Assembly (NCBI GenBank): GCA_018970025.1
Contig: JAGWXF010000015.1
Span: 109-64,108, forward strand
DNA from: Actinomycetales bacterium
GTDB taxonomy: Bacteria > Actinomycetota > Actinomycetes > S36-B12
Length of the DNA stretch: 64,000 bases
Reading direction: 5' to 3'
The notes under the pieces were generated by a model. That model was not told the DNA's origin, made no database searches, and saw only the letters and a program-made list of their open reading frames with translations. This document shows positions 1-64,000 of this stretch, piece after piece. Position numbers and translations under genes: made by a program. Numbering within the stretch: the stretch's first letter is position 1; every line of letters starts with the position of its first letter.

Positions 1-389
1 CCCAGGCCATCGAGCTGGTGCAGGCGATCGACCATCCAGCGGCCTGCGTCATGGCCGACACGTTCCATATGGGGATCGAGGAGTCCGATCCGGTGGGTGC
101 CATCCGGCGGGCTGGATCCCATCTGGGACATGTCCACTTCGCCGACAACACCCGAGCCGCACCGGGCACCGGCACGATCGACTTCGCGCCCTACATCGAG
201 GCACTCATCGATATCGACTATCGCGGGACGGTCACCTTCGAGCTCTTCCCGGCGAAGGCGCGGCCGCTGGAGTCGGTCATCAGCGGCGATGCCCCCGAGT
301 TCTTCGATGCGTACACCCGCGCCTCGGTCGAGCACGTGCGGCCGATCGAGCGGCAGGTCCGCGCACGGCGCATGGCACAGGAGGGCTGA
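1..389 (+). CDS. Sugar phosphate isomerase/epimerase (xylose isomerase-like TIM barrel), C-terminal fragment; 5' end lies outside the window
   Basis: Frame open from base 3. Tail reads ...ADTFHMGIEESDP...GHVHFADN...GTGTIDFAPYIEAL..IDYRGTVTFELFP, typical of AP-endonuclease-2/xylose-isomerase-like TIM barrels. Confidence 0.6.
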   Translation, partial: QAIELVQAIDHPAACVMADTFHMGIEESDPVGAIRRAGSHLGHVHFADNTRAAPGTGTIDFAPYIEALIDIDYRGTVTFELFPAKARPLESVISGDAPEFFDAYTRASVEHVRPIERQVRARRMAQEG

Positions 390-394
390 TCGCA

Positions 395-940
395 ATGACG
401 GATTCCACCGGGTCGTTCTGGTCCTGGCGCCGGCAGGATCTCCGCCGCCACCTGGCGGACCTAGAGCAGAACGCCTACGAGGGCGCCCAGGAGCGCGCGG
501 ACCGAAATGCCGTCTTCGCCAGGGCCTTCGAACTGCTGACTCCCGTGGCGCTGGCCGTGCTCGATGACTTCAACACGCAGGTCCTGGCCGGAACGGGCAC
601 GATCAGCACCAGACCACTGGCACCACGCGAGGGCCTGGGGCTCTACGGCACCTGGGAGTGCACCTGGCCGGAGCAGCAGCAGGCCCGCAGCCGCTTCGAC
701 GACACGCCCATCCCTGCGCTGCAGCTCCAGGCGTTCTTCCCTGGCGACTTCACCCACGGCCATCTGATGATCGGTCGACCCTTCTACCAGGATCACCCGG
801 TCTCCTGCTGGCTCATGCAGGTGACCGACGAGACCGACGCGTGGCGGCAGCGGCATGCCCTGGAGTCGATGTGCGAGACCCAGGTGCACGAGATGATCTT
901 CACCGCGAACTGGCGCATCATCCCCGCCGAGCGCACCTGA
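395..940 (+). CDS. Hypothetical protein (181 aa), no family recognised
   Basis: ATG 5 nt after the previous stop. GC-rich third positions and non-repetitive composition (MTDSTGSFWSWRRQDLRRHLADLEQNAYEG...). Confidence 0.5.
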   Translation: MTDSTGSFWSWRRQDLRRHLADLEQNAYEGAQERADRNAVFARAFELLTPVALAVLDDFNTQVLAGTGTISTRPLAPREGLGLYGTWECTWPEQQQARSRFDDTPIPALQLQAFFPGDFTHGHLMIGRPFYQDHPVSCWLMQVTDETDAWRQRHALESMCETQVHEMIFTANWRIIPAERT

Positions 941-948
941 TCGCGGGC

Positions 949-966
949 CCGGGCCACTCGGCCCGG
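949..966. terminator. GC hairpin (CCGGGCC-ACTC-GGCCCGG) between convergent genes
   Basis: 7-bp perfect stem with 4-nt loop, read directly. Sits between the stop at 940 and the ilvD stop at 1007. No U-tract. Confidence 0.35.
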
Positions 967-1006
967 CGAGGTCCCCCGGCCTGGCCCTGCCGGGGTCGCA
1001 GGTCGC

Positions 1007-2695
1007 TCAGTCGCAGACGGCTCCGCGGGAGGCCGAGCCGACGAGCCGGGCGTACTTGGCGAGCACCCCTCGGGTGTAGCGCGGCGGCAGCGGGCTGAAG
1101 TCGCCGCGCCGGCGCTGCAGTTCGTCATCGTCGACAAGCAGGTCCAGGGTGCGCTCCTTGACATTGATCCGGATGCGGTCGCCCTCGTGGACCAGGCCGA
1201 TCGGGCCGCCATCGACAGCCTCGGGTGCCACGTGGCCGACGCACAGCCCCGTCGTACCGCCGGAGAATCGGCCATCGGTGATGAGCATGACCTCCTTGCC
1301 CAGGCCGGCACCCTTGATGGCTCCGGTGATCATGAGCATCTCCCGCATCCCCGGCCCGCCCTTGGGGCCCTCGTAGCGGATGACGATGACGTCGCCCTTG
1401 CCGATCGTGCCGTCCTCCAGTGCGGCCATCGCCGACTGCTCTCGCTCGAACACCCGGGCCGTGCCCTCGAACTCCTCCACCGGCACCCCGGCGTTCTTCA
1501 CCACGGCACCCTCGGGTGCCAGCGACCCGGACAGGATCGTGATGCCGCCGGTCGGGGCGATCGCCTGCGTCGACGCGTGCAGGATGTCGCCATCCGGGTC
1601 CGGCGGGGCGATATCGGCCAGGTTCTCCGCCATCGTCCGGCCGGTGACCGTCAGGCAGTCGCCGTGCATCAGGCCTGCATCGAGCAGGGCCCGCATGACG
1701 ACCGGGACGCCGCCGACGCGGTCGACGTCGCTCATCACATACCGGCCGAAGGGCTTGACATCAGCCAGCAGCGGGACCTTCGACCCGATGCGGTGGAAGT
1801 CGTCCATCGACAGCTCCACGTCGGCCTCATGGGCGATCGCCAGCAGGTGCAGGACGGCATTGGTGGATCCGCCGAACGCCATCACCACGGCGATGGCGTT
1901 CTCCAGTGACCGGCGGGTGATGATGTCGCGCGTGGTGATGCCCTGCCGGATGAGCTCGACTGCGGCCTCGCCGGAGCGACGGGCGATGCCATCCCGCCGA
2001 CGGTCGACCGCGGGCGGGGCGGCCGATCCTGGGAGCGACATCCCCATGGCCTCGGCCGCGCTTGCCATCGTGTTCGCGGTGTACATGCCGCCGCAGGCAC
2101 CCTCGCCCGGGCAGATGGCCCGCTCGATGGTGTCGACGTCCTCACGCGACATCAGGCCCCGGGCGCAGGCCCCGACCGCCTCGAACGCATCGATGATGGT
2201 GACGTCCCGCTCGCTGCCATCGGAGAGCTTGACATGGCCCGGCAGGATCGAGCCCGCGTAGACGAAGACGGACGCCACATCCAGCCGGGCGGCAGCCATG
2301 AGCATGCCGGGCAGGGACTTGTCGCAGCCGGCGAAGGTGACCATGCCATCGAGCCGCTCGGCCTGCATGACGGCCTCGACGGAGTCCGCGATGATCTCCC
2401 GGCTCACCAGGGAGAAGTGCATGCCCTCATGGCCCATCGAGATCCCGTCGGAAACGGAGATGGTGCCGAACTGCAGGGGGAAGCCGCCCGCGGCATGCAC
2501 CCCCTCCTTGGCGGCGCGCGCCAGCCGCTCCAGGGACAGGTTGCAGGGCGTGATCTCGTTCCAGCTCGAGGCGATGCCGATCTGGGGCTTGGGGAAGTCC
2601 TCGTCGGTCATGCCGACGGCTCGCAGCATCCCTCGGGCGGCGGCCCGCTCGAGGCCATCGGTGACGTCCTTGCTGCGCGGCTTCATGTCAGTCAT
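1007..2695 (-). CDS. ilvD: Dihydroxy-acid dehydratase
   Basis: 562 aa. Motifs [35 protein letters not shown] and the overall IlvD/Edd pattern. Confidence 0.97.
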
Positions 2696-2787
2696 GGACT
2701 GACTCTAGAGCTGACCTGATCGCTCCATCGCACGGGGACTCAGGGCGCAACTGCCACCCGCGTCGCACCGCGCACGCAAGACCAGGG

Positions 2788-2805
2788 TGCGCATACTGAT
2801 GCGCA
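2788..2805. promoter_or_regulatory. Inverted repeat TGCGCAT-ACTG-ATGCGCA about 95-110 nt upstream of ilvD
   Basis: 7-bp perfect arms read directly, located in the 313-bp gatB-ilvD intergenic region. Confidence 0.3.
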
Positions 2806-3008
2806 TGGATCAGCATCACGACGCAGCATGGGCGGCGTCCGGACGAGCATTTCGGCAGCCGTGCGCCCCGATAGGACTTCGCCTCGAGGTCTCGAACATC
2901 GCTGAAGCCCTGGAGATCCTCCAGTCGGAGTCATGACCGCCGAGTCATCAATCCGGGTGCGACGCACGCCAATCGGCGATAGCCCGCCACGGGCACCCTC
3001 CGAGGCGA

Positions 3009-4534
3009 CTACTCGGCGACCCCGAGCCGCTCCAGCAGCAGGGCCCGGACCTTGGCCGCATCGGCCTGCCCCTTGGTCGCCTTCATCACCGCGCCGACGA
3101 TCGCCCCGGCTGCCTGGAACTTTCCTCCGGTGATCTTCTCCGCCACGTCGGGCTGCTCGGCAAGTGCGGCGTCGATGGCGGCGATCAGCGCGCTGTCGTC
3201 GCTGACGATAACCAGGCCCCGGGCAGCCACCACGTCGTCGACATCGCCCTCGCCCGCGATGATCCCCTCGAACACCTGGCGGGCGAGCTTGTCGTTGAGG
3301 CTCCCCGCGGCGATCAGCGCCTCGATCCGGGCGATCTGCTCGCCGGTCACCGGCAGGTCCGACAGCTCGACCTGACGGTCATTCGCCGTGCGCAGCAACT
3401 CCCCCGTCCACCACTTGCGAGCGGCGGCCTGATCGACCCCGGCGGCGATGGTCGCCTCGACGAGCTCGAGGGCGCCGGCATTGACGACGGACATGAGCTC
3501 GAACGCGCTGATCCCCCACTCCTGCTGCAGCCGCTCCCGCCTGGCGGACGGCAGCTCTGGCAGGGTGGTGCGCAGGTCGTCGATCCAGGCATCGGACGGA
3601 GCCACGGGCACCAGGTCCGGCTCGGGGAAGTAACGATAGTCCTCGGCATGCTCCTTGCTGCGGCCCGGCGTGCTTCGGCCGGTGTCCTCGTGGAAGTGCC
3701 GGGTCTCCTGGATGATCCGGCCGCCGGCGAGCAGCAACGCCGCCTGGCGCTCCACCTCTGATCGCACCGCCCGCTCGACCGAGCGCAGGGAGTTGACGTT
3801 CTTGGTCTCGCTGCGGGTCCCCCAGGGGTCGCCCGGACGGTTCAGGGAGCAGTTCACGTCGCAGCGCAGCGATCCCTCCTCCATCCGCACGTCGGAGACC
3901 CCCAGGGCTCGCATCAGGTCGCGCAGCTCGGTGACGTAGGCGCGGGCGACCAGCGGGGCCAGCGCACCCGTCCCGACGATCGGCTTTGTGACGATCTCGA
4001 TCAGCGGGATGCCAGCGCGGTTGTAGTCGACCAGGGAGTAGTCGGCGCCATGGATCCGGCCGGTCGCCCCGCCTTCGTGGGTCAGCTTGCCGGTGTCCTC
4101 CTCCATATGGACGCGCTCGATCTCGACGCGGAAGACCTGCGGGCCGTCCTGCGTCTGGACCGTGACGTCGAGGTAGCCGTTGCTGCACAGGGGCTCGTCG
4201 TACTGGCTGACCTGGTAGTCCTTGGGCATGTCCGGGTAGAAGTAGTTCTTCCGGGCGAAGCGGCACCAGCTGGCGATGGCGCAGTTCAGTGCCAGGCCGA
4301 TCCGGATCGTCGACTCCACCGCAGTGCGGTTCACCACCGGCATCGACCCCGGCAGGCCCAGGCAGACCGGGCACACCTGCGCGTTGGGCTCCGCGCCGAA
4401 GGCCGTCGGGCAGGCGCAGAACATCTTCGTCTGCGTGCCGAGCTCGACATGGACCTCCAGTCCCAGGACCGGCTCGAAGTCGGCCAGGGCCTGGTCGAAC
4501 GGGATGACGTCGACGGCTGACGACTTGGTCGTGC

Positions 4535-4538
<4 letters not shown>
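3009..4538 (-). CDS. gatB: Asp/Glu-tRNA amidotransferase subunit B
   Basis: Motifs [18 protein letters not shown] and CPVCLGLPG, with a YqeY-like tail. Start trimmed to ATG 4538 (MSTTKSS), giving an ATGA overlap with the gatA stop. Confidence 0.95.
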
Positions 4539-6028
<1,490 letters not shown>

Positions 6029-6030
6029 GC

Positions 6031-6327
6031 CTACTCCTCGTCCAGGATGCGCGGCACCCGGAAGCGATCGTCCTGGTGCGCCGGCGCGCACGCGAGCACC
6101 TCGGCACGATCCAGGCCGGCCTGCACGATGTCCTCGCGGAAGACGTTCACCAGCGGGATCGGGTGGGAGGTCGCCGGGATATCCGGCGTGGCCACCTCGG
6201 ACACCCGGGCCACCGACTGCAGGATCACGTCCAGCTGCCCTGCATAGTGGTCGAGCTCGTCCTCGCTGAGCTCGAGGCGGGCCAGCCGGGCCAGGTGCGC
6301 GACCTCCGCGCGGGTGATGCCGGTCAT
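6031..6327 (-). CDS. gatC: Asp/Glu-tRNA amidotransferase subunit C
   Basis: 98 aa, [36 protein letters not shown], immediately upstream of gatA. Confidence 0.93.
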
Positions 6328-6383
6328 GCCCGAATCCTATGGGCGCCTCGGACCGGCGCGGCCACGCAGTCGCGGGCTCATCC

Positions 6384-6833
6384 CTACGCGACCGTGTGAT
6401 CGATGAGCCCATGCGGCGTAATCAGGTTCACCCGCAGTCCAGTGAATGACAGGAAGTCCCGATCAGCGGTGAGGATCGCCGCACCAAGGTCCCGGCAGGT
6501 GGCAGCGAGCAGGGCATCTGGGATTCGGCTTGCACGAGACTCTTCCCCTTCGAGGATTTCTCGGAAGATCGCCCACCGGGTGATCCGCCCCTCGGACATT
6601 GACCGACCGTCGGCCGTGAGCGCCTCGATGAAGGTGAGGGCCTCACGAGGACGATCGGGGTTCCGGAAGATTCGAGGGCTCGTAACGATGCGAATGAACG
6701 ATGCGGCCACGTCTGGTAGCACCAGCAAGCCTGCATTGTCGCGCGCGGATTGCAGGACGCTTCTGGACAGCACATGGGCTTGAGTGTCGGATCGATACGC
6801 GTAGACCAGCGGATTGACGTCGGTGACGATCAC
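6384..6833 (-). CDS. vapC: PIN-domain toxin, VapC family
   Basis: 149 aa. N-terminal [12 protein letters not shown] (acidic D5) and C-terminal ILTADRDF acidic motif. 4-nt overlap with the upstream antitoxin gene. Codon third positions look A/T-richer than in neighbouring genes. Confidence 0.85.
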
Positions 6834-7096
6834 GGCAAGCGAGCATCGATCGAGTCAAGCCAGGCAAGGAGTTCGCTGGTGTCGTCGAAGTCGACCCCGC
6901 TCGCGAGGAACTCGGCCGTGAGTCCGCCAACCTGAGCGGAGACCGGTAGGTCGGGAAGCCGTCCGACAGGGGACGTCTGGAGGAGGAAACTCCGCAGTGC
7001 CTCCTCGATGACCGAGGTGACGGACCGACCTGACAAGGCCGCCACCGACTTCACCTCTCGGTAGAGGTCATCGGACAGTTGAAGCGTTGTCTTCAC
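6830..7096 (-). CDS. vapB: Type II antitoxin, VapB-like (ribbon-helix-helix type)
   Basis: 88 aa, GTG start. MKTTLQLSDDLYREVKSVAALSGRSVTSVIEEALRSFL fits the beta-strand plus two-helix RHH pattern. Translationally coupled to vapC. Confidence 0.8.
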   Translation of the reverse strand: MKTTLQLSDDLYREVKSVAALSGRSVTSVIEEALRSFLLQTSPVGRLPDLPVSAQVGGLTAEFLASGVDFDDTSELLAWLDSIDARLP

Positions 7097-7116
7097 CCCG
7101 TGACCCTAACGACAGA

Positions 7117-7144
7117 CCAGATTTCCAGCAAGCCAGATTTCCAG
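7117..7144 (-). promoter_or_regulatory. Two perfect 12-bp direct repeats (CCAGATTTCCAG, 4-bp spacer); candidate vapBC operator
   Basis: Copies at 7117-7128 and 7133-7144 read directly, 21-48 nt upstream of the vapB GTG (7096). Confidence 0.45.
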
Positions 7145-7214
7145 AAGGAAAGACCTGCACGGGTCGAGGAAGAGGCGCTTCGATTGACTGAACCGTCGCG
7201 GACGCGGGATGCGA

Positions 7215-9917
<2,703 letters not shown>

Positions 9918-10090
9918 CTACCCGGACACCGTCGCCGACCTCGCCGCCCGAAACACGCTGCGCGACCTCATCCTGGACACCGCCCCGGCCGCCGACAAGG
10001 AAGCACAACCCAGCCCCGAGCACGGCGCCCAGGACCAGCAGCCCGCCGGATCGGTGGCGCTGCGCCGCCTGGGCCTGCAGCAGCTAACAC

Positions 10091-10190
10091 GCACCCGCTA
10101 GCACACACGCCCAGCCCCGATTTGACCTCTGGAATGGGCCTGCACATGGCTAGCCTGCGGGAGCGGGTGCCGGGGCCCGAGTGCTAGCGG
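10091..10190. repeat. Nested inverted repeats with three GCTAGC palindromes
   Basis: CCGCTAGCAC (10095-10104) is the reverse complement of GTGCTAGCGG (10181-10190). GCACCCGC (10091-10098) is the reverse complement of GCGGGTGC (10163-10170). GCTAGC occurs at 10097, 10149 and 10183. Confidence 0.6.
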
Positions 10191-10393
10191 CATGGCATCA
10201 GGTGGACGTGACCATTTCTCAGCCGAGCAGGGCGGCCGAGGCAACCGTTCGTTTCCTCCACGTTCCGGGTGAAGTCGCGCTTCTCCTTGCACTTCACGCA
10301 GTAGGCCTCACCCGTGTAGCTGCTGAGGGACACGCCGGACTCGTCCGTCGACTTCGCGGTGGCTCGCGACCTGGACGTCGCCTTATCCGCCAT
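10184..10393 (-). CDS. Small zinc-ribbon protein, DUF5679-like N-terminal half with an atypical C-terminal half (possibly decayed)
   Basis: ATG 10393 (MADKATSRS...GEAYCVKCKEKRDF...). From memory this is the conserved first CxxC context of DUF5679. No second CxxC appears in frame before the stop. Confidence 0.45.
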   Translation of the reverse strand: MADKATSRSRATAKSTDESGVSLSSYTGEAYCVKCKEKRDFTRNVEETNGCLGRPARLRNGHVHLMPCR

Positions 10394-11480
10394 CCTCGCC
10401 TGCCCTCCCCCTGCTCGCACGCCGGCCCCGAGGCCGGTCGCCGTGTGCCGATCGCTCCTGGTTATCGCGTGCGTCCTGATCATCGCGCAGGATCCGGCTC
10501 GCAGCCCGGCAGGAGGCGTAGGCAGCGATGGCTGCCGCAGGGGACGCGGAGGCAAGCCCGCACGTCGGGGTCACGGCCACGTGCGCCAGGTGACGCGGGT
10601 CAGCCAGGCCGAGCCGGCTGGCCACCTCCCGTACCGGCCGGCTCGCCTCGGTATCGGTCACCGCTCGACCGGTGGGCACCGCCCCGAGGAGCAGGCCGAC
10701 ACCCGACTCCCAGGCCAGGCCCAGGGCCTGCTCGTCGACGTCATCCGAGCGCAGGTCGATGGAGATGAAGTCCGCCCCGCAGGCGCGGATCAGGCCGATG
10801 GGCGCCCGCGCCGCACAGCAGTGCACCCCGGCGACCGCATGCGCGGCCGGCGCTGCTGCCAGCACCGCACGCAGTGACGCCGAGGCCACCGGCTCCTCGA
10901 CAGCCCGGTAGCGCGATAGCCCGCTCGCCGTGCCGATGGTGCCGGCAAGCACCGCCGGCAGGCCCGGCTCGTCGACCTGCATGACCAGCGCGCTGGCCGG
11001 AAAGCGACGGTGCAGGTCCGCCAGGTGCAGCGTGATCGCCTCTGCGAGGGCATGGGCCAGGTCGCGGCAGGCGGAGGCGTCCTTCAGCATCCGCTCCCCG
11101 GATGCGAGCTCGATCGATGCCGCGAGCGTCCACGGGCCGGCGACCTGGGCCTTGACCGGGCCCGCGTATCCGCCGGCGAACTCCTCCAGGGCATCGAGGT
11201 CCTCATCGAGCCAGGATCGGGCTCGCCGCATCGCGCGGTTGCGTCCCCGCGACAGTCTCCAGCCATCGGGGGTGGTCTCCAGGGCGAAGTCCTCGCTGAC
11301 CTCGGCCAGGAAGGCCCCGGCACGGCCGATCATGTCGGCACCGGGGCCCCGGGCCGGCAGCTCCGGCACGTGCAGGAAGTCAGGCAGCTCGCCGCGGATG
11401 ATCCGGCTGGCCTCGCGCGACGAGGTGCCCGGCAGCGAGCCGATGCCGGTGGCTGCCGGCCCATCCCATGGGATGCTCAC
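10383..11480 (-). CDS. Methionine synthase (B12-independent) C-terminal-like / URO-D-like protein
   Basis: GTG 11480 gives a GTGA overlap with the mnmA stop. Reads [20 protein letters not shown]...[15 protein letters not shown]...VHCCA. Family call is from memory of the conserved gene between mnmA and ligA in actinobacteria. Confidence 0.6.
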
Positions 11481-12568
11481 CGGGCGCCGACGCGATCGGT
11501 TGCCGTGACGGTTGCCGCGCCCAGCACCCGGGTGCCCCGGTACAGCACGAGTGCCTGGCCCGGGGCCAGGCCGCGGATCGCGGTATCGAGATCGACGATG
11601 ACGCGAGTGCCGCCCTCGACGCGAGCGGTCGCTGGGACGGGCACGCCGTGCGCCCGCACCTGCGCAAGGACACCGCACGGCTCCTCGCCAAGGGGCTCGC
11701 CGCACCAGGTTGCGTGCGTTGCCTCGATTCGATGGACGTCCAGGAGGTCGGGCGTGCCGACGACGACCCGCCGAGCGGAGATGTCGACGTCGACCACGTA
11801 CCGAGGCGCGCCATCGGGTGCCGGCCGGCCCAGGCCCAGGCCACGTCGCTGGCCGATGGTGAAGCCGAAGGCACCGGCATGCGAGCCGAGGACCTCACCG
11901 GACCCGGCATCCACGATCTCCCCCGGCTGCTCGCCAATCGATCGAGCGATGAAGCCCGCGGTGTCCCCGTCCGGGATGAAGCAGATGTCGTGGCTGTCCG
12001 GCTTGCCGGCCACGAGCAGCCCCAGGCGCTCGGCCTCGGCGCGGACGTCCTGCTTGCGGTCGGCGCCGAGCGGGAAGATCGCATGCGCCAGCTGATGCGG
12101 GGTAAGGACGCCGAGCACGTAGGACTGGTCCTTGTCGGCATCGACGGCACGGTGCAGCTGCGGCCCGTCGGGCCCGGCGATGATGCGCGCATAGTGGCCG
12201 GTGGCGACGGCGTCGAATCCGATGGCCAGGGCACGCTCGAGGACGGCACTGAACTTGATGCGCTCATTGCAGCGCAGGCATGGATTCGGCGTGCGTCCCT
12301 GCTGGTACTCGGCGATGAAATCGGCGATGACCTCATCGGCGAAGTCATCGGCCATATCCCAGACATAGAAGGGGATGCCGAGCCGATCGGCAACCCGCCG
12401 GGCATCCCGGGCATCGTCCAGGGTGCAGCAGCCGCGCGAGCGACCCGAGGCACGAGCCGACTTGGCCAGGGCCAGGTGCACGCCGGTCACCTCGTGCCCG
12501 GCGTGGACCATGCGGGCTGCCGCAACCGACGAGTCGACGCCGCCCGACATCGCTGCGAGGACCCTCAT
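11477..12568 (-). CDS. mnmA: tRNA 2-thiouridine(34) synthase
   Basis: PP-loop [17 protein letters not shown], plus NPCLRCN and ATGHYARI. Confidence 0.95.
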
Positions 12569-12572
12569 CGGA

Positions 12573-13865
12573 TCAGCGTGCCGCTCGTACGCGGATCTGC
12601 CCGGCGCGAGCCGCCCGCTCGACCGCGCCAGGCAGCACCTCGATCAGGCGGCGGATGTCCTCATCGGTTGAGGCCGCGCCCAGGCTGAACCGCAGCGAGG
12701 CCCGGGCCGTGCGCTCGTCCACGCCCATCGCCAGCAGGACGTGGCTTGGCTCTGGGATGCCGGCGGTGCATGCCGATCCGGTCGAGCAATCGATCCCGGA
12801 CGCATCGAGGAGCATGAGCAGCGCATCCCCCTCGCAGCCCGGGAAGGAGAAGTGGGCATTGCCCGGCAGGCGAGCGCCCGGGTCCTGCAGGTCGGCCGCG
12901 CCGTTGAGCACCGCGCCAGGGACGGCTCCCAGGACGCCGGCGACGAGCTCATTGCGCAGCACGCGAATGCGTGCGGATTGCTGCTGCTGGCATGCCACGG
13001 CATGGCGGACGGCCACGGCGAACGCCGCGATGCCAGGGGCATCGAGGGTGCCTGACCTCACCTCGCGCTCCTGGCCGCCGCCATGCAGGACGGGTGTCAC
13101 GCTCGCTGCCGGGTCCAGGATGAGGTTGCCGATCCCGAACGGGCCGCCGACCTTGTGGCTGCTGATGGTGACCGCCGTGGCGCCCAGGGCCGCCAGGTCG
13201 ATGGGAAGGGCACCGAGTGCCTGGACCGCATCAGTATGGAACGGGACCCCAGCCTGGCGGCACGCACGCGCGATGGCGGCGACGGGCTGGACGGTGCCGA
13301 CCTCGTTGTTCGCCCACATGACCGAGCAGAGCGTCACGTCGCCATCGGCGACGGTGCGCTCGAGCTGCTCCACGTCGACCCGGCCCTCGCCGTCGACCCC
13401 GAGCCAGGTCACCTCGGCGCCCTCGTGCGCCGCCAGCCACTCGACCGGGTCGAGCACCGCATGATGCTCGACGGCCGAGGCCAGCACCCGTCTGCGGGAT
13501 GGGGTCCGCCGGGCCCAGAACAGGCCCTTCACCGCGAGGTTGTCCGACTCCGTTCCGCCAGCGGTGAAGATGACCGAGCTGGGCCTGGTCCGCAGTGCCT
13601 CGGCGATGCCCTCGCGGGCCTCCTCCACGATCCGCCGTGCGGCCCGCCCGGCGGAGTGCAGGGACGAGGGGTTCCCGGTCGCCGACGAGGCGCTCAGCCA
13701 CGCCTCGCGGGCCGCCGGCAGCATCGGGGTGGTCGCCGCGTGATCCAGATAGTGCCGCGCCATCCGCTCATGGGGCTCTCGGCTGTGGCCGATCGTCCCG
13801 ATCTGCCCGATGGGCTTGTCGGTGGGCGCGTCGACCGACGCGTCGTCTACCAGCGACCCGTCCAT
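12573..13865 (-). CDS. Cysteine desulfurase (IscS/NifS class V aminotransferase)
   Basis: [23 protein letters not shown] (PLP Lys) and SGSACTAG (active Cys). ATG 13865 is preferred because G/C third positions continue upstream of the alternative ATG 13763. Confidence 0.9.
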
Positions 13866-13954
13866 AGGCCGCAATGCTAGCCAGCGCGACACGCCTGGCC
13901 ACCCATGATTTGGCGATAAAGCCAACCACTGCTACTTTATCGATCTGTTCACTA

Positions 13955-13972
13955 GACATTGCCGACAATGTC
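13955..13972. promoter_or_regulatory. Inverted repeat GACATTG-CCGA-CAATGTC in the divergent desulfurase/ABC promoter region
   Basis: 7-bp perfect arms read directly, in an A/T-rich stretch 21 nt upstream of ATG 13993. Confidence 0.3.
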
Positions 13973-13992
13973 GGCTCAGCTGAAGGATTGCC

Positions 13993-15150
13993 ATGATCCA
14001 GAGGCAGGCGCTGACCCTGCTGAAGCGGCAAGCGCTGACCCTGCTGGCCGCCTCCCTCGCCATCCTGGTGGGTGCGGTGGCCCTCGCCGCTCCCTCATCG
14101 GCCGCGCCATCCGCATCGCCGAGCCCATCAGCATCGCCGAGCCCATCCCCCTCGGCCCCGGCGCTTCCGAAGCTGCCGACCTCTCCGACCCTGCGCCTGG
14201 GCTTCTTCGCCAACGTGACGCATGCGCCGGCGCTGGTCGCCCGGCAGCTCCTGCTCTTCGAGCAGATCCTGGGCAAGGAGGGCACGAACGTGGAGTACAC
14301 GACGTTCAACGCCGGCCCGGCGGTGATCGAGGCCATGAAGGCCGGGGCGATCGACTGCTCCTACATCGGCCCGAACCCGGCTGTCGCTGGCTTCACCTCA
14401 ACTGGCGGGCAGCTCCTGCGCATCGTCTCCGGGGCCACCTCCGGCGGCGCCCAGCTCGTCGTCAAGCCGAGCATCAACTCCGCAGCCGACCTGCGCGGCA
14501 AGAAGCTCGCCAGCCCGCAGCTGGGCAACACCCAGGACGTCGCCCTGCGCGCCTACCTGAAGGAGAACGGCTACACGACCTCCATCGCCGGCACCGGTGA
14601 TGTCACCGTGATCCCGACCGAGAACGCGCAGACCCTCACCCTGTTCAAGCGGGGCGACATCGACGGGGCCTGGGTTCCCGAGCCCTGGGCCTCGCGGCTC
14701 GTGCTGGAGGCCGGGGCGAAGGTCCTGGTGGACGAGAAGACCCTGTGGCCCAATCAGCAGTTCGTCACGACCCAGATCATCTGCAGCAAGGCCTTCCTGG
14801 ACCAGTACCCCGGCACCGTGCGGAGCCTGATCCAGGTGAACAACAGCGCCATCCGCTACATCGCGCTCAACGTCGCCAAGTCCAAGGACCTCGTCCAGGA
14901 GCAGATCACCAAGATCACCGGCAAGCCGCTGCCCGACTCGGTCATCAGCCGCTCATGGGGCAACCTGCGATTCACCTGGGATCCGCTGCCCGCCACCCTC
15001 AAGAAGAGTGCGGACGATGCGGTCTACGCCGGCCTGCTGCAGCTGCCGCCGACCGGCCTGAACGGGATCTACGACCTGCGCCTGCTGAATACCGTGCTGA
15101 AGGCCTCGCGGGCCCGCACCGTGACCGCCGGCGGACTCGGCCAGCAGTAG
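13993..15150 (+). CDS. ABC transporter substrate-binding protein, NitT/TauT (SsuA/NMT1-like) family
   Basis: Signal/anchor segment, a Ser/Pro linker, then LRLGFFANVTHAPALVA...AMKAGAIDCSYIGPNPA. Followed by the cognate ATPase and permease. Confidence 0.85.
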   Translation: MIQRQALTLLKRQALTLLAASLAILVGAVALAAPSSAAPSASPSPSASPSPSPSAPALPKLPTSPTLRLGFFANVTHAPALVARQLLLFEQILGKEGTNVEYTTFNAGPAVIEAMKAGAIDCSYIGPNPAVAGFTSTGGQLLRIVSGATSGGAQLVVKPSINSAADLRGKKLASPQLGNTQDVALRAYLKENGYTTSIAGTGDVTVIPTENAQTLTLFKRGDIDGAWVPEPWASRLVLEAGAKVLVDEKTLWPNQQFVTTQIICSKAFLDQYPGTVRSLIQVNNSAIRYIALNVAKSKDLVQEQITKITGKPLPDSVISRSWGNLRFTWDPLPATLKKSADDAVYAGLLQLPPTGLNGIYDLRLLNTVLKASRARTVTAGGLGQQ

Positions 15151-15165
15151 TCGCGCGGCCCCCTT

Positions 15166-15208
15166 GGGCGCGCCGCCCTCCGTCACCTCGACGGCGGGCG
15201 GCGCGCCC
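15166..15208 (+). terminator. 13-bp-stem GC hairpin directly after the binding-protein gene
   Basis: GGGCGCGCCGCCC (15166-15178) pairs with GGGCGGCGCGCCC (15196-15208), with a 17-nt loop. No U-tract. Confidence 0.45.
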
Positions 15209-15214
15209 ACGTCT

Positions 15215-15262
15215 CAGCAATATCCATAGAAGTAATTTTCACCATTGACAAGGTAGGGTTTG
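15215..15262 (+). promoter_or_regulatory. Strikingly A/T-rich segment with TTGACA (15245-15250) and TAGGGT (15254-15259) just before ATG 15266
   Basis: Read directly: cagcaatatccatagaagtaattttcaccattgacaaggtagggttt. TAGGGT ends 6 nt before the ATG, so a possible -10 for a leaderless transcript. Confidence 0.35.
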
Positions 15263-15265
15263 CCC

Positions 15266-16054
15266 ATGACTGTCACGACCGGGCCTGTGGCCGACTCACC
15301 GGCCGAGGGCCGCCAGGAGTACGCCGTCACCATCGACCATGTCAGCAAGCGGTACGTCCAGGATGGCCCGATCGTCCTGGAGGACCTATGCCTCGACGTC
15401 CGGCCCGGGGAGTTCGTCTCGATCGTCGGGGCCTCCGGCTGCGGGAAGTCGACCCTGCTGAACATCCTGGCCGGCCTCGACAAGCCCACCACCGGGACCA
15501 TCGCGACCAGCGACCGGCCCACCCTCATCTTCCAGGAGCCGGCGCTCATGCCCTGGCTCACCGCCGGCCGAAACGTCGAGCTGGCCCTGTACCTGCGCGG
15601 GGGCATGACCCGCGCCCAGCGCAAGGCGCGGGCGCAGGAGCTCCTGGCGATGGTGAATCTCGACCGGTCCTACAACCAGCGCCCGCATGAGCTGTCGGGC
15701 GGCATGCGGCAGCGCGTGGCGATCGCCCGAGCACTGGCCCAGGGACGGTCCATTCTGCTCATGGACGAGCCGTTCGCCGCCCTCGACGCCATCACCCGCG
15801 ACCTGCTGCACGACGAGCTCACCCTCATCTGGGAGGAGACCGGGCTCACGGTGCTCTTCGTCACGCACAACGTTCGCGAGGCCGTCCGCCTGGGCCAGCG
15901 CGTGCTGCTGATGTCATCCCGGCCCGGGCGATTCATCCGCCAGTGGGACGTCCGCATCGACGGCACCAGGCGGATCGACTCCCCGGCCGTGGCCGACCTG
16001 GCCAGCCAGATCACCGATGACCTGCGCGAGGAGATCCGCCGCCATGCCAAGTAG
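15266..16054 (+). CDS. ABC transporter ATP-binding protein (NitT/TauT family)
   Basis: Walker A GASGCGKST, signature LSGGMRQRV, Walker B LLMDEPFAALD. Confidence 0.9.
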   Translation: MTVTTGPVADSPAEGRQEYAVTIDHVSKRYVQDGPIVLEDLCLDVRPGEFVSIVGASGCGKSTLLNILAGLDKPTTGTIATSDRPTLIFQEPALMPWLTAGRNVELALYLRGGMTRAQRKARAQELLAMVNLDRSYNQRPHELSGGMRQRVAIARALAQGRSILLMDEPFAALDAITRDLLHDELTLIWEETGLTVLFVTHNVREAVRLGQRVLLMSSRPGRFIRQWDVRIDGTRRIDSPAVADLASQITDDLREEIRRHAK

Positions 16055-17003
16055 CAGCCTGCCGACGAGCAACGAGCTGGACGCGACCGGGCGTGACCTC
16101 GGTCAGCCCGAGGTCACCCAGCCTGATGTCACGCCGGCGGAGATCGCCCAGCAGGGCCGACGACTCAGCGAGCTGAATGCCGGGCTCGACGCCCTGGAGA
16201 CCACCGATGTCATGCGGCGGCCGATCACCGCCGGGGTGGTCCGGGCCCTGTCCCCCCTCCTGGCCATCGCCGTCGTCGTCCTCATCTGGCAGTTCCTGAC
16301 CTGGCTGCGCTGGCAGCCCGAGTGGATCCTGCCCTCGCCGCAGGGCGTCTGGAATGCGCTGTGGGGGCAGTACGAGCAGGGACTCCTGGTCGAGTCGGTC
16401 ATCAACAGCATCCGCAGGGCCGCCCAGGGCTTTGTGATCTCCATCATCGTCGCCACGCCCATCGGCCTGGCACTGGGTCTGGTCAAGCCGCTGCGCGCGA
16501 TCTTCGGCCCGATCCTGGTGGGCCTGCAGCAACTGCCCTCCGTTGCCTGGGTCCCGGCCGCGATCATCTGGTTCGGGCTGTCGGACGCGACCATCTACGC
16601 GGTGGTCCTGCTCGGAGCGATCCCCTCGATCACCAACGGCCTGCTCGCCGGGATGGACCAGATCCCGCCGATCTACCTGCGCGCCGGAGATGTCCTCGGC
16701 GCTCGCGGGCTGAACCGGATCACCCGAATCGTGCTCCCGGCCGCCTGGCCGGGCTACCTCGCCGGTCTGGAGCAGGGCTGGGCGTTCGCCTGGCGCTCGC
16801 TGATGGCGGCCGAGCTGATCGCCGTCTCCCCGGCACTGGGCCTGGGCATCGGTCAGATGCTCGACATCGGCCGCCAGCTCGGCGACATGGCCCTGGTCAT
16901 CGGCTCGATCCTGGTGATCCTGTTCGTCGGCGTGCTGGTCGAGCGGGTGGTGTTCAATCCCATCCGGACCCGGACCCTGCGCAACCGGGGATTGATGCGC
17001 TAG
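16044..17003 (+). CDS. ABC transporter permease (NitT/TauT family)
   Basis: Multi-TM protein with a BPD-transporter-like segment LPAAWPGYLAGLEQGWAFAWRSLMAAELI. ATG 16044 overlaps the ATPase gene end by 11 nt. Confidence 0.88.
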   Translation: MPSSSLPTSNELDATGRDLGQPEVTQPDVTPAEIAQQGRRLSELNAGLDALETTDVMRRPITAGVVRALSPLLAIAVVVLIWQFLTWLRWQPEWILPSPQGVWNALWGQYEQGLLVESVINSIRRAAQGFVISIIVATPIGLALGLVKPLRAIFGPILVGLQQLPSVAWVPAAIIWFGLSDATIYAVVLLGAIPSITNGLLAGMDQIPPIYLRAGDVLGARGLNRITRIVLPAAWPGYLAGLEQGWAFAWRSLMAAELIAVSPALGLGIGQMLDIGRQLGDMALVIGSILVILFVGVLVERVVFNPIRTRTLRNRGLMR

Positions 17004-17042
17004 CCGGTCGAGGGCGACGAGCGCCATGCGTACCATCGCGAG

Positions 17043-17642
17043 GTGGCAGATCGAGCAGACATCGGCGATCACTTCGACCGCTTCCCGCCCGCCCAGCGCC
17101 AGGCCCTGACCCGCACCTGGCAGGCGATCGGCTCCCTGCTGCCCGGTGCCCGGGCCGCTATCGCCTACGGCATGCCGACGATGCAGGCTGATGGCGTGAG
17201 CGTCGTCGGGCTCGATGGATTCACGCGCCACAACAGCCTGTTCCCCTACAGCGGGGGCATCACCTCGCTGCTGCGGCAGGAGCTGGCCGGTTTTCAGCAG
17301 ACCAAGGGCTCCATCCACTTCCCATGTGACGAGCCGTTCCCCACTGCCCTGCTCAGGCGCATCCTGCGCGCGCGCATCGAGGAGATCAACGCTGGCTATC
17401 CCCGGGGGTCAGGCGAGTCCAAGGCGTTCTACGACAACGGCTATCTCAAGTCCGCCGGACGCTACAAGGACGGTCACCTGCACGGCTCCTGGCGGTGGTG
17501 TCGCCGGGACGGCTCCCTGATGCGCACCGGGAGCTTCCGGCTCGGCACCCAGGTGGGCGAGTGGACCACCTACGATCGCGCCGGCAACCCGGTGAAGGTC
17601 ACGCAGATGACGGATGCAGGCCGAGGCAAAGGAGGGGCGTGA
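17043..17642 (+). CDS. DUF1801 (YdhG-like) domain fused to MORN-variant (YwqK-like) repeats
   Basis: GTG start. The N-terminal half (FDRFPPAQRQAL...AYGMPT...TKGSIHFPCDEP) resembles DUF1801. The C-terminal part (YDNGYLKSAGRYKDGHLHGSWRWCRRDGSLMRTGSFRLGTQVGEWTTYD) resembles MORN/YwqK repeats. Confidence 0.6.
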   Translation: MADRADIGDHFDRFPPAQRQALTRTWQAIGSLLPGARAAIAYGMPTMQADGVSVVGLDGFTRHNSLFPYSGGITSLLRQELAGFQQTKGSIHFPCDEPFPTALLRRILRARIEEINAGYPRGSGESKAFYDNGYLKSAGRYKDGHLHGSWRWCRRDGSLMRTGSFRLGTQVGEWTTYDRAGNPVKVTQMTDAGRGKGGA

Positions 17643-18055
17643 GGGCACTTGGCTGGCTCGCAGTGGCCATCTCGGCATTGAGCGTGCTGCTCGGCATCAG
17701 CCCGGCGCTCATCGCCCTGGTCAGCGGCGACGAAGGATGGAGGTCCGCCGGCTGGGCCTACATGTTCGCGACGGTCCCCCTCGGGGTCCTCGGGATGGTC
17801 ATCGCCGGCATCCTCGCGCTGATCGCATGCGCGATGGGCCTGGCCCGGGGTGCCGCAGTGCCAGGAGCGCTCGGGATCGTCGGCATCATCGGCTCGATCG
17901 TCATCGGCATTGCCAGTGGCGTGCTGGCATCGGCCTCGGCGGACTCCGGCGAGCAGATCATGGCCATCGGCGTGATCCTGGCCGGCTCGGCATTCCTCCT
18001 CGGGCTCGCGGGCACGATCTGGGCCGGGTTCGCCGCGCGACGACCAGGCCGCTGA
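17639..18055 (+). CDS. Small integral membrane protein (138 aa, about 4 TM)
   Basis: GTG 17639 overlaps the preceding stop (GTGA) and is preceded by GGAGGGG. Hydrophobic Gly/Ala/Ile-rich helices. Confidence 0.55.
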   Translation: MRALGWLAVAISALSVLLGISPALIALVSGDEGWRSAGWAYMFATVPLGVLGMVIAGILALIACAMGLARGAAVPGALGIVGIIGSIVIGIASGVLASASADSGEQIMAIGVILAGSAFLLGLAGTIWAGFAARRPGR

Positions 18056-18079
18056 GGCTCACCAGCAGCGCACCGACGA

Positions 18080-19039
18080 TCAGCCCTTGCGCTTGTTCAC
18101 TTCCTCGGTCAGCTGCGGCACGACGCTGAACAGGTCTCCGACGACGCCGTAGTCAGCGAGCTCGAAGATCGGCGCCTCGGCATCCTTGTTGATCGCGACG
18201 ATGGTCTTGGAGGTCTGCATCCCCGCGCGGTGCTGGATCGCGCCGGAGATCCCGGCGGCGACATACAGCTGCGGCGAGACGGTCTTGCCCGTCTGGCCGA
18301 CCTGATACTGATGCGGATACCAGCCGGCGTCCGTGGCAGCGCGCGAGGCTCCGACCGCCGCCCCCAGGCTGTCAGCCAGCGCCTCGATCACGCCGAAGCC
18401 CTCCGGGCCGCCGACCCCTCGGCCGCCCGAGACGACGATGGAGGCCTCCGCGAGATCCGGCCGGCCACCGGCGACTGCGACCGCACGGCCGGTGATCGTG
18501 GCCTTGCGCCCCGCCTCGCTCAGGCTGACATCCAGGTCAACCCGGGCCGGCAGCCCGCCACCGGTTGCCATGGCCTCGACGGCGTTCGGGCGCACCGTGA
18601 TGATCGGGGTTCCCTTGGTGACCCGCGAGTGAACCACGGTCGAGCCGCCGAAGACGCTCTGGGTGCAGGTGGCGTCCGCGGCAATCTCCACGGCATCGGT
18701 GATGATCCCCGACTGCGTGCGCACGGCCAGCCGGCCAGCAGCCTCCTTGCCGTCCGCAGTCGACGCAACCAGGACGGCACTGGGCGAGCGCTGGGCGACC
18801 AGTGCCGCAAGGGCCTCGGCAGCGGGAGCGACCAGTGCCTCCGCGACCCCCGGGCCATCAGCGACCACGACCGTGCCTGCGCCGTACGAGCCCAGCACGG
18901 CACCCGCCTGGTCGGTGTACCCGGGGCCGATCCATACCGCGACCGGCTCGCCGATCGCGGCCGCAGCGGTCAGCAGCTCGGTCGTGACCTTCTTGACCGT
19001 GCCCGCCGCCTGCTCCACCAGAACCAGTACCTCGCCCAT
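18080..19039 (-). CDS. etfA: Electron transfer flavoprotein alpha subunit
   Basis: C-terminal FAD-binding region [19 protein letters not shown]...IVAINKD. Confidence 0.93.
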
Positions 19040-19101
19040 GACGCCTTCTTCTCCTCAGGCTGCTGACTGAACCGTCGAATCCCTGCGAACCGCGCTGATC
19101 C

Positions 19102-19881
19102 CTAGATGAGCTTCTGCTCGACGAGGTAGGACGCCACCTGGGCTCCTCCATCGCCCTCGTCGGTCACGACCGTGCCCGCAGCCTTGGCCGGGCGGGCCGC
19201 GAAGTCGGCGACCTCGCTCCATGCGCCTGACGCTCCGACTGCCGCGGCGTCCAGGCCCAGGGAGGCGATATCGAGTGACTCCACGGGCTTCTTCTTCGCC
19301 GCCATGATGCCCTTGAAGGATGGGTAGCGGGGCTCGTTGATCTTCTCGACCACGCTCAGCACGACCGGCATCGAGGCCCTGACCGAGACGGTCTCGCCGT
19401 CGCCGGCACGCTCGATCGCAACGGTCGTGCCGTCCACATCGACCTTCTGGGCGAAGGTGAGCATGGCCCAGCCGAGCCGCTCGGCCACCATCGCGGGCAC
19501 GACGGACATGCGAGCATCAGTGGACTCCGAGCCGAAGATCACCACGTCGAAATCACGGCCGTCGAGCGCACGCGCCAGGACCAGGCTGGTGGCCAGGGCA
19601 TCCGAGCCGGCGAGCCCGTCGTCGCTGACGTGGATGGCGGCATCGGCACCCATGCTGAGGGCCTTGCGCACGCTCTCAGCAGCCCGCTCCGGGCCCATCG
19701 AGACAATCGTGACCTCGCCGCCGTGCGCCTCGACCAGCCGCAGGGCCTCCTCGACGGCATACTCGTCAAGCTCGTTCAGCACGCCGTCGGCGGACTCGCG
19801 ATCCAGTCGCCGGTCGGACTCGCGCAACCGCTTCTCAGCCCAGGTGTCCGGGACCTGCTTCACGCACACCGCGATCTTCAC
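19102..19881 (-). CDS. etfB: Electron transfer flavoprotein beta subunit
   Basis: GTG 19881 preceded by GGAGGG. Reads VKIAVCVKQVPDTWAEKRL. Confidence 0.93.
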   Translation of the reverse strand: MKIAVCVKQVPDTWAEKRLRESDRRLDRESADGVLNELDEYAVEEALRLVEAHGGEVTIVSMGPERAAESVRKALSMGADAAIHVSDDGLAGSDALATSLVLARALDGRDFDVVIFGSESTDARMSVVPAMVAERLGWAMLTFAQKVDVDGTTVAIERAGDGETVSVRASMPVVLSVVEKINEPRYPSFKGIMAAKKKPVESLDIASLGLDAAAVGASGAWSEVADFAARPAKAAGTVVTDEGDGGAQVASYLVEQKLI

Positions 19882-19928
19882 TGCCTGCACCCTCCGTTGC
19901 CGAATGCTGCTGCGCACTGCCGTGCTCT

Positions 19929-19946
19929 GATAAGCGCCCGCTTATC
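19929..19946. promoter_or_regulatory. Palindrome GATAAGCG-CC-CGCTTATC in the etfB / methyltransferase divergent region
   Basis: 8-bp perfect arms read directly, 48 nt upstream of the etfB GTG. Same core as the site at 39765-39782. Confidence 0.5.
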
Positions 19947-19988
19947 GCCTGTCAGGGACAACCTAGCAAGGCCTGCGGAGACGGCCAG

Positions 19989-20780
19989 TTGAGCCCGTCT
20001 AGTGTCGAGCACGTGCCCGTTGAGGAAGTCCAGCAGCGACGGCATCGGCTCATGACCGGGGAGCGCACCTGCCCAGGGCTGGCCGAGGAGGCCTACTGGT
20101 TTCCCCGCCACGAGGCGGCCTACCGGTGGGCCGTGCGCGAGATGGGTCCGATACGAGCCGCCTGCGATGCCGGCAGCGGCGAGGGATACGGCGTTGCCCT
20201 GCTGAGCCAGGTGGCGCAGTTCGCCTGCGGCATCGAGCTCGACCCCGATGCGTGCCGGCACGCGGCCGCAACCTACCCGCACGCACCCGTGGTCCGCGCC
20301 AATCTCATCGCGCTGCCCATGCGCGACCAGGCCTTCGACCGCGTCGTCAGCATGCAGGTCATCGAGCACCTCTGGGACGTCCCCGGCTACCTCGCCGAGC
20401 TCGTGCGCATCACCGCCCCCGGCGGGCGCCTGGTGATCTCCACGCCGAATCGACCCGTCTTCTCACCTGGCCTGGGCCGAGGCGAGAGGCCATTGAATCC
20501 CTTCCACCAGCAGGAGTTCGATGCCGAGCAGCTGCACGACCTGCTGGCCGCCTCGGGGCTGGTCGAGGTGGGCGTGCATGGCCTGCGGCATGGCCCACGC
20601 ATCGCGGCCTGGGAGGCCGAGCACGGGCCGCTCGTGCCAGCGCTCATCACCGCCCACGTCTGCGGCACCTGGCCGCCCGGGCTGCGGGCATTCGCACAGG
20701 AGGTGACCTGGGAGGACTTCGCCATCGCAGGCGCGGACGGCGCCGAGGACCTGATCGCGGTTGCCCGGGCGCGATGGTGA
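19989..20780 (+). CDS. Class I SAM-dependent methyltransferase (Rv3030-like position)
   Basis: Motif I CDAGSGEGYG, later RLVISTPN. Start uncertain: TTG 19989 or ATG 20052. Confidence 0.85.
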   Translation: MSPSSVEHVPVEEVQQRRHRLMTGERTCPGLAEEAYWFPRHEAAYRWAVREMGPIRAACDAGSGEGYGVALLSQVAQFACGIELDPDACRHAAATYPHAPVVRANLIALPMRDQAFDRVVSMQVIEHLWDVPGYLAELVRITAPGGRLVISTPNRPVFSPGLGRGERPLNPFHQQEFDAEQLHDLLAASGLVEVGVHGLRHGPRIAAWEAEHGPLVPALITAHVCGTWPPGLRAFAQEVTWEDFAIAGADGAEDLIAVARARW

Positions 20781-20796
20781 TGGACGCGCAGGACCG

Positions 20797-22314
20797 ATGA
20801 AGTCGATCGGATCCCTGGCCCTGGTCCTGCACACCCACCTGCCCTGGCTCCCCGGACATGGCACCTGGCCCGTCGGCGAGGAGTGGCTCTACCAGGCATG
20901 GTCCGGCTCCTACCTGCGGCTGGTCGACCTGCTGCTGGCGCTGCAGGCCGATGGCCGCCGAGACGTGCTCACCCTGGGCGTGACGCCGACCATCGCGGCC
21001 ATGCTGGATGACCCCGCCTGCCTGGCCGCCGAGCACACCTGGCTGGCCGACTGGCAGCTGCGGGCCACCGGGATGTGCGCCGACCGCAACGCCGGTCGCC
21101 GCCGGACCGGCCAGCGGGAGTTCGCCGAGGCCTCCAGGGCCCTGGCCGCCTTCGAGACCCGCTGGCAGCGCGGCGCCTCGCCGCTCCTGCGGGACCTCAG
21201 CGATACGAGGGTGATCGAGATCCTCGGCGGTCCCCTCATGCATCCCTTCCAGCCGCTCCTGCAGCCGGCCACCCAGCGCGCTGCCCTGGCCTGGGGCCTG
21301 CAGGACGCACGCCTGCGCCTCGGCCAGCGGCCCGTCGGCCTATGGGCGCCGGAGTGCGGCTACGCACCAGGGCTCGAGTCGAGCTACGCCCGGGAGGGCA
21401 TCTCGCACTTCCTGGTGGATGGCCCGACCATGCGGGCAGCGGGCCACGACACCTTCGCGGGGCGGACGGTCGCGGGCAGCGGGGTCGTTGCGTTCGCCCG
21501 CGACCTCGATGTCACCTATCGAGTGTGGTCGCCGCGGCGGGGATATCCAGGGGGCAAGTGGTACCGGGACTTCCATACCTATGACCACGCGTGGGGCGTG
21601 CGGCCATCGCGGGTCACCAGCCGCCAGACACCGCCGCATCAGAAGGCGCCGTACGACCCGCAGCGGGCTCGGCAAGCCGTGCAGGCAGACGCGGCCGACT
21701 TCGTGGAAGTGGTCCGGCAGCGCCTGGCCGCCGCGCCCACGGCGCGGCCGCTGGTCGTGGCCGCGTACGACACCGAGCTCTTCGGCCACTGGTGGCATGA
21801 GGGGCCCCAGTGGCTCGCCGAGGTCGTGCGCCTGCTGCCCGAGGCCGGGATCGCCACCACCACCCTGCACCGGGCCGTCCGGGACGGACTTGTCGCAGGG
21901 AATGCCGACCTGCCGGCCGGATCCTGGGGATCCGGCAAGGACTGGCGCGTGTGGGATGGCGTCCAGGTGCAGGACCTTCGACATGCGAGCGCTGACCTGG
22001 AGTCGCAGGTCGTCGAGGCCATCCGGGATTCGCTCGACGGCACGCCATCCCAGCGCGACCCGGTCCTGGATCAGATGGCGCGCGAGCTGCTGCTGACGTG
22101 CTCGAGCGACTGGGCTTTCATGGTGACGAAGGACTCCGCAGCGGACTACGCGCGGCGCCGGGCGCAGGAGCATCGCCAGCGGGCGCTGGCTCTCGTGCAG
22201 GCGGTGCGGTCCGGCGACGCCCGGCAGGCAGCGCACCTGGTTGCCGAGCAGCGAGTCCAGGATCGCGGATTCGGGCATGTGGACGCTCGTCTGCTGGAAC
22301 GACCGTCGGGCTAG
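20797..22314 (+). CDS. Glycoside hydrolase family 57 protein (alpha-glucan branching-type, Rv3031-like)
   Basis: N-terminal LALVLHTHLPWL motif and about 505 aa. Flanked by methyltransferase and GT4 genes. Confidence 0.85.
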   Translation: MKSIGSLALVLHTHLPWLPGHGTWPVGEEWLYQAWSGSYLRLVDLLLALQADGRRDVLTLGVTPTIAAMLDDPACLAAEHTWLADWQLRATGMCADRNAGRRRTGQREFAEASRALAAFETRWQRGASPLLRDLSDTRVIEILGGPLMHPFQPLLQPATQRAALAWGLQDARLRLGQRPVGLWAPECGYAPGLESSYAREGISHFLVDGPTMRAAGHDTFAGRTVAGSGVVAFARDLDVTYRVWSPRRGYPGGKWYRDFHTYDHAWGVRPSRVTSRQTPPHQKAPYDPQRARQAVQADAADFVEVVRQRLAAAPTARPLVVAAYDTELFGHWWHEGPQWLAEVVRLLPEAGIATTTLHRAVRDGLVAGNADLPAGSWGSGKDWRVWDGVQVQDLRHASADLESQVVEAIRDSLDGTPSQRDPVLDQMARELLLTCSSDWAFMVTKDSAADYARRRAQEHRQRALALVQAVRSGDARQAAHLVAEQRVQDRGFGHVDARLLERPSG

Positions 22315-23006
22315 CCAGCGTCCGCGGCCACCGGGCCCTGATCGGCGAGTTCACCCTGCTGCTGCGCTGCGAGCGAGGTCTTGCGCGCGATGTCCGCCAG
22401 CGCGGCTCGGTGCTGCTCGCGCTCGGCATAGGCGACCCGGCGGTCCTTGATGACGCGCGCGGGTACCCCGGCCACGATGCTGTAGTCAGGAATCTGCCCT
22501 CGCACCACGGCATGGGCCGCCACGACAGTGCCCTGCCCGATCACCGTGCCGCGCAGGACGGTCGCCTTCGCCCCGATCCACACGTCGGGTCCGACGCGCA
22601 CCGGCGCCTTGACGATCCCCTGGTCCTTGATCGGCCGATGGATGTCGTCGGTGACGTGGTCGAAGTCGCAGACATAGACCCAGTCCGCGACGATCGTGCC
22701 CTCGCCGAACTCGACGTCCAGGTAGGCGTTGACGGTGTTGTCACGGCCGAAGACGCACTTGTCCCCCACGGCGAGGGTCCCCTCATGGCAGCGCAGGCGA
22801 TTCTCATCGCCGATGTGCACCCAGCGGCCGAGGATGATGCGACCGTAGCCGCGCCGGGCGTGGATCTGCACGCGGCGGCCGATGAACACCATCCCGGTCA
22901 CGATGACGTGCGGATGGCGGATGCGCAACACCATGAGCCGGTAGTAGCGCACCAGGTACCACCAGCTCCACGCCCGATTGCGGATGATCCAGCGCAGCGA
23001 GGCCAT
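22311..23006 (-). CDS. Hexapeptide-repeat acyltransferase (Rv3034c-like)
   Basis: ATG 23006 (MASLRWII). Left-handed beta-helix repeats VGDKCVFGRDNTV...VGPDVWIGAKATVLRGTVIGQGTVVAAHAVV. The longer tracked ORF overlaps the GT4 gene. Confidence 0.85.
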   Translation of the reverse strand: MASLRWIIRNRAWSWWYLVRYYRLMVLRIRHPHVIVTGMVFIGRRVQIHARRGYGRIILGRWVHIGDENRLRCHEGTLAVGDKCVFGRDNTVNAYLDVEFGEGTIVADWVYVCDFDHVTDDIHRPIKDQGIVKAPVRVGPDVWIGAKATVLRGTVIGQGTVVAAHAVVRGQIPDYSIVAGVPARVIKDRRVAYAEREQHRAALADIARKTSLAAQQQGELADQGPVAADAG

Positions 23007-23059
23007 GGTGACGAAGCGCGCCTGCCTCGGGTCACGCCGGCTGCCAGCCACGGGCCTAT

Positions 23060-24376
23060 TCAATCGCCAGGCTCCGTCAGCTGACCGGTGCCGTCGACTG
23101 CCGGCCGGGCCATCGTCGTCAGCAGGTTCACGTGCAGGGCCGGGCCTGGGCAATAGTCGGACTCGGGACGTCCAGCCGGGCTGCCTTGCTCGATCGCATC
23201 CCGGTAGGCAGCGTCGGTCAGCCGCGCGATCCTCGGCCAGGCGTACTCCTCCTCGACCCGGCGCAGCCCGGCCCGAGCCCGGCGGCGGGCCGCCGTGCGA
23301 TCGACAAGCGCCTGCGTCAGGCAGGCGGCCAGGCCGCTGGCACTTCCCGGCTCGAAGAGCCAGCCCGTCTGGCCGTCCACGACCACCTCGGCCAGGCCAC
23401 CGGAGGCTGCCGCGACGACCGGCGTGCCCGCAGCAGCCGCCTCGATCGCGACGATGCCGAAGGGCTCGTAGATGGACGGCACCACGGCGACATCCGCCGC
23501 CGCGACCAGGGCATGCAGGGCCTGCTCCGGCAGCCATCCCTCGAAGGTCACCTGCCGGCCGAGGCGCCGTGACCTGACCTGGGCCACCAGGTCATCGCGA
23601 GCGCTGCCGCGTCCGGCGATCACCAGGTGCGCATCGGGGATGGCGCGCCGCACCCGTGGCATGGCATCGATGAGGGTGTGCACCCCCTTCTCCCACTCCA
23701 GGCGACCGGTGAAGACGATCAGCGGCCCGGCATGCCGCTGCCGGACCCGTCGCCGGCGGCCCGCCGAGACCTGCCATGCCGCCGGATCGACCCCATTGGG
23801 GATCACCCGGATGCGGTCGGGCGGCACGTCGAACAGGGCGGTGATCTCCCGGCGCATGTGCTCGCTGCAGGCGATGACCGTGCTCGCCTGGTTGGCGGCC
23901 CACCACTCCACGCCATGGATCGTCTGCGACAGCGAACTGGGGATCCAGCCCTGATGCCGGCCGGCCTCGGTCGCGTGCATGGTCAGCACGCTCACCGCGT
24001 CGGATGCGCGGGCGGCGTCGGATGCGCGGGCGGCGATGGCCAGGCTGCTGGCCACGAGCCAGTCATGCCCATGCACCACCTGCGGCGCCCACTGGCGGGC
24101 CAGGCTCACGAAGGCCCGCGCGACCGCGCTGTTGAAGCCGAGCACCCAGGCGATCAGGTGCTCGGCGTCCAGCGGGACGTAGGGGGCATCGCGTGGCACC
24201 CGGATGACCCGAACTCCGTTCACCCGGTGATCCTCGGCTCCCGATTGCCCTGCCTGCGTCAGGACGACCACGTCGTGGCCCTGCGCTGCCTGCGCCTCGG
24301 CGAGGGCATGGACGTGACGGCCCAGGCCTCCGTAGACGATCGGCGGGTACTCCCAGGACAGGTGCGCGATCCTCAT
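23060..24376 (-). CDS. GT4 glycosyltransferase, Rv3032-like alpha-1,4-glucosyltransferase
   Basis: MRIAHLSWEYPPIVYGGLGRHVHALAEAQAAQGHDVVVLTQ matches my recollection of the Rv3032 N-terminus. C-terminal EPFGIVAIEAAAAGTPVV is the GT4 motif. Confidence 0.88.
   Translation of the reverse strand: MRIAHLSWEYPPIVYGGLGRHVHALAEAQAAQGHDVVVLTQAGQSGAEDHRVNGVRVIRVPRDAPYVPLDAEHLIAWVLGFNSAVARAFVSLARQWAPQVVHGHDWLVASSLAIAARASDAARASDAVSVLTMHATEAGRHQGWIPSSLSQTIHGVEWWAANQASTVIACSEHMRREITALFDVPPDRIRVIPNGVDPAAWQVSAGRRRRVRQRHAGPLIVFTGRLEWEKGVHTLIDAMPRVRRAIPDAHLVIAGRGSARDDLVAQVRSRRLGRQVTFEGWLPEQALHALVAAADVAVVPSIYEPFGIVAIEAAAAGTPVVAAASGGLAEVVVDGQTGWLFEPGSASGLAACLTQALVDRTAARRRARAGLRRVEEEYAWPRIARLTDAAYRDAIEQGSPAGRPESDYCPGPALHVNLLTTMARPAVDGTGQLTEPGD
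23997..24032. repeat. Perfect 18-bp tandem duplication inside the GT4 gene
   Basis: GCGTCGGATGCGCGGGCG x2 read directly. In frame, encoding ARASDA-ARASDA. Confidence 0.9.
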
Positions 24377-24401
24377 CGCCAGCCCCGACCGCCGCGGCCC
24401 A

Positions 24402-25328
24402 CTAGGCCTTCACGCCGGTGACGCACACGTTGTAGAACAGCTCATCGGGCACGACCCTCGACAGGTACCGCTCATCGAGGGCCGTCAGGGTCATCCAGCC
24501 TCGGTAGGCGAACATGGCCCAGCCCCAGCCGAGGGCACCTGGCTTGACGGCGGCCTCGAAGGTGCGCACCGGCCAGCCGAACCAGGAGGCCGTCAGCTCC
24601 TCGGTCACCGTGCGCACGTCGATGGCGCCAGCCCGCATGCAGGTCGCGGCGAGCCGATCCGGGTCGAAGGTGTGCAGGTCGACCACTGCCTCCAGGGCGG
24701 CCGCCCGCGAGGACTCGGCCAGCGCAGCGGGTGCCTTCGCCCACCGCTCGCGCAACGGCGCCCACTGGGTCACCCGGGTGGCCGTCCACCAGGTCAGCCG
24801 CGACAGCCGGCGTGCGACATAGTCGCCATGCCTGGTCGGCTCCCCGGCGAAGACGAAGCGGCCCCCGGGCTGCAGCACCCGCAGCACCTCGCGCAGGGCA
24901 CGCTCGACATCGGGGATGTGATGCAGCACCGCATGCCCGACGACCAGGTCGAAGGAGGCGTCCGCGAACGGCAGGCTCTCGGCATCGGCGACCTCGGCAG
25001 TGACGTCCAGCCCGAGCGCGCGCCCATTGCGCGCCGCCACCTCGACCATGCCGCTGGAAATGTCGGTGAGCACCCCTGACCTCGCCACGCCGGCCTGCAT
25101 CAGGTTGAGCAGGAAGAACCCGGTGCCGCTGCCCAGTTCCAGCGCGCGGTCATAGGGCCAGCCGTCACCGCCGGCCACGTGCGTGAACCGATCGCGGGCG
25201 TAGTCGATACAGCGCTCGTCATACGAGATGTGCCACTTGTCGTCGTAGGTCGCGGCTTCCCAGTCGTGGTAGAGCACGTTCGCCAGCTTCGGGTCGTCCC
25301 AGGCAGCGGCGACCTGGTCATCGGTCAT
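24402..25328 (-). CDS. Class I SAM-dependent methyltransferase (Rv3037c/Rv3038c-like)
   Basis: ATG 25328 (MTDDQVAAAWDDPKLANVLYHDWEAATYDDKW). Motif I ELGSGTGFFLLNL. Confidence 0.85.
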   Translation of the reverse strand: MTDDQVAAAWDDPKLANVLYHDWEAATYDDKWHISYDERCIDYARDRFTHVAGGDGWPYDRALELGSGTGFFLLNLMQAGVARSGVLTDISSGMVEVAARNGRALGLDVTAEVADAESLPFADASFDLVVGHAVLHHIPDVERALREVLRVLQPGGRFVFAGEPTRHGDYVARRLSRLTWWTATRVTQWAPLRERWAKAPAALAESSRAAALEAVVDLHTFDPDRLAATCMRAGAIDVRTVTEELTASWFGWPVRTFEAAVKPGALGWGWAMFAYRGWMTLTALDERYLSRVVPDELFYNVCVTGVKA

Positions 25329-25359
25329 CGGTGCCTGACCAGCGCCCGGCCATCTGCCG

Positions 25360-26139
25360 TCATCGCCCGGTGAACTCCGCCTTGCCTGGGCCGTTCTCGA
25401 CGAACGACGCCATGCCGATCGCGCGGTCCTCGGTCGCGAACAGGGTTGCGAACAGCATCCGCTCCAGCTCCAGGCCGGTATCGAGATCGACATCCAGGCC
25501 GTTGTCGATGACCCGCTTGGCGCCGCGCATGGCGATCGCCGGGCCCCTGGCTAGCTGGGCGGCCCAGGCCATCGCCTCGCCGAGCACGTCGTCGGGTGCG
25601 ACCACCCGGTCGACCAGGCCGATCGCATGGGCCTCGTCGGCCCCGACGAACCGGCCGCTGAAGATGAGGTCCTTCGCCCGTGCCGGGCCCACCAGCCGGG
25701 GCAGCCGCTGGGTGCCCCCGGCTCCGGGCACCAGCCCGAGCAGGATCTCCGGCTGGCCCACGCGCGCGTTATCGCCGATGACGCGCAGGTCGCAGCACAT
25801 CGCCAGCTCCAGCCCTCCGCCGAGGGCGTACCCGGTGATGGCCGCAATGGTCGGCTGGGCGATCTGCGCCACGGCGGTGAAGCAGTCCTGCAGCTGCACC
25901 GATGCCTCGAGCATGGCCTGCAGGTCCATGCCCTGCATCTCCTTGATATCCGCGCCCGCCGCGAACACCTTGGGGCCTCCGGTGATGACGACCGCTCCGA
26001 CGTCGGCCCGGGCGCTGAGCTCGCGGGCCGCATCGCGCAGCTCGGCCTGGACCTGCGCCGAGAGCGCGTTCATCGGGGGGCGATCCATGGTCACCAGGCC
26101 CACGCCGCCCTGCACGTCGATCGCCACGTACTCAGCCAT
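25360..26139 (-). CDS. Enoyl-CoA hydratase/isomerase (crotonase family)
   Basis: FAAGADIKEM and ITGYALGGGLELAMCCD. Confidence 0.9.
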   Translation of the reverse strand: MAEYVAIDVQGGVGLVTMDRPPMNALSAQVQAELRDAARELSARADVGAVVITGGPKVFAAGADIKEMQGMDLQAMLEASVQLQDCFTAVAQIAQPTIAAITGYALGGGLELAMCCDLRVIGDNARVGQPEILLGLVPGAGGTQRLPRLVGPARAKDLIFSGRFVGADEAHAIGLVDRVVAPDDVLGEAMAWAAQLARGPAIAMRGAKRVIDNGLDVDLDTGLELERMLFATLFATEDRAIGMASFVENGPGKAEFTGR

Positions 26140-26225
26140 GCCGGACCTCCTGCTCGCGAGGATGGGACCGCCAGCCTAGTCCGGCCTCGTGGGAAGGCCC
26201 GCGATCTGCCTGTAGCGTCCGGCAG

Positions 26226-28376
<2,151 letters not shown>

Positions 28377-28394
28377 CGGTGCCCCACGCAGGGG

Positions 28395-30977
28395 TCAGCC
28401 GGCCAGGGGAGGTCCGGGCACGGCCTGCAGCCCGAGCTCCTGGGAGGCGGCGAGGTCCGCATGCGCCGGCAGGACCCGAACCGTGGTGCCGAAGGGCCCG
28501 CTGCGATCCAGGGTGACCTGGGCCTGGTACTGCCATCGGTCCCCCTCGTACCGCTGCATCGGCTGCATCGGCGATCGCGCAGGATGATCGAGGCGGTCGT
28601 CGGCGTCCACCCGGCCGTGCACCAGCTCGACGACCACATCCGCAGGGGCCAGGGAACCAAGTGCGACGAAGGCACGCACGGTGATAACCGTGCCCCGGGT
28701 GACGATGTCGCCGGCCCCGTCGACCTCGACATGCTCCACGCGCACCTGCGGCCAGGCGGCGCGTACCTGGGATGTCCAGGCCGCCAGTGCCCGGGCGCGG
28801 GCGTATCCGTCCGACTCCATGGCGCGATTGGAGCCGGCGGCCGGCAGGTAGAGCCGCTCCACGTACTCGCGCACCATGCGGCTGGCCAGCACCTTCGGGC
28901 CCAGGGTGCGCAGCGTGTGGCGAACCATCGCAATCCAGCGCCGTGGCAGGCCGTGCTCGTCATGCTCGTAGAAGGCGGGGACGACTGATGAGCCGATGAG
29001 GTCGTACAGCGCACTGGCCTCGAGGCTGTCGCGCAGGTCAGGGTCCTCGATGCCGTCGGCGGTGGCAATGGCCCAGCCGTTCTGGCCGTCGAACCACTCA
29101 TCCCACCAGCCATCCCGGATGGACAGGTTCAGCGCGCCGTTGAGGGCCGCCTTCATCCCGGATGTCCCGCTGGCCTCGAGCGGCCGGATGGGGTTGTTCA
29201 GCCAGACATCGCAGCCGGGGTACAGTACGGTCGCCATCGCCATGTCGTAGTTCGGCAGGAACGCGATCCGGTGCCGGACGTCGGCCTCGTCGGCGAATCG
29301 CACCAGCTCCTGGATGAGCCGCTTGCCACCATCGTCCGCCGGATGGGACTTGCCCGCGACGACGAGCTGCACCGGGTGCTGCTCGTCGAGGAGCAGTGCC
29401 CGCAGCCGGTCCCGGTCGCGCAGCATGAGGGTCAGTCGCTTGTAGGACGGCACCCGGCGCGCGAAGCCGATGGTGAGGATGCCCGAGTCGAGGACGGAGT
29501 CGATCCAGCCGAGCTGGGCGACACTGGCGCCTCGGTCGATCCACGAGGCGCGCAGCCGCTCGCGGGTCATCGTGACGAGCTCCTCGCGCAGCTGCCGCTT
29601 CACCTCCCACAGGCGGTCGTCGGGGGTATCGGCGATCGCCTCCCAGGCGAATGCCTCGTCGATCACCTCATCGCCCCCATGGGCGAGGTCCCGGACTGGC
29701 CGGGCCACCCAGGTGGGCGCGTGCACGCCATTGGTGATGGAGGTGATCGGGACGTCAGCCGGCTCGAAGCCCGCCCACAGGCCCGCGAACATCTCGCGCG
29801 AGACGTCGCCATGCAGCTGGCTCACGCCGTTGGCTCGCTGCGCCAGCCGCAGGCCCATCACGGCCATGTTGAACACGCTCGGGTCGCCGCCCGGGTAGTC
29901 CTCGGAGCCCAGCTCCAGGATGCGCTCGACCGGGACTCCGGCCTCGGCATTCTCGCCGCCGAAGTACTGGGCGATCAGCTCGCGCGGGAAGCGGTCGATG
30001 CCGGCCGGCACCGGGGTGTGGGTGGTGAAGACCGTCCCGGCACGCACCACGACGCGGGCCTGGTCGAAGTCCAGGCCCGTGCCTGACTGCACCAGCTCGC
30101 GGATCCGCTCCACGCCCAGGAATCCGGCATGGCCCTCGTTGGTGTGGTAAACCTCCGGCGCGGGGCGAGCGGTGATCCGGCAGTAGGCACGCAGGGCGCG
30201 GATGCCCCCGACCCCCAGGAGAAGCTCCTGCTGCAGCCGATGCTCGCCGCCACCGCCGTACAGGCGATCGGTGACCTCCCGCTCGGAGGGAGCGTTCTGC
30301 TCGACATCGGAGTCCAGGAGCAGCAGCGGGACGCGGCCGACCTGGGCAACCCAGACATGGGCCGCGATGACACGCCCGCCCGGGATCCCGACCGAGACCT
30401 TGACCGGTGCTCCGTCCGCCTCCCGCAGGAGCCCGACCGGGCTGCCATCCGGATCGATGACGGGGTAGTGCTCGAGCTGCCACCCGTCGTTCGTCAGCGA
30501 CTGCCGGAAGTAGCCGGCCCGGTAGAACAGGCCGATGCCGATGATCGGCACGCCGAGGTCGCTCGCTGTCTTGAGGTGGTCGCCGGCCAGGATGCCCAGG
30601 CCTCCGGAGTACTGCGGCAGCGCGGCCGTGATGCCGAACTCGGGCGAGAAGTAGGCGATCGCCCCGGGTGCCTGCGGACCCAGCCCGGCGTACCAGCGCT
30701 GCTCGCCGAGGTAGGCGCGCAGCTCGTCGGCGAGGTGCCGAACCCACGCGACGTACCCCTCGTCGGCGGCCAGGGCCTCCAGTCGCTCGCTGGAGACCTC
30801 GCCGAGCAGCCGGACGGGATCCTCGCCGCAGTCGCGCCACAACCGACCGTCGATGGCCGCGAAGACGTCGCGCGTGCGCGGATGCCAGGACCACCGCAGG
30901 TTGGTGGCGAGCTCCTGCAGCCCGAGGAGCGGTTCAGGGATGACCGTGCGGACGGTGAACCGGCGAATCGCTTTCAC
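28395..30977 (-). CDS. glgP: Alpha-glucan (maltodextrin/glycogen) phosphorylase
   Basis: 860 aa, GTG start. PLP-lysine context EASGTSGMKAALNG. Confidence 0.92.
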   Translation of the reverse strand: MKAIRRFTVRTVIPEPLLGLQELATNLRWSWHPRTRDVFAAIDGRLWRDCGEDPVRLLGEVSSERLEALAADEGYVAWVRHLADELRAYLGEQRWYAGLGPQAPGAIAYFSPEFGITAALPQYSGGLGILAGDHLKTASDLGVPIIGIGLFYRAGYFRQSLTNDGWQLEHYPVIDPDGSPVGLLREADGAPVKVSVGIPGGRVIAAHVWVAQVGRVPLLLLDSDVEQNAPSEREVTDRLYGGGGEHRLQQELLLGVGGIRALRAYCRITARPAPEVYHTNEGHAGFLGVERIRELVQSGTGLDFDQARVVVRAGTVFTTHTPVPAGIDRFPRELIAQYFGGENAEAGVPVERILELGSEDYPGGDPSVFNMAVMGLRLAQRANGVSQLHGDVSREMFAGLWAGFEPADVPITSITNGVHAPTWVARPVRDLAHGGDEVIDEAFAWEAIADTPDDRLWEVKRQLREELVTMTRERLRASWIDRGASVAQLGWIDSVLDSGILTIGFARRVPSYKRLTLMLRDRDRLRALLLDEQHPVQLVVAGKSHPADDGGKRLIQELVRFADEADVRHRIAFLPNYDMAMATVLYPGCDVWLNNPIRPLEASGTSGMKAALNGALNLSIRDGWWDEWFDGQNGWAIATADGIEDPDLRDSLEASALYDLIGSSVVPAFYEHDEHGLPRRWIAMVRHTLRTLGPKVLASRMVREYVERLYLPAAGSNRAMESDGYARARALAAWTSQVRAAWPQVRVEHVEVDGAGDIVTRGTVITVRAFVALGSLAPADVVVELVHGRVDADDRLDHPARSPMQPMQRYEGDRWQYQAQVTLDRSGPFGTTVRVLPAHADLAASQELGLQAVPGPPLAG

Positions 30978-31130
30978 GTGGTTACCGTAGCCTGCCTGAC
31001 AGCGATTTCACGCCGATCTGGCTGATTTTCGACACGTTTGAGTCTGTTCCTTTCACATCACGCAAGTTCTTTCAAACAGGCCCCGAGCATCCCCGGTACG
31101 GCACGGGAATCCGGCTACTGTTGCCGAATC

Positions 31131-33143
31131 ATGGCCTCGGACCCGGACGCTCCCCCCGCCTCGCTTGCCCTGCCTGTGGAACTCAGCGGGCGCTGGGCGA
31201 TCACGGACGTGTCGCCGTCCGTCCTCGGCGGACGCCGTCCCGCCGCTGCCGTCGTCGGTGAATGCGTACCAGTTCGGGCGACCTGCTTCCGGGAGGGCCA
31301 CGATGCTCTCGGGGCGCATGCCGTCCTGCGGGACCCGCACGGCCAGGTGCGCTCGCGGACCAGGATGCGGCCGACAGGCGACGGCCTTGATGGGTGGCGG
31401 GGCTCCATCCGGCCCGATGCCATGGGCGACTGGACCTTCGAGATCGAGGCCTGGGGTGATCCATGGGGCACCTGGGCACACCGCGCAGCCATCAAGATCC
31501 CAGCCGGGGTCGACGTCGAGCTCGAGCTGCTCGAGGGGTCACTGCTCCTGCATCGAGCGGCCGACGAGCTGCCGGCCGAGTGCCGGGTCGAACGCGAGCA
31601 CCTGCTGGTCGCCGGGCGCACGATGCGATCCGGTGCCCTGCCGGTGCCGGTGCGATTCGCCGCGAGCACCGACCCCCAGGTCGTGCGCATCCTGGACACG
31701 TACCCCATCCGAGAGCAGGTCACCCGCAGCGGCCCCTGGCCCCTGCGGGTGCAGCGGCGCCGCGCCCTCGTGGGCGCCTGGTACGAGATGTTCCCCCGGA
31801 GCGAGGGCGCCGTTGCCGATCCACCGAAGTCCGGGACCTTCGCAGCGGCGGCCAGTCGGCTCCCGGGCATTGCGGCCATGGGCTTCGACGTGGTGTACGT
31901 CCCGCCGATCCACCCCATCGGCCGGATCAACCGCAAGGGGCCGAACAACACGCTGACTCCCGGCCCGGGCGATCCCGGCTCGCCCTGGGCGGTCGGTGCC
32001 AGCGCGGGCGGTCACGATGCCGTGCATCCCGACCTCGGCACGATCGACGACTTCGACGCATTCGTCCGGCGGCTGGGCGAGCTCGGCATGGAGATCGCAC
32101 TGGACCTCGCCCTGCAGGCTGCCCCGGACCATCCGTGGGTGACGGCCCACCCGGAGTGGTTCACCACGCGCGCGAACGGCTCGATCGCCTACGCCGAGAA
32201 CCCGCCCAAGAAGTACCAGGACATCTACCCGCTGAACTTCGACAATGACCCCGAGGGCCTGTACGCGGAGATCGAGCGGGTCGTGCGCTTGTGGGTCGGA
32301 CGCGGGGTGCGCATCTTCCGCGTCGACAATCCGCACACCAAGCCGCTGTGGCTGTGGGACCGCCTGTTCGCGTCGATCCATGCCACCGATCCCGACGTGC
32401 TCTTCCTTGCCGAGGCCTTCACCCGCCCGCCGATGATGCGAGCCCTGGCCGAGGTCGGCTTCCAGCAGAGCTACACGTACTTCACCTGGCGCAACTCCCG
32501 CGAGGAGCTCGAGGACTACCTGCGCGACCTTGTCGGCCCGTTCGCCGCGTACATGCGCCCGAACCTGTTCGCCAGCACCCCGGACATCCTGCCTGCGTTC
32601 CTCCAGCACGGCGGGCCTGCGGCCTTCGCCATCCGGGCCGTCCTGGCAGCGACCATGTCCCCCACCTACGGGATCTACAGCGGCTACGAGCTGTACGAGC
32701 ACGTCTCCGTGCGTCCGGGCAGCGAGGAGTACCTCGACAGCGAGAAGTACCAGTATCGGCCGCGCGACTGGGCGGCCCACGAGGCCAGCGGCCTGACCCT
32801 CGCCCCGCTGCTGACCCGGCTCAACGCCGCCCGGCGGGCGCACCCGGCCCTGCAGGATCTGCGGTCCCTGCGGTTCCACGGCAGCGACAATCCCAATGTC
32901 ATCGCCTACTCCAAGCAGGACGGGGATGACATCGTCCTGGTGGCCTGCAGCCTGGATCCGTATCGCGAGCAGGAGGCGACGATCTGGTGGGACATGCCGG
33001 CCCTGGGCATGTCCGAGGACACTCGCTTCGTCGCCCACGACGAGCTCACCGGACGCGACTGGACCTGGTCGCACGGCACGTACGTTCGGCTCAGCCCGAC
33101 CGACCAGGTTGCCCATGTCGTCGCCGTCGTCGCCGACCGCTGA
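31131..33143 (+). CDS. glgE: Alpha-1,4-glucan:maltose-1-phosphate maltosyltransferase
   Basis: [16 protein letters not shown] and [13 protein letters not shown] 31131 (MASDPDAPP) chosen within the longer ORF. Confidence 0.92.
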
Positions 33144-33165
33144 TCCCAACGCCCAAGGGAGGGCC

Positions 33166-35364
33166 ATGCCCCACGAGCGCACCCAGCCGGGCCTCGCAGC
33201 GCCGATCGCGACTGCCGAGCTCAGCCGCCTGGTGGACGGCTGGCACTATGACCCGCACGCGATCCTGGGCCCCCATGCCCATGAGGGGGCCGTCACCATC
33301 AGGGTCCTGCGTCCGGGCGCTGACCGCGTCACGGTGGTCACCGCGCAGGACCGCATCGAGATGCAGCACGAGTTCCGGGGTATCTGGTCCGCTGTCCTGG
33401 ACCGGCCGGACGTCCCGGGATACGCCATCGACGTCGAGTTCGACGGCAACGTCATTCCCGGGGACGACCCGTACCGGTTCCTGCCCACGCTCGGCGAGGT
33501 CGATCTCCACCTGATCGGCGAGGGCCGACATGAGCAGCTCTGGCAGGTGCTCGGCGCCCATGTGCGGTCGTACCCGTCGCCATTCGGCGACATCATCGGC
33601 GTCTCCTTCGCCGTCTGGGCGCCCAACGCCCAGGGGGTGCGCGTGGTGGGCGACTTCAACTTCTGGGATGGCACGGCCCATCCGATGCGATCACTGGGCT
33701 CATCCGGCGTGTGGGAGCTCTTCGTGCCCGGCATCGGCGATGGCACCACCTACAAGTTCGCCATCCTCGGCACGGACGGCACCTGGCGGGAGAAGGCCGA
33801 CCCGATGGCGTTCGCGACGGAGGTCCCGCCGGCCTCCGGGTCGCGAGTGTTCACCTCCGGCTATGCCTGGCAGGACGCCGAGTGGATGCGCAACCGTGCC
33901 CTGTGGCATCAGCACCAGTCGCCGATGAGCATCTATGAGGTGCACCTGGGCTCCTGGCGAGGAGGCCTGGGCTATCGCGACGTTGCGGCGCAGCTGGTTG
34001 AGCATGTCACCGCGTGCGGCTTCACCCACGTGGAGTTCCTTCCGCTGGCCGAGCACCCCTATGGCCCGTCCTGGGGCTACCACGTCACCTCGTACTTCGC
34101 CCCGAGCTCCCGCTTCGGCTCACCCGACGACCTGCGCTACCTGATCGACGCCCTGCACCAGGCCGGGATCGGGGTCATCGTCGACTGGGTCCCCGCCCAC
34201 TTCGCCACCGACGACTGGGCACTGGTGCAGTTCGACGGCACCGCGCTGTACGAGCATCCTGATCCACGGCGAGGCGAGCACCCGGACTGGGGCTCCTACA
34301 TCTTCGACTACGGCCGCACGGAGGTCCGCAACTTCCTGGTCGCCAATGCCGTCTACTGGCTGGAGGAATTCCACGTCGATGGCCTTCGGGTCGACGGGGT
34401 CGCCTCGATGCTCTACCTGGACTACTCGCGCAAGGAAGGCGAATGGCTGCCCAATGAGTTCGGCGGCCGGGAGAACCTGCAGGCCGTCGCCTTCCTGCAG
34501 GAGATGAACGCGACGGTGTACAAGCGCGTGCCCGGCATCGTGACGATCGCCGAGGAGTCGACCTCGTGGCCCGGCGTGACCCGGCCGACCTTCCTGGGCG
34601 GCCTCGGCTTCGGCTTCAAGTGGAACATGGGCTGGATGCACGACACCCTCGCCTACCTGGGCCGGGACCCGATCCACCGGCAGTACCACCACAACGAGAT
34701 GTCGTTCGCGATGATGTACGCCTACAGCGAGCACTTCGTGCTGCCGATCTCGCATGACGAGGTCGTCCACGGCAAGGGCTCGCTCATCGGCAAGATGCCC
34801 GGGGATCGATGGCAGCAGCTGGCGAACCTGCGCGCCTACCTCGGCTTCATGTGGGCGCACCCGGGCAAGAAGCTGCTGTTCATGGGCTCGGAGTTCGCCC
34901 AGTCGGCCGAGTGGAACAGCCAGTCGAGCCTGGACTGGTGGCTGGCCCAGTACCCCGAGCACCGTGGGATCCAGCGCACGGTCGCCGACCTGAACCGGCT
35001 GTATCGGGCGACTCCCGCGCTGTGGCAGCTGGACGACGAGCCCGCGGGGTTCGAGTGGATCGACGCCAACGACTCGACCTCGAACGCGTTCACATGGCTG
35101 CGGTGGGACCAGGCAGGCAACTGCATGGCCGTCGCCGTGAACATGTCCCCCACGCCGCGCGAGGGCTACCGCATCGGCCTGCCCTTCGCCGGCACCTGGC
35201 ACGAGGCCCTCAACACCGATGCGGCGCCCTACGGGGGCAGCGGGATGGGGAACCTGGGCTCCGTGCAGGCGCGTCCTGACGCCTGGCACGGCCGGCCGGC
35301 ATCGGCGGCCATCGTGCTGCCGCCCCTGGCCGCGGTCTACCTGTACTTCCAGCGCAGCCGCTAG
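33166..35364 (+). CDS. glgB: 1,4-alpha-glucan branching enzyme
   Basis: ATG 33166 preceded by AAGGGAGGG. Motifs [42 protein letters not shown]. Confidence 0.95.
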
Positions 35365-35390
35365 CGACCGGTGCGGCGCCGGCGCGCTCG

Positions 35391-36317
35391 GTGAAGCACA
35401 ATGGTCCCGTGAGCCAGATGCCATTCCGCGGGGCCGTCGACCTCGGAGCCCTCGCGTCCGCCAAGCAGAGCCAGCAGCAGGCTGCCGTTGCCAGGGCCAA
35501 CGCCCCTGCGGGGGTCATCATCGATGTCACCGAGGCCTCCTTCCAAGCCGAGGTCATCGACCGGTCCATGACCGTTCCGGTCGTGCTGGACCTGTGGGCG
35601 ACCTGGTGCGGGCCCTGCAAGCAGCTCTCGCCCATCCTGGAGAAGCTGGCTGCGGAGGACGCCGGGCGCTGGGTGCTGGCGAAGGTCGATGTCGATGCCG
35701 AGCAGCGCATTGCGGCTGCCTTCCAGGTGCAGTCCATCCCCTCGGTCTTCGCCGTGATCAAGGGCCAGCCGGTCCCGCTCTTCCAGGGCGCCTATCCGGA
35801 GGCGCAGATCCGGCAGATCCTCGACGAGCTGATGAAGGTCGCGGCGCAGCAGGGGCTCACCGGCCAGGTGGGGGCTCCGGCCGAAGAGCCCGACACCCCC
35901 GCGGTCGAGCCCCCCGTCGACCCACGCTTCGTCGCCGCCTTCGAGGCCATCGAGGCCGGCGACTGGCCTGCGGCGGAGCGCGCGTACCGACAGGTGCTGG
36001 ACGCCTCGCCAGCGGATGCCGATGCCCAGGCGGGCCTGGCGATGGTCGGGCTGTACCAGCGCACCGACGGCCGTCCCGTGCCGGACCTCGGCCCCGGCGA
36101 GCCGAGCGACGTCGCGACCCAGATCGATGCAGCGGACTTCGAGGCCCTCCAAGGAAACTGGGCCGGGGCCTTCGCCCGGCTCATCGCCTGCGTTCGCGCC
36201 ACCAGCGGATCCGATCGCGACCTGGCCCGGGCCCGGCTGCTGGAGCTGTTCATGGTTGCCGGCGACGACCCGGCAGTGCCCCCGGCGCGCACGGCCCTGG
36301 CCAGCGCACTGTTCTAG
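35391..36317 (+). CDS. Thioredoxin-domain protein with TPR-like C-terminus (YbbN/CnoX-like)
   Basis: WATWCGPCK motif followed by a helical repeat region. Start uncertain: GTG 35391 or ATG 35418. Confidence 0.8.
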   Translation: MKHNGPVSQMPFRGAVDLGALASAKQSQQQAAVARANAPAGVIIDVTEASFQAEVIDRSMTVPVVLDLWATWCGPCKQLSPILEKLAAEDAGRWVLAKVDVDAEQRIAAAFQVQSIPSVFAVIKGQPVPLFQGAYPEAQIRQILDELMKVAAQQGLTGQVGAPAEEPDTPAVEPPVDPRFVAAFEAIEAGDWPAAERAYRQVLDASPADADAQAGLAMVGLYQRTDGRPVPDLGPGEPSDVATQIDAADFEALQGNWAGAFARLIACVRATSGSDRDLARARLLELFMVAGDDPAVPPARTALASALF

Positions 36318-36383
36318 CCATCCGCCACCCGGCATTCGGCGGGGCGCCCAACGCGAGGCAGGGGTCACAGGCAACAATGTGCC

Positions 36384-36863
36384 GTGCACGTCTCCGCGAA
36401 GGCCGACTACGGCATGCGCGCGCTCCTGGAGCTGACCGCCGCCTATGAGGGTGACCCGCGCAGGCTCGTCAAGGGCGAGGCCATCGCCACCGCCCAGGGC
36501 ATCCCGCTGAAGTTCCTGGAGGGCATCCTGCGCCAGCTGCGCCAGTCCGGGATCGTCACCAGCATGCGCGGGGCCGAGGGAGGCTATCGCCTCGACCGTG
36601 ACCCGGCCCAGATCAGCATCGCCGATGTCGTTCGGGCTCTCGACGGCCCGCTGGCCGCCGTCCGCGGCCAGCGCCCTGAGGACATCAGCTATGCAGGGTC
36701 CGCCGAGCACCTCCGCGAGGTGTGGATCGCCCTGCGGGCGTCCATGCGGCACGTCCTGGAGCACATCACCCTGACCGACGTGGCGGCTGGCCAGATCCCC
36801 GCCGAGTTCGCCCGCCTCCTGGACGAGCCGGGGGCCTGGAAGCGACGGACCGGCAGTTCCTGA
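36384..36863 (+). CDS. Rrf2 family transcriptional regulator
   Basis: GTG start. MHVSAKADYGMRALLELTA...IPLKFLEGILRQLRQSGIVTSMRGAEGGYRL. Confidence 0.88.
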   Translation: MHVSAKADYGMRALLELTAAYEGDPRRLVKGEAIATAQGIPLKFLEGILRQLRQSGIVTSMRGAEGGYRLDRDPAQISIADVVRALDGPLAAVRGQRPEDISYAGSAEHLREVWIALRASMRHVLEHITLTDVAAGQIPAEFARLLDEPGAWKRRTGSS

Positions 36864-36873
36864 TTGCCTGGTC

Positions 36874-36897
36874 GCCTGATCGCCTGATCGCCTGATT
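36874..36897. repeat. 8-bp tandem repeat CGCCTGAT x3 between convergent genes
   Basis: Copies at 36874, 36882 and 36890 read directly. A related CCTGAT occurs at 36859. Confidence 0.85.
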
Positions 36898-36908
36898 GCT
36901 ATGCCCGG

Positions 36909-37829
36909 TCAGGATCGTGGGACGAGGGCCGTCGCGGCCGTGAATGGATCGCACCGGCCCTCGAAGACCTCGACACTGAGCCGATCGAGATCGGCTCCCT
37001 GCGCCAGGATCCGCTCCCGGACGCTGCCCAGGACGAGCGCCACGATCTCCTGCCTGATCCGGTGCAGTCGGCGCTGCCGGTCCTGCCCGCTGCTCACCAG
37101 CCAGCGCCCATGCGCATCGATCGCGTCGACGAGTCCCTCGATGCCCTCCCCGGTGGACGCGATGGTCGTGACCACCGGCGGCTTCCACTGGCCGTGCACG
37201 CCCAGCTCGATCATGTGACGCAGCTCGCGGGCCGTGGCGTCCGCGCCCTCGCGATCGGCCTTGTTGACCGCGAAGACATCGCCGATCTCCAGGATCCCCG
37301 CCTTGGCAGCCTGGACGGCGTCGCCCATGCCCGGCGCAACCAGCACGACCGAGGTGTCGGCCGTCGCGGCGATCTCCACCTCCGACTGGCCGACGCCGAC
37401 CGTCTCGATGATCACCGCGTCGAAGCCCACGGCCTCCAGGACCCGGACGACCTGGGGCGTGGCCGCGGCAAGCCCCCCGAGGTGGCCGCGCGAGGCCATC
37501 GACCTGATGTAGACGCCCGGGTCCGTCGCATGCTGCTGCATGCGGATCCGATCCCCGAGCAGCGCCCCGCCGGTGAACGGCGATGAGGGGTCCACGGCCA
37601 GCACGGCGACACGCTCGTGACGTCGGCGCCAGGCCTGGACCAGGGCAGAGGTGGTGGTGGACTTCCCGGCACCGGGTGCACCCGTGATCCCGATGATCCG
37701 AGCACGGGATCCGGGCAGCGACATGAGCACCTCGCGCGCCTGCTCGCCGCCGTTCTCGACCCGGGTGATCAGCCGCGCGATCGAGCGCGCATCCCCCTGC
37801 CGGGCGCGGGCGAGCAGGTCCTCGGCCAT
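36909..37829 (-). CDS. meaB: Methylmalonyl-CoA mutase-associated G-protein chaperone (ArgK/MeaB)
   Basis: P-loop GAPGAGKST, LAVDPSSPFTGGALLGDRIRM, AVNKAD. Confidence 0.9.
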   Translation of the reverse strand: MAEDLLARARQGDARSIARLITRVENGGEQAREVLMSLPGSRARIIGITGAPGAGKSTTTSALVQAWRRRHERVAVLAVDPSSPFTGGALLGDRIRMQQHATDPGVYIRSMASRGHLGGLAAATPQVVRVLEAVGFDAVIIETVGVGQSEVEIAATADTSVVLVAPGMGDAVQAAKAGILEIGDVFAVNKADREGADATARELRHMIELGVHGQWKPPVVTTIASTGEGIEGLVDAIDAHGRWLVSSGQDRQRRLHRIRQEIVALVLGSVRERILAQGADLDRLSVEVFEGRCDPFTAATALVPRS

Positions 37830-37841
37830 GCCGGCCGCTGA

Positions 37842-39035
37842 CTAGGCGGGCACGCGCAGGAGGAGCGCGTCGCCCTGGCCTCCGCCGCCGCACAGGGCCG
37901 CCGCACCCAGGCCCCCGCCGCGCCGGCGCAGCTCATTGACCAGGTGCACGACGATCCGCGCTCCGGACATGCCCACCGGGTGGCCGAGTGCGATCGCGCC
38001 TCCGTCGACGTTGACGATCTCCTCGCTGACGCCCAGGGCGCGCATCGACGCGATCCCGACTGCCGCGAAGGCCTCGTTGATCTCCAGCAGGTCCAGGTCG
38101 CTGACCGCGATGCCCTCCCGCTCGCAGGCACGCCTGATGGCATTCGCGGGCTGCTCGTGCAGGGAGGCATCCGGGCCCGCGACGACCCCGTGCGCGCCGA
38201 TCGCCGCCAGCGGCGCAATGCCGAGCTCCGCGGCCTTGGCCCGGCTCATCACCACGACCGCAGCACCGCCGTCGGAGATCTGCGATGCGTTCCCCGCGGT
38301 GATGGTGCCGTCCTTGGCGAATGCCGGCCGCAGCGAGCCCAGGGACTCCTCGGTGGTCTCCGCTCGGATGCCCTCGTCGCGCACGATCTCGACCGGGTCG
38401 CCCTTGCGCTGCGGGACGCTCACCGCGACGATCTCCTCGGCGAACCGGCCCTCCTGCTGGGCCCGCGCCGCGCGCTGATGGGACTGCGCGGCGAATGCGT
38501 CCTGCTCCTGGCGGGTCAGGGAGTAGCGGGCGTTGTACCGCTCCGTGCCCTCCCCCATGGCGCACGCGTCGAACGAGCAGGTCAGCGCATCGAACGCCAT
38601 GGAGTCCTGCATCTGCCATGGCCCGTACTTGACCCCCTCGCGGGAGCCCATCAGCAGGTGCGGGGCGTTCGTCATGGACTCCATCCCGCCGGCGACCACG
38701 ACGTCGAACTCCCCGGCCCGGATGAGCTGGTCGGCCAGGGCGATCGCGTCGATCCCGGACAGGCACACCTTGTTGATCGTGATCGCCGGGACGCCCATGC
38801 CCAGGCCAGCCTTGACCGCAGCCTGCCGCGCCGGGTTCTGCCCGGCCCCGGCGAGCAGGACCTGCCCCATGATCACGTAGTCGACCTCGGATCCGCTCAG
38901 CCCGGCGCGCTCGAGTGCGGCCTTGATCGCGAATCCGCCGAGCTCGGCGGCGCTGAAGCCGCTCAGGGCCCCCTGCAGGCGGCCCATCGGGGTCCGTGCC
39001 CCGGAGACGATCACCGAGCCCTGGTCGAATGCCAT
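37842..39035 (-). CDS. Acetyl-CoA C-acetyltransferase (thiolase II)
   Basis: [11 protein letters not shown] (active Cys), [20 protein letters not shown]. Confidence 0.93.
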
Positions 39036-39063
39036 GTTTCACTCCCATTCCCTGGTCTGCTCG

Positions 39064-39081
39064 GGTGACAACATAGTCACC
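39064..39081. promoter_or_regulatory. Inverted repeat GGTGAC-AACATA-GTCACC abutting the epimerase ATG
   Basis: 6-bp perfect arms read directly. The repeat ends 1 nt before ATG 39082, with no SD visible. Confidence 0.25.
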
Positions 39082-39513
39082 ATGGATTCCATCCTCACGC
39101 GCATCGATCATGTGGGCATCGCCGTCGCGGACCTCGAGGCAGCCAAGGCGTTCTATCGGGACGCCTTCGGACTTGCGGTCGTCCATGAGGAGGTCAATGA
39201 GGAGCAGGGGGTGCGCGAGGCCATGCTGGCGGTCGGGGAGGGCGGGTCGTGCATCCAGCTCCTGGCACCGCTGACCCCGGACTCGACGATTGCCAGGTTC
39301 CTGGATCGCTCCGGGCCGGGGATCCAGCAGGTCGCGTACGGGGTCGACGACGTTGTCGCCGCCGCGGAGCACCTGCGCCGGGCCGGCGTGCGCATGCTCT
39401 ACGACGCACCCAGGCGCGGCACGGCCGGCTCGCTGGTCAACTTCGCCCACCCCAAGGACTGCGGGGGCGTGCTCGTGGAGCTCGTGCAGGCGCCCGCTGG
39501 CTCGGGCCACTGA
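39082..39513 (+). CDS. Methylmalonyl-CoA epimerase (VOC/glyoxalase fold)
   Basis: 143 aa. RIDHVGIAVADLEAAKAFY...GIQQVAYGVDD...HPKDCGGVLVELV. Confidence 0.88.
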   Translation: MDSILTRIDHVGIAVADLEAAKAFYRDAFGLAVVHEEVNEEQGVREAMLAVGEGGSCIQLLAPLTPDSTIARFLDRSGPGIQQVAYGVDDVVAAAEHLRRAGVRMLYDAPRRGTAGSLVNFAHPKDCGGVLVELVQAPAGSGH

Positions 39514-39547
39514 CACGGGCGACGGTAGACACAGGAGCCCGATCGGC

Positions 39548-39769
39548 ATGGACGCGCCTGACCTGTCGCTCGCCGGCTGGACGCTGACCGACGAGCAGTT
39601 CACCGCTGCGGTCGCCATCCTCGGCGGCATCCTGGGCGTGGTCATGCTCAATGCCCTGACGCGGCGGGCCACCCGCGTGGTCATCGGCCTGGCCATGGGA
39701 GGCCTGGTCACCGCAGCGTGGTGGTGGGCGGCCCGGACGGGCCATCTCCCCGGCCTGCCGCTAGGGTAA
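39548..39769 (+). CDS. Small membrane protein (73 aa, 2 TM), hypothetical
   Basis: AGGAG 10 nt upstream of the ATG. G/C-rich third positions and two hydrophobic helices. Confidence 0.45.
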   Translation: MDAPDLSLAGWTLTDEQFTAAVAILGGILGVVMLNALTRRATRVVIGLAMGGLVTAAWWWAARTGHLPGLPLG

Positions 39770-39782
39770 GCGATCGCTTACC
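39765..39782. promoter_or_regulatory. Perfect 18-bp palindrome GGTAAGCGATCGCTTACC, 27 nt upstream of ccr
   Basis: All 9 base pairs checked by hand. Overlaps the TAA stop of the small ORF. Could alternatively fold as a 7-bp stem/GATC loop followed by TTT. Confidence 0.55.
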
Positions 39783-39808
39783 TTTCGTCGGCCGATCCGG
39801 GAGTCCCC

Positions 39809-41143
39809 ATGCAGCACATCCTCGATGCGATTCTCGCGGGCGCGGACCGGCCGGCCTTCGAGAGCCTGGACATCCCCGAGTCCTACCTCGGGGTGACCAT
39901 CCATAAGAACGAGGAGGCCATGTTCGAGGCGATCCCCGCCCAGCAGCGGGATCCCCGCTCCTCCCTGCACCTGGACGAAGTCCCGGTTCCCGAGCTCGCA
40001 CCCGGCGAGGCCCTCATCGCGGTGATGGCCTCATCGATCAACTACAACACCGTCTGGAGCTCGATCTTCGAGCCGGTCAGCACCTTCGGCTTCCTGGCCC
40101 GCTATGGCAGGAGCCACGCGGATGCCCTGCGGCACGACCTGCCCTATCAGGTGATCGGCTCGGACGCCGCGGGCGTGGTCCTGCGCACCGGCCCGGGCGT
40201 CAATGCCTGGAAGCCAGGGGACGCCGTGGTGGCCCACTGCCTGAGCGTGGAGCTGGAGTCGCCCCTCGGCCATGACGACACGATGCTCGACCCCGAGCAG
40301 CGGATCTGGGGCTTCGAGACCAACTTCGGCGGGATGGCCCAGCTCGCGATCGTGAAGTCCAATCAGCTGCTGCCCAAGCCAGGGCACCTCACCTGGGAGG
40401 AGGCCGCCAGCCCCGGGCTGGTCAACTCGACCGCCTACCGGCAGCTGGTCTCTCGCAACGGCGCCGGCATGAAGCAGGGCGACATCGTGCTCATCTGGGG
40501 CGCTTCGGGTGGCCTGGGCTCCTACGCCACCCAGATGGCGGTGAATGGCGGTGCCGTGCCGGTCTGCGTGGTCTCCAGCCCGGAGAAGGCGCAGCTGTGC
40601 CGGGACATGGGCGCCGAGCTCGTCATCGACCGCCAGGCCGAGGGCTATCGGTTCTGGAAGGACGAGCAGACCCAGGACCCCAAGGAGTGGCAGCGGTTCG
40701 GCCGCCGGATCCGGGAGCTGACCGGCGGGGATGACGTCGACATCGTCTTCGAGCACCCGGGTCGGGAGACCTTCGGCGCCAGCGTCTACGTCGCCCGCAA
40801 GGGCGGCACCATCGTGACCTGCGCGTCGACCAGCGGCTTCATGCACGAGTACGACAACCGCTACCTGTGGATGAACCTCAAGCGGATCGTCGGCAGCCAC
40901 TTCGCCAACTACCGGGAGGCCTACGAGGCAAACCGGCTCGTCAGCCTCGGACGCATCCACCCGACCCTGTCGAAGACGTTCCCGCTCGACCAGGCCGGCC
41001 AGGCGGCCTACGAGGTGCACCGCAACCTGCACCAGGGCAAGGTCGGGCTGCTGGCCCTGGCACCCAGCGAGGGCCTGGGGGTGACGAGGCCGGAGCTTCG
41101 CGAGCGTCACCTGACGGCCATCAATCGTTTCCGTGAGCGCTGA
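39809..41143 (+). CDS. ccr: Crotonyl-CoA carboxylase/reductase
   Basis: 444 aa MDR-type enzyme with Ccr-typical N-terminal region (LGVTIHKNEEAMF...), INYNTVWSSIFEP, WGFETNFGGMAQ, WGASGGLGSYATQ. Confidence 0.9.
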   Translation: MQHILDAILAGADRPAFESLDIPESYLGVTIHKNEEAMFEAIPAQQRDPRSSLHLDEVPVPELAPGEALIAVMASSINYNTVWSSIFEPVSTFGFLARYGRSHADALRHDLPYQVIGSDAAGVVLRTGPGVNAWKPGDAVVAHCLSVELESPLGHDDTMLDPEQRIWGFETNFGGMAQLAIVKSNQLLPKPGHLTWEEAASPGLVNSTAYRQLVSRNGAGMKQGDIVLIWGASGGLGSYATQMAVNGGAVPVCVVSSPEKAQLCRDMGAELVIDRQAEGYRFWKDEQTQDPKEWQRFGRRIRELTGGDDVDIVFEHPGRETFGASVYVARKGGTIVTCASTSGFMHEYDNRYLWMNLKRIVGSHFANYREAYEANRLVSLGRIHPTLSKTFPLDQAGQAAYEVHRNLHQGKVGLLALAPSEGLGVTRPELRERHLTAINRFRER

Positions 41144-41187
41144 CTCGCGCGCGACATGACCGTCATGCGATTCCCGTAGCATGAGGC

Positions 41188-43248
41188 GTGCCCGCGACTG
41201 ACGACACCCAGGCTCTCGAGCCGGTAGTCGTCCCGTGGAAGCTCGACCGCGGCCGCCGGTGCCGGGAGATGGGCTACCTGCCGGGGCTCGACGGGATCCG
41301 AGCGCTCGCGGTCATCGGGGTCCTGCTCTATCACGCCGATCTGCCGTTCATGCCCGGCGGATTCCTCGGCGTCGACGTCTTCTTCGTCCTCAGCGGCTTC
41401 CTCATCACCTCGCTGATCCTGGAGGAGCTCGATCGATCCGGCCGGGTCGACTTCCGCCGGTTCTACCTCGGCCGCGCCCGCCGCCTGCTGCCCGCGCTCC
41501 TGCTCGTCCTGCTGGTGACCGCCCTGGCAGCGGCCTTCGTGTACCGCGATGCGGCCCGGCAGTTCGCCAGCGACGCCCTGGCAACGCTGCTGTACGTCAA
41601 CAACTGGTGGTACGTCTTCGCCGACCAGTCCTACTTCGAGTTCATCGGGCGCCCGCCGCTGCTGAAGCACCTGTGGTCGCTCAGCGTCGAGGAGCAGTTC
41701 TACCTGGTCTGGCCAGCGGTGGCATACCTCGTCGTCAGGCGGGCCCGCCGGCGCGGCCTGCTCATCGTCGCCCTCGTGCTGGCCCTTGCATCGACCGCCT
41801 GGATGGCCATCCTGTCGGCAGCCAACGGCTACCCGGACTACGCCGACCCGTCACGGGCCTACTTCGGCACCGACTCCCACGCGATGGGGCTGCTGATCGG
41901 GGCAGCGCTGGCAACCGTGTGGCGGCCCGGGCGGCTGGCCCGCAAGGTGCCGCGCGGCGGGGCCGTCACGCTGACGGCGATCGGCCTGGTGGCCCTCGGC
42001 ACGGTGCTGGCCTTCTTCCTGGCGGTCGGCGAGTTCACGCCCTGGCTGTACCGCGGGGGCTTCCTGGCGATCGCCGTTGCCGTGGCGCTCCTCATCGCCA
42101 TCGCCACGCACCCGGCCATCAGGTTCGGGGCGATCCTGGGCACGCAGCCATGGCGATACATCGGCCAGCGGTCCTACGGGCTGTACCTCTGGCACTGGCC
42201 GGTGTTCATGGTCACCCGCCCGACCCTGGACCTCCCCCTCGACGGCCCGGGCCTGCTCGCCCTGCGCCTGTTGCTCACCTTCGCTCTCGCAGAGGCCAGC
42301 TTCCGCTTCCTGGAGATGCCCATCCGGCGCGGGGCCATCGGCCGATACCTCCAGCGAGCCCGGCAGGCAGGCAGGCGGCGGCGCCGGTCGCTGGCCATCC
42401 GTGCCTGGATCGTCGGGGCCGCGGCCGCGGTCGGGGTGGTCATGCTCGGCGCCCAGCTGCTGGCCGTGCCGCGTGCATCTGCCGAGTCCGGCCTGCCGGC
42501 CGATGTGGCCCAGGCCATCGGCATCGCATCCGGAGGGCCGACCGCGGTGAGCCTGGACGATCCCGATCCCGGCGCATCAGGCTCCGCGGCAGTGTCTTCG
42601 CCGCCATCCGGCTCTATTCCCCCATCCGGTTCTGCTTCCCCATCCGCCAGTCAACCGGGCGAGCCATCCCCGTCCCCCAGCCCGGTGAGCACCGGTTCCG
42701 GATCTCCCGCGGCCCCGACAACCGGCCCGTCGGTGACGTCGGCCTCGCCGGGCGAGTTCGCCCCTCCAGGGTCGATGACTGCGAACGGCCGGGTCAGCGC
42801 CATCGGGGACTCGGTGATGCTCGGGGCCCGCGACACCCTGAAGTCCGTGATCCCAGGGACCCGTGTCGATGCCGAGGTCTCCCGCATGCCGGGCGCATTC
42901 ATCGGCCCGCTCAAGCGCTACGTCGCGCGAGGAAGGCTCGCACCGATCGTGGTGATCCACCCGGCGACCAACGGCGTCCTGCCGCCGGACATGTTCCGCC
43001 AGATGCTGACCCTGCTGCAGGACATCCCGCGCGTCGTGGTGGTCAACTCGCATATGCCACGATCGTGGCGGGATCCGAACAACAAGGTCATCAATGACAT
43101 CCTCCCGGAGTTCGGCAATGCCGTCCTCGCCGACTGGGAGGCAGCCTCACAGGGTCACCCTGAGTACTTCGTCTCGGACGGCATCCACCTGACACCGGCA
43201 GGTGCGCAGGCCTACGCCGAGCTGATCAAGCAGGCCGCCGGGCTCTAG
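41188..43248 (+). CDS. Acyltransferase family 3 membrane protein with C-terminal SGNH-like domain (OatA-like)
   Basis: LPGLDGIRALAVIGVLLYHA and multiple TM helices, a Ser/Pro-rich linker, then AIGDSVMLGA...DGIHLT. Confidence 0.88.
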   Translation: MPATDDTQALEPVVVPWKLDRGRRCREMGYLPGLDGIRALAVIGVLLYHADLPFMPGGFLGVDVFFVLSGFLITSLILEELDRSGRVDFRRFYLGRARRLLPALLLVLLVTALAAAFVYRDAARQFASDALATLLYVNNWWYVFADQSYFEFIGRPPLLKHLWSLSVEEQFYLVWPAVAYLVVRRARRRGLLIVALVLALASTAWMAILSAANGYPDYADPSRAYFGTDSHAMGLLIGAALATVWRPGRLARKVPRGGAVTLTAIGLVALGTVLAFFLAVGEFTPWLYRGGFLAIAVAVALLIAIATHPAIRFGAILGTQPWRYIGQRSYGLYLWHWPVFMVTRPTLDLPLDGPGLLALRLLLTFALAEASFRFLEMPIRRGAIGRYLQRARQAGRRRRRSLAIRAWIVGAAAAVGVVMLGAQLLAVPRASAESGLPADVAQAIGIASGGPTAVSLDDPDPGASGSAAVSSPPSGSIPPSGSASPSASQPGEPSPSPSPVSTGSGSPAAPTTGPSVTSASPGEFAPPGSMTANGRVSAIGDSVMLGARDTLKSVIPGTRVDAEVSRMPGAFIGPLKRYVARGRLAPIVVIHPATNGVLPPDMFRQMLTLLQDIPRVVVVNSHMPRSWRDPNNKVINDILPEFGNAVLADWEAASQGHPEYFVSDGIHLTPAGAQAYAELIKQAAGL

Positions 43249-43275
43249 CGCTGCGAGCTGGGCAACGCCTCCGGC

Positions 43276-44034
43276 TCAGCCCTGAATGGTCGACAGGAAC
43301 TGCAGCAACGCCCGGCTCACCGCATCCGGATCCTCGACCGCACTCAGGTGCCCCGCCCCCGGGATCACGACTTGGCGACCATGTGCGAGCGCCCCGAGCA
43401 TGGATCGTTGCTCCGGCTCGGGGCTGAGGGCATCCTCGTCCCCCCACAGCACCAGGGCCGGGGCCTGCAGGGTCCGCAGCACCTCATGCGCGTCAGGGCG
43501 CGCAGCCATGGCTCGCTGATACCAGGCGACGGTCGACGGCTCCGCCTGATCGAGCCAGCCGGCAACGCGTTCGACGACCGCTGGACGGCTGCCTTGCGTG
43601 GTGGGGCCGAGCAGGCCGGGGATGATCGCCTGGCGCAGGATCCGCCCGCAGTGCGCAGGATCCGCGGACACCGCCTCGGCCAGGCGGATGCGATTGCGCA
43701 CGGCATCCGGTGAATCCGCGCAGGCCTTGGTATCGCACAGGATTGCCGCCTCGAACAGCGCGGGCCTGATGCGCATCATCGCCATCGCCACGTATCCGCC
43801 CAGGGACAGGCCCGCGACGATCGCACGGTCGATGCCCAGCCCGGCCAGCTCATCGAGCACTCGCGTGGCGACGATGCCCAGGCCCGGCTCTCCATCAGGC
43901 AGCTGCGTCCCGCCGAATCCCGCCAGGTCGGCGGCGATCACCCGAGCACCGGACTCGGCGAGGGCATCGACCTGATGGGCCCACATCCGGTGGTCCAGCG
44001 GGAAGGCATGCAGCAGCACGACCGTCGCGCTCAT
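43276..44034 (-). CDS. Alpha/beta hydrolase
   Basis: ATG 44034 gives an ATGA overlap with the upstream gene. VVLLHAFPLD..., nucleophile elbow AGLSLGGYVA, GAGHLS. Confidence 0.85.
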   Translation of the reverse strand: MSATVVLLHAFPLDHRMWAHQVDALAESGARVIAADLAGFGGTQLPDGEPGLGIVATRVLDELAGLGIDRAIVAGLSLGGYVAMAMMRIRPALFEAAILCDTKACADSPDAVRNRIRLAEAVSADPAHCGRILRQAIIPGLLGPTTQGSRPAVVERVAGWLDQAEPSTVAWYQRAMAARPDAHEVLRTLQAPALVLWGDEDALSPEPEQRSMLGALAHGRQVVIPGAGHLSAVEDPDAVSRALLQFLSTIQG

Positions 44035-44849
44035 GGCTGGCTCCAGCGCTCCATCGGCCCGGACCATACGCCCGGAAGCGGTGCCCGCTGCGGAGCCACC
44101 TGCTCGACGATGGCATTGAGGACGGTCGACACGAAGCGCTCCCCCACCCACAGGTGCCGGGCATCCGGCACGGCGATCACCCGTGCCTGGGGGACGATCG
44201 CGAATCGCTCGGCGGCCTGCGCAGGCCGCAGGAAGTCGTCGTGCTCCGGCACCAGGCAGGTCATCGGACGCCCGGAGGCGGCCCAGCCGCACAGGTCGTC
44301 CGCCGTCGAGTAGCGCAGGGGCGGCGAGAGCAGGATGGCGCCCTCGACTGGGTCCATGTTCCCGTGCCGGATCACGACATCCGTGCCGAAGGACCACCCC
44401 ACCAGCCATGGGTCCGGCAGGCCGCGCTCGCGCGCGAGGGCGATGGCCGCGTGCAGGTCCCGCCCCTCGCCACGGGCCTGGTCGAAGGATCCCTGGCTGG
44501 TGCCCGCGGCACTGGTGGTTCCGCGCGTGTTGAATCGCAGGATCGCCACGTCCGCCAGGGCGGGCAGGCGCCAGGCCATCTTGCGCAGGACGTGACTGTC
44601 CATCATCCCGCCATGGGTGGGCAGCGGATGGACGCAGATGATCGTTGCTACCGGATCTCGATCAGCAGGCAGCGCGAGCTCGCCGACCAGGCGCAGGGCA
44701 TCGCTGGTGACCAGCTCGATCGGCAGGCGCCGTGCCGGCAGCACCGACGCAGCGACGATCGGCTGAGCGACCATCTGATCAGCGACGATCGGCTGAGCGA
44801 CGGCCGGCTCAGGCTGCTGCCGGTCATCGTCCCGGCCGTGCGTGGTCAT
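44031..44849 (-). CDS. Alpha/beta hydrolase (dienelactone-hydrolase-like)
   Basis: ICVHPLPTHGG and GWSFGTDV elbow. The N-terminal region contains a duplicated VAQPIVA segment. Confidence 0.75.
   Translation of the reverse strand: MTTHGRDDDRQQPEPAVAQPIVADQMVAQPIVAASVLPARRLPIELVTSDALRLVGELALPADRDPVATIICVHPLPTHGGMMDSHVLRKMAWRLPALADVAILRFNTRGTTSAAGTSQGSFDQARGEGRDLHAAIALARERGLPDPWLVGWSFGTDVVIRHGNMDPVEGAILLSPPLRYSTADDLCGWAASGRPMTCLVPEHDDFLRPAQAAERFAIVPQARVIAVPDARHLWVGERFVSTVLNAIVEQVAPQRAPLPGVWSGPMERWSQP
44751..44801. repeat. 21-bp exact repeat at 30-bp period inside the hydrolase 5' region
   Basis: AGCGACGATCGGCTGAGCGAC at 44751-44771 and 44781-44801, read directly. Confidence 0.88.
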
Positions 44850-45166
44850 CAGTATCGGGGACCCCTCGACGAACGCATCGTGCGCGGACCGCGGTTGTTC
44901 CTCGACGACCAGCAGGCCGAGTGCCAGTGCCGCCTGGCCTCCACCCCGCCCAGCCCGTCGGCCGGATACGCGACGACATGCGGCGTCGCGGGACGGATCT
45001 CCTGGTCGCAGCCGGGGCAGCGGTACGTCTTGGTCGAGGCAGACCCGGTGATCGTCTGCACCACCCAGTCCTCGCCGCCGAAGTCCTCGACCCGGCGCGC
45101 ACCGTAGGCAGCGGGGCCGTTCAGGTCGCCCGAGACGTCCGGGCGCCGACGATGCTTGCGGCCCAT
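44849..45166 (-). CDS. Small conserved actinobacterial protein with CPGC motif (hypothetical)
   Basis: 105 aa, ...TKTYRCPGCDQEIRPATPHVVAYP...RRHWHSAC. I recall similar small proteins near nucS in other actinobacteria. Confidence 0.6.
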   Translation of the reverse strand: MGRKHRRRPDVSGDLNGPAAYGARRVEDFGGEDWVVQTITGSASTKTYRCPGCDQEIRPATPHVVAYPADGLGGVEARRHWHSACWSSRNNRGPRTMRSSRGPRY

Positions 45167-45196
45167 GGCGTCACAGCCTACGCCGACGCGATGCGA

Positions 45197-46969
45197 CTAG
45201 GCGTACGTGCGAAAGCCGCGACCGGTCTTGCGCCCGAGGTAGCCGGCCGTGACCAGGTGCTCCAGCCGGGGTGCCGGGGCGAATCCGGGCTCGCGGAACT
45301 CCAGGTACAGCGTCCGCTGGATCGCCAGCGAGACATCCAGGCCGACGACGTCGAGCAGCTCGAACGGGCCCATCGGATAGCCGCACCCGCGCTTCATCGC
45401 CAGGTCGATGTCGTCGGCGCTGGCGTAGTTGGCCTCCAGCATGCGAACGGCGTCATTGAGGTACGGGAACAGCAGGGCGTTGACGATGAAGCCGGCACGA
45501 TCACCGCACCGAACGGCGTGCTTGCCGATCCGCTCGCACAGTGCCATGCAGGTCATGGCCACCGCCTCGGAGGTCGACACCGTGCTGACGACCTCGACCA
45601 GGCGCATCATCGGCGCCGGGTTGAAGAAGTGCAGCCCGATGACGTCCTGCGGCCGCACGGTCGCGGCCGCGAGCTCGATCACCGGCAGGCTGGAGGTCGT
45701 GGTCGCCAGGATCACGCCGGGCCTGCAGATCTCGTCCAGGTTCTCGAACAGGGCCCGCTTGACGTCGACATCCTCGACGACCGCCTCGACCGCGAGGTCG
45801 ACATCGGACAGATCCTCCAGCACCGTGGTGCCCCGAACCCTGGCGAGCGCAGCATCACGCTCATCGTCCGTGAGGTTGCCCCGCTGCACGGCCTTCTCCA
45901 GCGACTTGCCCAGGGCCTTGCGTACGGCCTCCACCTTCTGCTCCGAGCGTGCCTGGTAGACGACGTCGATCCCGGCCTTGGCGAAGACCTCGATGATCCC
46001 GGTCGCCATGGTCCCCGACCCGACGACGCCGACGCGCATGATCTCGGCCGCGCCCGCCCCTGACGTCACCGGCCCCGGGGTCTGCGTATCCGGCACGACC
46101 GTGGGCGACTGCGGCCCGTCGTAGCTGTAGAACCCACGGCCGGACTTGCGGCCCTTCAGCCCGGCCGTGACGAGCTGCTTGAGGATGGGGCTCGGGGCGT
46201 GCAGTCGATCACGGCCCTGCTTGTACATCGTGTCGAGGATCTCGTAGGCGGTGTCCAGGCCGATCAGGTCGAGCAGGGCCAGCGGGCCCATCGGCAGGCC
46301 GCAGCCCAGCCGCATCGCCTCGTCGATGTCCTCGCGGGTTGCGTACCGCTGCTCGTACATCGATGCCGCATGGTTGAGGTACCCGAACAGCAGGGCATTG
46401 GCGATGAACCCGGCCTTGTCGCCGACCACCACCGGCTCCTTGCCCAGGGATCGGGCGAAGTCGGCAACCTGATCGACGACCGCATCCGCCGAGACCACCG
46501 TTCGGACGATCTCGACGAAGGCCTGCACCGGTGCGGGGTTGAAGAAGTGCAGCCCGACGACCTGGGCTGGGCGACCGGTCGCCACCGAGATATCGGTGAC
46601 CGACAGCGAAGACGTGTTGGTCGCGAGCACGGCCTCGGGCCTGACGATCGCGTCGATGGCCGCGAACAGCTCCCGCTTGAGGTCCAGCCGCTCGGGGACG
46701 GCCTCGATCACCAGGTCCGCATCGGCCAGGCCCGACAGGTCCGTGGTGAAGTGCACCCTGCCGAGGAGATCATCGCCCTGATCTGCGGTCATCTTCCCGC
46801 GGCTCACCGCGCGAGCGGTGGAGCCAGCCAGTCGCTCCCGTCCGCGCTGCAGGCTCTCCTGCGACAGCTCGACCGCGATCACGGGGATGCCGCTCCGAGC
46901 GATGACCTCCGCAATGCCCGCACCCATGGTTCCCAGGCCGACCACGCCAACCCGCTGCATCTGGCTCAT
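45197..46969 (-). CDS. Tandem (two-module) 3-hydroxyacyl/3-hydroxybutyryl-CoA dehydrogenase
   Basis: ATG 46969 preceded by GAGGAG. Two complete copies: VGVVGLGTMGAGIA...HFFNPAP...GFIANAL and VGVVGSGTMATGII...HFFNPAP...GFIVNAL, joined by a Pro/Thr linker. Confidence 0.9.
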   Translation of the reverse strand: MSQMQRVGVVGLGTMGAGIAEVIARSGIPVIAVELSQESLQRGRERLAGSTARAVSRGKMTADQGDDLLGRVHFTTDLSGLADADLVIEAVPERLDLKRELFAAIDAIVRPEAVLATNTSSLSVTDISVATGRPAQVVGLHFFNPAPVQAFVEIVRTVVSADAVVDQVADFARSLGKEPVVVGDKAGFIANALLFGYLNHAASMYEQRYATREDIDEAMRLGCGLPMGPLALLDLIGLDTAYEILDTMYKQGRDRLHAPSPILKQLVTAGLKGRKSGRGFYSYDGPQSPTVVPDTQTPGPVTSGAGAAEIMRVGVVGSGTMATGIIEVFAKAGIDVVYQARSEQKVEAVRKALGKSLEKAVQRGNLTDDERDAALARVRGTTVLEDLSDVDLAVEAVVEDVDVKRALFENLDEICRPGVILATTTSSLPVIELAAATVRPQDVIGLHFFNPAPMMRLVEVVSTVSTSEAVAMTCMALCERIGKHAVRCGDRAGFIVNALLFPYLNDAVRMLEANYASADDIDLAMKRGCGYPMGPFELLDVVGLDVSLAIQRTLYLEFREPGFAPAPRLEHLVTAGYLGRKTGRGFRTYA

Positions 46970-46983
46970 CTCCTCGATACCCC

Positions 46984-47664
46984 TTAGAACAGCCGCAGGC
47001 CCGGGTCGTCCTGGCCCCGCAGTGCCGCATAGTCGAGCACCACGCACCTGATCCCCCGATCCTGCGCGAGCACGCGGGCCTGGGGCTTGATCTCCTGGGC
47101 GGCGAGCACGCCTGCGACGGGTGCAAGCAGCGGATCGCGATTGAGCAGCTCCAGATACCGCGTCAGCTGCTCCACGCCATCGATCTCCCCACGGCGCTTG
47201 ATCTCCACCGCGACGGTCATGCCGGCACCATCCCGGCACAGCAGGTCGACCGGCCCGATAGCTGTCGGGTACTCGCGCCGGATCAGGCTCCACTGATCGC
47301 CCAGGACGCCCACATGGGCGGCCAGCAGCTGCTGCAGGTGCGCCTCGACGCCGTCCTTGCGCAGGCCCGGATCGAGGCCGAGCTCATGCGCGCTCTCGTG
47401 CAAGGTCTGGTGCACCGTGATCACCAGCTGCTCGCCGGCCTTGTTCTCCACCACCCAGATGGCCTCGTCCTGATCTGCCTCGGGCGCGCGGACCCGAAGC
47501 GAGCACGGCGGGCTCATCCAGTTCAGCGGCTTGTACGAGCCGCCGTCGGAGTGCACGAGGACGGAGCCGTCCGCCTTCATCATGATCACCCGGACCGCCT
47601 CCGGCAGGTGCGCCGACAGGCGCCCGGCGTAGTCGACCGTGCATCGGGCAATGACGATCCGCAC
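46984..47664 (-). CDS. nucS: Endonuclease NucS (EndoMS)
   Basis: GTG 47664. [21 protein letters not shown]...[24 protein letters not shown]. Confidence 0.93.
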
Positions 47665-47686
47665 CCGCGACAGGCTACCGCTGGGC

Positions 47687-49750
47687 TCACCGGCCGGCCG
47701 ATCCGATCGGCCCAAGGCCCTTGGCATCGCGCACTACCTGCAGGACCCTGGCCATGATCGCGGTCGCATCGAAGTCCTTGGGCGTGAACACCGCCGCGAC
47801 ACCTCGGGCCTGCAGCCAGGCGGCATCCGCCTCCGGGATGATCCCGCCGACGACGACGGGGATGTCCCCGGCTCCCTGCGCCTGGAGCCCGTCGAGGATC
47901 GCGGGCACCAGGGCGCGATGGGATCCGGACAGGATCGACAGCCCGACGATGTCGACGTCCTCCTCGATCGCTGCCGCCACGATCTGCTCAGGCGTGAGCC
48001 GGATGCCCTGGTAGACGACCTCGAAGCCGGCATCGCGCGCCCGCACCGCAATCTGCTCGGCGCCATTGGAGTGCCCGTCCAGGCCTGGCTTGCCGACCAG
48101 GAATCGCACTGGGGCACCGAGTTCCTGCGCGGTGCGCGTCACATCGGCACGCACGGCAGCCATGGCGGCTCGGGCGCTCGCCGATGCCTCGTCCGCGTCG
48201 AATGCGCCGGCTGCCTCCTCCGCGCCAGCGGCAACCCGGCCCCCGGAGACCACCCCGGCGATGCCCGTCGGGGGCCGGTACTCGCCGAACACCTCGCGTA
48301 GCACCCCTGCCCACTCACCGGTCGTCACGCCGACCCGGGCGCAGGCAAGGCTTGCCGCCATCAGGTTCACCCCTGACTGCGCGTCGGCCCGCAACTGCGC
48401 CAATGCCGCATCGACTCCGGACGCATCCCGCGACGCCCGCCAGGCCGCCAGTGCGGCGATTGCCTCCTGCTCGACCGCGGGATCCACGGCCTGGATGGCC
48501 GAATCGACATCCGCGAGCAGGGGGTTCGGCTCGGACTCCTGGAACCTGTTCACGCCGACCACGACCACCTCACCGGACTCGATGGCGGCCCGTCGATCGG
48601 CATGGGACTGCACCAGCGCCTGCTTCATGTAGCCCGACTCGACCGCGGCGATCGCACCTCCCTGATCGAGGACGCGCTGCAGCTCCGCGCGAGCCTGGTC
48701 GGCCATCGTCGACACCAGTCGCTCGACGACGACGGAGCCGGTGAACAGGTCCTCGTACTCCAGCAGGTCGCTCTCGTAGGCCAGCACCTGCTGGATCCGC
48801 AGCGACCACTGCTGATCCCAGGGACGGGGCAGGCCGAGCGCCTCATTCCATGCCGGCAGCTGCACGGCGCGTGCGCGCGCATCCCTGGACAGCGTGACGG
48901 CGAGCATCTCCAGCACGATGCGCTGGACGTTGTTCTCCGGCTGGGCCTCGGTCAGCCCGAGGGAGTTGACCTGCACGCCGTACCGAAAGCGGCGCTGCGC
49001 TGGGTCCTCGACGCCGTACCGCTCCCGGGTGATCTCGTCCCACAGCAGGACGAACGCCCGCATCTTGCACATCTCCTCCACGAAGCGGACACCGGCGTTC
49101 ACGAAGAACGAGATACGGCCGACCACCTCGCCGAAGCGATCCTGGGGAACCTGCCCGCTGGCACGGACGGCATCGAGCACGGCGATCGCCGTGGCCAGGG
49201 AGAAGGCGAGCTCCTGAACGGGCGTGGCGCCGGCTTCCTGGAGGTGGTAGCTGCAGATGTTGATCGGGTTCCACTTCGGCACGGCGCGGACGCTGTAGGC
49301 GATCATGTCCGTGATCAGCCGGATGGACGGCCCCGGCGGGAAGATGTAGGTCCCGCGGGAGAGGTACTCCTTGATGATGTCGTTCTGGGTCGTGCCCTGC
49401 AGGGCGGCCTCGGGGACGCCCTGCTCCACCGCTGCGGCGACATACAGGGCGAGCAGCCACATCGCGGTCGCATTGATCGTCATGGAGGTGTTCATGCCGC
49501 CGAGGGGGATGCCCTCGAGCAGCCGGCGCATGTCGCCCAGATGCGCCACCGGCACCCCGACCTTGCCCACCTCACCGCGGGCCATGGCGGCGTCGGGGTC
49601 ATAGCCCGTCTGGGTCGGCAGGTCGAAGGCGATGCTCAGCCCGGTTTGGCCCTTGGCGAGGTTCGCCCGGTAGAGCGCGTTCGAGGCAGCCGCGGATGAA
49701 TGACCGGCGTACGTGCGAATCAGCCAGGCAGGATCCTTGGGACGAGCCAT
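47687..49750 (-). CDS. meaA: Fused B12-dependent acyl-CoA mutase, MeaA / ethylmalonyl-CoA mutase-like
   Basis: [41 protein letters not shown] (as I recall, HS and PTQTGYD are typical of MeaA/Ecm rather than MutB). C-terminal B12 domain [14 protein letters not shown]. Confidence 0.85.
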
Positions 49751-49791
49751 GGGCGGAGCGTAGCGAGGGCACCTCCGTCCCCTGCGAGGCA

Positions 49792-49809
49792 GGTGAGCAA
49801 GCGCTTAGC
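49792..49809. promoter_or_regulatory. Degenerate copy (GGTGAGCA-AG-CGCTTAGC) of the TAAGCG-N2-CGCTTA palindrome, upstream of meaA
   Basis: 13 of 16 arm positions match the ccr site by hand alignment, 42-59 nt upstream of the meaA ATG (49750). Confidence 0.35.
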
Positions 49810-49833
49810 CGCCTTCGGGTGCAGGATGGTGCC

Positions 49834-50151
49834 GTGCCGTCCTGGGGCGCTTTCTCCTATCTGTTCGGCCCGCTGCTTGCCTTCCTCGGCATCGGGGTGC
49901 TCATCCTCGTCCTGCGATGGGCATTCGGCCGCCGCACCTCGGTGGTGGCGGCCGCCCCGCGCGCAGGATCCGCCGACCAGTACGGCCTGCTCGTCGCGGT
50001 CGCATCCCCTGCGACCTACGTCGAGGGCGAGATCCTGCGGCGACGACTGCAGGAGGCCGGGCTGCGCGCCAACCTCGCCCAGACCCTGGACGGGCCGCGG
50101 GTCATGGTGTGGCCCGCAGACGAAGAGCAGGCCCGCTGGCTGCTGCGCTGA
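49834..50151 (+). CDS. Hypothetical single-pass membrane protein
   Basis: GTG 49834 (or 49819). VPSWGAFSYLFGPLLAFLGIGVLILVLRW followed by a soluble tail. G/C-rich third positions. Confidence 0.5.
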   Translation: MPSWGAFSYLFGPLLAFLGIGVLILVLRWAFGRRTSVVAAAPRAGSADQYGLLVAVASPATYVEGEILRRRLQEAGLRANLAQTLDGPRVMVWPADEEQARWLLR

Positions 50152-50340
50152 CCACCCGCGTCCGTCACGCGCGGACGAGCGCCTACGAGCACGGACACGC
50201 AAGTTGCCTCGCAGCCAGCCGAGGTTGCGCAGGCTGCTGACCTCGCCCGGAGACGCACCGCAGGTCGCCCGCGCGCAGGTAGGAGGCCACCGTGCGGATG
50301 CTCTTGCAACCCCCTGCTTGTTGGCCGCCTCCTTTGTGCT

Positions 50341-50374
50341 GTCCGGTTGACATGCGCTGTCGGTTGACATGCGC
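50341..50374. repeat. 17-bp tandem repeat, each unit containing TTGACA
   Basis: CGGTTGACATGCGC at 50344-50357 and 50361-50374, separated by TGT. Read directly. Confidence 0.88.
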
Positions 50375-50674
50375 CCCCACGCCAGCGAGTCGCGAGCAGC
50401 GTCGGCAGGACGCAGACCTCCTCACCGGGCACCACCACTACGGCAACGGATGGGGAGGGTGTCGGACACGTGCGGCGCCAAGCGCTGCCTCAGCTGCTCC
50501 GACAGCCATTCGGTGGAGGCGACCAACGTCACTGAATGACCGCGCCCCGCGCGCGATGCGCACTCACGCGGGAGCCGCGTTCGTGGCGGCGCCGGGCCAG
50601 GCCTACGACTTGGCTCGGTCTCCTGGAACGCTGCGCCCGGTTGGGGATGCTGGTCCTGGCGATGGGCTGCCTAG

Positions 50675-51475
50675 CTACTTCAACAACTCGATGCGCGAGC
50701 CGTCGGCCAAGGTCAAATCGACGAGCAACGGGTTGCTCCTGGACACCTTCGCCGACGTGATCTGCTGACCCACCGCCACGGACAGCTGGACTTCCAGAGA
50801 AGGCGTTCGCAGGACATCCAGCCTCGCCAGGGCGAAGCCCAAGGGCTCCATGGCCGGCTCGCTGATGCACGTGATTCGCTGGGTAAAGGCAGGACGATCC
50901 AACGTGGAGCGGTAGGTCAAGTCCACGACAGGCTCCGGGACCATCACGGCGTCGCCTACTCGCAGCTCAGGTACGGGAAGGAAGCAAACATTGTGGCCGC
51001 CCATCAGCAGGCCGCGGTCAACCGGCCTTCCCGCAACGAGAACGGTCGACGGGTCTCCCAGCGGGCTTACGGCGAAACTGCGGTCAAAGCCGTCCCTGGC
51101 CTTCGCCATGGACTGGGCGGTGCGCTCGTCTATGCGCTCCCAATCCGTCGGCTTGATGAGTTCGTCGACGACCGCATTGAACTCCTCGTCGAGCCCGCAA
51201 TCATGGGTGCACACCATCACCAGGGCACGCCCCGCGGCAACGCGCAGGGCAGGCATCAATGCGGGCCCCGCCGCGCGGGCAGGTGCCAGAACGGCCTGGT
51301 GCTCGTCGAGCGCCTGCCACCGGTCAGGCGCGTAGCCGTCGTCGCCGACAACGCGGCTGACTGCGCCAAGAAGGATGTCACACTGGCTTGCGCGGAGCAC
51401 CAATCTGACTGCCTCAACATCCGCCACAACGGGGCAGAACTCCTGTGAACCACGCAGGAGCCGCCTGTCCGGCAC
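50675..51475 (-). CDS. Hypothetical protein (266 aa), no family recognised; lower-GC gene
   Basis: GTG 51475 preceded by GAGGTGGGGGA. Non-repetitive, protein-like composition. Third positions are visibly A/T-richer than in flanking genes. Confidence 0.6.
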   Translation of the reverse strand: MPDRRLLRGSQEFCPVVADVEAVRLVLRASQCDILLGAVSRVVGDDGYAPDRWQALDEHQAVLAPARAAGPALMPALRVAAGRALVMVCTHDCGLDEEFNAVVDELIKPTDWERIDERTAQSMAKARDGFDRSFAVSPLGDPSTVLVAGRPVDRGLLMGGHNVCFLPVPELRVGDAVMVPEPVVDLTYRSTLDRPAFTQRITCISEPAMEPLGFALARLDVLRTPSLEVQLSVAVGQQITSAKVSRSNPLLVDLTLADGSRIELLK

Positions 51476-51528
51476 CGTCCCCCACCTCTTGCCCTCCTAC
51501 AGCACCAGAACCGCACCCGGTCCCTCGA

Positions 51529-52848
51529 TCAGATGCGGGTGACGTCCGCGCCGAGGCCCTGCAGGGCCGGGACGAACCCGGCATAGCCTCGATCGATGTG
51601 CGACATCCCGTAGACCACCGTGGTGCCATCCGCAACGAGTCCGGCGAGCACGAGCCCGGCGCCAGCACGGATGTCGGTTGCCTCGACGGGAGCGCCTGAC
51701 AGTCCATTGCGTCCCCGGACGAGTGCATGGTGGCCATCGGTCCGCACATCAGCCCCGAGTCGGGCCAGTTCCTGCACGAAGCGGAACCTGGCCTCGAAGA
51801 GATTCTCGGTCACCAGCGCCGCCCCGTCGGCGATGGCGTTCAGTGCGATGAACTGCGGCTGCAGGTCGGTCGGGAAGCCCGGGTAGGGCAGGGTCACGAC
51901 GTCGACCGCCCTGGGCCTGCGGCCCATGCGGACGCGGATCCCCTGTGGCACGGCCTCGACGTCGGCACCCGAGGTGGCGAGCTTGTCCAGCGCGATCTGC
52001 AGGTGGGCCGGGTCGGCATTTCGGATCGTGATATCCCCGCAGGTCATTGCGGCGGCGACCGCCCAGGTGCCGGCGACGATGCGGTCGCTCACGGCCGCAT
52101 GCGCGACGGGGTGCAGGGCGTCGACACCCTCGATGGTCAGGGTGCTCGTGCCGATGCCGTCGATCTGCGCGCCCATCTGCTGCAGCATCCGGCAGATATC
52201 GACGATCTCGGGCTCCCTGGCCACGTTGTCGATGACGGTGGCGCCCTCCGCGGTCACCGCCGACATCAGGATGGTCTCAGTCGCACCCACACTCGGGAAG
52301 TCGAGCCAGATGCTGGCCCCGCGGAGCCGATCCCGGCTGCTGGCCATGAGGTAGCCATGCTCGCTCACGACCGTGGCTCCCAGCCGCCGCAGGCCATCGA
52401 CATGCATGTCCAGCCCGCGCGAGCCGATGTTGTCCCCTCCGGGGAGGGCGACGTCAACGGCCCCGCACCGGGCCAGGAGCGGGCCCAGCACGCAGATGGA
52501 TGCGCGCATCCGGCGGACGAGGTCGTAGTCGGCTCGGTGCTCCAGGGCAGCCGGCACGTCGATCACCACCTGACCCCCGGCATGCACCACCTCGCAGCCC
52601 AGGCGCCGCAGCAGCTCGCACATGATCGCGACGTCGAGGATGTCCGGCACCTCGGTGATCGTGCTGGCCCCCTCGGCCAGCAGGGCAGCGGCCATCAGCT
52701 TCAGCACGGAGTTCTTCGCGCCGGTGACCCGCACCTCCCCGGCCAGGCGGCTGCCCCCGACCACGCTGAGGGCATCGCCCGCCGACCCCGACTGCACCGG
52801 TGCATCGTACGAGCGATGCGCATGGCTGGCTTGGGCAGGCTGCGCCAT
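51529..52848 (-). CDS. murA: UDP-N-acetylglucosamine 1-carboxyvinyltransferase
   Basis: [18 protein letters not shown] and [15 protein letters not shown]. Start uncertain: ATG 52848 or GTG 52797. Confidence 0.93.
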
Positions 52849-52888
52849 GCAGGCAGGTGCCGTATGGTCACCACGACAAGGAGGCACC

Positions 52889-53461
52889 ATGGTCAACCTG
52901 ACGAGGATCTACACCCGAACCGGTGACGACGGCACGACGTCGCTGGGCGACATGAGCCGGACCGGGAAGAACGATCCCCGCCTGAAGGCCTATGCAGACG
53001 TCGACGAGGCAAACTGCACGATCGGCCTGGCCCTGGCGTCTTCTGAGTTCCCGCCGGACATTCGCGACCTCCTCGTGCGCATCCAGAATGACCTCTTCGA
53101 CGTGGGCGCCGACCTCTGCACGCCGGTCGTCGACAACCCCGCGCATCCTCCGCTTCGGGTCACCGAGGAGTACATCGACAGCCTGGAGCGCGCGTGCGAC
53201 ACCTACAACGAGCGCCTAGACCCGCTGCGGTCGTTCGTGCTGCCCGGCGGAACCCTCGCCTCCGCACACCTGCACGTGGCCAGGACGGTCGTCAGGCGGG
53301 CCGAGCGGTCCACCTGGGCGGCGATCGACACCTACCACGGCGGCATGAACGCGCTGACCGCGACCTACCTCAACCGGCTCAGCGACCTGCTGTTCATCCT
53401 CGCGCGAACCGCGAACACCGACGCCGGAGGCGACGTGCTGTGGAAGCCGGGGGCCCGCTAG
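52889..53461 (+). CDS. PduO-type ATP:cob(I)alamin adenosyltransferase
   Basis: ATG preceded by [26 protein letters not shown]...ANCTIGLA...LNRLSDLLF. Confidence 0.9.
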
Positions 53462-53471
53462 CCGAGCGTGG

Positions 53472-53861
53472 CTAGCGCAGGCCCGCTGCGGCTCCCGCGA
53501 CCGTGATGCGCGTCTCAGCGCGCTTCAGCGCGGCGAACTCCTCCTCGCCAGCCGCCCTGGCAGCGTCGAGGGCACGCTTGGCGCGATCGACGTCGATGTC
53601 CTCGGCCAGCTCGGCGATCTCGGCGATCACGTTCACCTCGTCGCTGTCGACCGAGAAGAAGCCGCCGTGCACGGCCACCAGCAGCTTGCTGCCATCGGGG
53701 GCCTCGATCCGCAGCGGGCTCTCCACGAGCAGTGCCAGCACCGGCTCATGCCCCGGCAGGACGCCGATCTCCCCCTCCGGGGTCTTCGCCACGACACTCT
53801 TCGCCGGGCCCTTCCAGATGGCCCGCTCGGCAGAGACCACGTTGACGTTCAGCTCCGCCAT
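53472..53861 (-). CDS. atpC: F1 ATP synthase epsilon subunit
   Basis: 129 aa, MAELNVNVVSAERAIWKG...GVLPGHEP. Last gene of the atp operon. Confidence 0.92.
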   Translation of the reverse strand: MAELNVNVVSAERAIWKGPAKSVVAKTPEGEIGVLPGHEPVLALLVESPLRIEAPDGSKLLVAVHGGFFSVDSDEVNVIAEIAELAEDIDVDRAKRALDAARAAGEEEFAALKRAETRITVAGAAAGLR

Positions 53862-53863
53862 GG

Positions 53864-56213
<2,350 letters not shown>

Positions 56214-56216
56214 GGA

Positions 56217-57851
<1,635 letters not shown>

Positions 57852-57918
57852 TGCGGTCCTGCTCTCTTTCTCGGCCCGCCCAGCGGCGGGGTTCACGTGA
57901 TGGTGGCGTTCGGGATGA

Positions 57919-58731
57919 CTATGAGCCGAGGATGACCCGGCGTGCTTGGTCGAGCCTGGCCGCGACGGTGCCGTCGATGACCTCGTCCCCGACCTTGACG
58001 TAGACCCCGCCCAGGACGGCCGGGTCGACTGCGATGTTCAGCCGCACGGTGCGGCCCTTGAGGCTGGAGAGCGCATCAGCCAGACGGCGCTCCTGCTGGG
58101 CATCCAGGGCAGCAGCCACTCGGACCTCGGCGACGACGCGACTGCGCTGCGCTGCTGCCAGGTCGCCCAGCTGGTCGACGACTGCATCGATGCGCTGGCC
58201 GTGCAGGTGCCCGACCGCATGCTCCAGCACCTGCCGGGTCGCCTGCGTTGACCGGCCGGCGAGCAGGTCCCGCACGATCGCCGCCTTGACCGAGGCCGCC
58301 TGGGACGGATCGGTGAGCGCCATCTGCAGCTGCGGCGACTGATCCAGCGCTCGGCCGAAGCGGAAGATCTCCTCCTCGGTCGCGTCCAGCGACCCGTCGG
58401 CCTCGGCGACCGTGAAGGCCGCCTGGGCGGCCAGTCGCTCGATCGCCATCACCAGGTCGTCATCTGACGACCAGCGCTCGCCGACCACCCCGATGAGCAC
58501 CTCGACTGCCAGTGCGCTGATGCGCTGCCCGAGGACATCGCGCAGGAGCGCCTCGCGCACCTGCGGCGACTGGCCTGCGTCAGCCAGGGCATTGCGCAGC
58601 TGCATCTGCGTGCCGAGCAGGTCGGCCACGGCGTACAGCTCATCGGCAAGGGTCGGGAACCCGGCCTGCTGACGCCTGCCGTCGAGCGCCTGTGACTGAC
58701 GGGCGATGGAATCCCGGCTCGCACCGAGCAT
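57919..58731 (-). CDS. atpH: F1 ATP synthase delta subunit (long actinobacterial form)
   Basis: 270 aa with an OSCP-like C-terminal half. 1-nt overlap with the atpF stop. Confidence 0.88.
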
Positions 58732-59303
58732 CAGCGCGCTGCCTGCCGCTCGAGGTCGGTGAGGAAGTCATCGACCGTCTGGCGCACCCGCGCATCGTCG
58801 GTGAGCGAGGTGCCGACCACCTTGCCGGCAAGCGTCACCGCGAGCTCGCCGACCTGGCGGGTCAGCTGCGCCGTCGCCTGCGCCCGGTCGGCAGCCAGTT
58901 GCTGCTCAGCCGACGAGGTCACCTGCTGGGCGGCCGCGCGCGCCTCGCTTCGGGCCTCCTCGATGATGGCGGTGCGATCGGCCTGTGCCTGGGTGCGGAT
59001 GCTGGCGGCCTCCTCCCGGGCCTGGGCCAGCTGGGCGCGGTACTCCTCGAGCACCCGCTGGGCCTCTGCCTGGGCCTCCTCCGCGCGCTTGATACCACCC
59101 TCGATCGCATCCGCACGGGCATCAAGGGTCTTCTTGATGTTCGGCAGGGCGAGCTTGGCCAGCGCACCGAAGACGATGACGAAGGCGATGATGCCGATGA
59201 TCAGCTCATCGATCGGCACCGCGAGCACCGAGGGCATCTCCTCGCCCCCCTCGCCGCCTGCGGCGACGACTGCGGCAGATACTGCGGCTAGCGCATTCAT
59301 CAC
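58731..59303 (-). CDS. atpF: Fo ATP synthase subunit b
   Basis: One N-terminal TM helix followed by a long charged helix (KRAEEAQAEAQRVLEEYRAQLAQAREEA). Confidence 0.9.
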   Translation of the reverse strand: MMNALAAVSAAVVAAGGEGGEEMPSVLAVPIDELIIGIIAFVIVFGALAKLALPNIKKTLDARADAIEGGIKRAEEAQAEAQRVLEEYRAQLAQAREEAASIRTQAQADRTAIIEEARSEARAAAQQVTSSAEQQLAADRAQATAQLTRQVGELAVTLAGKVVGTSLTDDARVRQTVDDFLTDLERQAAR

Positions 59304-59362
59304 GATGATGCCTTCCTACGTCGATCCGGGTTGATCCGAGCGCTCATCCGAGGATGCGTGGC

Positions 59363-59704
<342 letters not shown>

Positions 59705-60484
59705 TCAGTGCTCGGCGTGGAGCGCGCCGCTGATGTAGACCGCGGCGAGCAGGGTGAAGATGTAGGCCTGCAGGGCCTGGATGAGGACCTCGAATCCGGT
59801 GAGGGCGACCGTCACCGCGAAGGAGGCCACCGATCCCAGGATGCCGATCACGCTCGCGCTGATCAGGTAGAAGGTGGCCACGCTGAAGGACGCGATCAGC
59901 AGGTGGCCGGCGAACATGTTCGCGAACAGACGCACCGAGTGGGTGAAGGGGCGCACAATGATGTTCGAGATGAACTCGATCGGGGCCAGCAGGACGTACA
60001 TCGCCTTCGGCACGCCAGGCGGGAACATCATGTTCTTGAAGAACGGGATGAACCCCTGCCGATACACCCCCAGCGGCACCCAGGTGAGGTAGACGATGAG
60101 CGCGAAGGCGACCGGGATCGCGAAGATTGAGGTCACCGGGATCTGCGCGCCCGGGACGATCCCCATGAAGTTCAGCATCCAGATCATGAAGAAGAACGTG
60201 AACAGGAAGGGGACGAATCGATCGCCCTCCTTGCCCATGGCCTCGCGGGCGATGCCGTCGCGGATGAACAGGTAGCCCATCTCGCCGACGTTCTGCGCCC
60301 CCCTCGGCACGAGCTTGGGCCGGCGGAAGGCGTAGGTGAAGAAGCCGATGATGAGCACGCACGTCAGGGCCAGCAGCACCGTCACCTTGGACACCTCGAA
60401 GGCGACCGGGCCCACGTGGAAGCTCAGGAGCGCGTCGAACTGGAAGATCTCCGCTCCCGGGGCGGGGAACCCGCAGCCCGACAT
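59705..60484 (-). CDS. atpB: Fo ATP synthase subunit a
   Basis: Multi-TM protein with the conserved Arg context SVRLFANMFAGHLL. ATG 60484 is preferred over the TTG 60526 of the tracked ORF. Confidence 0.93.
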   Translation of the reverse strand: MSGCGFPAPGAEIFQFDALLSFHVGPVAFEVSKVTVLLALTCVLIIGFFTYAFRRPKLVPRGAQNVGEMGYLFIRDGIAREAMGKEGDRFVPFLFTFFFMIWMLNFMGIVPGAQIPVTSIFAIPVAFALIVYLTWVPLGVYRQGFIPFFKNMMFPPGVPKAMYVLLAPIEFISNIIVRPFTHSVRLFANMFAGHLLIASFSVATFYLISASVIGILGSVASFAVTVALTGFEVLIQALQAYIFTLLAAVYISGALHAEH

Positions 60485-60522
60485 CAGATGGCAGTCCAGG
60501 CCACCGCTCGCGCGAATCACGC

Positions 60523-60894
60523 TCAACGCCTGCCTCCCATGCCCGATGCGCTCACTGCGCCCTCGCTTCCCGATGTGCCCGCGTCGCTGTCAGTGCGCTG
60601 CCCAGGGCTGGTGGTGCCGTCCCGATGCAGGCTCACCACGACCATGTAGGTCGACAGGGCGAGCCCGATGAGGGCACCGGCTGCCATGATCAATCCGGCG
60701 TGGCCGATCCAGCGTGAGACAAGCCAGCCCAGACCGGTGTAGAGCACGAGCCCTGCAGTGATCCGGCTGACGATCGTCCAGGCAGAATCAGCCATTCCCT
60801 TCGTTGCATCAGGCAGGACCGGCCGCTTCGCAGCATGTAGCGAGCCGGAACGGTACCACCCGGGCGGTCGGCTGAACGGCGCGGGGGCGGTCAT
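60523..60894 (-). CDS. AtpZ/AtpI-like small membrane protein
   Basis: Two TM helices (WTIVSRITAGLVLYTGLGWLVSRW, LIMAAGALIGLALSTYMVVV). ATG 60894 gives an ATGA overlap with the upstream gene. ATG 60795 is the alternative. Confidence 0.6.
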   Translation of the reverse strand: MTAPAPFSRPPGWYRSGSLHAAKRPVLPDATKGMADSAWTIVSRITAGLVLYTGLGWLVSRWIGHAGLIMAAGALIGLALSTYMVVVSLHRDGTTSPGQRTDSDAGTSGSEGAVSASGMGGRR

Positions 60895-61307
60895 GCGGAG
60901 CCCGTCGGATCGACGTAGAGCACCTTCGTCCGCGCGAAGACCCACACCTCGGCGACCGTCCAGGCGATGGTGCAGGCCACCACGGTGGCCGCGAATACCT
61001 TCGTGTCGAACAGGGTGGTCTCGGCGAACAGGATGATGAAGACGAACAGCACGCCGATCTTCACCAGGTAGATCATCAGGGCGACGGTCATGGCCATCTG
61101 CGGGTTGCTGCGCAGGACGCTGCCCAGGATCACCTGGCCGGCCGAGAAGAACACCAGGACCAGGACCGTGGCGACCACCGCGCCAGTGGCCCCGCCGCCG
61201 CCGCGCAGGACGGCCCCCAGGATCGTGGCGATCACGCCGACGATCGCAGCCGAAACACCTGCTCGCCGGAGGACGAGTCCGTCGATCGACGATGCGTCAG
61301 CGAGCAC
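60891..61307 (-). CDS. Membrane protein at the head of the atp operon (ATP synthase protein I-like)
   Basis: 138 aa, 4 predicted TM helices. Position upstream of atpB is conserved in actinobacteria as I recall. Confidence 0.6.
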   Translation of the reverse strand: MLADASSIDGLVLRRAGVSAAIVGVIATILGAVLRGGGGATGAVVATVLVLVFFSAGQVILGSVLRSNPQMAMTVALMIYLVKIGVLFVFIILFAETTLFDTKVFAATVVACTIAWTVAEVWVFARTKVLYVDPTGSA

Positions 61308-61380
61308 AATCGGACGCTATCGCAACCTGGCACCTGCGCCCAATCGGGTGCCGATGCGGTTGCTCACCTCCCGCGCGCGG

Positions 61381-62502
61381 CTATCCGTCGGTACCCGTCC
61401 GCAGTGGTCGCACGGCCGCGAGCTTGGGCCGAGCAGGCCGACGCACCGCTACCAGGATCAGCGCAAGGCCGATGACGAATCCCCCGATGGCGATGGGCAG
61501 CGGGAAGAACGCCAGGGCCACCGCACTGCCGGCCACCAGGCCCGTCCAGGCGTACATCAGCAGCACCGCTCGCGACTGCGAGTGGCCCATCTCCAGCAGC
61601 CGGTGATGCAGATGCTCCTTGTCGGGGGCGAACGGATTGCGACCGGCCCGGGTGCGCCGGATGACCGCCCCGAACAGGTCGATGAGGGGGATCGCCATCA
61701 CGGCCACCGGGAGCAGGATCGGCAGCACGGCCGGCAGCAGGGTCGGCCCGGCGACCGCGCTGGGGTCGATCTGGCCGGAGAGCGTGATGGTGGCGGCCGC
61801 CAGCAGCAGGCCCAGCATCATCGAGCCGGTATCGCCCATGAAGATCCGGGCGCGGTAGGCGTTGTGGGGCAGGAATCCCAGGCACATCCCGACGAGCAGG
61901 ACCGACACCAGGGTGGCCAGGGTGGCTCGCTCGACGCCGAGCTCGACGGACAGCAGGTACGAGTAGGCGAAGAATCCGCCTGCGGCGACGGCCACGATCC
62001 CGGCTGCCAGGCCGTCGAGGCCATCGACGAAGTTGATGGCGTTGATGCTCACCAGGACGATCAGGACGGTGAACAGCACGCTGGTGAGCGGATCCAGCAC
62101 GAAGGTGCCGCCGATGGGGAGCCAGATCACCGCGATGCCCTGGAATGCCATCAGCCCGGCCGCCAGGACCTGGCCGGCGAGCTTGACCGGGGCATCCAGG
62201 CCCCACTTGTCGTCGGCGATGCCGAGGATGACGATCACGAAGACGCCGGACAGCAGGGCCAGCGGCGCGCCGCCGCTCTGGAACACCGCCCCCATCATCG
62301 GCAGCTTGCTGGCAAGCAGCAGGCCTGCCAGCAGGCCGAACAGCATGGCGAGCCCGCCCAGTCGCGGGGTCGCCCGGTCGTGCACGTCCCGGTCGCGCAC
62401 CTCGGCGATGACCCCCAGCCTGCGTGCCAGCCGCTCGACCAGCGGCGTGGTCAGGTACGTGACCGCCGCGGCAGCCAGCAGGCAGAGGAGGTATTCGCGC
62501 AC
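61381..62502 (-). CDS. wecA: Undecaprenyl-phosphate N-acetylglucosaminyl-1-phosphate transferase (MraY/WecA family)
   Basis: GTG start. Multi-TM, NAINFVDGLDGLAAG, FMGDTGSMMLG. Confidence 0.88.
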   Translation of the reverse strand: MREYLLCLLAAAAVTYLTTPLVERLARRLGVIAEVRDRDVHDRATPRLGGLAMLFGLLAGLLLASKLPMMGAVFQSGGAPLALLSGVFVIVILGIADDKWGLDAPVKLAGQVLAAGLMAFQGIAVIWLPIGGTFVLDPLTSVLFTVLIVLVSINAINFVDGLDGLAAGIVAVAAGGFFAYSYLLSVELGVERATLATLVSVLLVGMCLGFLPHNAYRARIFMGDTGSMMLGLLLAAATITLSGQIDPSAVAGPTLLPAVLPILLPVAVMAIPLIDLFGAVIRRTRAGRNPFAPDKEHLHHRLLEMGHSQSRAVLLMYAWTGLVAGSAVALAFFPLPIAIGGFVIGLALILVAVRRPARPKLAAVRPLRTGTDG

Positions 62503-62508
62503 GCGCGG

Positions 62509-63780
62509 TCAGCTCCTCGGGTAGGCCGGATGCTTCGTCACCAGATCGGACACCTCGGCTGCGATGTCCGTGCAGGCGCTGCCGTCAGTATCGCGGACGG
62601 CAGCGCCGATCAGGGCGCCGATCACCCGCATGTCGCCCGACGACATGCCCTGCGTGGTCACCGCCGGGGTCCCGACCCGGATGCCCGAGGCGACCGCCGG
62701 CGGCTGGGGGTCGTACGGAATGGCGTTCTTGTTCAGGGTGATCCGGGCCGCATCGCAGCGCTGCTCGGCCTGCGCCCCGGTGACGCCGAGCGCCTGCAGG
62801 TCGATCAGCGCCAGGTGCGTATCGGTGCCGCCGCTGACCGGCCGCATCCCCTCCTCTGCCAGGCTCGCCGCCAGTGCCCGGGCATTGTCGATGACCTGGC
62901 GGGCGTAGGCCTGGTAGGCAGGCGATGCCGCCTCCTTCAGGGCCACCGCCTTGGCAGCCACCGCATGCATCAGCGGCCCCCCCTGCATCATCGGGAAGAC
63001 GGCCTTGTCGACCTTGGCCGCATGCTCGGCCCTGCACAGGATCATCCCGCCGCGCGGGCCCCGCAGGACCTTGTGCGTGGTGAACGTCACGACGTCCGCG
63101 TAGGGAACCGGGCTGGGGATCGCCTTGCCGGCGACCAGGCCGATGAAGTGCGCGGCATCGACCATGAGGATCGCTCCGACCTCGTCAGCGATCGCGCGGA
63201 AGGCGGCGAAGTCGATCAGCCGGGGGTAGGCCGTCGCCCCGCAGATGATCATCTTCGGCCGGTGGGCGATCGCCTGGGATCGCACCTCGTCGTAGTCGAT
63301 GAGCTCGGTGTCCTGGCGAACCCCGTAGGAGACCACGTTGAACCACTTGCCGGAGAAGTTCACCTTGGAGCCGTGGGTCAGGTGCCCGCCATGGGGCAGG
63401 CTCATGGCCAGCACCGTGTCGCCCGGCATCACGAAGGCACCGTAGGCAGCGATATTCGCGCTGGCACCGCTGTGCGGCTGCAGGTTGGCGTGCTCCGCGC
63501 CGAACAGCTCCTTGGCCCGCGCGACGCCGATCTCCTCGGCGATGTCGACCTCCGCGCAGCCGCCGTAGTAGCGGCGGCCCGGGTAGCCCTCGGCGTACTT
63601 GTTGCTCAGGGTCGAGCCCAGGGCCGCGAGCACTGCCGGCGAGGTGAAGTTCTCGCTCGCGATCAGCTGCAGCCCGCTTCGCAGGCGATCCAGCTCGGCC
63701 AGGATCACCCCCGCGATCTGCGGATCCGTCGCCTGCAGGGCTCCGAAGTCGGGCCCCCAGAATGGCGTACTGCTCATCAC
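62509..63780 (-). CDS. glyA: Serine hydroxymethyltransferase
   Basis: [13 protein letters not shown]..., [19 protein letters not shown] (PLP Lys). Confidence 0.96.
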
Positions 63781-63817
63781 ACTCCTGCCTTGGCGTGCCC
63801 GGCTGCGGCCGGGATCA

Positions 63818-63853
63818 CGGCTGATCGCGCGGCTGATCGGGCGGCTGATCGGG
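63818..63853. repeat. 12-bp tandem repeat x3 (CGGCTGATCGSG) in the glyA upstream region
   Basis: Units at 63818, 63830 and 63842 read directly. Units 2 and 3 are identical and unit 1 differs at one base. Confidence 0.88.
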
Positions 63854-63918
63854 CCCTGTACGCCGGGGCGATCCGTCCTGGCGCTGGGCCATCGTACGCA
63901 CCGCGGCCGGGCGCGGGC

Positions 63919-64000
63919 CTAGTCCGACACCGCCTCCGGGCACACCTGGCGGATCTCCTCCAGGGTGACCGAGCCCGGCCGGCGCACCACGGGAACCGGG
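63919..64000 (-). CDS. C-terminal fragment of a probable L-threonylcarbamoyladenylate synthase (Sua5/YwlC-like); 5' part lies outside the window
   Basis: Minus-strand frame reads ...PVPVVRRPGSVTLEEIRQVCPEAVSD-stop. The call rests on that tail pattern and the conserved position next to wecA/atp genes. Confidence 0.45.
   Translation of the reverse strand, partial: PVPVVRRPGSVTLEEIRQVCPEAVSD

Follow-up and report, generated by a model that had tools for sequence, protein, structure and literature searches.

The perfect 18-bp palindrome preceding the crotonyl-CoA carboxylase/reductase gene (ccr) of an uncultured freshwater member of the Nanopelagicales very probably belongs to a set of four operators, of which it is the strongest, recognised by a single homodimeric regulator of the TetR family, the predicted product of a gene on contig C23. 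A preliminary description of this DNA had proposed that a single dimeric regulator controls an ethylmalonyl-CoA and acyl-CoA regulon, and the sites themselves, their conservation and the association of the motif with TetR genes argue for this proposal.

Genome and gene identities

The genome (G000; 2.64 Mb, 69% G+C, 39 contigs) is 89% complete, and the window, that is, the whole stretch of 64,000 nucleotides that was analysed, corresponds to contig C28. The congener used for comparison is 'Candidatus Nanopelagicales bacterium P_NANO24' (G001). Coding and intergenic DNA were separated by a home-made GC3-based gene caller; the division is approximate, with 84% of the genome called and about 16% uncalled. 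The features discussed below are collected in Table 1.

Table 1. Candidate operators, promoter elements and genes considered in the text. Positions without a contig name refer to the window.
Feature	Position	Strand	Remarks
Candidate operator 1 (ccr), GGTAAGCGATCGCTTACC	39765-39782		perfect 18-bp palindrome, 9/9 pairs complementary; strongest site
Candidate operator 2 (etfB/methyltransferase divergent region), GATAAGCGCCCGCTTATC	19929-19946		
Candidate operator 3 (meaA), GGTGAGCAAGCGCTTAGC	49792-49809		gene-ward reading GCTAAGCGCTTGCTCACC
Fourth site (mcl), GTGAGCGCTTGCTTAC	C1:10355-10370		new; outside the window, on another contig; precedes CitE/HpcH-type malyl-CoA lyase gene
-10-like hexamer TAGGGT, putative internal ccr promoter	39762-39767	+	overlaps first base of operator 1 core
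-10-like hexamer TAGGTT, putative etfB promoter	19960-19965	-	13 nt upstream of operator 2, on the etfB strand
ccr, crotonyl-CoA carboxylase/reductase	39809-41143	+	proposed regulated gene; TIGR01751 equivalog, 589.8 bits vs cut-off 378.55
73-aa membrane ORF between epimerase gene and ccr	39549-39769	+	TAA stop (39767-39769) inside operator 1
Methylmalonyl-CoA epimerase gene	39082-39513	+	upstream of ccr, same orientation; start approximate; TIGR03081, 143 bits
etfB	19102-19881	-	proposed regulated gene; Pfam ETF
etfA	18080-19039		next after etfB
meaA-type B12-dependent acyl-CoA mutase gene	47687-49750	-	proposed regulated gene; MM_CoA_mutase and B12-binding domains
698-aa ORF	45197-47293	-	two complete 3-hydroxyacyl-CoA dehydrogenase units
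Rrf2 gene	36384-36863		
TetR gene (C23 TetR)	C23:19165-19797		211 aa; outside the window; directly after the mcl-acd operon
Second TetR gene	C2:23496-24134		
Second TetR gene and class-III aminotransferase gene	C2:23496-25744		outside the window
Long inverted repeat, two copies	C1:10230-10300; C23:19870-19950		outside the window

The neighbourhood of ccr also contains meaB, thiolase, methylmalonyl-CoA epimerase, double 3-hydroxybutyryl-CoA dehydrogenase and MeaA-type mutase genes. The mutase scores under the cut-off of the methylmalonyl-CoA mutase equivalog, and the epimerase orthologue in the metagenomic relatives L269 and L271 is 143 aa long. The true start of etfB is the GTG at 19881 on the minus strand, as judged from the MKIAVCVKQVPD N-terminus conserved in 30 relatives; its divergent neighbour across operator 2 is a methyltransferase gene. 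The 698-aa ORF carries the 3HCDH_N and 3HCDH domains twice; it is a tandem fusion, or else two genes have been read together.

Orthologues of the 73-aa membrane ORF upstream of ccr are called in L269, L270 and L271 and belong to no Pfam family. The pattern MD.PDL...WTLT(D/E)EQF...A(A/C)WWW is present in G000, G001 and three metagenomic relatives, and comparable WWW-containing reading frames occur upstream of ccr in other genera of the family.

Four palindromic sites upstream of acyl-CoA genes

All four sites are intergenic palindromes of 14-18 bp with the consensus T(A/G)AGC(G/A)-N2-(C/T)GCT(T/C)A, and from the end of each core to the start codon of ccr, etfB, meaA or mcl there are 28-49 nt. 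The whole 18-bp operator 1 is separated from the ccr ATG by 26 nt, and operator 2 from the etfB GTG by 47 nt. Operator 3 lies 41 nt from the meaA ATG (49750, minus strand), its 14-bp core (49794-49807) ending 43 nt before it. At the fourth site 42 nt lie between the 14-bp core and the start of the CitE/HpcH-type lyase gene, which we take to be the mcl-type gene of the ethylmalonyl-CoA pathway. The first three sites had been listed in the preliminary description, and their positions, the complete pairing at ccr and the mismatch counts were all reproduced.

In the window, three matches with up to two mismatches were found against 0.47 expected, and three were reached in 2 of 100 shuffles. The core TAAGCGNNCGCTTA (TAAGCG-N2-CGCTTA) has two exact matches in the whole genome, at ccr and etfB, none at one mismatch and 18 at two. 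An estimated 0.06 exact matches or so are expected from base composition, both of those seen are intergenic, and none of five equally composed control palindromes is found exactly in the genome. The relaxed form TRAGCRNNYGCTYA (TRAGCR-N2-YGCTYA) occurs six times, with four intergenic matches, namely those before ccr, etfB, meaA and mcl, and two matches in coding DNA that are TGAGCA...TGCTCA variants. A genome scan allowing mismatches thus returned the intergenic and pathway-coherent placement anticipated in the preliminary description, and for the exact sites the motif is not equally frequent in coding DNA, although half of the two-mismatch matches are coding.

An exact-motif census of 60 relatives and 400 genomes of the class revealed no enrichment over the reversed control, since the family consensus described below is asymmetric (TAAGCGCTTGCTTA) and a symmetric pattern misses most real sites. 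This result for the 400 genomes, together with the abundance of two-mismatch matches and their frequent occurrence in coding DNA, would be expected if the sites were chance palindromes in a GC-rich genome. Such an origin is exceedingly improbable in view of the excess of exact intergenic matches over the expected number, the position of the four best sites, all of which precede genes of one pathway, their retention in relatives, and their rank as the top four matches of a matrix built independently from foreign sites.

A TetR-family protein encoded within the pathway gene set

Contig C1 breaks off within mcl, the rest of which is at the end of contig C23, a join suggested by synteny. The order on C23 is mcl, a gene for a 401-aa acyl-CoA dehydrogenase (acd), TetR, SDR, ADH, HAD hydrolase, MaoC hydratase, APH-like kinase and two acyl-CoA dehydrogenases, and the arrangement mcl-acd-TetR-SDR-ADH... 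is identical in G000, G001 and the metagenomic relatives L259 and L264. The emc operon of Streptomyces is organised as ccr-ecm-mcl-mch-mcd (PMC4606968), so the C23 TetR gene sits between mcd- and mch-type genes, inside the pathway gene set. The protein consists of TetR_N (PF00440) and TetR_C_24 (PF17932) domains (annotation of P0001; the same in the G001 orthologue) and is the sole member of its TetR family in the genome at E <= 1e-20; as the assembly is incomplete, it may lack a further candidate regulator. Two copies of a long inverted repeat, approximately GAGTGGCCA(C/G)CTGT(T/C)G...CGACA(A/G)(C/G)TGGCCACTC, lie on contigs C1 and C23, just after an EamA gene and after an acyl-CoA dehydrogenase gene, and may represent a repeated family of intergenic hairpins or terminators.

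The link between the motif and this protein comes from other genomes. In two of the 400 genomes of the class, G456 (AGATTCTAAGCGATCGCTTAGAATCT) and G467, the exact motif separates a TetR gene from an acyl-CoA gene in divergent orientation. The TetR proteins encoded there find a full-length match in G000 only in the C23 TetR (39-45% identity), besides one weak match on contig C10 confined to the helix-turn-helix, and they have in common with it the helix-turn-helix GFH.TTTRD...AGMS.AA.YVHY.SKE. Species-representative genomes, searched with an alignment of these TetR proteins, yielded at least 582 relatives, of which the best 80 loci were taken, leaving 79 without that of G001 itself. A CTAAGCGCTTGCTTAG-like site with at most two mismatches is present no more than 300 nt upstream of the TetR gene at 69 of these 79 loci, compared with 0-1 for composition-matched controls; a fifth control, TTAGCG-N2-CGCTAA, gave 16 matches, being within two mismatches of the motif and hence not independent. 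The 79 loci include Streptomyces, Amycolatopsis, Nocardioides, Nocardia, Gordonia, Micromonospora and Mycobacterium aquaticum. The consensus operator of the family is CTAAGCGCTTGCTTAG, and the site upstream of the TetR gene is presumably autoregulatory across the family.

A weight matrix was constructed from 77 foreign sites alone, which themselves score 17.2-30.4 bits. Among the 2.64 million positions of G000 its four top matches are the ccr (24.2 bits), meaA (22.7), mcl (20.5) and etfB (18.0) sites, all within the training range, while the next two (16.8 and 14.9 bits) lie in coding DNA.

Most TetR genes of the family have a site directly upstream, whereas that of G000, G001, L259 and L264 does not, and autoregulatory sites sought at all 26 TetR genes of G000 were not found. 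The site nearest to the C23 TetR gene is the one in the mcl promoter, two genes upstream; autoregulation, if any, would therefore need read-through from that promoter. The emc operon of Streptomyces was considered as a shared target of the family and set aside, as the family sites are not located at an emc operon in the one genome examined: the TetR gene there is adjacent to a gene for a 560-aa acyl-CoA dehydrogenase outside any emc operon, and no ccr, meaA or mcl was found within 13 kb. The location of these Streptomyces sites away from the emc operon indicates that control of ccr and meaA is lineage-specific. Members of the family carry only generic database names ('TetR/AcrR family'), and none reaches the cut-off of an NCBIfam equivalog (best score 49.7 bits against a cut-off of 250).

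The preliminary description had noted no cognate regulator next to the sites and the Rrf2 gene as the sole regulator. The former holds for the window, but a probable cognate regulator, the C23 TetR and not the Rrf2 protein, is encoded beyond it. It is nevertheless conceivable, if unlikely, that the sites are operators of another protein, of the Rrf2 or a LysR type, and that the TetR controls only its own downstream genes. The TetR gene of this lineage is without a site of its own, the Rrf2 gene is the one regulator seen in the window, and the exact 14-mer also occurs beside a coxM-like flavoprotein gene in five actinobacteria, three of them with a LysR-type gene and with no TetR noted. Against this stand the agreement of the motif with the consensus upstream of the TetR homologues and the selection of exactly these four sites by the foreign-site matrix; moreover, there is no site near the Rrf2 gene, and to our knowledge no link exists between Rrf2 proteins and TAAGCG-N2-CGCTTA.

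Other palindromes and regulators were encountered in the course of the searches. The exact 14-mer is located upstream of the gene for the coxM-like FAD-binding subunit in L150, L153, L154 and L157 and beside the LysR-type gene in L152, L154 and L157, and may serve an unrelated regulator at these loci. A second TetR of G000, encoded on contig C2, has motif-like sites in relatives (TGAACG-N2-CGTTCA), but its own conserved operator CTGAATGGCCATTCAGG marks a different system. A class-III aminotransferase gene comes after this second TetR gene, with the twin operators CTGAATGGCCATTCAGG and CTGAGTGACCATTCAGG between them, and the arrangement is kept as TGAACG-N2-CGTTCA in three other genera (L143, L144 and L145).

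Conservation of the sites

In relatives the sites form conserved islands between diverged flanks. G001 and L270 carry the complete ccr site. L269 and L271 have retained the sequence GGTAA and the whole right half CGCTTACC, with a left half reading TAATCA; these two sites score only 13-16 bits, under the training range of the foreign-site matrix. The meaA site belongs to a 19-nt block, CTAAGCGCTTGCTCACCTG, that is identical in G001 with different flanks, and the mcl block CTAG(T/C/G)AT(G/C)TGAGCGCTTGCTTA is kept in G000, G001, L259 and L264. The etfB site is retained as GATAAGCGAGCGCTTATC in the closest relative found, L267 (EtfB 97% identical), where the sole change concerns the free central dinucleotide and the DNA from the site to the ribosome-binding site is essentially unalignable; it is absent in G001 and its clade. 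The conservation upstream of orthologous genes looked for after the preliminary description is therefore borne out for ccr and meaA and only partly for etfB.

In L268 (EtfB 83% identical) the position of the etfB operator, 1430-1455, is occupied by CCTGAGCGAGCAACCGCTCAGG, in which the half-sites TGAGCG/CGCTCA are the same and the spacer is 6 nt instead of 2.

Other genera of the Nanopelagicales have different palindromes upstream of etfB and ccr, suggesting that the TAAGCG-type regulon is lineage-specific. In other families of the order (L009-L029 and L047-L060) these are of the GGTTAC-N6-GTAACC type, for example GGTTACCGGGCAGTAACC and AGTTACTCGTGAGTAACC, and resemble the published BkaR core GTTA-N8-TAAC; in those lineages another TetR may control etfB and ccr.

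The ccr palindrome as an RNA hairpin

The ccr palindrome could also be read solely as an RNA stem-loop, a terminator or stabiliser of the message of the small ORF, with an incidental likeness to the other sites. It overlaps the stop codon of this ORF, and the sense RNA folds strongly both in G000 (z = -3.4) and in G001 (14-bp stem, z = -4.95), where the arms reach 15 bp. However, no U-tract or terminator-like site was found in 39000-39900, the tail being CCTTTCGTCGG, and L270, a near relative of G001, already lacks the intact arm extension seen in G001. Little of the hairpin is left in L269 and L271 (-8 to -11 compared with -23 to -28 kcal/mol), while CGCTTACC is kept, and comparison of L269, L271 and L270 revealed no conservation of the stem by compensatory change. 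The etfB and meaA sites fold no better than shuffles (z = -1.2 and -0.4, respectively) and are situated in promoter regions with no gene end there, and three of the sites cannot be terminators; the same motif is, in addition, tied to a TetR family across the phylum. A hairpin as the only function of the ccr site is thus very unlikely, and the terminator reading, which the preliminary description had named among the cases that would overturn its proposal, fails on the missing U-tract and the unconserved hairpin. A secondary RNA role at ccr beside the operator role is possible.

Comparison with known regulators

A TetR protein with a palindromic operator is a standard, textbook arrangement. The motif itself, this TetR family, or a regulator of the actinobacterial ethylmalonyl-CoA pathway, was not found described in the open-access literature, where a search with the motif string returned the AtuR preprint only. 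AtuR of Pseudomonas is a TetR repressor of the atu cluster for acyclic terpenes and fatty acids; its EMSA-supported operator is TACAAACCAAGCGCTTGCTTGGTA, its targets include acyl-CoA dehydrogenase and carboxylase genes, and fatty acids release it (bioRxiv 10.1101/2025.09.24.678253). As far as sequence can tell, this is the closest described operator: a 12-nt core, AAGCGCTTGCTT, is common to it, the family consensus and the meaA site of G000, and the mcl site carries GAGCGCTTGCTT. The two systems differ in the outer base of the half-site, CAAGCG in AtuR and TAAGCG here. AtuR is also proteobacterial and controls the atu cluster rather than the ethylmalonyl-CoA pathway.

The nearest named solved relatives of the C23 TetR by sequence are KstR2, FadR and PaaR/PfmR, with KstR2 matching at E = 1e-12 and a fatty-acid metabolism regulator at 2e-11. 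KstR2, FadR (Bacillus, Thermus) and PaaR/PfmR (Thermus) bind as dimers to palindromes of 14-16 bp, several of them with a 2-nt centre, and are released by acyl-CoA; the operators are AnCAAGnnCTTGnT for KstR2 and CNAACGNNCGTTNG for PaaR. Their half-sites differ from those described here, and their regulons concern steroids, long-chain fatty acids and phenylacetate.

For ccr of the ethylmalonyl-CoA pathway, the only regulator that was found cited in the open-access literature is CcrR, a TetR-family activator in Methylobacterium extorquens (Hu & Lidstrom 2012, cited in PMC4606968). As described there, it is likewise a TetR-family protein at the ccr promoter of this pathway. Compared by this description only, CcrR is an alphaproteobacterial activator, whereas in G000 four promoters carry sites, whose position points to repression.

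BkaR (Rv2506/MSMEG_4718), a mycobacterial TetR repressor of branched-chain keto-acid genes (PMC3920632), is a similar case, a dimeric TetR protein of actinobacteria whose operator is palindromic and which acts on genes for acyl-CoA carboxylase, dehydrogenase and thiolase. However, its motif GTTA-N-T-N4-A-N-TAAC is unrelated to TAAGCG-N2-CGCTTA and matches none of the four sites, and BkaR was rejected as the regulator.

Proposed mechanism

In the proposed scheme we infer that the protein binds the sites, that it represses and does not activate, and what its ligand is. A TetR dimer would occupy sites that overlap or closely follow the -10 and start regions in the promoters of ccr, mcl-acd, meaA and etfBA, and the bound dimer would block transcription. 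A short-chain acyl-CoA intermediate would then bind to the C-terminal domain and release the protein from DNA, and the ethylmalonyl-CoA pathway would be switched on together with its electron acceptor ETF.

The promoter elements were read by eye. All four species have, upstream of mcl, a -10-like hexamer, TAG(T/C/G)AT, whose end lies one base before the 14-bp core; the operator would therefore cover the transcription start. The hexamer TAGGGT upstream of ccr is not conserved in G001. The putative promoter block upstream of etfB, TTGCTAGGTT, is conserved as TTGCTA(G/C)(G/A)TT in G001, L265, L267 and L268, and at meaA the site would be close to the -35 position of a possible -10 element, TACGCT. 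All these placements are consistent with a TetR dimer that represses by steric hindrance.

Among the closest proteins of solved structure are KstR2, FadR, DarR and two unnamed structural-genomics proteins. KstR2, FadR and DarR respond to acyl-CoA or fatty-acid ligands; given these relatives and the acyl-CoA enzymes among the targets, an acyl-CoA ligand is expected. The four operons make functional sense as one regulon, in which ccr, the mutase and the lyase/dehydrogenase genes represent pathway steps and ETF accepts electrons from the acyl-CoA dehydrogenases. The ccr site, the sole perfect palindrome and the best-scoring one, fits the role of ccr as the committed step.

Biological significance

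The ethylmalonyl-CoA pathway serves acetate assimilation in many actinobacteria and supplies ethylmalonyl-CoA for polyketides. The emc operon of Streptomyces responds to acetate (PMC4606968). In this freshwater actinobacterium a repressor appears to be in place that would switch the acetate-assimilating pathway on and off. There is about an even chance that the TetR family, with hundreds of members across Actinomycetota, represents an undescribed short-chain acyl-CoA sensor that was recruited in one Nanopelagicales lineage to the whole ethylmalonyl-CoA pathway (ccr, meaA, mcl-mcd) and ETF. The gain is a testable pair, the C23 TetR gene and a 14-bp consensus, which could be used in regulon annotation, for acyl-CoA biosensors and in the study of regulon rewiring in genome-streamlined freshwater Nanopelagicales. 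If the proposal is true, no regulator of the ethylmalonyl-CoA pathway would have been known in Actinobacteria before the C23 TetR, which would probably be related to AtuR in the way it recognises DNA.
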